A stretch of DNA of 24,007 nucleotides, taken from Oligoflexus sp. Lineage in GTDB: Bacteria > Bdellovibrionota_B > Oligoflexia > Oligoflexales > Oligoflexaceae. The notes under the pieces were generated by a model, which did not search any database, was not told the origin of the DNA, and saw only the letters and a program-made list of their open reading frames with translations. The position numbers were made by a program, and so were the translations under genes. Of the stretch, positions 1-24,007 are shown in pieces. The DNA is taken from assembly GCA_041736305.1 (NCBI GenBank), contig JBGSTX010000085.1, positions 1-24,007 on the forward strand, written 5' to 3'. Each line of letters opens with the position of its first letter. Within the stretch, counting starts at the first letter, position 1.

Positions 1-136
1 CTCTTTTAAGAACTGCGATATCATTCAAGCATTTGATGGGTATATGTATGCTTAAGATTATCTCCGATCTGGGAGCAAGATGGCTCCCTATTCCTCCACG
101 CCCTAAAGGACGTGGTTTCCAAGGGAGCAAGAACTG
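1..136 (+). mobile_element. 3' terminal part of an IS200/IS605-superfamily IscB element
   Basis: iscB-like C-terminus; hairpin GGGAGC-AAGATG-GCTCCC (71-88); subterminal hairpin in TTCCT-CCACGCCCTAAAGGACGTGG-TTTCC (stem 96-115); then ...GAACTG|ATGA. The exact boundary at 136 is inferred. Confidence 0.8.
2..55 (+). CDS. iscB: 3' end (last 17 codons) of an RNA-guided endonuclease IscB, truncated by the window edge
   Basis: Frame 2 reads SFKNCDIIQAFDGYMYA*, matching the typical IscB C-terminus (S.K.C..[LI]Q..DGY.Y). It is followed by an IS200/IS605 terminal hairpin, and an omega-RNA 5' end lies at the other window edge. Confidence 0.8.
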   Translation, partial: SFKNCDIIQAFDGYMYA

Positions 137-1117
137 ATGAAGCTTTCAATTCTTGATCTTGCTCTGGTATCCCCTACTCACGGAGTAGCAGCAACTTTTG
201 CAGCGAGTGTTGCTTCTGCAGTGCGTGCCGAAGAACTTGGCTATACCCGCTATTGGTTTGCCGAGCATCACAACATGACCTCAATTGCCTCATCGGCGCC
301 GGCCGTGTTGATCGCGCACCTCGCTGCTCACACGAAAAAAATTCGCCTAGGCTCTGGCGGTATCATGCTGCCCAATCATTCTCCCCTTGTGATCGCCGAG
401 CAGTTTGGAACTTTGGCCTCTTTGCATCCAGGCCGCATCGATCTTGGCCTTGGTCGGGCACCTGGTGGGGACCACAAGGTCTTTGCCGCTCTCCGACGTG
501 ATCCTGCCGCTGCTGAACATTTTCCTCAGGACGTGCTGGAACTGCAGAGATTGCTCGGACCTACATCAAATGAGATGGCCGTAAAAGCTATACCTGGAAC
601 TGGAACCCAGGTTCCTCTCTATATTCTCGGCTCTTCACTTTTTGGAGCTCAGCTAGCCGCTCGCCTCGGTTTACCTTTCGCGTTTGCCTCACATTTTGCA
701 CCGGATGCTCTCGAAGCAGCTATGGAGATCTATCGCGAAGAGTTCCGACCTTCGGAGGCTTGTCCCACGCCTTACGCTATTGCGGGTATGAATGTTATCG
801 CCGCCGATAAGCAGGAAGAAGCCGAGCAACTATTCTATGAAGCATGGCGCCGTATCGCCCGCAGTATAGGTAAAATCGAAAGTTCAGAAAGCGTGGACGA
901 TGGGATTTTGCTCCGATCTCCTGCTGGACAGCATGCAAGGCATATGCTCACCTACGCTGCGGTGGGGGATGGTCCCCGCATAAAGGCCCAGGTAGAGCAA
1001 TTTGCGAAGCAATCCAGAGCGGATGAAATTATCGTCGCCACCCATCTCATTGAACCAAGTACACGTATTCGATCTTATGAAATTCTGGCTCAGGCCATGG
1101 ACTTATCTCCACGTTGA
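137..1117 (+). CDS. LLM class flavin-dependent oxidoreductase (luciferase-like, YhbW-type)
   Basis: Motifs RYWFAEHHN, IRLGSGGIMLPNHSPLVIAEQFGTL, GRIDLGLGRAPG, LGSSLFGAQLAARLGLPFAFASHF. Confidence 0.95.
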   Translation: MKLSILDLALVSPTHGVAATFAASVASAVRAEELGYTRYWFAEHHNMTSIASSAPAVLIAHLAAHTKKIRLGSGGIMLPNHSPLVIAEQFGTLASLHPGRIDLGLGRAPGGDHKVFAALRRDPAAAEHFPQDVLELQRLLGPTSNEMAVKAIPGTGTQVPLYILGSSLFGAQLAARLGLPFAFASHFAPDALEAAMEIYREEFRPSEACPTPYAIAGMNVIAADKQEEAEQLFYEAWRRIARSIGKIESSESVDDGILLRSPAGQHARHMLTYAAVGDGPRIKAQVEQFAKQSRADEIIVATHLIEPSTRIRSYEILAQAMDLSPR

Positions 1118-1285
1118 GCAGGCCACTTCAGAAGGATAAATTTAGCTTTTTCATTTAGCGATTTACGATGATCCTGAGAGATATAGTCCGGGAGAACGAA
1201 AAATGCAGCTCGCAAGAGTTCTCAATTTGGTCTATTCACCTCCTAGGTCTAGACTAACGATAGATTTCCCAATTAAGGAGGCACT

Positions 1286-1561
1286 ATGATTCTCTCAAAA
1301 ATACAAGCTTTAGCAGCCTGCACCCTGGCATCGACGTCTTTGCTCGCGTCGAGCTTGGCCTTCTCGGCAGCTAACGATCGGAATAAAAGACCCAAGCCCG
1401 ACAAGAAGGAAGTTTGGAGCTGTAGGGCCGAAGATTCGTCTGGAAGCGGCCTCTTCTACATCGGTCTAGATGAAGACCGCGGTGCCGCTCGTTCTAAGGC
1501 TCTTGAGACTTGCAACCGCTTTGTCGACAGTTGCTCTGTCAGCTGTGAAAGAAAGCTATAA
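1286..1561 (+). CDS. Small exported Cys-rich protein (DUF4189-like pattern)
   Basis: Strong RBS AAGGAGG, N-terminal signal peptide (..LAFSA), four Cys in the mature part (A.SKALETC...C.VSC). Confidence 0.7.
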   Translation: MILSKIQALAACTLASTSLLASSLAFSAANDRNKRPKPDKKEVWSCRAEDSSGSGLFYIGLDEDRGAARSKALETCNRFVDSCSVSCERKL

Positions 1562-1738
1562 AGCTTGCTTTGCAGCTGCTACTGAGGAGTGATTTTTTGA
1601 TCCAGGCTGGACGAACGAATCCAGCGTGGATACAAGCTCCCTCGCTTGCCTATAGTTTTTACGTCGGTCGTACCATCCCAAGCTACAAGACCAGCCGAAT
1701 CTGCTGTCCGCACTTAAAAATCAAACACAACAAGTCAC

Positions 1739-1763
1739 AGAGGCGAGCTAAAACCCCGCCTCT
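1739..1763 (-). terminator. Probable intrinsic terminator of the lipoprotein pair
   Basis: AGAGGCG-N11-CGCCTCT stem about 35 nt after the stop at 1798, followed on the minus strand by T-rich sequence. Confidence 0.45.
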
Positions 1764-1797
1764 AGCGCGACGAGCGTGGAAGGCAAGAACCTCATGC

Positions 1798-2280
1798 TCA
1801 GTCGATACGGTCGAGGGTACCAAAGGAATTTTCCCAGCCAATTAAACTTGTATGGTCAAGGTTTAAAGAAAATAAAGTCTCTTCTTCCAAGCTCTTCGTC
1901 TCAACACCCTTGAATCTAACAAAACAGCTTCGATCGATTTGATAATCAAGCAAGTAGACTGGCTGCTTACCGGGAACGATAAAAGCGGCCTTCGATGAAT
2001 CGAAAAATTTAATCGTCACGTTCTCATTGGCGAAGCTCAAACCGGACACGTCGGCTATGCAGAGTGGTGTGGTACCTCCGCTGCTGATGCCCCCATCCGC
2101 TTCTCTCATGTCGTCGCTGCGTGTACTCCCCACAACGGAAGGATCTTCCCCGAGAGGAAGAGGCGCGCTTGCTTCTATGCCTGTTTCCTCGATGGGGCCA
2201 GGCATATCGCTATTTTCAGTAGAACGGCTGCAACTGATGAGAAGAAAAGAGAGCAAGGCGAGTGAAAAAGTCTTGAACAT
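1798..2280 (-). CDS. Hypothetical lipoprotein
   Basis: Signal peptide with lipobox LISC, RBS GAGG, low-complexity linker, then a domain similar to 2401..2778. Confidence 0.75.
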   Translation of the reverse strand: MFKTFSLALLSFLLISCSRSTENSDMPGPIEETGIEASAPLPLGEDPSVVGSTRSDDMREADGGISSGGTTPLCIADVSGLSFANENVTIKFFDSSKAAFIVPGKQPVYLLDYQIDRSCFVRFKGVETKSLEEETLFSLNLDHTSLIGWENSFGTLDRID

Positions 2281-2400
2281 AAAATAAACCTCGGCTTGGG
2301 TGAAAGATCTTTTCGATACGACTCTATAGGCCGAGAAAAAGGTGTTTGCAAGAGAGGAAAAAACCGCAATTTGGCTGAATTTTCTCTCTCTTATTTAGGC

Positions 2401-2778
2401 TTACTTAGCGATTTTGAAAACTTCTTCTTCGTTATTCCAGTTTGTCAAAGTCTCGCCTTTGCAGTCTTGGAGAAGGACCAAGCCTTCTTTCAGTCCAGGG
2501 GCAAGATCGTCCGTAAGGGTGGTAAAGCCATTTCCTTCGCTCTTATAGTCGACAACCCAGGCGATATCGTCGCCCAGAACTCTGTAGCTAGCTTTATCCT
2601 TTGAGATAAACGAGATGACACGCACATCGCTTTCAAAGGAGCTTCCAACAAGCTGCTTGCTGCAGAGTGGGACAGAGGTCGCTAAATTATTTTCTTGAGA
2701 TTCCTTGCCACATGCGACGAAAAGCAGAGAAATTGCGACGAGCGAAGCAGATAGATTCCTAAACATATGATCTTCCAT
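2401..2778 (-). CDS. Hypothetical lipoprotein (start possibly ATG at 2766)
   Basis: Lipobox FVAC; shares PLC....G.SF.....I.F....KA...V.G......DY with 1798..2280. Confidence 0.75.
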   Translation of the reverse strand: MEDHMFRNLSASLVAISLLFVACGKESQENNLATSVPLCSKQLVGSSFESDVRVISFISKDKASYRVLGDDIAWVVDYKSEGNGFTTLTDDLAPGLKEGLVLLQDCKGETLTNWNNEEEVFKIAK

Positions 2779-2897
2779 TCTTAGTCTTGCTCCTAGCTTT
2801 TGCCCCTATGGCAGTCGAAGAAGCAAGTTCGATGGTCTATTGCTATCAGCCCCCCAACTCAATTTAAAGATTAATTATCTCATTTATTGATGATATT

Positions 2898-2948
2898 ATA
2901 GAGTTTGACTCTATGTATTCATAATCCATTAATATTATTAGATAATAT
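2898..2948. promoter_or_regulatory. AT-rich divergent promoter region with two perfect 7-3-7 palindromes
   Basis: ATAGAGT-TTG-ACTCTAT (2898-2914, overlapping TTGACT) and ATATTAT-TAG-ATAATAT (2932-2948). Confidence 0.5.
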
Positions 2949-2975
2949 GCCACTTGTGTTAGGAAGGGAGCCGAG

Positions 2976-3800
2976 ATGAATATCTACGATGCCCAATCAT
3001 ACAGGTTTTTTTTCAATGAAGTTCTGCAGGAACAGGCCTGGGGTGCCGTGAAGAAGTTTGCTGAGATCCTTAAATGCCATTCGACCTATGTGTCTCAGGT
3101 CGCTAAGGGAAAGGCGGATCTGAGTACCGAGCAAGCAATCGCGTTTTGCCAACACCTTGAACTGGACTCGGATGCTACCGAGCACTTCCTCGACCTTCTG
3201 CAGGAAGAAAAAGCTGGCAATAGCGAGACTCGCACGTTCTTTAGGCAAAAGATCATTCGGAGAATGGAAGCACGCATGAATATCAAGCGTCGCCTCCAAA
3301 TCAGTGAAAATATGAATAATGAACAAGAAAGCATCTACTACAGCGGGTGGCTTCCGCAGGTGGTTCACATGGCCTGTCAGCTGCCAGGCGAAGGTTCGGC
3401 TGCAGCGATCGCCAAGATTATCAAAGCTGAGCCTGATACCGTCGAAGCAATTCTTCAGGACCTGAATAAGATCGGCGTCATAAAATATAGCAAAGGTAAA
3501 ATCGATATCTTACGTGAATTCGTTCACCTCGGGGAAGAATCATCGAACATTAATCGCTTTCATGTCAACTGGCGCATGAAAACAGCTGCCGAGATCAGTG
3601 CCTCGACGCGTTTGCCGGGCATCCATTATTCTTCCGTGGCAAGCATGTCGGCTGAGACGGAAAAAGAGATCAAAGAGCTCATTCTACGACATGTCCAAGA
3701 TACAAGAAAGCTGATTGCCCCGTCGCCGAGTGAGGCCCTCTACGCATACTGCTTGGATTTCTACCAGCTCACGCATCTCCCGCCAAAAGCTCGAAGATAG
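2976..3800 (+). CDS. TIGR02147 family (DUF4423) protein, putative HTH regulator
   Basis: N-terminal YRFF..FAEILKCHSTYVSQVAKGKADLS.EQA HTH-like region, YYSGW, FHVNWR and C-terminal YAYCLDFY; about 270 aa, typical of the family. Confidence 0.85.
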   Translation: MNIYDAQSYRFFFNEVLQEQAWGAVKKFAEILKCHSTYVSQVAKGKADLSTEQAIAFCQHLELDSDATEHFLDLLQEEKAGNSETRTFFRQKIIRRMEARMNIKRRLQISENMNNEQESIYYSGWLPQVVHMACQLPGEGSAAAIAKIIKAEPDTVEAILQDLNKIGVIKYSKGKIDILREFVHLGEESSNINRFHVNWRMKTAAEISASTRLPGIHYSSVASMSAETEKEIKELILRHVQDTRKLIAPSPSEALYAYCLDFYQLTHLPPKARR

Positions 3801-3849
3801 AAATCCTAGTTTAATTCGTCGTTATGGTGAGGGGGTTTCGGATAAGCTC

Positions 3850-4578
3850 TTAACCAATGCGCCCGCTCAGGTAAGAACGGACCAGTGTATTGTCTGAGTT
3901 CGCGGCAAGAAAGTGGAGCTTCCCGCGGTCCACGATGCGTGAACCATCAGGGTTCGGCCATAGTACAAGAGTCTCGCTGGCCAATCGCGCTGCCTGTGCA
4001 ATATTATGGGTGACGATGAGAATGGCTGTAGAGGCCGACAGATCGCGGAGACTAGCTTCGATCGCCTGCGTTGCCAGCGGATCGAGACTCGAGCAGGGCT
4101 CATCCAAGAGCAGCAGTTCGGGTTCCAGCGCCAAGACACGCGCCAAGCAGAGGCGCTGCTGCTGCCCTCCCGACAGAGTTGCGGCAGCTTCATGGAGACG
4201 ATCCTTGACCTCATCCCAAAGGCCAGCTTGCGTAAGTGCCTTCGCGACTTGCTCCTCTGGCTTTCTGAAGCCTCGCTCTCGCAGGGCAAGCGCGACATTT
4301 TCAAAGATGCTGAGAGGAAACGGCAGAGGCCGCTGAAAAACAATCCCTACGATGCGCTCAGGTCGCTTCCGATAGATACGACCGCTGACATGAGCCCCAG
4401 GCGGGAGTATATCGGCCAGAGCATAGAGCAGAGTGGACTTACCTGAACCTGAGGGCCCAAGCAAAGCGCTTATTCTGCCCCGAAAAAGCTCCATATTGAT
4501 CTCAGCTAAAACCGTTCTTTCACCATAGCGGAGACTCAGGTTTTCTATTGTGCTGAGAGCTTCTTGCTGTTTTTCCAT
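3850..4578 (-). CDS. pstB: PstB-like ABC transporter ATP-binding protein
   Basis: Walker A GPSGSGKST, VFQRPLPFPLSIFENV, GLWDEVKDRL, LSGGQQQRLC, Walker B LLLLDEPCSSLDP, VTHN. Confidence 0.9.
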   Translation of the reverse strand: MEKQQEALSTIENLSLRYGERTVLAEINMELFRGRISALLGPSGSGKSTLLYALADILPPGAHVSGRIYRKRPERIVGIVFQRPLPFPLSIFENVALALRERGFRKPEEQVAKALTQAGLWDEVKDRLHEAAATLSGGQQQRLCLARVLALEPELLLLDEPCSSLDPLATQAIEASLRDLSASTAILIVTHNIAQAARLASETLVLWPNPDGSRIVDRGKLHFLAANSDNTLVRSYLSGRIG

Positions 4579-5383
4579 GAGTGAGCCCTCGAATGATAAA
4601 CCTTGATAAAAAAGAAAAGGCAGCGGTTAGGATAAGAATCACAGCCGCCGCCCGATAAGCTTGAGCGTCAGCACCGCCAACATTAAGGCTGAGGTCAAAA
4701 ATATGAACCGACAAACTTCGTCCCGACTCAAAGACGCTTTGCGGCCATCGCAAGGAGTAGCCAGAAGTATAGAGAAGAGCGGCAGTCTCACCAATCGCTC
4801 GCGTCCAAGCCAAGATCAGGGCTGCAAGCAGCGCCGGACGAATCAGAGGCATATAAATCTTAAAGGTCGCCGTCCATTCGGAAAGACCGAGCGAACGAGC
4901 CGTTCGCCGCAGGTCTGGGTCCAAAGCTGCAAGGGCATCCTCGACCAGACGAACAAAAAGCGGCAAGATCATCAGACTCAGAGTAAGACTACCGCTCAGG
5001 ATTGAATACGAGAGGCCAAGGACGCGACCAAAGAAGGCGAAACCGAATAGACCGTAGACGATGGAAGGCGTTGCAGCCAAGAGGTCCAGGCAGCCTCGTA
5101 TCCAACGCGTCATCCAATCAGACGAAGTCTTGGGCTGCCGGGCCAGACCCACCGCCAGTGGAAGACCCAGTAGGCAGACAAAGGTCAGAGTCAAAGCGTT
5201 GATCAGCAAAGTCGAGTAGATGACGGGTCCCACTCCTCCAAGACGACCCATGCGCACCGGTTCTTCGAGCCAGAAGCCGAGACGGAGGGCCCCCGGCGCA
5301 TGCAAAAGAACTGGCGCAAGAACAGCCACCCCGATCGCAAAAACGTAGAAAAGTGCCAGGCCCGTGCTTAAGCGGAGTTTCAT
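4520..5383 (-). CDS. pstA: PstA-like ABC transporter permease
   Basis: LAATPSIVYGLFG, GSLTLSLMILP, RAIGETAALLYTSG. The ATG at 5383 overlaps the pstC stop (TAATG), so it is preferred over 5422. Confidence 0.88.
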   Translation of the reverse strand: MKLRLSTGLALFYVFAIGVAVLAPVLLHAPGALRLGFWLEEPVRMGRLGGVGPVIYSTLLINALTLTFVCLLGLPLAVGLARQPKTSSDWMTRWIRGCLDLLAATPSIVYGLFGFAFFGRVLGLSYSILSGSLTLSLMILPLFVRLVEDALAALDPDLRRTARSLGLSEWTATFKIYMPLIRPALLAALILAWTRAIGETAALLYTSGYSLRWPQSVFESGRSLSVHIFDLSLNVGGADAQAYRAAAVILILTAAFSFLSRFIIRGLTHGKTARSSQHNRKPESPLW

Positions 5384-6261
5384 TATGCGTTTTCCCGACC
5401 TGCGAGGAAGCGCAAAACGCAAACGAGCAACAATAGACAGAGCCCTAAAAAAAAGAGCGCGGAGCGATGCAGTCCCTGAGCATAGGACATCTCGAGAGCT
5501 ATCGTCGCGTTGAGGGTCCGAAAGGGTTCAAAAAGCCCTTTCGGCAGTTGAATGTTGTTTCCCGCGACGAGCAGAACGGCCAGAGTTTCACCAAAGGCAC
5601 GCCCCGCACCTAAGATAAGCGCACGCCGTAGAAACCTTCTCCTCTGGGGGAGGATGACCTTGCGGATCAGGCTCGGTGTGCTGATTCCTAGGCTTTTTCC
5701 AACCTCAAGCAGAGGGTCGGTATCGATCACGAGCATGGCATGAACGTTGATAATAAGGCTCGGCAAGAGCACAAAGCTAAGTACAAATGAGGCAACCAAA
5801 AGTCCGAAGGCTGGGGGAAAGTAAACGGCCAAGATTGGCAGTAGAAAACTGAGACCGAAGAGACCCACAACCACTGATGGAATAGCCGCCATCAACTGGA
5901 GACTACCCAAGAGCCAGACGCTGGTCCGCGGGGAAGAGAAGAATCCTAGATAGATGGCGCTGGCGCGAGCGATTGGCCAGGCCTGCAGGAGACTTAGCCC
6001 CACCACCAAAACGCTGCCCACCACCATTGCCATGATTCCAAAGCGGTTTTCACTTGGAAACCAGGCCAGCTGAAAAAGGCTTTGCGAGGCTTCAGGAGCT
6101 TTAAGGAAAACTAAGGCTTCCTTGCCGAGGAAGACAAAGATACAGAGAATGCCTCCGCAGGCGAGAAGCCGAGTCAGGTCGATCCAGAATTCAAAGATGC
6201 GGTCTCGCCAGTTTTGTCGCATCTTCCTCTCAGGCTGCCTTGACTCGCCTAGCTTCAACAC
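5383..6261 (-). CDS. pstC: PstC-like ABC transporter permease
   Basis: WFP..FGIMAMVVGS, AAIPSVVVGLFG, GRAFGETLAVLLVAGN, IALEMSYA.GLHRSALF. Start uncertain (6261, 6258 or 6222). Confidence 0.88.
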   Translation of the reverse strand: MLKLGESRQPERKMRQNWRDRIFEFWIDLTRLLACGGILCIFVFLGKEALVFLKAPEASQSLFQLAWFPSENRFGIMAMVVGSVLVVGLSLLQAWPIARASAIYLGFFSSPRTSVWLLGSLQLMAAIPSVVVGLFGLSFLLPILAVYFPPAFGLLVASFVLSFVLLPSLIINVHAMLVIDTDPLLEVGKSLGISTPSLIRKVILPQRRRFLRRALILGAGRAFGETLAVLLVAGNNIQLPKGLFEPFRTLNATIALEMSYAQGLHRSALFFLGLCLLLLVCVLRFLAGRENA

Positions 6262-6265
6262 TTCC

Positions 6266-7075
6266 TCACAAAGGAATATAGTTCAGACTCTTCACGAGTT
6301 TTTGGCCCTCAGGTGAGCTTGCGAACTGAATGAACCCTTCTGCTGCGGGCTTCGCTTTGCCGCATTGTACAAGGCTCAAAGGACGCACGAGGGTATAACT
6401 TCCTTTTAGTACGGCGTCCGTCGTGGGTATCGCTCCATCGAGAGCTACCGACTTCACCTGAGAGTTCCCCTGACTCGCTAGCTCAGCGCTACTGATAGCA
6501 ACATAGCCTATAGCGCCTGGATTCGAGGCGATCGTTTTGAGACCCTGCTCTTCGTCGCCAATGATCAGACTGGCTTTGACGTCGGAAGGCTTCAGCTTGA
6601 AATGCTGAAGGAAGAGCTCGAGAGCAGCGCGACCCTCGGCCTTGTTTACGACCACCACTTTCTGATCGGGCCCACCCAGTTCTTTCCAATTTTGAATTTC
6701 ACCTCGGAAGATGCGGACAACTTGCTCCCCGGTGAAACTACTCAGCGAGTTCGTTTTATTGAGCATAAAGGCGATCCCATCCCGCGCGATGGGTACAGCT
6801 CGCACATTCCCATCCTCAGGTTTTAACGGCCTCGAAATCATACCGAGGTCGTTGAGGCCATCCCGGCAGTCGCTGAGACCTTTGGATGAGCCACCGGTCT
6901 GCACATCGAGTTGAACGTTAGCGTTGTTCTTTTCGTAGGCTTTAGCGATTTCGCTCACCAGCGGAGCCAAAGTACTCGAACCACTCAGAGTCAGCTTCTG
7001 CAGGCTGGCAGCAGCGCTCGATCCAAGAGAACCCCATAGGATTAAGGAACCTGCAATATAGAGACTAATCTTCAT
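6266..7075 (-). CDS. pstS: PstS-like substrate-binding protein with a divergent ligand motif
   Basis: Signal peptide, GSSTLAPL, TGGSSKG, GMISR, IARDGIA, GAIGY, G.Y.L.RPL. The canonical RxxxSGT is replaced by KAEGRAA. Confidence 0.85.
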   Translation of the reverse strand: MKISLYIAGSLILWGSLGSSAAASLQKLTLSGSSTLAPLVSEIAKAYEKNNANVQLDVQTGGSSKGLSDCRDGLNDLGMISRPLKPEDGNVRAVPIARDGIAFMLNKTNSLSSFTGEQVVRIFRGEIQNWKELGGPDQKVVVVNKAEGRAALELFLQHFKLKPSDVKASLIIGDEEQGLKTIASNPGAIGYVAISSAELASQGNSQVKSVALDGAIPTTDAVLKGSYTLVRPLSLVQCGKAKPAAEGFIQFASSPEGQKLVKSLNYIPL

Positions 7076-7093
7076 CGGCTGTTGCTCGCTTTC

Positions 7094-8020
7094 TCAGCTC
7101 TTGCTGTTGTTCTGACTAGGGTCCGCGGTCTCGACGGGCAACTCTTTCAAAGCTGCGTATTCCTTCCAGGACCCTTCATAAAGGACCACATTTTTGTAGC
7201 CAGCGACATGGGTGAGGTAGAAGCGCAGCAAGCTGCCCTCGCGCGATGTACCGCAGTAAACGATGATTTCCTTGTCGGGGCTGATACCTTTATCGGTCAA
7301 AAGGCTCTGCACTTCTGAATAAGGCTTAAACTTATGGGTATTGTCTGAGGTCATGACCATGCGCCAAGGAAAGCTGACCGCTCCAGGGATGTGTCCTTTG
7401 CGAGGCCAAACGCTGTCCTCACCGAGATACTCATTTTTGGGCCGCGCATCGACTAAAACGACGTTCTTTTGGTCTTTGCGCTGCATCACCGTTTTCACAT
7501 CGGTGCCGATCGAGAACTTCGCCTTCTTTGGGAGAGTTCCGCGCGGAGTATTGGGATACTCTTGCGAAAGTTCGTAGCTGAGCTTGTAGGCAGGTAGACC
7601 ACCATCGATAATTTTAATGTCTTCAATTCCATACTTCTCAAGCACGTAGGCGACCATGCTGGCACTCAGAATCTCGTCACCGGTACCCCCTTCGGCATAA
7701 AGGATATGCTGACGGCCCCTGTCAACTCCGGCTCGCTCGAGCAGAGGGCGCGTAAGATCCTCGGGCAGATATTGAACTGGTACGCCCTGATCTGTGCCTC
7801 TCAAAGTGTCAAAATTTATGTGGTGCGCTGTAGGTAGGTGACCGCTGATATAGTCTTTGTAACCTCCGCGTGTATCAAGAAGCAGCGGTCTTTTTTTTGC
7901 ATCCGTCCGGGTAATCGATTCGTGCGCTTCAGACGGACTGATCAAACCAATGGCCGCCAAACTCGGCGATGCCATGAACATGAGGCCCAGGCTACAAGCC
8001 CATTTCAACTTTCCTGACAT
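7094..8020 (-). CDS. Exported tandem-domain rhodanese/sulfurtransferase
   Basis: Signal peptide (..SPSLA), YISGHLPTA, KGHIPGA, active-site loop YCGTSREG, C-terminal signature LYEGSWKEY; RBS GGAG. Confidence 0.92.
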   Translation of the reverse strand: MSGKLKWACSLGLMFMASPSLAAIGLISPSEAHESITRTDAKKRPLLLDTRGGYKDYISGHLPTAHHINFDTLRGTDQGVPVQYLPEDLTRPLLERAGVDRGRQHILYAEGGTGDEILSASMVAYVLEKYGIEDIKIIDGGLPAYKLSYELSQEYPNTPRGTLPKKAKFSIGTDVKTVMQRKDQKNVVLVDARPKNEYLGEDSVWPRKGHIPGAVSFPWRMVMTSDNTHKFKPYSEVQSLLTDKGISPDKEIIVYCGTSREGSLLRFYLTHVAGYKNVVLYEGSWKEYAALKELPVETADPSQNNSKS

Positions 8021-8180
8021 ACGAAGTCTCCATCTCGGAAGATTTTCTCTCTAGATCAGTGGGATCCTAGGCAGCTTCCGTTTGGCGAGCAAGGATTATT
8101 GTTTCCGCCGATTTGGCTCTCGACATATGCACGTCTTCTCGAGATTCGCGCTGCGGAACTACCTACTTTTCGAGATCAGG

Positions 8181-8227
8181 GCTGCTGGAAAGCCAAGATG
8201 CAGAAGGATTCCAAGCCTTCTAGCAGC
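8181..8227 (-). terminator. Stem-loop just downstream of the AbgT-family gene
   Basis: GCTGCTGGAAAGC / GCCTTCTAGCAGC 13-bp imperfect stem; no clear U tract. Confidence 0.35.
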
Positions 8228-8234
8228 GATAATT

Positions 8235-10004
8235 CTAGGGTGCTTTGCCACCTGGGAAATAATGAATAGGAGCGTCCGTGCCCAGTGGCCAACCTAAGAA
8301 GTACCAGGCGATGAGAAAGCCCGTCCAGATAACGAAGAATACCAGCGTGTAGGGCACCATCAGCGAAATTAGAGTTCCGAGTCCGGCCTGAGGTCGGTAC
8401 TTATGAAGCACCGCGAGGATAATCAGCAGATAGCTGTTGAGAGGCGTGATGATATTCACCACGGAGTCGCCGATCCGATAGGCGGCAAGTGTGAGCTCAG
8501 GGCTGATGCCCACCATCATGAACATGGGAATAAAAATCGGCGCTAGCACTCCAAACTTGCTCAGCATCCCGCTCATCGCAAAATCGCCGACAATGACTAC
8601 GAGAATGAAAAGAACCAGTAGCAGCGGCACGGGCAAGTTCACCTGGACGAGGAGCGTACCTCCCGCATAAGCCAGCATGCGGTCCAATCCTGTGTACTTC
8701 AGTGACTCAACAAACTGCCCCAGAAAAAACATGATCGCTAACACAGGAACGATCGCGCGAATTCCGTGATAAAGGCCATCAGCAAAGTCTTTCTGCGACT
8801 TAATCTGCCGTGAGACAAAGCCATAGACGAGACCTGGAAAAAAGAAGAGGCAGAAGATCATAGGCACGATCACCTGCGACCAACGATCCCCAGCACGCTC
8901 GACCGCACGGAGGGTACCGCTGAAGCCAGGTTGCAGAGCGGCAGGAGGACCTTCGAGCAGGAGCTGACCCGAGGCGAGAGTCGGCTGTCCGCTGCCGGCG
9001 AGAGGCATGCCGGGGATTAAAATGAGAGAGAGAAAAATCCCGACGATAGCTAGCATGGTGAGCAGTGAATAAGCCAGAGCGCGCTTTTCCGCACCCTCGA
9101 GACTCATATTGCTCAGGACCTCTGAAGCTGGTCCTGCGTTCTGATTTTCCACGCGGCGAAGATGCGGTTCAATGATGCGATCCGTCACAAACCAGCCGCC
9201 GAGCATGACGACCAGGGCCGAGCCCGCCTTGAAATAGAGGTTATGGGTAATGTTCACGGTGTAGCTCGGATCGAGGATGTGCGCGGCGCTGCTAGCAAAG
9301 CCTGCCAGAGCGCCATCACCTCCTGTTGGAAAAAAGCCGCCACCAAAACCCCCGGATACCCCAGCGAAAGCCGCCGCCAGACCAGCTACGGGGTGACGCC
9401 CCATCGCTAGGTAGAGGGCTGCGGCGAGCGGCGGAAGAATGATATATCCCGCATCGCTCGCCACCGATGAGTTGGCCCCCACCAGCACAATCACGGGCGT
9501 CAGTAATCGCCGGGGCGTTGCAAAAGCTAGAAAGCGCATGAGGGCGCTGAAGAAACCAAAGCGTTCCGCAAAGCCAATGCCGAGCATCGCCACAAAAATG
9601 AGTCCCAGAGCCGGGCTGCGGGTAAAATTGCCGAGCATCGACGAAAAGAACCAGTAGATACCCTCGGTGGTGAAGAGGCTCCTAGCTCCTATCGGCGCGC
9701 CCTGGGGTTCCAGAGCGCGGACCAGTTCGCCCTCTGCATTCCGCGCTGGCTCGCGGACCGGTTGGCCGCTGGCATCGAGGGCAACCTGACCATTCGCGTC
9801 GAGCTTTTCTACGGTGGGGATAACGAGCTTTTGCGGCTGGACCTGCCAGCCTGCCGAAGAACCCCAGGCTGAAAGGACAAAGACCAGGGCGGTCAGAATG
9901 GTGAAAAGGATGACAGGCTCGGGAAGCATGTTCCCCGCCCGCTCGATTGCATCTAAGAATCGTTCCGATCGCGAAACCTTTGGCTTCGCTGCTGCCTCTG
10001 TCAT
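8235..10004 (-). CDS. AbgT family transporter
   Basis: FLDAIERAGNMLPEPVILF, ASDAGYIILPPL, GRHPVAGLAAAFAGVSGGF, AAYRIGDSVVNIITPLNSY. The ATG at 10004 has the RBS GAGGAAGG, so the ORF-track extension to 10256 is not supported. Confidence 0.93.
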   Translation of the reverse strand: MTEAAAKPKVSRSERFLDAIERAGNMLPEPVILFTILTALVFVLSAWGSSAGWQVQPQKLVIPTVEKLDANGQVALDASGQPVREPARNAEGELVRALEPQGAPIGARSLFTTEGIYWFFSSMLGNFTRSPALGLIFVAMLGIGFAERFGFFSALMRFLAFATPRRLLTPVIVLVGANSSVASDAGYIILPPLAAALYLAMGRHPVAGLAAAFAGVSGGFGGGFFPTGGDGALAGFASSAAHILDPSYTVNITHNLYFKAGSALVVMLGGWFVTDRIIEPHLRRVENQNAGPASEVLSNMSLEGAEKRALAYSLLTMLAIVGIFLSLILIPGMPLAGSGQPTLASGQLLLEGPPAALQPGFSGTLRAVERAGDRWSQVIVPMIFCLFFFPGLVYGFVSRQIKSQKDFADGLYHGIRAIVPVLAIMFFLGQFVESLKYTGLDRMLAYAGGTLLVQVNLPVPLLLVLFILVVIVGDFAMSGMLSKFGVLAPIFIPMFMMVGISPELTLAAYRIGDSVVNIITPLNSYLLIILAVLHKYRPQAGLGTLISLMVPYTLVFFVIWTGFLIAWYFLGWPLGTDAPIHYFPGGKAP

Positions 10005-10291
10005 GCTGGGGTCCTTCCTCGTGCATGGCGCGCGTTTTTTGGCAAATGGCGAGAGCCCATAAAGATCATGTACCGATGTGCAGTGAGCCCATGGGCCCTT
10101 ACATCTCCTTAGCCGTCTCCGCTGAAGCTCGTCAATAGTCGGATAGCGACAGGGCTCCATTCTGACGATCGCTGAGACCGAAAGTCCGCTAGTCGCCTGG
10201 TTTCCATGATCCAAGCCTTTAGCGATTTGCCATTGCATGCAACAGCCCCGCTTCATTAGATTGCTCCCAAGCTATTGCTGAGGAGAATTTC

Positions 10292-12286
10292 ATGATGCGA
10301 AACTATGTTCGAGGTACCCTGCTCGCCAGCTGGCTCCTCGCGACCTACTCGGGGCTTGCACGCAGCGAAGTCCCTGTCAGCCGACGAGAAGTCGGCAAAC
10401 TTGTGATGGAAAACATTCCAGAGATCCCGTCAGCCCTTCAAGATAGGCTGGGACAGTACGAAAATATTCGTTCTGCTTCCTTCCAAGGTTGGCTGCCAGG
10501 ATCAAGTGGGCTTCTCATCAGCACCCGTTTCGGGGAGGCGGCCCAACTGCATACCGTCAAGTCTCCTCTGCATGCAAGGCGCCAAATAACCTTCTACCCA
10601 GAGCCCATCGGTGCGGCGACAGTGAGCCCGAGCGGCGATCGGATCGCCTTTCTCAAAGACCAAGGTGGTGACGAGAACTCTCAGATCTACCTTACCGACG
10701 CTACAGCCAAGCAATTTACTCTGATAACGGACGGGAAATCGCGTCACGAGTTTCCGCTCTGGGACAAAGCGGGGCGCTCGCTGGCCTATTCGAGCAGCAA
10801 GCGCAATGGTCGCGACACCGATGTTTATATTCACCGTCTGGGCCAGAGCCAGTCTCAAAAGAAACCCGAAGGTGAGATTCTTATTCAGGAAGGCGGCTAC
10901 TGGCGGCCTGTCGACTTCAGTCCTGACGGTTCGCAGCTGCTCGTTTCCAAGGTGGTGTCGAGCACTGAGAATTACCTCTATCTTTACGATTTCAAGGCCA
11001 AGAAACTCGATCAGCTCTTCCCAGGAAAACAGCTGGCTTTTGGGGACGCGAGCTTCTCTAAGGATGGCCGCCAGATTTTTTTGACGATGGATGATCCTGG
11101 CGAATTCAAGGTCCTCTATTCTTACCAGCCGCAGAACAAGAGCCTAACTCCTATCTCGGCCAAGATTCCCTGGGATGTGGAGAGTCTCGAGGTATCTCTG
11201 GACGGCAAAAAGCTACTTTTCAAAACCAACGAAGACGGGATCCATCGGCTTTACGTCGCCGAGCTTCCGAGCTTCCGCTACGAGGAAATCAAGGGCCTTC
11301 CAGGAAGCCAGATTGGCAAACACGGCTTTCACCCCGAAGATAGCCAGCGGCTGGCCCTCTCAGTTTCCAGCTCAAGCCTGCCCGGTGATGTTTTTGTGTA
11401 TGATCTGAAAAAAAAGAAGTTTGAACCCTGGACCGACAGTGAAACGGCAGGACTCGATCGAAAGAACTTCGTAGAACCTCGCTTGATTCACTACCCGACT
11501 TTCGACCAGGTGGCTGGCGAAGCGCGCAAAATTCCGGCCTTTCTCTTCAAGCCGCGCGACGCTCGCGGCAAAGTCCCGGTGGTAATCAATATTCACGGTG
11601 GACCTGAGGCCCAATATCGTCCCGGATTCTCGGCTTTTTTCCAGTATCTAGCCAGCGAAAGCGGAATTGCGGTAATAGCGCCTAACGTCCGTGGGAGTTC
11701 GGGCTATGGAAAAAGCTTCATCACGCTGGATAACGGCAAAAAACGCGAGGACTCCGTAAAGGATATTGGAGCCCTTCTCGACTGGATCGCGCAACAAGAG
11801 GATCTCGATAGCCAGAGAGTGGCTGTCATGGGTGGCTCCTACGGGGGCTACATGACCCTTGCTAGCCTGGTGCATTATGGTCCGCGCTTGGTAGGGGGCA
11901 TCGACAGTGTCGGCATCAGTCACTTCATAAGCTTTTTGACCAACACCAAGTCTTACCGTCAGGACTTGCGCCGAGTAGAATACGGCGACGAGCGCGATCC
12001 GGATATGCGGGCCTTTCTCGAGCAGATTTCGCCCCTAACCCAAGTGAACAAGATTCAAAAGCCGCTCTTTGTCGTGCAGGGCCTGAACGATCCCCGCGTG
12101 CCTGCATCCGAAGCTGAGCAGATTGTAAAAGCAGTGCGCGCCAGTGGCAACGAGGCCTGGTATTTGCTAGCGCAGGACGAAGGGCACGGCTTCCGCAAGA
12201 AAGCCAATCAAGCCGTATCTCTGCAAACCAACGTCATGTTCCTCGAAAAGATTCTCTTTCCAGCTAAAACCAGTAGTTTGCCCTAA
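10292..12286 (+). CDS. Exported S9 family peptidase (prolyl oligopeptidase/acylaminoacyl peptidase)
   Basis: Signal peptide, beta-propeller repeats (SPSG, FSPDG, FSKDG), IHGGPE, nucleophile GGSYGG, NDPRV, DEGHGF; RBS GAGGAG. Confidence 0.95.
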   Translation: MMRNYVRGTLLASWLLATYSGLARSEVPVSRREVGKLVMENIPEIPSALQDRLGQYENIRSASFQGWLPGSSGLLISTRFGEAAQLHTVKSPLHARRQITFYPEPIGAATVSPSGDRIAFLKDQGGDENSQIYLTDATAKQFTLITDGKSRHEFPLWDKAGRSLAYSSSKRNGRDTDVYIHRLGQSQSQKKPEGEILIQEGGYWRPVDFSPDGSQLLVSKVVSSTENYLYLYDFKAKKLDQLFPGKQLAFGDASFSKDGRQIFLTMDDPGEFKVLYSYQPQNKSLTPISAKIPWDVESLEVSLDGKKLLFKTNEDGIHRLYVAELPSFRYEEIKGLPGSQIGKHGFHPEDSQRLALSVSSSSLPGDVFVYDLKKKKFEPWTDSETAGLDRKNFVEPRLIHYPTFDQVAGEARKIPAFLFKPRDARGKVPVVINIHGGPEAQYRPGFSAFFQYLASESGIAVIAPNVRGSSGYGKSFITLDNGKKREDSVKDIGALLDWIAQQEDLDSQRVAVMGGSYGGYMTLASLVHYGPRLVGGIDSVGISHFISFLTNTKSYRQDLRRVEYGDERDPDMRAFLEQISPLTQVNKIQKPLFVVQGLNDPRVPASEAEQIVKAVRASGNEAWYLLAQDEGHGFRKKANQAVSLQTNVMFLEKILFPAKTSSLP

Positions 12287-12303
12287 GCAATTGTTCTCGT
12301 TTG

Positions 12304-12349
12304 AGTTAGAAAAAGGGACCTGAGATTCTCAGGCCGCTTTTTTCTAACT
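12304..12349 (+). terminator. Intrinsic terminator, probably bidirectional
   Basis: AGTTAGAAAAAG-GG-A-CCTGAG..CTCAGG-CC-G-CTTTTTTCTAACT long inverted repeat 17 nt after the S9 stop. Confidence 0.8.
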
Positions 12350-12562
12350 AAGGTCGAGAGGATTGGATGGTCGGCCAGCAGAAGGCTTTAAGCCCTTCTA
12401 TGTTCGATGATGCTGCTGAGATCTACCTAGATGCGAGGCAAACGGTGCCACGCTGAGAACGAATCCGTTTCTATACAAGTGAGTCTGCATACGGGTAGGT
12501 TGACTATCTGGACGAGCCTCCTATACTTGCCTCGAATTTATAGATTCATCGTGAGGATAACT

Positions 12563-13033
12563 ATGCAACGCATCATAAGCTCCAGCATCTTAGCTCTGCT
12601 AGCAGGAACTCTTCTCCACGCAAGCAGCGCCGCAGCATGCTCCTGTGCAGTCTCTACCAAGAAACAGGACTATCTAAATGCTGACTATGTCTTCATCGGC
12701 AAGAACCTCAGAACCAAGACAGTTAATGTCGGAGATGATTTTCCAAAAGTAGAGTTTGTGGTAGAGGTCGAGAAATCGTTCAAGGGCAAGCTTCCCCGCT
12801 ACGTCGCCGTGCGTACGGAAAGTAATTCAGCCATGTGCGGCGTATCATTGGCAAAGAATCAGACCTACCTGCTGTATGCAGACAAGGGGACCCGCAAGTA
12901 CATACAGACTAGCCTTTGTACGCGCACCCAAGCTATCGCAGGCGACTCGGCTGCGGAAGATTTAGCTTGGCTCGAGCGCCTGCCTGCTTCACTTTCCGAG
13001 CCCGAAGAGACATTGCCTCTGCCTTTCCAGTGA
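12563..13033 (+). CDS. Exported TIMP-like (NTR-fold) protein
   Basis: RBS GAGGA before ATG 12563; signal peptide ending AAA then CSC; ADYVFIGK, AMCGVSL...TYLLYA, TSLCTRT. Confidence 0.8.
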   Translation: MQRIISSSILALLAGTLLHASSAAACSCAVSTKKQDYLNADYVFIGKNLRTKTVNVGDDFPKVEFVVEVEKSFKGKLPRYVAVRTESNSAMCGVSLAKNQTYLLYADKGTRKYIQTSLCTRTQAIAGDSAAEDLAWLERLPASLSEPEETLPLPFQ

Positions 13034-13054
13034 GACTCGAAGCGGCAGCTCTTG

Positions 13055-13882
13055 CTAATTAAATATTTCAATGGCCAGCCTGTGTAAAAAAGCGCGAAAT
13101 ACAAGTGTAGATCGAAGGAGAGCTTCATCTCCTTCTCGCATGCTTAGTGGCACTTCTAAGTGAATTGCAGGGCTCGGACTGACGAACTGAATTGAGCCAC
13201 AGACTTTAGTGAGACCTGCGTTGTAATAGATCTTATCAATTGGTTCGATAGCGATCTCAATGTCTGTAATTTGTGCCCGAGCCAGTTCTTCGGCGAGAAT
13301 CTGTCGAATCGTGCTAGCCTCGGCTGCGCTGATACGCGCGGTCGCGATTTCCAAACGATTTTCCAATCCGACTTTGCTCTGACCGTGAATCTCGACATAA
13401 ACGGTCGGACGGGGAGCCAATCGCTTGAGATGATCCCTGAAGGCTTCGTACACCTTTTGAGAATTCTGCAGTTCCGGTATGTCAGCACAAGTATCTTGAT
13501 TGAGAGTGCTTGGGCGGTTGACGTTATGGGCTTGACCTGAGGGATTCCCGCCGCGAAAGTCCTGCGCAATAATCTGACTCCAGAAGAAGCGACTTTCGGG
13601 ATCTTCTTCGGAGAATAGATTGAATACTATGGACTCAGTTCCTGCATCATAGCCTCCGTGAGGAGCTGCGACCAAGTAGCGAGTTCCTGGCCTTGCAAGA
13701 GAGAGAAAAGAGCCTTGAGCCACACCCTCGAGAGTGAAATCTTGACAAGACCAGGACGCCGGATAGGAAGTCAGACAAGCAAAAGAGCTCTTAGAAAATG
13801 GATGAATGAGACTTTGAGATGGCAGCTCGGACTGGCGATGAACCGTGAGCATCAAATACAGCAGTGAATTGATCATGCTCAT
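13055..13882 (-). CDS. Putative Zn-dependent amidohydrolase (poly-gamma-glutamate hydrolase/N-formylglutamate amidohydrolase-like)
   Basis: AAPHGGYDAGTE, VYVEIHG and IHLEVP..MR motifs. Start uncertain (13882, 13876 or 13939). Confidence 0.55.
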   Translation of the reverse strand: MSMINSLLYLMLTVHRQSELPSQSLIHPFSKSSFACLTSYPASWSCQDFTLEGVAQGSFLSLARPGTRYLVAAPHGGYDAGTESIVFNLFSEEDPESRFFWSQIIAQDFRGGNPSGQAHNVNRPSTLNQDTCADIPELQNSQKVYEAFRDHLKRLAPRPTVYVEIHGQSKVGLENRLEIATARISAAEASTIRQILAEELARAQITDIEIAIEPIDKIYYNAGLTKVCGSIQFVSPSPAIHLEVPLSMREGDEALLRSTLVFRAFLHRLAIEIFN

Positions 13883-14030
13883 GGGATGACTCTCTTTTCT
13901 GCTTCGAATTCTCGCATGAAGAGCAACTCCAACTTCCAACTAGTTCTCTATTCTTCTCTTATTCTCCTCAATCTTTACCTTCTTTACCACTTAATACGTC
14001 CGCCTATTTTGCATTTTTCCCATACTTTTA

Positions 14031-14426
14031 TTGAAACGTCTATGCGTCCAGCCAATCCTGCTAGTCCATGGAGTAGCCTTGCGCGACAAGCTCTTGGGCA
14101 TCAGTTACTTTAATCGCATTCCCAAATACCTCAGCGACAAGTGCAAGGTTGCCATCTTCTTTGGCAACACCGATGCTTTTGGACAAGGCGAAGACAATGC
14201 AGATCAGCTAAGAAAGACAATTATCAACCTCACCGACAATCTCGGCTACGGCAAGGTCAATGTTATTGCCCACTCCAAAGGTGGACTCGATATTCGCTTC
14301 ATGTTCTACAGGAATAATGGAACCGAGTTTGACGGTCGTACTTTGAACGACCGCGTCGCATCTTTTACTACCCGTCGACGTGTGGGAGATTGGAGTCCAG
14401 CCCACCAAGCTAGCGGGACTGTTTAA
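14031..14426 (+). pseudogene. Truncated triacylglycerol lipase-like alpha/beta hydrolase
   Basis: PILLVHG, KVNVIAHSKGGLD.R, DRVASFTT. Similarity stops at about 14373, where ISTPH.GS is expected; catalytic Asp/His half missing; weak TTG start. Confidence 0.75.
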
Positions 14427-14593
14427 CTGTCCGAAGTCAGCCGCTTCTGTAGTTGGGACGCAGAGCGTTAAGCAAAGGTAATCGCCCGCTGATGATCACA
14501 GTGACTTTAATTCGGATTATGCAAAGGCCCGTCGACGACGATCACGACTCGATTATCTCTAATCTGGAGCAAGTGATCTAACTCCTACCCAGA

Positions 14594-15160
14594 TCACCGA
14601 GGAGCCTGAATATTCCAGCCTGGCAGCTCGGAGGCCTGTTTGATCCAACTTACCAAAAGTTCTTGGTCGATCTCTGCGTTCTGGTAGATATCTAGGTAGC
14701 GAACATTCTTATCCTTTGATTCACCCGGAGGGATGGGCCGCAGAGACATTCCCTTAAAAAAAGTCACTTTGATATATTTCGTAAAGCAATGGAAGGCGAG
14801 AAACCAGCCCTGACCTTCAACGCCATAGAAAGGTGTGTTCCACCTTACCGCCTTCTGTACCTTAGGGACGGTTTTATCGATTAGCTGATCGAGGTGCCGC
14901 CCGGCTTCGCTTTTCCAGCCCGGCATGGCAGCTATGTAGACCTGCACCGGCGCATCCCCATCGGCTTTTGCAATCTGAGGATTACCTCCGGAAAGGAGCA
15001 CGGGACTTCTCGCCCTCACAAGCTTATTAACAGCTGCCTTTTTAACGGCAGGCTTCTTAGTAGAAACTTTCTTAGCGACAGCCTTAGCAGCAGTTTTGCT
15101 TTTTTTGGATGCGGTCTCCTTTGCAAGTTTGGACGACTTCTTAGACGACTTCTTATCCAT
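14594..15160 (-). CDS. DUF1801 (YdhG-like) domain protein with Lys/Ala-rich N-terminus
   Basis: LLSGGNPQIAKADGDAPVQ.YIAAMPGWK, KAVRWNTPFYG, FHCFTKYIKVTFF, WIKQASELPGW. Confidence 0.9.
   Translation of the reverse strand: MDKKSSKKSSKLAKETASKKSKTAAKAVAKKVSTKKPAVKKAAVNKLVRARSPVLLSGGNPQIAKADGDAPVQVYIAAMPGWKSEAGRHLDQLIDKTVPKVQKAVRWNTPFYGVEGQGWFLAFHCFTKYIKVTFFKGMSLRPIPPGESKDKNVRYLDIYQNAEIDQELLVSWIKQASELPGWNIQAPR
15132..15155. repeat. 12-bp tandem duplication encoding KKSS twice
   Basis: GACGACTTCTTA x2. Confidence 0.8.
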
Positions 15161-15300
15161 AGGTTTTACTCCAACAGTTGGAACTGTTTTTCATCAGTCT
15201 AACAATTTGGCTTCTCGCGCACCAGCTTTTGGACTAAAAGAGCAAACGTGCTACGATCATAGCATTATGAACCGCATGGCGGACCTGGAGATCGCAAAGC

Positions 15301-15690
15301 TTGAATACTCTCTCGCCTGTTCTGCTGCTCGCTCTCGACTGGCTGCTGCTGGGCCTGCATCTCTTTGTGATCGCGATCAACGCCTGGGGCTGGTGGCCCC
15401 GGCGAACCCGCCGTCTCCAGCGATGGACTCTCTTGCTCACCGCATTTTCCTGGTTGGGCTGCGGAGCCTTCTATGGCTGGGGCTACTGCTTTCTCACCGA
15501 TTGGCACTGGGATATCAAGCGGGCTCGTGGCGAGACCGAGCTTCCTCATTCCTTTCTTCAGTATATTCTCCAACATTATCTGGACGTCTATCTTCCCAAT
15601 AGCTGGGTCGACGGCGTAGCCGCTGGCGTCCTCACGATCGCAGTCTTTATTACCCTCTATCAACTCATTGCGGAAAAATACCGACAATAG
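15301..15690 (+). CDS. DUF2784 family membrane protein
   Basis: LHLFVIAINAWGW, GWGYCFLTDWHW, SFLQY; three hydrophobic segments; GGAG upstream of the TTG start. Confidence 0.8.
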   Translation: MNTLSPVLLLALDWLLLGLHLFVIAINAWGWWPRRTRRLQRWTLLLTAFSWLGCGAFYGWGYCFLTDWHWDIKRARGETELPHSFLQYILQHYLDVYLPNSWVDGVAAGVLTIAVFITLYQLIAEKYRQ

Positions 15691-15733
15691 CTTCTCAAGC
15701 ACATCTCTTGCGCAAATCGTTCCGCTTTGCCAG

Positions 15734-15907
15734 CTAAACCTGATCCATGAGATGATTGCCGTAGGGAATGACTTCTCTGAATTCCGGGCTGTGATACGTC
15801 TCCTTCGACTCGAATAGGAGTACGATCAATTCCTTTTTCTTGGTATTTACCAGGATACTCTTTTCTATTGCTTCTTTGATATTCAAGACATGATTGTGGG
15901 GCAGCAT
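15734..15907 (-). CDS. Small 57-aa ORF or gene remnant, weakly DUF1330-like
   Basis: MLPHNHVLNIKEAIEKSILVNTKKKELIVLLFESKETYHSPEFREVIPYGNHLMDQV*; fills an otherwise empty gap. Confidence 0.3.
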   Translation of the reverse strand: MLPHNHVLNIKEAIEKSILVNTKKKELIVLLFESKETYHSPEFREVIPYGNHLMDQV

Positions 15908-16025
15908 TTCGATTTATCGTCTCATCACAAGATCCGACGGCTCAGACCGGTCCGGAGTAATTAAACTGATCGTGCGCATTTCCTCAAGAAATCATGATCA
16001 AGGCAATTCCTTATCTGCGTTCTAG

Positions 16026-16433
16026 CTATTTTCGTGCATTTCCGGGTGGATGTTCAGCGAACCACTGCGCGATACCAGGCATGGCCTCCTCAAAACCGCC
16101 TGGGACTGAAAGGTTCAGAAGACCAGCACGCTCGTCGGTTCTGTTCTCGAAATCATGTTTCATACCGGCTGGAGCAAGCAGGAAAGAACCCTTAGGGGCA
16201 TCCACCCACTTTGTTCCCAAAAGAAAGCTCATGGTCCCCTCGATAACGTAAAAGATATCATCTTCTTCATGCGCATGCGCGCCAGGACCCTGAGTGTTCG
16301 GCTCCAGCCACCACTCGGATATTGAATAGAGGTTGCCGGTTTCCTCGCCATCGGCTTTGAAAACACTGCTGATCCGTCCCATCGCGTACGAACGGCCGCT
16401 ATTGGGCGGCAGAAAAATCGCTTTCTTACTCAT
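16026..16433 (-). CDS. Cupin domain protein
   Basis: GPGAHAHEEDDIFYVIEG and PAGMKHDFEN cupin motifs; RBS GAGGA before ATG 16433. Confidence 0.9.
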   Translation of the reverse strand: MSKKAIFLPPNSGRSYAMGRISSVFKADGEETGNLYSISEWWLEPNTQGPGAHAHEEDDIFYVIEGTMSFLLGTKWVDAPKGSFLLAPAGMKHDFENRTDERAGLLNLSVPGGFEEAMPGIAQWFAEHPPGNARK

Positions 16434-16706
16434 GGAGTCCTCAACAACTTTCAAGAATTAATTGTGTTTTCACTCTAGCACAACTTAGGTGGGTCATGGA
16501 TGAACATTCCAGTCGGATCTGCTTCAGCTCAGATCGAAGGATTATGAGAATCTAAGGGGTTCATGGAAAAATGCCGGGCACATCATTTGCGTTCAAGTCT
16601 CGGCTTGTCGTACCGCATTCACCCGCAGTTTGCTCAGAAATGGAAACTGCCGCCTTCATCGCTTGGATAGAGGTGGCAGTTCTCAACCATTTCCATCCTC
16701 ACTGCC

Positions 16707-18371
16707 TCACTTCGAGGCTCCAGGCACTTCGAAATCAGCATATTGCCAGGCCTTTTTGAGCTTTGCTTGAACGGCTTCGGCATCGCTGACAAAGCTCTGT
16801 TGCATAAGGCTTCTATAGAGCCCTGAAAGAGCCCAGCCGTTGGCCGGAAAATTCTTGAGATCTTCCCGAAAAACCACCTCAGCCCGCTGAGCTTGCTGGC
16901 TTATAAGTAAGGCTTCGCCAAGGTCGAGACGAACCGATTGATACCAGGCCGGCGGCTCGATGTAGATCAAGCTGTCCTGGAGGGCAACTGCTTTTTCAAA
17001 ATGCAGAATGGCTTTGGGTGCATCGCTCTCTGCAAGAGCCACAGCTCCAATCGCCTGCTCGACGCCGATGGCAATGACGCTCGCGACCGAGTTGAGACCC
17101 GCCAGATAATTGTTTTGAAAGCTAGGATCTTTGGCTAGCTTCTCTAGCTTGCTTAGCTCTACCTCCGCTTCGTGCTTAGCCCCTCGCGCTGCGTAGGCTA
17201 GCGTCCGTGCATATTGCCAAATCGCTCGCGCATAGAGGAGATGGGCCGGAGGTTCAGGCTCTGCTAAGAGCCGCGACCACTGTTTGAATCGCGCCAAGGC
17301 CCAGTAGGGCGTAGCCCAAAACTGCTGCATATCATACATCTGCGGCATATGCGGTAGGTGCGGCGCCACATAGTCTCGCAAGGCATAGGCTGTTTCGATA
17401 GCGAGACCGCTCCGTCCTTCGAGCGAGGCCGTTGCGATAAGAAAGTCGTAGTTGTGCGAGACATACATCATTTCGTAAAAGCTGCTCGTGTGGCATCCGG
17501 CTAGATAATTTTGGTCAGCTTCGATAGCCATCTGGTTGGACAAAGACCCATCGTGATAGCGTCCGACGCGAATATAGATATGCGAAGGCATGTGCTGCAT
17601 ATGTCCAGCAGCGGGCATGAGGTTTAGGAGTCGATCGGCAGCCGCGACAGCCAATTCGGGGCGAACGGCCTCAGCTATGTGAATCAGATAGTGGTTGGCT
17701 CCCGGGTGCAGGGGGTTTTTCTTTAGGACTTTTTCTAAGGTCTCCAGCATCCACGTGGTTTCGGGCTTAGGCTGACGATCAGCCGTCCAGTAGCTCCAGG
17801 GCATTGTGTCCATCATGGCTTCTACTGCGATCACGGCTGAATCCGGGTCGTTGGGATATTCCTCCGCAACTTTGCGCGTGGCTACCGCAAAGGCTTGATC
17901 AAGCGGCGCACGATTCTCAGGGGGTTGAGCCTGGTAGCGCTTCGCTAAGGCCTCAATGTAGGCTCTCTCGCGCGGGCTAGCCTGTGACAAGCGTGCCTTG
18001 GCTTGGTTTAAAGCAAGATACGCAGGAGCTACGGCTTCGGCGCTCATGGGTGCATTGATATTCGGCCCCAAGACAAACGCGATTCCCCAGTAGCAAATAG
18101 CACACTCAGGATCAGCTCTTGTCGCATCACGGAAAGCTCGTTCAGCTTCACCATGGTTGAATCCGTAGGCCCAATTCAGGCCTTCATTGAAATACTCTTG
18201 AGCTTTAGGAACTTGGCTAGAAATCTTAAATTCGTACGCACCCAGATCATACCTGCGCTCGGATGCGCAATTTTCAGGGCCTTGCGTTTCAGAACCTGCC
18301 ACAAGAGGCGGGAGCCCTAGTGAAAAGTAGAGGCCAAAACAGAAAGTAGCCATGACTGCACGAATCTGCAT
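16707..18371 (-). CDS. Exported TPR-repeat protein with conserved His motifs
   Basis: AQEYFNEGL..YGFNHGEA.RAF, HPGANHYLIH..E, GHMQHMPSHIY, YIEPPAWY, NGWALSGL; signal peptide from ATG 18371. Confidence 0.85.
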   Translation of the reverse strand: MQIRAVMATFCFGLYFSLGLPPLVAGSETQGPENCASERRYDLGAYEFKISSQVPKAQEYFNEGLNWAYGFNHGEAERAFRDATRADPECAICYWGIAFVLGPNINAPMSAEAVAPAYLALNQAKARLSQASPRERAYIEALAKRYQAQPPENRAPLDQAFAVATRKVAEEYPNDPDSAVIAVEAMMDTMPWSYWTADRQPKPETTWMLETLEKVLKKNPLHPGANHYLIHIAEAVRPELAVAAADRLLNLMPAAGHMQHMPSHIYIRVGRYHDGSLSNQMAIEADQNYLAGCHTSSFYEMMYVSHNYDFLIATASLEGRSGLAIETAYALRDYVAPHLPHMPQMYDMQQFWATPYWALARFKQWSRLLAEPEPPAHLLYARAIWQYARTLAYAARGAKHEAEVELSKLEKLAKDPSFQNNYLAGLNSVASVIAIGVEQAIGAVALAESDAPKAILHFEKAVALQDSLIYIEPPAWYQSVRLDLGEALLISQQAQRAEVVFREDLKNFPANGWALSGLYRSLMQQSFVSDAEAVQAKLKKAWQYADFEVPGASK

Positions 18372-18496
18372 AAGTTCTTCCCCCCGATTGATCGGCTTGA
18401 AAATGCTGTCTTCGGGGACAATACGAGTGCGCCCCGACTCTTGCAAACCCTCTGGGGCATCTTGATCGTTTTCTCAGATTTGCTGCAGGATATTGC

Positions 18497-18519
18497 GAGG
18501 TCCTAAAGTTGTGGACCTC
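18497..18519 (-). terminator. Stem-loop downstream of 18593..19084
   Basis: GAGGTCC-N9-GGACCTC; no U tract. Confidence 0.3.
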
Positions 18520-18592
18520 TTGCCCAAGCGTGAAGGGTTTTTTTCAGGCCGCCTAGAGAGTAAGGCAGGTGAGAACGAACTCAGCGAACTGG

Positions 18593-19084
18593 CTACTTCA
18601 GCTTCGACTGTACGACAGCCAAATGCGAGCTTAATTCCGTCAACTCAGCTAGAGCTTTGTTCATGACCTGACTGTCCTTTGATTTCAAAAGGATTAACAC
18701 GGTCGCTGGGTGAACAAGAAGATCCTTCGAGTGATGACAGAGAGGTGACGCTTTCGGAAGAGCGGCGTCGGCATGATAATCTTTTTCGATTTGTTCGAGC
18801 TTCATTTGCGGCATATTATCAGCCTCGGCAAGAGCTTTGCCCAGATATTCTTTGCACTCGCTATGCTTTTCTGCAAAGCGCTTGTTGAGACCTATTGAGA
18901 GCTTGACGAGATCCTGCATCTGCTCCTGCAGTTTTTGCTCGTTCTTCGAAGAATTGATTTCCGTCAGAGCTGATTGCAAGACTTCTCCATACTGCTTCGC
19001 TTCGATCTCTGCGTCGGTCTTTGCATATCCAGAACCCGCGACTCCGAGAGTGAGACTGAAAAAGACTAGGCTTGTACGTATCAC
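18593..19084 (-). CDS. Exported helical hypothetical protein with His/Cys motif
   Basis: RBS AGGAG before GTG, signal peptide, HSECKEYL, IEKDYHADAALP, LCHHSKDLLVHPATV. Confidence 0.8.
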   Translation of the reverse strand: MIRTSLVFFSLTLGVAGSGYAKTDAEIEAKQYGEVLQSALTEINSSKNEQKLQEQMQDLVKLSIGLNKRFAEKHSECKEYLGKALAEADNMPQMKLEQIEKDYHADAALPKASPLCHHSKDLLVHPATVLILLKSKDSQVMNKALAELTELSSHLAVVQSKLK

Positions 19085-19154
19085 CGAGTGACTCCTACAT
19101 GTGACCTGCGCCCAATGAGCAGCATAATATCTAAGTCCGTTTGAGGACTATTTT

Positions 19155-19184
19155 TTCATATTTTTATTGATAATGAAAGTCAAT
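19155..19184 (-). promoter_or_regulatory. sigma70-type promoter overlapped by a Fur-like box
   Basis: Minus strand TTGACT-N17-TATGAA (19183-19155); ATTGATAATGAAAGTCAAT (19166-19184) resembles the Fur 7-1-7 TGATAAT-N-ATTATCA. Confidence 0.6.
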
Positions 19185-19296
19185 GTTATTTCTTGGTGAG
19201 ATGAGTAACTATGGCATTATGGCAGCGCGAGGCGGGTGGCTCTTTACAGCGACGATCTGTGAGTCCACCCTCTGAGTAACAATTTTTCAGGGATTT

Positions 19297-19971
19297 TCAG
19301 GGATTTTCAGACATGTTCGGCATGATCTCACGGACGCGGCTGGGATTACCCTTCAGCGAGCGCCAGATGGCTTGATACTCCATGAGTCGCGCGCGGATAA
19401 ATCTGCTTTTTTCGTCTTCGATCCGCTCTTGGAGCTGACCCTCACAGAGGGCAGCTGTGTCGGCTATTTGCTTTAGACTTTCGCTGGTCAAAAGGTCTTT
19501 GAAACCAATCGTCAGACCGATGCGGATCACACTCTGTGGTTTGAGACCGCAAAATGAAGGGCCGGACGTGTAGCAGCTTGGGTGGGAGTCAAAAGCAAAG
19601 GCGCGCAGGGTCGAGCAGTCTTTGGGAGCATCGCTAGTGAAGAAGTAGTCTTCAAGCTCTTCTTGGAGACAGGTGCGGACCGAGTCCCGCCAGTCGTTGC
19701 CGGCGACGGGAAAGACGATGCGTTCATTGTTGGGGAAGGATGGAAAAAACTTGATGGCGCTGAACTTTTCGCAAAAGCGCTTACCATAGCCGAGAGCATA
19801 GCCAGTATCACCGCAGCTGAGTCGCTCCTCTTCAATACAACTGTAATATTCGCAGCTCCCGACGAGCTCACTGCAACGGTCAGCTGCTGCAGCGGGCATT
19901 GATGATAGTAAGGCGAAAATCGTGGGTAAAAGAAGGGGCCCCAGAAAAGCGAGGAAAGACTTAAATCTCAT
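19297..19971 (-). CDS. Exported stanniocalcin-like Cys-rich protein
   Basis: Signal peptide, C..Y.C.E....CG..GY..GYG..FC..F, W...VR.CLQ..L, C..L...AF.SH..CY....SFC.L; RBS AAAGGA before ATG 19971. Confidence 0.7.
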   Translation of the reverse strand: MRFKSFLAFLGPLLLPTIFALLSSMPAAAADRCSELVGSCEYYSCIEEERLSCGDTGYALGYGKRFCEKFSAIKFFPSFPNNERIVFPVAGNDWRDSVRTCLQEELEDYFFTSDAPKDCSTLRAFAFDSHPSCYTSGPSFCGLKPQSVIRIGLTIGFKDLLTSESLKQIADTAALCEGQLQERIEDEKSRFIRARLMEYQAIWRSLKGNPSRVREIMPNMSENP

Positions 19972-20256
19972 AAGCGAAGATCCTTTAGGAGGAAAATACT
20001 TGAGGGATCGGCTTACCTGATTTCTTAGCCCATGAAAACATGTAAACAAAAATTCACATCATATGAGGATCTTCACCATCAAAGTGCGCAGAGATACAGG
20101 GCACACCGCGGTCCCGCACCGTAAACTGGATCAAGTCATTGCAAGTTTTTTGATTGAGCTTGAAGAGAAGCGGATCTCCGCAGAGAAACCGCATCGACTT
20201 TAGCCTGAGATGCCTTGAAGGAGAGTCTAGCTATAAGCCGCAAGATTGATTCTTTC

Positions 20257-21048
20257 TTATATCGAGGGCCGCAATTTTATAGCTTTGGTAGCCATGTAAC
20301 AGTTGATAAAGCGATGGACGACGCCCTTATCCTCAGTCCAGTTATCCTCGAATAGCTTTGAGATAACTAATCCTGCCTCGATTTGCCCACCGAGCTGGTC
20401 TTCCAGAGAATGACCAAATTCAAGAGGATCACCGGGGTCGGTGTATCGTTTTCGTTCTTCGTCATTGAGACTTTCTAAATCAGAATAGGGAATTTTGTAC
20501 TTCATCTGGGCTATTCCCTTGGCACCCAGGACAGGATCCATCGTAAAGTAAACTGGATTCACAAAGCCTGCCAGCAAACACCCCCCGAATTCTAAGACTC
20601 TTGCGGCCTCCTTCCAAACAGGCTTGATATCGGGAACAAAAACATTCGAGCAGGGATGAAATATCAGATGGAAGGTCTCGTCTTGAAAACAGGAAAGATC
20701 CCTGATATCTCCTTCGATGGTCGACAGGCTGAGACCTTCACGATCCGCTACCATGCGATCCTGAGCAAGTTGGGCAGGTGAATTATCAAAGACAGTCACT
20801 TCGGCCCCAGCAGCCGCTAGAATCGGTCCTTGCTGTCCTCCGCCACCAGCGAGGCAAAGGACTTTCTTTCCCCGAATATCGGGAAACCAATCTCGCGGGA
20901 CGGGCTTTTGAGGCGTCAGCACAATGTTCCAATCACCAGCTCGTGCTCTTTCAATAAGATCAGGTGATACAGGACGAGTCCACTGGTCACCTTTCGCAAC
21001 TGCTCGGTTCCATGCATCTCGGTTATATTTTGTGATATCAAACTGCAT
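20257..21048 (-). CDS. Class I SAM-dependent methyltransferase
   Basis: VLCLAGGGGQQGPILAAAGA, VFDNS, GDIRDLS.F..ETF, HPCSN.FVPD, LEFGHSLEDQLGGQ. Confidence 0.92.
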   Translation of the reverse strand: MQFDITKYNRDAWNRAVAKGDQWTRPVSPDLIERARAGDWNIVLTPQKPVPRDWFPDIRGKKVLCLAGGGGQQGPILAAAGAEVTVFDNSPAQLAQDRMVADREGLSLSTIEGDIRDLSCFQDETFHLIFHPCSNVFVPDIKPVWKEAARVLEFGGCLLAGFVNPVYFTMDPVLGAKGIAQMKYKIPYSDLESLNDEERKRYTDPGDPLEFGHSLEDQLGGQIEAGLVISKLFEDNWTEDKGVVHRFINCYMATKAIKLRPSI

Positions 21049-21277
21049 TCTGACAGTCCTTTTGAGTCTAGCTGCAGATTAGGCAGCGCCTGCTTTAATA
21101 TTTTGGTGAAGCTTCTTTGCGCTGACGGCCAGACATTTTTGCCAGCCTCCTCTTTCCAAACGCAAGCATAGGTTCTAGGTACATCAGAAATGACAGATAA
21201 TCTCTGATTAAGTTTTTTTTCTGAATTTTTTTGACATTTTTTGTACAGATAAGTAGCAGGATTCGGGACCAAGAGCT

Positions 21278-22489
21278 TCAGGGAGCGAGCCTCAAACCCG
21301 CCAGGCTTTGCTCTATCGCCTCAAAGCTCGAAAGCCCGGGAGAGCAGCCCCCACTGTGGAGTCCTGCATGGAGCCCATAGTAGGTCAAGGGTTCAAGCTC
21401 GATAGGTCGCAGCGTGATAGCCCGTCCGCTAGCCAGTGACGCAACAAGATCAGCAGCTAGTCCAGAAATCTTAGCAAGGTTTAGCAGATCAATTTTTTCG
21501 AGCGAGTCTGTTGGCTGATGGTAATTCTCATGCACTCCGGTATGGAAAACGCCGGTGGGAATATTCAGCTGCTCGAAGGGCATATGATCCGAGCCCCCTC
21601 CGGTAGCCGCGTAATAACGCGGCGTGAGTCCGGTTTTGGGAATCAGCTCTTTGACCAGTCGATCGGCCTCGAGAGTCTTGCCGAAGCCGATGGCATCCAA
21701 AGCTCCCTTCGAATAGCCGACCATGTCCATATTCAGCATAAATTTTATCTGACTCAGCGGTACCGTAGGATTTCTCACGTAGTGGAGAGAGCCGAGGAGC
21801 CCTAGTTCCTCGCCAGAGAAAGCGATGAATATCACAGTTCTCTTCAGATCTTTTTCTACGCTCGCCAGAGCCTTGGCAGCGGCTATCAAAGCAGCGGTCC
21901 CCGACGCGTTATCATCAGCCCCAAAGTAGGTCTGACCGTTGCGGACCCCAAGATGGTCCATGTGAGCGCCAACGATGATCACTTCTTCACTATTGCCGGG
22001 TCCTAAGACGCCGATGATATTCTGGCTAGCAACAGTCCCCAGACTCTGGGAATTGGCAGTGAAACTCTGAAAATAACTGCCGCCCGTCCCGCCAGGCCGG
22101 AGGCCAATTTTGGTAAATTCTTGAGCGATTAATTCAGCGACCAGACGATTCTGTGGGCTCCCCGTAAGGCGTCCCGCGGCATCATTGCCAGCTATCTGAG
22201 TGAGGAAGCTAGAGATAAATTCCTGGTTTATTTTGCTCGACGGAGGCAGAGCAGGAGTTGGGGGATTCTTAGATCCAGTGAGAGGTTCTTCGCTGGCTTC
22301 TTGTTGGTCCTGCTCGGAGATTGGCTTCGTCGCGGATGAGGGAGCCTCATCTTGCGTGGCCACTTCCTGCTTAACAGAGGAGCGATGTACTGAGGAATCC
22401 TGCCCGCAACCCCCTAAGGTGAAAAGGAGGAGACACGACCAGAAGTTCCGCCCGGCCGCGTTTCGTCGCTGGAATATCCTGATCGTCAT
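21278..22489 (-). CDS. M28 family metallopeptidase, probable lipoprotein
   Basis: GAHMDHLG, GADDNASGT, FSGEELGLLGS, NMDMVG, SDHMPF, YHQPTD; lipobox LGGC; ATG 22489 preferred. Confidence 0.93.
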   Translation of the reverse strand: MTIRIFQRRNAAGRNFWSCLLLFTLGGCGQDSSVHRSSVKQEVATQDEAPSSATKPISEQDQQEASEEPLTGSKNPPTPALPPSSKINQEFISSFLTQIAGNDAAGRLTGSPQNRLVAELIAQEFTKIGLRPGGTGGSYFQSFTANSQSLGTVASQNIIGVLGPGNSEEVIIVGAHMDHLGVRNGQTYFGADDNASGTAALIAAAKALASVEKDLKRTVIFIAFSGEELGLLGSLHYVRNPTVPLSQIKFMLNMDMVGYSKGALDAIGFGKTLEADRLVKELIPKTGLTPRYYAATGGGSDHMPFEQLNIPTGVFHTGVHENYHQPTDSLEKIDLLNLAKISGLAADLVASLASGRAITLRPIELEPLTYYGLHAGLHSGGCSPGLSSFEAIEQSLAGLRLAP

Positions 22490-22640
22490 GCGCTGGCCTC
22501 TGCATGCTAAGGGTTCCATCAAGCGACCTCGTCTCTGATAGCTTCGCCTTTAACAGCTTAACATGCAATATCTGCGCCTTGGCTAAGTCCTCATGAATAG
22601 GGAACTTCGCCTGTCGAAAAGCTGATCTACGCATTTCATT

Positions 22641-22662
22641 TTGACAATTTACAGCCTGTCAA
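22641..22662. promoter_or_regulatory. Palindrome TTGACA-N10-TGTCAA
   Basis: Perfect inverted hexamers in the divergent M28/M15 intergenic region, each equal to a consensus -35 on its own strand. Confidence 0.4.
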
Positions 22663-22670
22663 TAAAGAGA

Positions 22671-22809
22671 GAGTCTCCCGTAAACACAGCACGGTCGGTG
22701 TTGGGAGCATCGGAAAGATAGACGGCGTAGCACATGCTTTCAGAGGTATGGCCAGGAGTATGCAGTACGCGGAAGCGTAGAAAGACTGAAATTAAGCAGA
22801 TTCAGACTC
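22671..22809 (+). ncRNA. Candidate structured ncRNA of unassigned family
   Basis: Nested stems GAGT/ACTC, CTCCC/GGGAG, AACAC/GTGTT, ATC-GGAAA-GAT, TTTCAG/CTGAAA and TACGC-GGAA-GCGTA. Confidence 0.4.
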
Positions 22810-23037
22810 AGCCTTTTCGCACGCGATCACAGCGATAACCAACGAAAAACTTGCAAGTCTGGCCATAGAGATGGATGAGCACTTTTTCGCATGGGTTTGA
22901 ATCCGTCTTTACAAGACGAGAGCAAAGGAATAGATCATCGTTAAATACCGCGCCCTCGAAGAGGCAGGCCCCTATGAATATCATATCGCCTTTAGAAGAC
23001 ATCTCTCGGCGTGGTCCTACCCGCAAAGGAGAAAACG

Positions 23038-23733
23038 ATGCGATCATTCAGCTTGGTATCTCTTGGCTCCGTCTCACCTGCCCATGTGCTTCTGCTTGGA
23101 TTAGCGCTAAACGCCTGCGGCTCCAGTGATACTGAGGACACTCAGCTCATGGCTCTCAGCCCACGAGCGATTGGCACATCCAGCAGTCAAACCCCTAGTT
23201 CGGGCATCTGTGATGGGATTGACTTTGGCTCCTTCGATTACGACTCTGTGAGCGATACCGAGATCAGCGTCAATTCAAATTGGAAGGAAGAGAATACGGT
23301 TGGTATTTGGTTTTTTGCCAGCGCCGGGAGCGGCACTCATGAAGTCAACGGTGTGAACTATCGGACTAGTGGACTGCGGGTTCATCGTAGGGCCTTTAAA
23401 CAGGGCTGCCAAGCTTTTCTGAAAGCCAGAGATATCTTAGCCAGCCGTCCAGATCTGATTCCTTTAGTGAAAACAGTCAGCGCTTTCAGGGAAACCATCT
23501 CTCGAGGTAGCGCGAATATTAGCAGTCATGCCTGGGGCCTAGCCATCGACATCAATAGCCAAGACTATCCATATGGTGTCGCAAACTCGGATCCGAACTC
23601 CGCAAACGCCATTCTCTGGCGCGAAGTATTCAGCAAAGCCGGTTTCCGTTGGGGTAATGACTTTCCGCAGGTTGGATCCAACGCGGATCCAATGCACTTC
23701 GAAATTCACGTAAAGAAGACCACCCAGCCTTAA
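23038..23733 (+). CDS. M15 family (D-Ala-D-Ala carboxypeptidase-like) metallopeptidase, probable lipoprotein
   Basis: RBS AAAGGAG before ATG 23038, lipobox-like LNAC, SSHAWGLAIDIN, GFRWG.DF, DPMHFE. Confidence 0.88.
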   Translation: MRSFSLVSLGSVSPAHVLLLGLALNACGSSDTEDTQLMALSPRAIGTSSSQTPSSGICDGIDFGSFDYDSVSDTEISVNSNWKEENTVGIWFFASAGSGTHEVNGVNYRTSGLRVHRRAFKQGCQAFLKARDILASRPDLIPLVKTVSAFRETISRGSANISSHAWGLAIDINSQDYPYGVANSDPNSANAILWREVFSKAGFRWGNDFPQVGSNADPMHFEIHVKKTTQP

Positions 23734-23734
23734 G

Positions 23735-23775
23735 AAAAAAGTAGAGTCGCCTGATCCACACGAACTCTATTTTTT
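23735..23775 (+). terminator. Probable intrinsic terminator of the M15 gene
   Basis: AAAAAAGTAGAGTCG...CGAACTCTATTTTTT immediately after the stop. Confidence 0.6.
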
Positions 23776-23888
23776 GTAGTTAGGATTTAAGAGCACGCAC
23801 TCGCATGACGGGAATGCTTCAAGTTCAATAGTCCTGACTACTTATTCGGGGGCATCGCTTCTTCGCAAGCGACTTCGCATCTTGGTTC

Positions 23889-24007
23889 GTCAACTACCCG
23901 CCCCTAAAGGGGCGAGCTTGTAAGGAGAAATCCAAGCAGTCTTCACGTTGACCCGACTCAGCAAGGGATTCATATCCCGAGCTATGTTAGGAGCAAATAC
24001 ATAGGTA
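23889..24007 (+). ncRNA. 5' portion of a HEARO/omega-RNA scaffold (IscB guide RNA), truncated by the window edge
   Basis: GTCAAC (23889) pairs with GTTGAC (23947); CGCCCC-TAAA-GGGGCG then AGCTTG; ACCCGACTCAG; GGGAT-TCAT-ATCCC; CTATGT/ACATAG then GTA. The order matches known HEARO/omega scaffolds. Confidence 0.85.
23889..24007 (+). mobile_element. 5' terminal part of an IS200/IS605-superfamily IscB element
   Basis: Begins GTCAAC; subterminal hairpin shares the CCCTAAAGG core with the hairpin at 96-115. Confidence 0.8.

Follow-up and report, generated by a model that had tools for sequence, protein, structure and literature searches.

An iscB-proximal transposon end directly before a host start codon in Oligoflexus

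The window, i.e. the whole stretch of 24,007 nucleotides of Oligoflexus sp. DNA that was analyzed, opens with what is very probably the iscB-proximal end of a non-autonomous ISC-type IS200/IS605 transposon (positions 1-136), about 1.7-1.8 kb long judging by its orthologues. The anatomy of the element, its copy number, its two boundaries and an empty site were directly established. The left edge of the window is organized as follows.

1-55 (+): 3' end of iscB, with the last 17 codons at 2-52 and a TAA stop at 53-55; the gene leaves the contig leftward.
56-136 (+): non-coding transposon end beside iscB, an IS200/IS605 left end in reverse complement, defined by five copies, orthologue conservation and single-stranded DNA folding.
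71-88 (+): first stem-loop, GGGAGC-loop-GCTCCC, read from the sequence; its GGGAG/CTCCC arms are kept in orthologues.
97-116 (+): subterminal imperfect hairpin with covariation, where TnpA probably binds; 20 nt separate its 3' foot from the target.
123-127 (+): GGGAG, a Shine-Dalgarno-like motif within the transposon end, 9 nt before the host ATG.
137-141 (+): ATGAA, host target site or transposon-adjacent motif (TTCAT on the strand read by the transposase); its ATG is the start codon of the gene that follows.
137-1117 (+): luciferase-like monooxygenase (LLM) gene, 326 aa, directly behind the element (PF00296, E 7.1e-43).

The coding part of this end belongs to a family of RNA-guided nucleases, IscB, to which Cas9 traces its ancestry. 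Positions 2-55 translate as SFKNCDIIQAFDGYMYA, followed by TAA. A preliminary description, made from the letters alone, had taken this peptide for the C-terminal end of an IscB protein, and the frame, the stop codon and the recurrence of the tail bear it out: the IscB tail feature ...C..[LIV][QH]..DGY.Y is present here, and [IV]..K.C..[LIV][QH]..DGY.Y is found again in related IscB loci. Since window base 1 is the first base of the contig (C217, of which the window is the whole, in an assembly of 392 contigs and 5.02 Mb), the iscB frame leaves the assembly itself and not just the window. The same frame can be followed on a paralogue, contig C109, which is 98% identical over the 142 shared bases and extends upstream to 241 residues, including an HNH domain (PF01844, E 3.2e-12; PF14279, E 3.5e-12) and a WIDAACVG stretch; the HNH domain is thus seen on the paralogue, not on the window's own copy. 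Among 40 related genomes searched, same-genus orthologues are present in eight, with 64-77% identity and open frames of 398-455 aa. The closest one (L017, from Oligoflexus tunisiensis) has 427 aa, is 75% identical to the C109 fragment and carries both RRXRR (PF14239, E 1.1e-67, residues 4-180) and HNH (PF01844, E 4.8e-13). When an orthologue was compared to the assembly by tblastn, it matched C109 only, plus one IscB gene each on C219 and C254 that belong to another family (35-37% identity). No assembly contig contains residues 1 to ~186 of the window's family (RRXRR, RuvC-I) or the stretch between guide RNA and iscB, and the C109 interior has no other match anywhere in the assembly. The N-terminal half, and with it the full length of the window copy, is therefore deduced from orthologues: of the motifs that the preliminary description expected upstream (RRXRR, RuvC and HNH), HNH was recovered on the paralogue, and the N-terminal RRXRR and RuvC-I are expected from orthologues rather than seen. 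When metagenome contigs were scanned for 45 nt of the end sequence, no exact match and hence no further copy was found; a protein-based scan of metagenomes gave only relatives of at most 62% identity, and no assembled full copy of the window's exact family. The two genes of the other family, C219:25852-27033(-) and C254:3247-4730(+), are complete (377 and 394 aa); this different, shorter family has RRXRR and HNH, is 35-37% identical to an orthologue of the window's family, and each gene stands behind a HEARO RNA of its own.

The position of the contig start is explained by repetition. Window bases 1-141 recur at the start of C255 (100%), at the starts of C30 and C31 (99%) and in the interior of C109 (673-814, 98%), i.e. 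at least five near-identical copies of the element collapsed the assembly at this point. Counted by their ends, copies of the family comprise at least four guide-RNA-side ends (C12, C65, C363 and C217) and five gene-side ends. The window contig is itself flanked by two copies in the same, direct orientation, which accounts for the assembly breaks at both window ends. Contigs from four public runs were compared with window 1-800. In run X1, a 551-nt contig equals window 1-141 without differences and extends leftward by another 410 nt. It has a depth of 33.6, the unique flank one of 10.4 (about 3x); as all copies add to this figure, it indicates a collapsed repeat only roughly. Runs X2 and X3 match just short conserved parts of window 1-800 and are uninformative on the locus; run X20 is considered below. 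Elsewhere in the assembly, contig ends fall into shared-repeat families of 23, 9, 8, 7 and 7 ends, which suggests several more collapsed mobile elements. Further along the window, a gene at 12431-13033 (+) encodes a 200-aa bacterial protein with a TIMP (tissue inhibitor of metalloproteinase) domain (PF00965, E 2.5e-10) and adjoins a gene for an S9 prolyl-oligopeptidase-type peptidase (10292-12286).

Both boundaries of the element were located to the base. The five copies share ...GGAGCAAGAACTG (...AACTG), then ATGAA followed by A or G, then unrelated DNA, so that the target ATGAA(R) follows the end in 5/5 copies. In run X20, a 2318-nt contig corresponds to window 137-800 with 18 differences, and the 30 letters that it carries before 137, TGGAGCTGCTCTCAAGTCAAAGAGGCAAAT, occur at a single place in the genome, C12:6200-6229, where they abut the GTCAAC with which the C12 HEARO begins. 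The related strain thus holds the empty site ...GGCAAAT|ATGAAG..., and the window copy lies from C12:6230 to window 136, between ...CAAAGAGGCAAAT and ATGAAG, with no duplication. Comparison of the empty with the occupied site places the element at N|ATGA without target duplication, as in Kapitonov et al., and identifies the boundary ATG as host DNA. Position 136, where the preliminary description had ended the element, proves to be its exact last base (136|137), by the divergence of the five copies and by the empty site. Among 36 aligned related ends the four boundary bases are ATGA in 35 and GTGA in 1, the central TG being forced by the rule used to pick sites and the first and last bases being free. 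N|ATGA is the target published for ISC elements (PMC4810608), and the motif of GstIscB (ISGst5) is TTCAT, abutting the left end (10.1101/2023.03.14.532601). Site-specific insertion by a 4-5 nt motif without target duplication, a feature of the ISC group of IS200/IS605, is therefore observed here. At one related locus (L043), nine bases, ATGATGACT, occur at the element boundary (~3835) and again 227 nt downstream (~3990), at the start of a 191-aa ORF; this repeat may be a gene start duplicated at insertion.

Between the iscB stop and the target lie the hairpins. The sequence CCACGCCCTAAAGGACGTGG at 97-116 forms an imperfect stem-loop of 5+2 pairs, in which a single A of the 3' arm stays unpaired (a T when the other strand is read). 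Read on the transposase's strand, the end starts with TTCAT and 21 nt, then the hairpin CCACGTCC-TTTA-GGGCGTGG with its one unpaired T. An unpaired T is typical of IS608-type hairpins. Folded as DNA, this other strand of 56-141 reaches -14.4 kcal/mol (z = -2.79; 0/200 shuffles fold as well), the hairpin being enclosed by an outer stem that joins window 83-89 to 122-128. The outer stem corresponds to an alternative pairing of GCTCCCT (83-89) with AGGGAGC (122-128) that encloses the second hairpin; the ten bases at 71-80, GGGAGCAAGA, return at 123-132. Conservation in same-genus orthologues extends past the stop codon, and the hairpin CCACGCC/GGACGTGG seen here is replaced in O. tunisiensis by CCACCCC/GGAGGTGG, a compensatory change. 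In the alignment of 36 ends, all 7 predicted pairs show double compensatory changes (one pair is UA in 14, GC in 13 and CG in 8 ends) and the loop is conserved as yTrAA; in typical related ends the foot of the hairpin is 15-22 nt from the target. The hairpin that the preliminary description had noticed next to the iscB stop is hence confirmed at 97-116 by covariation and a low-energy fold, and a subterminal imperfect hairpin in place of terminal inverted repeats, again as in the ISC group, is observed there. A similar hairpin, CCCGCCCC-TAAA-GGGGCGAG, was recognized by eye 8 nt inside the HEARO 5' end. The preliminary description was right in calling the segment an element end, yet by transposase convention this is the left rather than the 3' end: as Meers et al. 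describe, the right end is the source of IscB guide RNAs, which makes window 56-136 the left end on the opposite strand. The hairpin at 97-116 was also considered as a terminator, a reading ruled out since window 1-400 contains no terminator-like site; no promoter-like site was found in these 400 bases either.

These comparisons rest on the following sample. The C-terminal motif was present in 119 loci. The flank was too short in 17 of them, a hairpin plus [AG]TG[AG] was lacking by our rule in 42, and 60 passed, giving 53 unique flanks. Seven loci with the motif in a short or disrupted frame had been dropped earlier (L066, L067, L076, L082, L088, L089 and L092). The alignment holds 36 of the 53 rows; four identical copies from this genome, L160 and 12 atypical hairpin picks were left out. 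For counts of insertion sites L160 was removed as a near-duplicate of L154, leaving 52 unique sites. A first automatic hairpin picker often selected host hairpins and was replaced by the hairpin-plus-[AG]TG[AG] rule.

The opposite side of the element carries the guide RNA. The HEARO at C12:6230-6460 scores 110.8 bits for a gathering score of 83 (RF02033), and the empty site ties it to the window copy. A HEARO (114-145 bits) is also found directly upstream of iscB, on the same strand, in 8/8 same-genus loci. The HEARO-like RNA that the preliminary description expected before the nuclease gene is therefore in place, and together with the HNH frame of C109 and the RRXRR and HNH domains of the orthologues it supports the claim that an RNA-guided nuclease gene runs off the left edge. 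The assembly contains 16 RF02033 matches at E up to 1, of which 8 are above the gathering score and many are at contig ends. All those whose 5' end is present begin with GTCAA or GTAAA, which fits the GTCA terminus given for ISC elements (PMC4810608). The HEAROs at the right end of contig C12 and the left end of contig C65 share 85-86% identity with their counterparts in the two closest orthologues, other types 56-79%. In the 296 nt of host DNA that precede the C12 HEARO, no sigma-70-like promoter was detected on the plus strand, and a search by tblastx for a gene-order link between the window and the HEARO contig (six HEARO-side flanks against nine LLM neighbourhoods) gave no match. A second copy begins at the right end of the window.

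23873-23888 (+): presumed 16-nt guide segment of the second copy, host DNA before the scaffold, placed by its position relative to the HEARO; its length is taken from OgeuIscB.
23889-24007 (+): start of the HEARO scaffold of the second copy, i.e. its right end, opening with GTCAAC (first 119 nt, RF02033 positions 1-103).

A guide of 16 nt is the length known from work on OgeuIscB. The scaffold start at 23889-24007 is 99% identical to C12:6230-6348, 98% to C363 and 97% to C65. It was missed at the Rfam gathering threshold and found at the E-value threshold (29.7 bits, E 1.4e-4); its low score is due to the contig end, which cuts its 3' end.

Shorter derivatives also exist in this genome. Five HEAROs of two types lack iscB and are followed directly by end-like sequence: C59:3400-3885(-), C342:16400-16766(-), C371:29319-29680(+) and the starts of C178 and C179. 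No iscB codons are left in these mini-elements, and their junction lies just before ATCTCCG; internal deletions do therefore occur. In run X20, a 1285-nt contig passes straight from iscB-interior-like sequence (compare C109:~555-585) to end position 91, which suggests an internally deleted copy in the related strain. Both observations speak for another reading of the window copy, whose interior is unseen: it could be a decayed or internally deleted derivative made of guide RNA, end and an iscB stub, mobilised and guarded in trans, with no working nuclease gene upstream. We consider this improbable, because the mini-elements are devoid of any iscB codons whereas 55 nt of coding sequence remain in the window, without a difference from C255 and at 98% identity to C109, because the C109 frame continues for 241 aa, and because the X1 contig runs on 410 nt to the left at about three times the flank depth, even if this figure sums all copies.

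The transposase of this non-autonomous element would come from elsewhere in the genome. Fragments of a Y1 transposase (PF01797, best E 3.3e-18) are present at three contig ends (C337 right, C300 left, C53 right), with one degraded copy elsewhere; no complete TnpA gene was found in the assembly. The element that bears this Y1 transposase is multi-copy and also collapsed in the assembly. By eye, it has a similar hairpin (CCACCCC...GGAAGTGG), the spacing of which to its end differs from that of the IscB element. Mobilisation by TnpA in trans is presumed. Meers et al. (10.1101/2023.03.14.532601) report tnpA near only ~1.5% of iscB genes.

The life cycle that these parts suggest can be outlined as follows. 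Read in the iscB direction, an occupied locus would consist of host flank, the last ~16 nt of which would act as guide, a HEARO scaffold of ~230 nt starting with GTCAAC..., iscB of ~427 codons, the 81-nt end with its TnpA-type hairpin and the host target ATGAA. A Y1 transposase encoded elsewhere in the genome would excise and insert one DNA strand via the end hairpins and TTCAT, after the scheme of Meers et al. Transcription entering from host DNA would yield a guide RNA with left-flank sequence in its 5' part, and IscB with this guide RNA would cleave the empty site (flank plus ATGAA), so that recombination could restore the element. The activities of IscB, TnpA and guide RNA in this scheme are those expected from the parts and from their relatives.

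The right side of the target concerns the host gene. Residue 1 of the LLM protein aligns to position 1 of the PF00296 profile, and homologues in the genus begin only 1-6 residues earlier, so the ATG at 137 is at or very near the native start. This configuration is found at other sites: the boundary ATG opens an ORF of at least 100 aa in 26 of the 52 unique sites, compared to 294/1430 same-strand and 190/1309 opposite-strand control ATGR sites taken from the flanks (93 undecided). The corresponding binomial p of 2.3e-6 is too favourable, given the relatedness of the loci and the use of a rule to pick the sites. A Pfam match is available for 20 of the 26 ORFs (six have none), and in 17 of these 20 the first domain starts at profile position 1-6. 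At L123 the ORF, a phosphofructokinase, starts at profile position 14, i.e. at an internal methionine, and two further ORFs are uninformative. Landing on start codons follows from the published target motif. We found no paper linking IscB insertion to start codons or to translational coupling, most subscription papers lying beyond the search.

Signals that could pass ribosomes to the host gene were examined on the same 52 sites. The iscB stop codon falls on the target in ten of them (ATGA overlap in 7, TGATG overlap in 3) and within 12 nt of the ATG in 6 more; in the window it is 81 nt upstream of the ATG. Here GGGAG stands 9 nt before the ATG, in place of the native GAGG 6 nt before the ATG in the empty site. 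GGGAG is kept in O. tunisiensis (L039), and AAGGAG is found at L040. Shine-Dalgarno-like motifs are present in 16/52 related ends against 1137 of 12628 control windows (9.0%), 10 of the 16 coming from two Oligoflexus lineages. One may ask whether the end is mainly an expression module, in which the hairpins and GGGAG set translation of the host gene and the start-codon position evolved for this role and is not a by-product of the ATGA target. The replacement of the native motif, the lack of a terminator-like site in 1-400, the excess of long ORFs behind the ends, their starts at profile position 1-6 and the stops on or near the target all point this way. Several observations make us doubt it nevertheless. 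A long ORF stands behind only 1/5 copies in this genome, and the Shine-Dalgarno-like motifs are confined to 16 ends, mostly from the two related lineages. GGGAG pairs with GCTCCC in the DNA fold, and structure alone may keep it. Selection against intragenic insertion combined with an ATGA target would alone enrich start codons, and the enrichment was counted on mutually related loci under a rule that required [AG]TG[AG]. We regard a mainly regulatory end as a possibility of limited weight beside the transposon end described above.

A further proposal, which we put forward tentatively, is that IscB elements with an ATGA target are organized so as to sit before host genes and leave these expressed. 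They would take over the host promoter and 5' leader, the latter serving also as guide, and pass ribosomes on through an overlap of iscB stop and ATG (ATGA or TGATG) or, in this Oligoflexus lineage, through the Shine-Dalgarno motif 9 nt before the ATG, which the alternative GGGAGC/GCTCCC pairings may mask or unmask. How elements of this type limit damage to the genes they hit is a question on which both the start-codon position and the ribosome-binding motif in the end have a bearing. More generally, the locus neatly illustrates the full logic of the IscB life cycle in a lineage of predatory bacteria that has received little study: as both ends, the guide, the adjacent motif and the empty site of a related strain are defined, the predicted cleavage target can be written down.

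One close parallel, by described features and not by sequence, is ISGst5/GstIscB of Geobacillus stearothermophilus, which belongs to another phylum than Oligoflexus (Bdellovibrionota). For IscB, Meers et al. (10.1101/2023.03.14.532601) describe a guide-RNA scaffold derived from the transposon right end, with the guide 5' of the scaffold and outside the element; GstIscB likewise has its scaffold at the right end upstream of iscB and host DNA outside the element as guide. Its left-end motif TTCAT is the exact reverse complement of ATGAA at window 137-141, and the right-end motif here, TTGAC (reverse of GTCAA), is two positions off TTCAT, as in their own element. TnpA is supplied in trans to ISGst5, and presumably to the window element. 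ISC transposons (ISC1-1_MA etc.; Kapitonov, Makarova and Koonin 2016, PMC4810608) share the 5' terminus GTCA, insertion directly 5' of ATGA without duplication, subterminal imperfect hairpins, non-autonomy and multiple copies. They differ in two respects: start codons are unmentioned in the accessible text of that paper, whereas here the target ATG is the host start codon, and our pair of occupied and empty sites comes from a metagenome-assembled genome and a public run. HEARO (RF02033) is matched above its gathering score by the C12 copy and over model positions 1-103 by the window copy, which the contig end leaves below that score. Concerning the protein, the solved complexes of IscB with guide RNA (PDB 7xht, 7utn, 9k30) align with L017 over RuvC, bridge helix and HNH at E 5.6e-42 to 8.3e-30 (TbaIscB, 9k30, 5.6e-42; OgeuIscB, 7xht, 7.6e-30). 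The window's family is shorter (427 aa, against 441-1068 aa for the IscB chains among the PDB matches listed), the window itself holding only 17 residues. The OgeuIscB motif NWRRNA (PMC12660989) would accept ATGAAA.

Follow-up and report, generated by a model that had tools for sequence, protein, structure and literature searches.

The window, a 24,007-nucleotide stretch of an Oligoflexus sp. contig (JBGSTX010000085.1), begins within a repeated element. Its first 55 nucleotides carry, on the plus strand, the 3′ end of an iscB gene (the last 17 codons and a TAA stop at 53–55); in tblastn, positions 2–52 give a 94% match to the last 17 residues of the IscB C-terminus encoded on another contig, C109. 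The iscB-distal end of the transposon follows (56–136), which is the left end in the TnpA sense, is read on the minus strand and contains a subterminal hairpin enclosed by an outer stem. The inner hairpin (96–115) pairs CCACGCCC with GGACGTGG, interrupted by one C–A mismatch, and the outer stem pairs GCTCCCT (83–89) with AGGGAGC (122–128, plus strand), the latter including a Shine–Dalgarno (SD)-like GGGAG (123–127) 9 nt before the ATG. In the segment 62–76, CTCC (62–65) pairs with GGAG (72–75), while GGGAGC (71–76) is an alternative partner of positions 83–88. Adjoining the element is ATGAA (137–141, plus strand; TTCAT on the minus strand), a host-derived target and putative TAM that also makes up the first five bases, start codon included, of a gene for an LLM-class (luciferase-like) flavin oxidoreductase of 326 amino acids (137–1117, plus strand). 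The junction at 121–142 reads AAGGGAGCAAGAACTG followed directly by ATGAAG. The host reading frame matches Bac_luciferase (PF00296) with an E value of 7.1e-43, profile position 1 falling on residue 1, and orthologues of 45–63% identity were found in nine of 30 relatives. An Rfam search of positions 1–3000 gave as its best match a sub-threshold HgcC on the minus strand, which was taken as chance with a score (20.6 bits) under the gathering score of 50.

Positions 1–136 are the IscB-distal end of an IscB (ISC/HEARO) element of the IS200/IS605 family. The parts found for this element are an iscB gene with HNH and RRXRR domains, a HEARO scaffold at the other end and an end with a subterminal hairpin, in agreement with the sequence-only reading that an IscB element lies here 5′ of its TAM. 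The IscB of this genome's element family is assembled only as a 241-residue C-terminus (C109, 2–724), which ends in AFDGYMYA and is matched by HNH Pfam families; a full-length homologue of 427 residues with RRXRR (1.1e-67) and HNH domains is found in the genome G006, in an element copy about 1.75 kb long. The HEARO family RF02033 matches over its full model length both there (130.9 bits) and in this genome at C12, 6230–6460 (110.8 bits, above the gathering score), with seven further places above the gathering score; C12 from position 6230 is the HEARO/ωRNA end of the window's own element copy. Position 1 of the RF02033 model coincides with the GUCAAC terminus of the element, and the model leaves out the opposite end, where the SD-like motif and the docking at start codons occur. 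The element carries subterminal hairpins, lacks terminal inverted repeats and is inserted next to ATGAA without target-site duplication. Y1 transposase (PF01797) scores over the cut-off at three contig ends (C337, C300 and C53), all fragments, with none intact in the assembly; one more PF01797 match is riddled with stops. Of 22 genomes in the family, 11 gave matches to R1, a covariance model of the element end, and ends of the same type lie directly behind iscB in distant phyla too. Copies of the element that lack iscB also exist at genes.

A search of the genome with a profile built on the terminal ∼86 nt of the element (E < 1e-3) returned 19 copies, 18 of which are alike as far as ATGAA and then diverge; the only copy without ATGAA is a degenerate partial one (C284). 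Further copies of the first 141 bases of the window open C255 (100% identity), C31 and C30 (99% each), and another lies within C109 (98%); all four part from the window directly after ATGAA. Neither outcome that the sequence-only reading named as contrary to it occurred: no divergence sets in before position 136, and ATGA adjoins the other copies as well. Among relatives, ATGAA stands next to 17 of 23 copies, a count that covers neither the weak R1 matches G007:C389 and G004:C506 nor 26 partial matches in G015. An assembly artefact is ruled out by the distinct flanks of each copy and by the occurrence of the end within contigs and in a closed genome.

Two empty sites bear out the claim that the element sits exactly at a host start codon. 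For the LLM gene, a contig (record 14) of the public run X2 matches window positions 137–1200 and carries AAAGAGGCAAAT immediately before ATGAAG. The 30 bases that precede position 137 in X2 are identical, 30 of 30, to the C12 flank of the HEARO end, before GTCAAC, and the element now separates the native SD of the LLM gene from its start codon. The comparison indicates that the element is inserted between the native SD and the LLM start codon, with nothing duplicated. Genus relatives were rejected as a source of the empty LLM allele, since the nearest orthologue (63%) starts with ATGCCA behind its own SD and does not share the upstream synteny. The second empty site is the yidD–yidC junction, which reads GGAGGAGTGGACCTTCC directly followed by ATGAATTGG in nine of the ten relatives examined; this set leaves aside G009, G011 and G012, whose yidC matches are partial or truncated. 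At exactly the empty-site position, this genome carries a remnant of ∼130 nt running from GTCAAT to CTTG. The spacer before yidC in G013 was considered as a more degraded relic of this insertion and rejected, since its alignment scored no better than shuffled sequences, 202 of 300 of which equalled or exceeded it. The native SD is thus displaced, to the other side of the element, at LLM and at the essential gene yidC, and native SD-like cores stand 5–8 nt before the left junction in C342, C12, C143, G006 and G009:C8.

The target is of a known type. The ISC elements ISC1-1_MA (Microcystis) and ISC2-1_MS have N/ATGA target sites (Kapitonov, Makarova and Koonin, 2016; PMC4810608), and ISGst5 of Geobacillus stearothermophilus has the TAM 5′-TTCAT-3′ next to its left end (Meers et al., 2023; 10.1101/2023.03.14.532601), so that the statement of ATGA as a described IscB TAM has support in both sources. 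As described there, the ISC elements share with the present one a 5′-GT terminus (GTCA...), subterminal hairpins, insertion directly 5′ of ATGA without target duplication, proven through empty sites, and a non-autonomous character, with a Y1 transposase presumably acting in trans. They differ in that the fifth target base (A) is also near-invariant here and in that half of the ATGAA-flanked copies here open a long gene-like ORF. The ISGst5 TAM is the reverse complement of the ATGAA found here; in both systems the TAM differs from the TEM at positions 3 and 5 (here TTCAT and TTGAC), the scaffold lies at the opposite end, the guide comes from outside the element and protein-less, PATE-like derivatives occur. 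In ISGst5 the right end yields the ωRNA scaffold, the guide sequence lies beyond the element, and transcription must therefore enter from outside (10.1101/2023.03.14.532601). Nuclease activity and TAM were measured for ISGst5, whereas the TAM is read here from the flanks alone, by which ATGAA, or TTCAT on the other strand, appears to be the TAM of this IscB. In the accessible preprint text, ‘start codon’ occurs once, in a figure legend on distances, ‘ribosome binding’ is absent and neither start-codon docking nor a replacement SD is described; likewise, ‘start codon’ and ‘Shine’ have no occurrence in PMC4810608. Both the ATGA target and the TTCAT TAM have been published; on the habit of docking at start codons, our literature searches returned nothing.

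That habit recurs well beyond the window. In this genome the ATG opens a long gene-like ORF (at least 97 amino acids) in nine of the 18 ATGAA-flanked copies, and eight of these nine ORFs, yidC included, have Pfam matches from the N-terminus. In relatives, nine of 17 ATGAA-flanked copies are at long ORFs, seven of them Pfam-supported and including SHMT and a class-I tRNA synthetase. Ten of 18 distant loci are at long ORFs, eight with Pfam support (TsaD, an EF-G-like protein and NFACT among them), a tally in which ends were extrapolated where model matches were partial and from which L118 was omitted, as it shares an identical flank with G001:C136. The habit also occurs in IscB relatives of other phyla, archaea included. 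Under a null model of all sites, whose gene calls follow a crude ORF heuristic, 661 of 12,570 ATGAA sites (5.3%) are start-like, giving P ∼1e-7 for nine of 18. When the null is restricted to non-disruptive sites, meaning start-like and intergenic ones, 33% of which are start-like, the excess is weak, with P = 0.10 here and P = 0.04 when copies were pooled in an interim count (16 of 33). About half of the ATGAA-flanked copies stand at gene-like starts, most with Pfam support, and what the earlier proposal describes as targeting of start codons may also reflect survival of insertions at a 5-nt motif rather than aimed insertion.

As noted in the sequence-only reading, the element end bears an SD-like motif immediately before the host start codon. 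Twelve of the 14 aligned copies place an SD core 5–9 nt ahead of the ATG, an SD-like core at this kind of distance is conserved in the Oligoflexus lineages, and GAG is invariant across all 14 and all Oligoflexus subfamilies while adjacent stem pairs vary. Two copies, C84 and C159, have GAGA and no SD core; C84 is nonetheless at a gene start. The host itself uses SD sequences: a core is present at 59% of 351 confident starts against a background of 12%, with spacings that peak at 7–8 nt and mostly fall within 5–10 nt. The GGGAG of the window, a purine-rich core 9 nt before the ATG, is within this range; the 3′ tail of 16S rRNA was not found in the assembly. Equilibrium folding predicts the window core to be fully paired in RNA, with P(unpaired) of 0.00, and gives values from 0.03 to 0.6 in other subfamilies, ∼0.3–0.4 in most. 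At yidC, where the internally deleted element is mostly decayed, GGAG is kept at 8 nt, and its stem partner has a mismatch. Copies from archaea, Nitrospirae, Ktedonobacteria and Cupriavidus have a GCGC-type stem and no SD core, and several of them are at gene starts, from which it follows that an SD is not required by the end, nor everywhere for the habit. The end may supply the working ribosome-binding site of the host gene, a well-motivated proposal.

These observations bear on a rather unlikely alternative that keeps the same element, target and pile-up at start codons but regards the likeness to an SD as incidental to a GGAG/CTCC outer stem used for recognition by the transposase. Translation of genes behind the element would then be inefficient, or else initiated in an SD-independent or standby manner, and the excess at start codons would be no more than what purifying selection leaves at a 5-nt target spelling Met-Lys/Asn. 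The outer stem does covary freely between lineages and is of the GCGC type in most, gene-start copies without an SD core are known (L125, L137, L138, L151, L155 and C84), folding predicts a paired motif in the window copy and the excess over non-disruptive sites reaches just the P values of 0.04–0.10 given above. The alternative fits less well with a host as reliant on SD sequences as this one, with the displacement of native SDs at LLM and yidC, with the GGAG that the yidC fossil has retained and with a GAG that stays constant while neighbouring stem pairs change.

The complementarity of AGGGAGC (122–128) to GCTCCCT (83–89), and of GGGAGC (71–76) to GCTCCC (83–88), agrees with the sequence, and we therefore considered whether the end acts as a switch in which pairing of 71–76 with 83–88 frees the SD, pairing of 83–89 with 122–128 hides it and the element controls translation of the host gene, possibly by way of iscB translation ending at 53–55. 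We regard this as very improbable. The four segments concerned (CTCC, GGGAG, CTCCC and GGGAG) are all present in most copies, and the alternative hairpin can form in most copies, with six G–U pairs that are possible on the RNA-sense strand only; as the 71–88 hairpin would be transcribed first, a kinetic route is conceivable. Across the 14 diverged copies, however, 80.5% of cells pair in the alternative helix against 95.6% in the stem that hides the SD, and the closing pair of the alternative helix is unpaired in ten of the 14. The other helices are also well kept: 96.4% of cells pair in 62–65/72–75 and 91.9% in the inner hairpin, where six of eight pairs show compensatory changes; in the outer stem, which is of the GCGC type in other phyla, two of five aligned pairs do so. 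Blocking the first 18 nt in silico leaves the window SD paired, with P(unpaired) of 0.00 either way, and no ligand or other trigger is evident; given the copies without iscB at genes, translation of iscB is no general trigger. The suggestion that alternative folds set the accessibility of the SD is accordingly not borne out: the competing hairpin is less well kept and blocking the upstream segment frees nothing.

It is also improbable that the element brings its own outward promoter along with the SD, so that expression of the host gene would resume from within the element instead of depending on read-through from the host promoter. A truncated remnant (C84) occupies the entire 115-nt gap between two divergent genes, and copies without iscB have a terminator-like hairpin ∼90 nt before the host ATG, ahead of the end, which may limit read-through. 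Simple consensus scans of window positions 1–400, of L016 (1300–1850) and of L010 (1–420), on the other hand, found no σ70-like site, a result that carries little weight.

On balance we lean towards an IscB element inserted at the LLM start codon, a pile-up of copies at start codons and donation of an SD by the element end, a combination that we rate as somewhat better than an even chance when taken as a whole. ATGAA is the insertion target (TTCAT on the transposase strand) and would also be the IscB TAM. Because ATGAA is the commonest start pentamer and intragenic insertions would be purged, the surviving copies would pile up at start codons. The host 5′ UTR immediately to the left of the element would be the guide of the ωRNA, and host transcription entering from upstream would yield the guide, the ωRNA and the iscB message. 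The host gene would remain translatable because the last ∼15 nt of the element give a GGAG/GAGG core at the right distance. The SD-like core at the same time forms the 3′ side of the outer stem, presumably needed by the transposase on single-stranded DNA.

A wider proposal, to which we give somewhat less than an even chance, is that the TAM ATGAA acts as an address for start codons in a widespread clade of bacterial and archaeal IscB/HEARO elements. Landing between a 5′ UTR and its ATG would capture the host promoter for the external guide, the ωRNA and iscB, with the host gene becoming the last cistron of the element transcript. Where the host depends on SD sequences, as Oligoflexus does, the end stem would have been reshaped into a replacement SD, making insertion tolerable even at essential genes (yidC, ileS-like, glyA and tsaD). 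The guide would be directed against the region in which translation of the host gene itself starts, and loss of the element would then expose the site to cutting by IscB. Safe-site targeting is familiar from Tn7, which inserts at attTn7 behind glmS, and some IS elements supply promoters to their neighbours. The idea shared with those cases is that the choice of target limits damage to the host and that an element end can give expression signals to the adjoining gene; unlike them, the target here is a 5-nt motif inside the translation start region and the signal supplied, if functional, is a ribosome-binding site and not a promoter.

IscB is the transposon-borne ancestor of Cas9, and the findings bear on why IscB elements keep particular TAMs and on how externally encoded guides are transcribed. 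If the proposal is correct, TAM choice would have a concrete reason, the TAM being identical with the commonest start pentamer, a reading that fits the base-exact start-codon copies found from Oligoflexus to Methanosarcinales. The tendency of iscB to have the same orientation as the upstream gene, as reported in the preprint (10.1101/2023.03.14.532601), would fit it as well. It would also explain how a 1.75-kb insertion between the ribosome-binding site and the ATG of an essential gene is tolerated. For annotation, genes behind such ends have element-derived leaders, and short HEARO-only copies and fossils can form the whole upstream region of a gene.

Window positions 121–142 read AAGGGAGCAAGAACTG|ATGAAG, the bar separating the element end from the luciferase-like flavin oxidoreductase (LLM) gene, a 326-residue ORF (137–1117) in which position 1 of the Pfam profile falls on residue 1. 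AGGGAGC (122–128) is complementary to GCTCCCT (83–89), and GGGAGC (71–76) to GCTCCC (83–88); re-reading the window confirmed these motifs and complementarities, which a sequence-only reading had pointed out. The assembly has 392 contigs, of which the window is C217, starting within a repeat: positions 1–141 recur at the starts of C255 (100%), C31 and C30 (both 99%) and at C109:673–814 (98%), with likeness lost directly after ATGAA in all four. Searching with a profile of the final ~86 nt gave 19 genomic copies at E < 1e-3, in several subfamilies ~80% alike, and ATGAA stands where likeness stops in 18 of them, much as the sequence-only reading had expected of ATGA; the exception, on C284, is degenerate and partial. 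The inner hairpin of the end has compensatory changes in six of eight pairs, and the outer stem enclosing it is paired in 95.6% of cells, with compensatory changes in two of five aligned pairs. A sub-threshold Rfam match to HgcC overlapping the hairpin (window 75–192, minus strand; E 0.085) was taken as chance, its 20.6 bits falling below the gathering score of 50. The 1–141 end is also present in the public sequencing runs X2, X4 and X5 with other flanks after ATGAA, indicating that related populations carry the element at additional sites and that the LLM insertion is polymorphic.

C109:2–724 encodes the last 241 residues of an HNH-domain protein, down to a terminal AFDGYMYA; the window holds its last 17 codons, with the stop at 53–55. 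The full layout was taken from G006, a closed genome from the same genus, where a copy with left terminus GTCAAC matches the HEARO RNA (RF02033) at 130.9 bits, with GUCAAC at model position 1, encodes a 427-residue IscB with RRXRR and HNH domains and continues for ~90 nt behind IscB to ATGAAG, the start of an endonuclease V gene. Shorter copies without iscB have HEARO fused directly to the ~86-nt end and resemble published PATE-like derivatives. Fragments of Y1 transposase were seen at the ends of three contigs. On these sequence features the window end is assigned to an IS200/IS605 ISC-type IscB/HEARO element, and the HEARO left end, the two-domain IscB and the hairpin end bear out the proposal of an IscB element lying 5′ of its target-adjacent motif (TAM). 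The element is already known, as are ATGA as a target and TTCAT as a TAM: the ISC family of Kapitonov et al. (2016; PMC4810608) shares the 5′-GT terminus, N|ATGA targets and lack of duplication, and TTCAT, the TAM of ISGst5 in Meers et al. (2023; 10.1101/2023.03.14.532601), is the reverse complement of ATGAA. Between the TAM and TEM of ISGst5, positions 3 and 5 are the ones that differ; our element has TTCAT as TAM and TTGAC as TEM.

Empty sites show what the insertion displaced. Among public contigs aligned to window 1–1200, one of 2,318 nt from run X2 matches 137–1200 with 25 differences and one gap, and the 30 bases preceding 137 in it, TGGAGCTGCTCTCAAGTCAAAGAGGCAAAT, are identical to the host flank that in this genome precedes the start of HEARO (C12:6230). 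The empty allele is thus ...AAAGAGGCAAAT|ATGAAG, and C12 is the left neighbour of the window. In this allele a native AGAGG lies 5 nt ahead of the start codon; this Shine–Dalgarno (SD) sequence and the LLM ATG are now split by an element of ~1.75 kb (length by analogy with G006). Since the C12 upstream gene is divergent to the LLM gene, the element sits in the latter's own leader. At yidD–yidC, nine of ten genus relatives examined (partial matches in G009, G011 and G012 were left out) have the empty site ...GGAGGAGTGGACCTTCC|ATGAATTGG, where the stop of yidD overlaps the start of yidC and yidD contains the native SD. The spacer at this point in our genome is a fossil, an internally deleted remnant of ~130 nt running from GTCAAT to ...TTGGAGATGTCTTG (locus L017, G000:C155:7000–10000, about 1025–1155). 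The insertion removed the overlapping TGA stop, and reading runs on to a TAG in the remnant, making yidD five codons longer. SD-like cores also lie 5–8 nt ahead of the left junction at C342, C12, C143, G006 and G009:C8; the left flanks of C65 and C371 have no native SD-like core. The empty-allele comparison that had been suggested thus places the element between native SD and ATG at both loci.

The share of targets that are start codons, a further question of that reading, was determined in three sets. Nineteen matches were examined in this genome; 18 are followed by ATGAA, which opens a long ORF in nine. Eight of these are Pfam-supported (LLM, trypsin-like protease, DUF5985, class-IV aminotransferase, SDR, histidine kinase, ETF-beta and YidC) and the ninth is a lipoprotein-like ORF with no Pfam match; elsewhere the ORFs have 54 and 44 residues and uncertain status, or end within 8–13 codons (seven copies). 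The lipoprotein-like gene, on C84, starts at the ATGAA of a 5′-truncated remnant comprising the last IscB codons and the end (L012, G000:C84:10500–13000, about 868–983). This remnant occupies the entire ~115-nt gap to a minus-strand gene, so that the whole upstream region is element-derived. For a covariance model of the end (R1), built without ATGAA, 23 matches in family and class relatives were examined, 17 of them followed by ATGAA; a long ORF begins at nine of the 17, seven with Pfam support (SHMT, Fic, endonuclease V, thioredoxin-reductase-like protein, VIT1, class-I tRNA synthetase and AAA ATPase). Their flanks all differ, indicating separate insertions. Three of the other six matches are degenerate and three precede ATGAT, ATGGA or ATGAG, the latter two likewise at gene starts (response regulator and pentapeptide protein). 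The ATGGA copy, internally deleted, lies between a same-strand ORF and the response-regulator gene (L076, G009:C81:8955–12040, about 1290–1590) and may reflect a relaxed target or mutation after insertion. The third set, 18 distant loci chosen via IscB homologues of 36–66% identity, comes from Desulfobacterota, Cyanobacteria, Ktedonobacteria, Nitrospirae, Burkholderiales and Methanosarcinales; L118, with a flank identical to G001:C136, was excluded. Each has an R1 match directly behind iscB; 11 are followed by ATGAA, with one uncertain, and ten of the 18 open a long ORF (including one ATGAG and one ATGGA), eight with Pfam support (TsaD, epimerase, NFACT, AP_endonuc_2, TPR, DctQ, EF-G-like protein and ABC_tran), although at ten loci the model match is partial and the end extrapolated, making base-exact abutment less certain.

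Two further repeats were seen. A second IscB/HEARO family in this genome, whose left end is GTCAATCACCCC and whose IscB proteins have ~385–397 residues, lies at C219:26791–27033(−), C59:3643–3885(−), C254:3247–3491(+) and C310:2–215(−). At C219, ...GGAGGAGCAAGATTC stands ~95 nt past the IscB stop and is followed by ATGGTAAAAG, which starts a long ORF; this family may share the start-codon habit while using another TAM. In G015, from another genus of the bacterial family, R1 matches 26 places (e.g. L063, L069 and L074), many at contig ends, only over positions 35–78 (inner hairpin and loop flanks); these look like a separate repeat family with the same hairpin core.

Chance was assessed with a null model of all ATGAA sites in this genome under a crude ORF-based gene call. 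Of 12,570 sites, 661 (5.3%) are start-like and 1,365 intergenic, and ATGAA is the commonest start pentamer (350 of 2,342 confident ATG starts). Nine of 18 is far above expectation for all sites (P ~1e-7); against non-disruptive sites only, 33% of which are start-like, P is 0.10 here and 0.04 for an interim pooled 16 of 33. With so weak an excess, aimed insertion is not needed for the pile-up at start codons: random use of ATGAA followed by purging of intragenic copies would produce it, provided that the host tolerates copies between RBS and ATG roughly as readily as intergenic ones.

The sequence-only reading had made SD access depend on alternative folds, with the 71–76/83–88 pairing competing against the SD-hiding stem. 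That hairpin can form in most copies, and a co-transcriptional kinetic effect is conceivable; however, it is less well kept (80.5% paired, with the closing pair unpaired in ten of 14 copies and six G–U pairs), the SD is not released in silico when the first 18 nt are blocked to imitate a ribosome that finishes iscB, and copies without IscB also stand at genes. We regard such a switch as very improbable. The interpretation as a whole is partly supported: the element, its TAM, its docking at start codons and the displaced native RBS are shown.

A docking position at the end of a host leader would fit the argument of Meers et al. (2023; 10.1101/2023.03.14.532601) that transcription of IscB guides has to enter from outside the element; they also report a tendency for iscB to be co-oriented with the upstream gene. 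Simple scans found no promoter in the element end. In copies without IscB, a terminator-like hairpin (5-bp GC stem and T-run) closes the HEARO part ~90 nt ahead of the host ATG (L016 1458–1473, minus strand; L010 235–250, plus strand). Our search of the literature on IscB, IS605 and HEARO found no paper on start-codon docking or an element-supplied RBS; 'start codon' and 'Shine' are absent from the accessible part of Kapitonov et al. (2016; PMC4810608) and 'ribosome binding' from that of the Meers preprint (10.1101/2023.03.14.532601).

The tolerance of copies between RBS and ATG is what calls for an explanation, most of all at yidC, glyA, tsaD and a tRNA synthetase gene. GAG is invariant in a 14-copy alignment, and 12 of the 14 have a GGAG, GAGG or AGGA core 5–9 nt ahead of ATG, the exceptions (C84 and C159) having GAGA instead. 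Such cores precede 59% of 351 confident host starts against a background of 12%, with a spacing that peaks at 7–8 nt and is mostly 5–10 nt. The yidC fossil has kept GGAG at 8 nt with a mismatch in its stem partner. The core forms the 3′ strand of the outer stem; equilibrium folding predicts the GGGAG of the window to be fully paired, and in other subfamilies the predicted probability that the core is unpaired is 0.03–0.6 (~0.3–0.4 in most). In a cross-phylum alignment the outer stem is of GCGC type in archaeal, Nitrospirae, Ktedonobacteria and Cupriavidus copies, several still at gene starts, and SD-like variants occur in the Oligoflexus subfamilies, in L124 (GGAG) and in L129 (GAGAGG past the stem). 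The SD-like version is thus lineage-specific; the structure does not require it, and some other lineages lack it. In our view the putative donated RBS is likely functional, and it is plausible, in our judgement modestly favoured, that the stem sequence has adapted to an SD-using host.

Follow-up and report, generated by a model that had tools for sequence, protein, structure and literature searches.

Why an exported rhodanese should be encoded at the head of what looks like a phosphate importer is the question raised by this 24,007-nt stretch of an Oligoflexus sp. genome (GCA_041736305.1, JBGSTX010000085.1:1-24007), hereafter called the window. The five-gene order rhodanese-PstS-PstC-PstA-PstB on the minus strand, which a sequence-only reading had proposed, is real according to ORF calls and Pfam and NCBIfam profiles. 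The operon is composed of an exported, tandem-domain rhodanese (7094..8020, 308 aa; two PF00581 stretches, 102 bits), a variant PstS-like periplasmic binding protein with a signal-like leader (6266..7075, 269 aa; PBP_like_2, 145.8 bits), a PstC-like permease (5383..6261, 292 aa, with a second possible ATG start at 6222), a PstA-like permease (4520..5422, 300 aa from TTG 5422, or 4520..5383, 287 aa from ATG 5383), and a PstB-like ABC ATPase (3850..4578, 242 aa; ABC_tran, 101.7 bits), all on the minus strand. As that reading had also claimed, the gaps are 18 nt between rhodanese and PstS and 4 nt between PstS and PstC, and the genes overlap thereafter, by 1 nt (TAATG, with ATG 5383) or 40 nt (with TTG 5422) at PstC/PstA and by 59 nt at PstA/PstB. 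A binding protein, two distinct permeases and one ATPase in a single operon make up the layout of a PstSCAB-type importer. The rhodanese gene is preceded by a 214-nt gap, and this region gave 7 sigma-70-like sites, against 3.2 +/- 1.7 in shuffled sequences; among them is a weak promoter match (8095..8123, minus strand; TCGAGA-17-AATAAT, 9/12), which is a match to the consensus only.

One answer would be that this is an ordinary redundant phosphate transporter, and that the rhodanese encoded beside it serves some other periplasmic purpose, in redox or sulfur chemistry. The best match of every Pst component is indeed a Pst model. However, when the profile scores are read against the NCBIfam curated cut-offs, all four components fall short with their best models: PstS-like with TIGR02136 (173.7 bits, cut-off 206.6), PstC-like with TIGR02138 (153, cut-off 196), PstA-like with TIGR00974 (163.6, cut-off 193) and PstB-like with TIGR00972 (228, cut-off 343). 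The separate canonical locus that the sequence-only reading had wanted to see checked does exist, as phoR-pstSCAB without phoU on contig C375, and its PstS, in which S-G-T is kept, passes TIGR02136 with 304 bits. We do not assign the variant protein to the TIGR02136 PstS family; it contains PBP_like_2, but its score is under the cut-off and its ligand set is incomplete. The lack of phoU and of an upstream pho box had been advanced as signs of a non-phosphate system, and both absences are true: the PhoU domain (PF01895) is absent from the whole genome (92.7% complete), and no E. coli-type pho box is found upstream of the rhodanese operon, the consensus being that of E. coli and perhaps not that of the host. 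As arguments they are uninformative, because neither phoU nor a pho box of the E. coli type accompanies the canonical C375 pstSCAB.

The binding protein is altered at ligand positions. The best PDB match of the PstS-like protein is PBP-1 of C. perfringens (4gd5/4q8r, E 2e-35), and short-form PstS proteins (4gd5, 4q8r, 1twy, 4h1x; E 2e-35 to 1e-27) are its best solved relatives, sharing with it the S-G-S-S/T-T, G-S-S-x-G and S-R motifs. The phosphate ligands of PBP-1 are given in PMC5381212 as Ser11, Thr12, Ser13, Ser41, Ser59, Arg125, Ser129, Gly130 and Thr131. In the alignment the first five of these nine are kept in kind by the Oligoflexus protein and the other four are replaced (Arg125 by Lys, Ser129 by Arg, Gly130 by Ala, Thr131 by Ala), its third ligand motif being N-K-A-E-G-R-A-A; in the variants generally, K-x3-G-R-A-[AT] stands in place of R-x3-S-G-T. 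K-x3-G-R occurs in all nine rhodanese-linked PstS-like proteins that reach the motif (the window, L018, L024, L026, L060, L043, L047, L053 and L074; the contig end falls before the motif in L008, which is left out of the count), and also in a paralog on contig C242. In the tree of variant PstS proteins the motif change defines two clades, with supports of 99/99 and 100/100. The Oligoflexus protein belongs to clade I, and rhodanese-linked proteins are spread over both, implying that the two genes were brought together, or stayed together, on several occasions.

In the membrane domain, the phosphate site described in PMC12976172 involves PstA R220 and PstC R237/E241. Compared with E. coli PstA (9k3x_A), the PstA-like protein keeps the Arg220 equivalent and Ser133 and has Ala for Ser130; compared with E. 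coli PstC (9k3x_B), the PstC-like protein keeps the equivalents of Arg237 and Glu241 within G-R-A-F-G-E-T. These kept residues suggest a phosphate-like cargo, as predicted from the alignments. An ordinary phosphate transporter could accommodate the five kept PstS ligands and the membrane-domain arginines, the more so since short-form PstS ligand sets are described as already different from that of E. coli PstS (PMC5381212). With all four components under the cut-offs, one motif change defining two well-supported clades and the conserved pairing described below, we nevertheless regard this answer as very unlikely.

The enzyme at the head of the operon was said to carry a signal peptide and an atypical loop, and we find a signal-like leader and the loop. 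Its N-terminus, MSGKLKWACSLGLMFMASPSLAA, resembles a Sec signal peptide; a hydrophobic leader precedes the conserved mature start in 20/20 aligned relatives, among which the VYCGTSREGSLLRF block is invariant (20/20). The loop CGTSRE lies within VYCGTSREGS, and CGTSREG is present in all 80 loci of the family. Cys256 in this loop is the sole cysteine of the mature protein and is the predicted catalytic residue; the N-terminal domain has Y-A-E-G-G at the equivalent position, so that only the C-terminal domain has a cysteine. The two PF00581 stretches, and an alignment to E. coli SseA (1urh) and a Thermus rhodanese (1uar) that spans both domains, place the protein in the tandem-domain superfamily, and the loop aligns without indels to both structures, giving the six-residue sulfurtransferase length. 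Reference loops are C-G-S-G-V-T in mercaptopyruvate and C-R-K-G-V-T in thiosulfate sulfurtransferases. Identity with the SseA equivalog (NF008557) was rejected, with 104.4 bits against a cut-off of 250 and a C-G-T-S-R-E loop, as was the H-C-x5-R loop of Acr2/Cdc25 arsenate reductases, since Tyr precedes the cysteine and Arg is at +4. The six-residue loop, as opposed to the seven-residue length of arsenate reductases and phosphatases, is a point against an arsenic function. The family is tight, with 57-68% identity across phyla over the 80 loci and 61-69% for the best 120 related clusters, and it ranges from Bdellovibrio-like bacteria to Planctomycetota and Verrucomicrobiota.

A survey of gene neighbourhoods for CGTSRE rhodaneses demonstrates that the proposed linkage is conserved, in a wider form: a phosphate-family transporter is found in 69 of the 80 loci. 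In 60 loci a PiT-like gene lies within 2.5 kb of the rhodanese gene (59 on the same strand; 23 PiT-like genes lie 17-277 nt downstream of it), and in nine a PstS-like gene does; no locus among the 80 has both. The PiT-like proteins are altered too. TmPiT Asp22 is a phosphate-site position (PMC7413737), and at this point every PiT-like ORF called in frame through the first repeat has G-A-N-A or G-A-N-S for GAND, defining a PiT clade without one of the two signature aspartates. Two unrelated transporter architectures, found in 69/80 loci and never together, are hard to explain without coupling, which supports the suggested functional link between enzyme and transporter and goes against an ordinary transporter with an incidental neighbour. 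The suggestion that the transporter is non-standard for phosphate gains support from the changed ligand positions of the PstS-like and PiT-like proteins, judged by the sites in PMC5381212 and PMC7413737. The operon is one instance of a module that is widespread but has not been described so far, composed of a CGTSREG rhodanese, a variant phosphate-family importer and, in most relatives, an ArsR-family repressor; we found no published description of the rhodanese-transporter module. In 43/80 loci an exported 230-aa protein of no known kind is encoded between PiT and rhodanese.

An ArsR-family gene is present in 45/80 rhodanese loci, and the module-linked regulators have in common L-x-L-G-C-C, a C-terminal Cys-Cys, and a third cysteine of varying position; no close solved relative of this Cys-Cys regulator was found. 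Its match to BigR, which NCBIfam calls sulfite-sensing, is weak (37 bits, cut-off 155). Like BigR-type proteins, the regulator could use its cysteines to sense persulfide or sulfite, which counts against an arsenic reading. The same match fits uptake of a sulfur oxyanion, in which thiosulfate would be cleaved by the rhodanese to give sulfite and sulfane sulfur, sulfite or thiosulfate would enter through the variant Pst or PiT, and the Cys-rich ArsR-family regulator would sense sulfite or persulfide. The enzyme falls within the thiosulfate/mercaptopyruvate sulfurtransferase superfamily and its loop has the normal six residues, Arg among them; an earlier example of a periplasmic rhodanese that uses thiosulfate is PspE (PMC10215317). 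The lost Ser/Gly/Thr of PstS (to Arg, Ala and Ala/Thr) and the lost Asp of PiT could suit an anion with fewer oxygens or protons, and among NCBIfam models the PiT-like protein matches CysP, the Bacillus sulfate permease, best, but at 78 bits against a cut-off of 400. On the other hand, no sulfur-assimilation or -oxidation genes are among the recurrent neighbours of the rhodanese loci, the partners are always phosphate-family and never CysTWA-, SulP- or YeeE-type, and the phosphate-site arginines of the membrane domain remain in place. Sulfur oxyanion uptake also leaves the ars-gene enrichment and the ArsM co-occurrence described below unexplained, and appears doubtful to us.

Genes of arsenic metabolism adjoin the module in some relatives. 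In four of the 80 loci (L084, L034, L070 and L016) these are ars sets, ArsR(CVC)-DUF6428-ArsC-MIP or ArsD-ArsA-ArsC. Since ArsC occurs about once per ~5.6-Mb genome (49 matches in 50 genomes), only ~0.2 adjacencies would be expected in 80 loci. In L008, the nearest relative, genes for an ArsM-like protein, an arsenosugar-type (TIGR04283-type) glycosyltransferase, a radical SAM protein and a DUF547 protein lie just upstream of the regulator-rhodanese-PstS string, making five of the 80 loci with arsenic genes; the remaining 75 have none. Within the window's phylum, the variant Pst of L119 shares one co-oriented string with an ArsM-like gene and with accessory genes of the arsenosugar type (a VTT and disulfide-reductase fusion, GT2, DUF2064 and DUF3047), and in L126 the variant Pst operon and an ArsM-like gene form one string. 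ArsM-like genes are thus in-string with variant Pst in 2/16 variant-Pst loci, and a Cys-Cys-type ArsR adjoins it in 6/16. An ArsM-like gene is present in 17/19 variant-PstS genomes of the phylum versus 19/112 others, as raw counts with kinship ignored. The phylum's ArsM-like genes score under the NCBIfam cut-off in all genomes but one, so they may methylate something else. In the window there is no ArsR-type gene and no ars gene nearby, and no Cys-Cys-type regulator was found in the Oligoflexus genome.

A system meant to import an arsenic oxyanion (arsenate, monothioarsenate or methylarsonate), which would then be reduced, methylated or built into organoarsenicals after the rhodanese has readied the species, could account for the strings in L119, L126 and L008, and a sulfur atom or a methyl group could lie opposite the alanines of the pocket. 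Such import under a repressor released by As(III), however, would worsen poisoning; 75/80 loci have no arsenic-processing genes nearby, and an ArsM-like gene is found in 0/5 PVC isolates that carry the rhodanese-PiT module. We consider it unlikely. That the module takes up selenite for making selenoproteins or selenouridine, and that the rhodanese carries the selenium, is hardly conceivable. The Oligoflexus genome does have selD (260 bits) with a rhodanese-domain gene upstream, selD is present in 11/19 variant-PstS genomes versus 52/131 overall, and NCBIfam names an exported rhodanese, ExtH, for selenite/tellurite reduction (weak match, 37.7 bits). Nevertheless, selD (E <= 1e-20) is found in none of five isolates with the rhodanese-PiT module (Prosthecobacter fluviatilis, Anatilimnocola sp. 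NA78, Zavarzinella formosa, Brevifollis gellanilyticus and Verrucomicrobium sp. BvORR106), and we reject selenium uptake on this ground.

We tentatively prefer, while allowing that it may well prove wrong, an arsenic-linked module that combines an importer for a phosphate-like oxyanion with a periplasmic sulfurtransferase acting on arsenic species, as judged from gene content and motifs. The importer would move a phosphate-like oxyanion over the inner membrane; the likeliest cargo would be phosphate itself, bound in a pocket adapted to the presence of arsenic oxyanions. In the periplasm, the rhodanese would load sulfane sulfur onto arsenic species or strip it from them (converting arsenite to monothioarsenate, or monothioarsenate to arsenite) and thereby condition what the transporter receives, so that the importer might be fed or shielded by the sulfurtransferase. 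The Cys-Cys repressor of the ArsR family would be the third part of the module in most relatives. The substrate, the direction of sulfur transfer and the regulation in the Oligoflexus genome, where no such regulator adjoins the operon, are what we infer here. Among the cargoes listed in the sequence-only reading, the context of ArsR-family Cys regulators, ars operons and ArsM-type genes favours the arsenic-related option (taken here as thioarsenate, arsenic oxyanions, or phosphate uptake under arsenic) over plain thiosulfate or thiophosphate nutrition.

A bolder extension, which we judge improbable, would be a new pathway of extracytoplasmic arsenic-sulfur chemistry, in which the CGTSREG rhodanese is a thiosulfate:arsenite sulfurtransferase or thioarsenate desulfurase, the variant PiT/Pst proteins are the first dedicated carriers of thio- or arsenic oxyanions or arsenic-proof phosphate carriers, and the regulator is a new As(III)-sensing Cys-Cys ArsR subtype, feeding ArsM-type organoarsenical synthesis in some lineages. 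Arsenic biogeochemistry has yet to settle how bacteria discriminate between phosphate and arsenate and how they deal with thioarsenates at all, and the module offers testable objects: a PstS clade with a pocket rewritten at four positions, a PiT clade minus one aspartate, and a conserved exported rhodanese. An arsenic function, if true, would mean that in bacteria very common in fresh water and soil the ars repertoire extends to a periplasmic step and to carriers of its own; a sulfur function, if true, would be a new thiosulfate/sulfite uptake route made from phosphate-transporter parts. In either case, the automatic labels "phosphate ABC transporter" and "sulfurtransferase" mask a separate system.

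Among known systems, SseA (1urh), the Thermus rhodanese (1uar) and the mycobacterial CysA/SseC-type thiosulfate sulfurtransferases (3aax, 3hwi) share the two-domain fold at the sequence level; the cysteine of the C-terminal domain sits in a loop of six residues and, as in the C-R-I-x-E-R type, Arg and Glu are in the loop or adjoin it. Those enzymes are cytoplasmic and have other loop sequences, whereas the Oligoflexus rhodanese is exported and belongs to its own tight family. The comparison with E. coli YnjE made earlier stands as an analogy only: YnjE with YnjBCD is likewise an exported rhodanese adjoining a binding-protein-dependent ABC importer of unknown cargo, but YnjE (2wlr/3ipo) is a distant relative (E about 1e-10; match at E 7.5e-11). 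We rejected YnjE-type identity, as YnjE has three rhodanese domains in chains of 416-423 aa and the Oligoflexus protein has two in 308 aa. The YnjE loop is reportedly CGTGWR, which differs from CGTSRE, and its YnjB-type binding protein is presumably outside the PstS family.

Acr2p, LmACR2 and Cdc25, arsenate reductases and phosphatases with a rhodanese fold, show that the catalytic cysteine of this fold can be turned to arsenate (PMC10135228). According to the same source, these have a seven-residue H-C-x5-R loop and work in the cytoplasm with glutathione and glutaredoxin, in contrast to the Oligoflexus enzyme, with its six-residue loop, Arg at +4 and predicted location outside the cytoplasm. 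In Geobacter, ExtH and ExtI, an exported rhodanese-like protein and a porin-like outer-membrane protein, are associated with selenite/tellurite reduction (PMC5877670). The likeness is that an exported rhodanese-like protein is encoded alongside an outer-membrane protein, where 43/80 of our loci have the exported 230-aa protein; here, however, the ExtH model is matched only weakly (37.7 bits, cut-off 200), cytochromes are absent, and the rhodanese has an importer as its partner.

A precedent for an arsenic link is the second pst operon of arsenic islands, whose pstS1 is ArsR-regulated in A. tumefaciens (PMC3834237). These pst1 operons (A. tumefaciens 5A, H. arsenicoxydans) are, as here, an extra Pst-type importer beside the housekeeping one, and were proposed to take up phosphate with greater specificity, or to take up arsenate, when arsenic is present (PMC3834237). 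They are linked to ars/ArsR genes (PMC3834237), whereas the Oligoflexus-type operon is so linked only in relatives, and the window has no aio, ars or phoU genes. The Oligoflexus operon differs further from pst1 in its short PstS family, its rewritten third ligand motif and the exported rhodanese at its head, whose family has a PiT-type carrier as partner in most relatives.

The window operon comprises five tightly spaced genes on the minus strand, encoding a rhodanese and PstS-, PstC-, PstA- and PstB-like proteins. The rhodanese (8020..7094, 308 aa) has two rhodanese stretches in Pfam and scores 104 bits against the NCBIfam SseA model, whose cut-off is 250. For all four transporter parts the best NCBIfam match is a Pst model, each under its curated cut-off: the binding protein (7075..6266, 269 aa; PBP_like_2) scores 173.7 bits against a PstS cut-off of 206.6, the PstC-like permease (6261..5383; BPD_transp_1) 153 against 196, the PstA-like permease (5422 or 5383..4520; BPD_transp_1) 163.6 against 193, and the PstB-like ATPase (4578..3850; ABC_tran) 228 against 343. 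The ORF coordinates bear out the gaps of 18 and 4 nt reported in the sequence-only reading; PstC and PstA overlap by 1 base (TAATG) if PstA begins at the ATG at 5383, and PstA and PstB overlap by 59 nt. The C-G-T-S-R-E loop noted there is likewise present, and its Cys256 is the sole cysteine past the leader.

The 214-nt gap 5' of the rhodanese gene contains a weak match to a promoter, and beyond this gap an AbgT-family transporter gene is encoded on the same strand (8235-10256, minus, 673 aa). About 95 residues precede the Pfam match of this ORF, which starts at residue 99, so that its start may have been called too early or the protein may carry an N-terminal extension. A convergent gene for a DUF4423/TIGR02147 protein lies downstream of the operon, the remainder of the window consists of peptidases and genes of no assigned function, and no phosphate-, sulfur- or arsenic-related gene was found in the window outside the operon. 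Unusually for a bacterium, a 200-aa protein (12431-13033, plus) has a match to the TIMP (tissue inhibitor of metalloproteinase) domain (PF00965, 40.9 bits); its gene closely follows one of the S9 prolyl-oligopeptidase type (10292-12286).

The assembly (5.02 Mb in 392 contigs, 92.7% complete) contains four PstS-family genes, located on contigs C375, C242 and C356 and in the window. The C375 protein is canonical, scoring 304 bits, above the cut-off; the C-terminal end of a PhoR-like kinase is encoded ahead of its gene, and pstC, pstA and pstB come after it, with aspS following pstB. A separate pst-phoU locus, raised as a point to check in the sequence-only reading, thus exists as a phoR-linked pstSCAB, although without phoU. 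The absence of phoU and of a pho box, used there to set the window operon apart, was seen here too: no PhoU domain was detected in the whole genome at 92.7% completeness, and no pho box (E. coli-type repeats or 11-nt-period direct repeats) upstream of the window, C242 or C375 pstS. However, the canonical operon shares both absences, and therefore these two arguments do not separate the window operon from it. The C242 genes (7397-10763) form a second variant pstSCAB operon with no rhodanese, whose PstS belongs to the same clade as that of the window, is 50% identical to it and reads N-K-A-E-G-R-S-T; some 600 nt upstream of this operon is a gene for a DUF2092 periplasmic protein. The C356 copy (7485-8300) is a lone PBP_like_2 gene that keeps S-G-T and has no permease genes; it lies directly downstream of a gene for a 929-aa cytochrome c-motif protein.

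Of 4600 candidates from a 5.8-billion-protein collection, 1796 matched the window rhodanese at E <= 1e-10. Apart from the query itself, the top 120 clusters are 61-69% identical to it, and those with names belong to Planctomycetota and Verrucomicrobiota, except for a single Ilumatobacteraceae label. When 20 of these relatives were aligned, the block V-Y-C-G-T-S-R-E-G-S-L-L-R-F proved invariant and a hydrophobic leader was seen to end shortly before the conserved mature start in all 20. By inspection, the N-termini of the window rhodanese and PstS-like protein each start with a few basic residues, followed by a hydrophobic segment and a site of small residues; this inspection and the family alignment predict that the rhodanese is exported. 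Among solved structures, E. coli SseA and the Thermus rhodanese align over both domains, and the loop region is free of indels; YnjE, brought up for comparison in the sequence-only reading, is a distant match. Genomic loci were fetched for the best 80 of 212 confirmed relatives, and C-G-T-S-R-E-G is present in all 80; the closest relative (68% identity) is that of locus L008, from a MAG labelled Bdellovibrio sp. Within the phylum of the window, the family occurs in only one of 131 genomes (E <= 1e-40), namely the window's own, suggesting that the rhodanese was probably acquired by transfer.

Surveying the 80 loci by tblastn with the window proteins and representatives of recurrent neighbors, we found that the proposed rhodanese-transporter linkage is conserved in a broader form than proposed. 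A PiT/PHO4-family gene (PF01384, 182 bits) lies within 2.5 kb of the rhodanese gene in 60 of the 80 loci, on the same strand in 59, and a PstS-like gene within the same distance in 9; no locus has both, and 11 have neither. The PiT gene is downstream in 23 loci (22 on the same strand, 17-277 nt away) and upstream in 37, mostly 740-880 nt away. Between the upstream PiT gene and the rhodanese gene is encoded an exported protein of about 230 aa, a neighbor in Verrucomicrobiota loci that is present in 43 of the 80 loci (e.g. L041:2686-3387); it matches no Pfam or NCBIfam family, and the ESM Atlas gives unnamed clusters and a weak YjbH lead on 14% of the members of one cluster. It may be an outer-membrane component of the module. 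The gene order of the window recurs in L008, L018, L024, L026 and L060 with PstS proteins 43-49% identical, and a more distant PstS type occurs in L043, L047, L053 and L074. Among the 11 loci with neither, seven have a flank shorter than 800 nt on one side, including L035, where a PiT gene is 2.6 kb away; in L051, PstA/PstB-like genes lie 1.1-1.9 kb upstream, and L050, L052 and L057 have full flanks with no PiT- or Pst-type transporter. A redundant phosphate system accompanied by a bystander enzyme is hard to square with 69 pairings in 80 loci across two transporter architectures, and we regard it as improbable.

Both kinds of carrier show changes at ligand positions. According to the C. perfringens PBP-1 study, the phosphate ligands are Ser11, Thr12, Ser13, Ser41, Ser59, Arg125, Ser129, Gly130 and Thr131 (PMC5381212). 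A HMMER alignment to the PBP-1 chain indicates that the window PstS-like protein keeps the first five in kind, while the last four are replaced (Arg125 by Lys, Ser129 by Arg, Gly130 by Ala and Thr131 by Ala). The resulting N-K-x-x-G-R is found in all nine rhodanese-linked PstS-like proteins that reach the motif and in the C242 paralog; the L008 protein ends at a contig edge before the motif and was left out of this count and of the tree. S-G-T is kept in the canonical C375 protein, the lone C356 copy and the unrelated PstS of L040. A maximum-likelihood tree of 32 PstS proteins resolves two variant clades, N-K-A-E-G-R-[AS]-[AT] (clade I, 21 rows, support 99/99) and N-K-E-P-G-R-G-T (clade II, 7 rows, support 100/100), both with rhodanese-linked members. 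The window protein falls in clade I on a long branch (1.59 versus a median of 0.59) with its sister not resolved; the operon may have been transferred as a unit, or the rhodanese may have been added to a resident variant operon.

The PiT partners are altered as well. In TmPiT (PMC7413737), phosphate and sodium are bound by two S-T-T triplets together with Asp22 and Asp258, each from one of two G-x-N-D motifs. In every rhodanese-linked PiT-like ORF called in-frame through the first repeat, Asp22 is replaced by Ala or Ser, in the form G-A-N-A-N-F-K, with G-A-N-A-N-S-K, G-A-N-A-N-C-K and G-G-N-A-N-F-K as minor forms and one G-A-N-S-N-F-K. The second G-x-N-D is kept in all but one, and the two P-x-S-T-T-H motifs are retained. 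G-x-N-D is intact in three ordinary PiT genes adjoining PhoU_div (DUF47) in Prosthecobacter-type loci (L059:9469-11224, L061 and L072); these pairs lie about 3 kb from the variant PiT-rhodanese pair, placing both PiT kinds in one neighborhood, with an HTH + PBP_like regulator close by. In the membrane domain, for which PMC12976172 places the E. coli PstSCAB phosphate site at PstA Arg220 and PstC Arg237, the window proteins keep the equivalents of both arginines and of PstC Glu241; in PstA, Ser130 is Ala and Ser133 is kept. Since the membrane-domain site is kept while the PstS and PiT ligands are changed, the transporter probably continues to carry a phosphate-like oxyanion, with a first selection step that has changed. 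A sulfur system, in which thiosulfate is cleaved and sulfite or thiosulfate imported, would match the class of the enzyme as well as its partners' lost oxygen ligands, but it misfits the transporter partners and the gene context and seems rather unlikely.

The gene context contains regulators and, in places, arsenic genes. An ArsR-family gene occurs in 45 of the 80 loci, within 2.5 kb in 32, and these regulators share a C-terminal L-x-L-G-C-C-x-x-x-F, usually with an extra cysteine whose position varies by lineage. ArsR proteins that sense As(III) typically have three-cysteine sites whose positions are not conserved, and cysteine pairs are also used by persulfide sensors such as BigR and SqrR. 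A PDB search with one Cys-Cys regulator returned generic ArsR/SmtB matches of at most 41.6 bits, which gave no assignment to As(III)-, metal- or persulfide-sensing subtypes. In Verrucomicrobiaceae loci, the gene divergent from the Cys-Cys ArsR regulator specifies a CobW/G3E-family GTPase of 390-400 aa that contains G-C-F-C-C, and it lies several kb upstream of the PiT and rhodanese genes (L058:1686-2891; also L036, L037, L056, L061, L062, L064-L067, L076 and L084). In the phylum of the window, variant PstS occurs in 19 of 131 genomes; outside the window, its operons have no rhodanese, and a Cys-Cys regulator adjoins the variant operon in 6 of 16 enlarged loci. Of the 10 such regulators found in the phylum, six are beside variant PstS, one beside an ArsM-like gene (a putative arsenic methyltransferase gene) and three beside uncharacterized small genes.

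In four loci the module has genuine arsenic genes as neighbors. In L084 the rhodanese is followed by an ArsR with a C-V-C motif, DUF6428, a thioredoxin-type ArsC and a MIP channel; L034 has the same set plus Porin_O_P; L070 has MIP-like, DUF6428 and ArsC genes 2-4 kb upstream; and in L016 ArsD (118.7 bits, above cut-off), ArsA and ArsC are convergent, just after PiT. This ArsC type gave 49 matches in 50 of the 80 genomes (about 5.6 Mb each), with at least one in 41, so that the chance of an ArsC in a 13-kb locus is about 0.2% and about 0.2 are expected in 80 loci against the four seen, which are not all independent lineages but differ in arrangement. Upstream of the regulator-rhodanese-PstS string of L008 are genes for an ArsM-like methyltransferase (144.9 bits, ending at the contig edge) and a glycosyltransferase of the TIGR04283 'arsenosugar' type (138 bits, under the cut-off), together with genes for MauE-like, radical SAM and DUF547 proteins. 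L119 is a single-strand string of a VTT-domain/disulfide-reductase fusion, GT2, DUF2064, DUF3047, ArsM-like and variant PstSCAB genes, and in L126 variant PstSCAB is followed by an ArsM-like gene. With ArsM-like defined by NF008823 at E <= 1e-25 (only one match is above the cut-off), such a gene is present in 17 of the 19 variant-PstS genomes of the phylum versus 19 of the 112 others (Fisher p = 1e-9, overstated because related genomes are counted as independent). The single ArsM-like gene of the window's genome (C326:1943-4174, 350 aa, 183 bits, below cut-off) has no ars genes adjacent and lies near a 153-aa glyoxalase/dioxygenase-family gene and a gene for a desulfoferrodoxin-domain protein.

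We tentatively favor the possibility that the module serves life with arsenic, combining a re-tuned importer with a periplasmic rhodanese acting on an arsenic-sulfur pair. Arsenite is a thiophile, like cyanide and sulfite, and rhodanese can sulfurate trivalent arsenicals. The importer would take up a phosphate-like oxyanion, in all likelihood phosphate itself, with an altered pocket that lessens competition from arsenic oxyanions, and the single-cysteine rhodanese would act in the periplasm; by established rhodanese chemistry, removal of sulfane sulfur from monothioarsenate should leave arsenite, as its removal from thiosulfate leaves sulfite. Sulfur transfer in either direction would alter which arsenic species meets the transporter and the aquaglyceroporins. 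Against this reading, the window itself has no arsenic or regulator neighbors, no Cys-Cys-type regulator was found in its genome, no arsenic genes were seen at 75 of the 80 rhodanese loci, and an ArsM-like gene is present in none of the five PVC isolates carrying the rhodanese-PiT module. The same isolates misfit a deliberate import of arsenic to feed ArsM-type chemistry, which would suit L119, L126 and L008 and which we consider quite unlikely.

Selenite uptake was rejected as the function of the module, as selD is absent from all five isolate genomes with the rhodanese-PiT module. The gene is present in the window's genome and in 52 of the 131 genomes of the phylum. In the former (C75:35-3488), SelD is a 788-aa fusion with a pyridine nucleotide-disulfide oxidoreductase domain at its N-terminus, and the gene before it encodes a 367-aa rhodanese-domain protein that is possibly SelU. 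Judged by open-frame length, about 21 of the 52 selD-positive genomes have the long form, and in two of them (G073 and G065) its gene and an ArsM-like gene are no more than about 0.5 kb apart.

The superfamilies of all the parts are already known, and a second phosphate transporter linked to arsenic has been proposed in print before. In a full-text collection with few subscription journals, we found no description of the rhodanese-transporter pairing or of the CGTSRE motif, and the available portions of PMC11097638, PMC9751042, PMC6620896, 10.1101/2022.10.17.512643 and PMC9881974 contain nothing on the pairing. What is new here is the CGTSREG rhodanese family with its predicted export, the near-obligate association of this enzyme with one or other of two re-tuned carriers of the phosphate family, the particular motif changes in PstS and PiT, and the Cys-Cys regulator subtype. 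The role that we propose for the variant importer has already been suggested for the additional pst operons found in arsenic islands, in which pstS1 is under ArsR control (PMC3834237).

Follow-up and report, generated by a model that had tools for sequence, protein, structure and literature searches.

A 24,007-nt contig of the Oligoflexus genome G000 (5.02 Mb in 392 contigs, 92.7% complete) stops at its right end inside a sequence that resembles the scaffold of an omega-RNA. We asked what kind of element this sequence, which starts at position 23889, belongs to, and whether the host DNA just before it could serve as the guide of an IscB nuclease. The entire contig, C217, was analysed and is referred to here as the window; features in it lie on the plus strand unless another is given. 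Both ends of C217 fall in repeats, with a copy of the element at each, and this accounts for the break in the assembly.

An omega-RNA scaffold at the end of a multi-copy element

The original prediction had placed a HEARO-type scaffold at the motif GTCAAC at 23889. In a permissive cmscan of 23700-24007, the Rfam covariance model for HEARO (RF02033) matched 23889-24007 over model positions 1-103 of 211, with 29.7 bits and an E-value of 1.4e-4, the match being cut on its 3' side. The gathering score of this model is 83 bits, and no Rfam family reached its gathering score anywhere in the window; the window piece, which holds the first half of the model only, scores below it because the RNA runs past the end of the contig. 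Three further copies, 97-99% identical to the 119 nt of the window, were found at C12:6230 (99%), C363:13927 and C65:238 on the minus strand (97%). The C12 and C65 copies extend on to HEARO matches of 110.8 and 109.8 bits over the complete model (1-211), while the C363 copy reaches the end of its contig 126 nt into the element. In all four copies (C217, C12, C363 and C65) the homology starts exactly at GTCAAC, whereas the 40-nt 5' flanks are unrelated. Position 23889 is therefore a transposon end, and 23889-24007 hold the initial 119 nt of an omega-RNA that is truncated where the contig stops. The covariance model and the first base common to the four copies thus both bear out the predicted scaffold. 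From 23889 onward the window holds an ordinary multi-copy IscB transposon, a further member of a well-described family.

Across G000, an E-value limit of 0.001 gave 14 HEARO matches; 8 exceed the cut-off, and the 14 belong to at least three sequence families. Many of them lie at contig ends (C12, C65, C143, C178, C179, C310, C79, C80, C363 and C385), and HEARO-bearing elements appear to fragment the G000 assembly. A HEARO of the type found in C219 and C254 is also present in C59, with no IscB ORF behind it.

Inside the first stem of the omega-RNA is a subterminal imperfect hairpin, CCCGCCCC-TAAA-GGGGCGAG (23897-23916), which is paired in the HEARO consensus. By analogy with the ISC elements described in PMC4810608, it is likely the binding site of a Y1 transposase.

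A second structural claim fared less well. The pair CTATGT/ACATAG had been read as a pairing-preserving variant of the common CTACGT, but no such stem belongs to the structure of this family. The variable C/T corresponds to model position 77, which is unpaired in the Rfam consensus, and the GU that follows it starts a long-range helix, the other strand of which falls about 110 nt further downstream, past the contig end. Pairing was assessed in an alignment of 15 HEARO copies (A1), made up of seven from G000 (the window included), seven from same-genus genomes and the O. tunisiensis copy. The proposed 6-bp stem had 0 pairs with a compensatory change, and 80.0% of its cells were paired compared with 80.3% after shuffling; its fourth pair was unpaired in 13 of the 15 sequences, and relatives bearing CTACGT still carry ACATAG or ATATAG. 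For the long-range helix of the Rfam model, of which the window holds the 5' strand only, the same 15 copies gave 99.2% pairing with compensatory changes in 5/9 pairs, a score reached in 0/500 shuffles. HEARO is not mentioned in PMC2864571.

A predicted guide in the host DNA abutting the element

The guide of this omega-RNA had been proposed to be the host DNA directly 5' of the scaffold. The copies share sequence from 23889 on only, and at the level of sequence this core reading holds. We took the 16 host nucleotides next to the transposon end, CTTCGCATCTTGGTTC (23873-23888), as the predicted guide, a length derived from the 16-17 nt given for OgeuIscB in PMC9640706. The absence of a second match, first noted for the window, extends to the whole of the 5.02-Mb G000, in which CTTCGCATCTTGGTTC occurs once. 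When 2 mismatches were allowed, there were 3 sites in G000 as against 2 for a reversed control pattern, and 0/3 of them were followed by ATGA.

The upstream host gene (23011-23733), which encodes a Peptidase_M15_4 domain, points the same way as the omega-RNA, and this arrangement fits the upstream-gene orientation bias reported in Meers 2023 (bioRxiv 10.1101/2023.03.14.532601). Between the gene and the guide is a terminator-like succession of A-tract, hairpin and T-tract (23736-23775; fold -12.3 kcal/mol, z -2.85), located 100-150 nt upstream of the guide; a simple terminator scan did not flag it. A promoter scan of 22900-24007, which covered the sigma-70 consensus only, found no sigma-70-like promoter on the plus strand and one site on the minus strand, about the number expected from shuffles.

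The terminator-like hairpin after the peptidase gene and the lack of a promoter-like site on the plus strand would suit a copy that is intact but silent, with an untranscribed guide and no function at this locus. We regard this as unlikely, though deserving of some weight. The scan speaks for sigma-70 consensus sites alone, and its single hit is at shuffle level; the IscB family as a whole, according to Meers 2023, depends on transcription entering from the host DNA upstream, and the peptidase gene is co-oriented; moreover, copies that are 97-100% alike argue for recent activity of the family. Judged from these identities, the IscB transposons of G000 have probably been active recently, and we favor the reading that the guide at 23873-23888 would be expressed from upstream.

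In a related strain (run X6, about 98.5% identical), 22800-23742 is present with about 12 differences and the sequence diverges 9 nt past the peptidase stop codon. As the X6 strain leaves the window at 23742, the 146 nt that hold the guide (23742-23888) are strain-specific.

The left end of the contig: iscB C-terminus, 3' end and ATGAA

Window positions 2-52 encode SFKNCDIIQAFDGYMYA, followed by a TAA stop codon at 53-55. By translation, these are the last 17 codons of iscB in a second copy of the element (2-55), as had been claimed of the protein C-terminus within 1-136. The frame is continued upstream in C109:2-724, which gives a 241-aa C-terminal half (P0001). This protein has an HNH domain (PF01844, 3.2e-12) and aligns to the solved structures of TbaIscB and HfmIscB through the HNH and the next RuvC segment. 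Of the IscB domain set, the G000 family thus shows the C-terminal 241 aa with the HNH and the region that follows it, the share of the window being 17 codons.

The iscB stop codon is followed by the 3' non-coding end of the transposon (56-136), which is common to five copies and has a fold of -28.7 kcal/mol (z -1.94). Its hairpin at 96-115 (CCACGCC-CTAAA-GGACGTGG) resembles that at 23897-23916 at the other end of the element, as is expected if such subterminal hairpins are bound by the Y1 transposase, the role that ISC hairpins have in PMC4810608. Around the hairpin, a GGGAG in the last 15 nt of the element pairs with GCTCCC (83-89) to form a stem.

The five copies of the 3' end (C217, C255, C31, C30 and C109) are 98-100% identical and common up to GAACTGATGAA (window position 141), beyond which they diverge. 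All 5/5 junctions read ...CTG|ATGAA, and we predict that ATGAA (137-141) is the target-adjacent motif and target site; the gene at 137-1117 begins with its ATG. ATGA had been proposed as the motif of the left copy, and beyond the five junctions this agrees with two published cases. ISC transposons with a 5'-GTCA terminus insert at N|ATGA, as shown by empty sites in Kapitonov et al. (PMC4810608), and the wild-type motif that GstIscB needs is TTCAT, given as lying 5' of the left end and read as ATGAA on the iscB strand (Meers 2023); the HEARO is bounded there by the so-called transposon right end. ATGA also stands directly after a similar 3' end in six family members (the G000 family, L043, L044, L047, L048 and L049). 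The element has ends defined by 4 + 5 copies, with subterminal hairpins and no terminal inverted repeats, and these ends fit insertion at N|ATGA without target duplication: the five junctions read ATGAA, and the four 5' flanks share nothing.

Complete relatives and the missing middle of the element

Using P0001 as a query, we found frames of 398-455 aa with 64-77% identity in eight same-genus genomes. All eight loci carry a full HEARO (114-145 bits), and the IscB frame lies directly downstream of it in 5/7 loci checked. The IscB locus of genome G006 is 100% identical, at the same coordinates, to that of Oligoflexus tunisiensis strain Shr3. The closest complete relative, L061:1319-2961 from O. 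tunisiensis, is 1,643 bp long and has both end types in one element. It starts with GTCAACTAC and is identical in 103/121 columns to the first 119 nt of the window's right end; its 3' end, compared with the 136 nt that end the element in the window, is identical in 109/148 alignment columns, the final ~84 nt being nearly identical, and is followed by ATGAAG. Since L061 holds both end types, the left and right ends of C217 represent the opposite ends of a single type of element, and they come from separate copies that point the same way.

The L061 element carries a HEARO of 130.9 bits and an open frame of 455 aa (P0002) with RRXRR (1.3e-67) and HNH domains. The best matches of P0002 among solved structures are IscBs (TbaIscB, 4.1e-42; OgeuIscB, 1.3e-29). 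In G000, tblastn with P0002 returned the C109 fragment (75% identity, residues 222-455) and distant paralogues in C219 and C254; the N-terminal half of the family's iscB was not found in G000 by tblastn with the C254 IscB, the C109 fragment or P0002. The smallest contig of G000 is 1,663 nt, and a collapsed internal repeat piece carrying the N-terminal half may have fallen below a length cut-off.

The transposase gives a similar picture. Y1 transposase (PF01797) had four matches in G000, three of them clearly over the cut-off. All are fragments: C337:2942-3130, C300:8-112 and C53:11289-11372 lie at contig ends and the fourth contains stops, so that no intact Y1 (TnpA) gene was seen among the four. 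Because Y1 fragments lie at contig ends, elements that carry tnpA, too, are repetitive and have not been assembled.

Mini-elements without iscB, and the search for an empty site

G000 also contains a 402-nt mini-element without iscB, at C342:16766 on the minus strand (L004) and C371:29319 on the plus strand (L007). The two are 93% identical and consist of a full HEARO and the 3' end, bounded by GTCAAC and ATGAA; they are PATE-like, a kind known from Meers 2023. The C342 mini-element is located just upstream of a 266-aa host ORF. A contig path in runs X1 and X6 matches the window over 23905/23936-23965 and then continues in sequence unlike it; this path may represent an internally deleted variant of the element.

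Could the 23889 copy itself be such a derivative, iscB-less or internally deleted, with both ends but no nuclease gene, and reliant on IscB supplied by other copies? The contig covers the first 119 nt of this copy and no more, the mini-elements coexist with it in the same genome, the X1/X6 path departs from the scaffold after 23965, and PATEs often encode omega-RNAs according to Meers 2023. Against this, the window keeps a regular scaffold to 24007, beyond the point of the branch; the final 16-17 codons of iscB, absent from elements of the C342/C371 type, are present in all five 3' junction contigs; and the counts of 5' and 3' ends are close (4 and 5). A deleted copy at 23889 is in our view rather improbable, and an intact iscB would be expected behind the scaffold. 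That the assembly created a false junction, or that the resemblance to HEARO arose by chance, is hardly credible: the match does score below the gathering value and the contig does end in a repeat, but a 2,984-nt Logan contig of X1 (possibly the source run, and so not independent) spans 22800-23918 with no differences, three copies 97-99% identical have the same first base, and two of these give full-length HEARO matches.

From the guide and the motif, the original prediction had derived an empty site, which should appear as an excision junction. No contig joining 23888 to an ATGAA or ATGA flank was found in four runs searched with 22800-24007, X7 and X8 yielding nothing usable, and in this respect the prediction found no match. 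The related strain X6 carries the element in another flank. The first 39 nt of the element, searched as exact and degenerate patterns, had 0 matches in metagenome contigs. In a synteny search for a partner contig, 13 same-genus genomes gave no match to the upstream peptidase protein at E<=1e-20. At the other end of the window, the monooxygenase homologues of relatives are only 44-63% identical, and for this reason the intergenic DNA of the relatives could not be aligned.

Proposed mechanism and comparison with known IscB systems

The anatomy of the locus comprises a match to the HEARO family, a boundary placed to the base, presence in several copies, ATGAA at the junctions of the opposite end and a C-terminal half of iscB. 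As a whole, it is very probably best explained by the right end of C217 being the omega-RNA end of an ISC insertion sequence with a guide and homing mechanism of the family type. The element from 23889 would be a non-autonomous ISC (an IscB-type IS200/IS605 element) of ~1.65 kb, judged by L061. Transcription running in from host DNA would yield an RNA that opens with the ~16-nt flank CTTCGCATCTTGGTTC and continues into the scaffold, and this RNA would be bound by IscB from the 23889 copy or a sister copy. The Y1 transposase TnpA, acting in trans, would excise the element as single-stranded DNA and leave a resealed site of guide target plus ATGAA; IscB would then cut this empty site, and recombination with the sister chromosome would restore the element. 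All four steps are modeled on the published biology of the family, as given in Meers 2023, PMC4810608 and PMC9640706.

The closest parallel in element structure is ISC1-1_MA of Microcystis aeruginosa (Kapitonov, Makarova, Koonin 2016, PMC4810608). Elements of this type share with the Oligoflexus family the 5'-GTCA terminus, the 3' end followed by ATGA, the subterminal imperfect hairpins, a multi-copy state with ~97% identity and a coding capacity limited to iscB, with no internal tnpA. The Oligoflexus family differs in host lineage, in a fifth base that is A in 5/5 junctions, in the want of a recovered empty site and in an element middle that is unassembled. GstIscB of Geobacillus stearothermophilus resembles it in having a HEARO bounded by the transposon end, a guide in the flank, a TTCAT motif that complements ATGAA, a TnpA in trans and related PATE-like elements; the GstIscB motif was tested experimentally, whereas the Oligoflexus element is known from its sequence (Meers 2023). 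The OgeuIscB-omega-RNA complex (PDB 7xht and 7utn; PMC9640706) has the same domain set as P0002 and a guide 5' of the scaffold, of which ~16-17 nt are used. The proteins themselves are only distantly related in sequence (phmmer 1.3e-29 and 1.4e-29 to 7xht and 7utn), and the motif reported for OgeuIscB is NNRR as opposed to ATGAA. As for the RNA, the family follows Rfam RF02033, the window over model positions 1-103 and the sister copies over 1-211 at ~110 bits, with a long-range helix that covaries.

IscB loci are known by the thousand. What this one adds is an IscB/omega-RNA family whose ends are placed exactly, whose natural guide can be read from the flank and whose motif is strongly implied to be ATGAA, in the little-studied Oligoflexus lineage; we found no literature naming Oligoflexus together with IscB. 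The one run that contained every sampled word of the flank is a hot-spring metagenome, from which G000 may derive. The description of the family is of use for annotation. As a lead for genome editing it is weak, given that the nuclease gene is half assembled and that the motif is the same as that of an already tested IscB. The label of an untested editor, applied in the original prediction, is plausible but not remarkable.

Insertion in front of start codons

The left-hand copy sits exactly before the ATG (137) of a gene for a luciferase-like monooxygenase (137-1117), and PF00296 matches the product from residue 1, at profile position 1. At 4/10 junctions the ATG opens an ORF of at least 117 aa. 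Such host start codons are independent support for the ATGA being host DNA. At further loci the ORFs encode an endonuclease V, TsaD, an EF-G-like GTPase, an epimerase and an ABC ATPase, with profile matches starting 4-28 residues from the N-terminus. Among 22 more distant loci, 13 had a downstream ORF (starting <=170 nt from the iscB stop and 80 aa or longer, with 50 aa sufficing where the ORF runs off the locus), and 9/13 of these ORFs start with ATGA. The distant loci are single copies in which the element ends are undefined, and their ATGA starts are only suggestive of landing on start codons.

A GGAG- or AGGA-like motif was seen by eye 4-10 nt before the ATG in ~12/16 junctions, relatives included. 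In the Oligoflexus element the GGGAG motif could be a ribosome-binding site supplied by the element, or could have a purely structural role. Tentatively, the ISC family might even be adapted to park on start codons, with the GGAG-like motif replacing the displaced ribosome-binding site, a possibility to which we give limited credence. We found no literature stating such an adaptation, and 'start codon' occurs 0 times in PMC4810608. If it were true, each copy would take as its guide the translation-initiation region of a host gene, and the expression of that gene would be coupled to the element.

One observation concerns the interior of the window. A 200-aa ORF at 12431-13033 matches the TIMP family (PF00965, 2.5e-10), a domain that is unusual for a bacterium.
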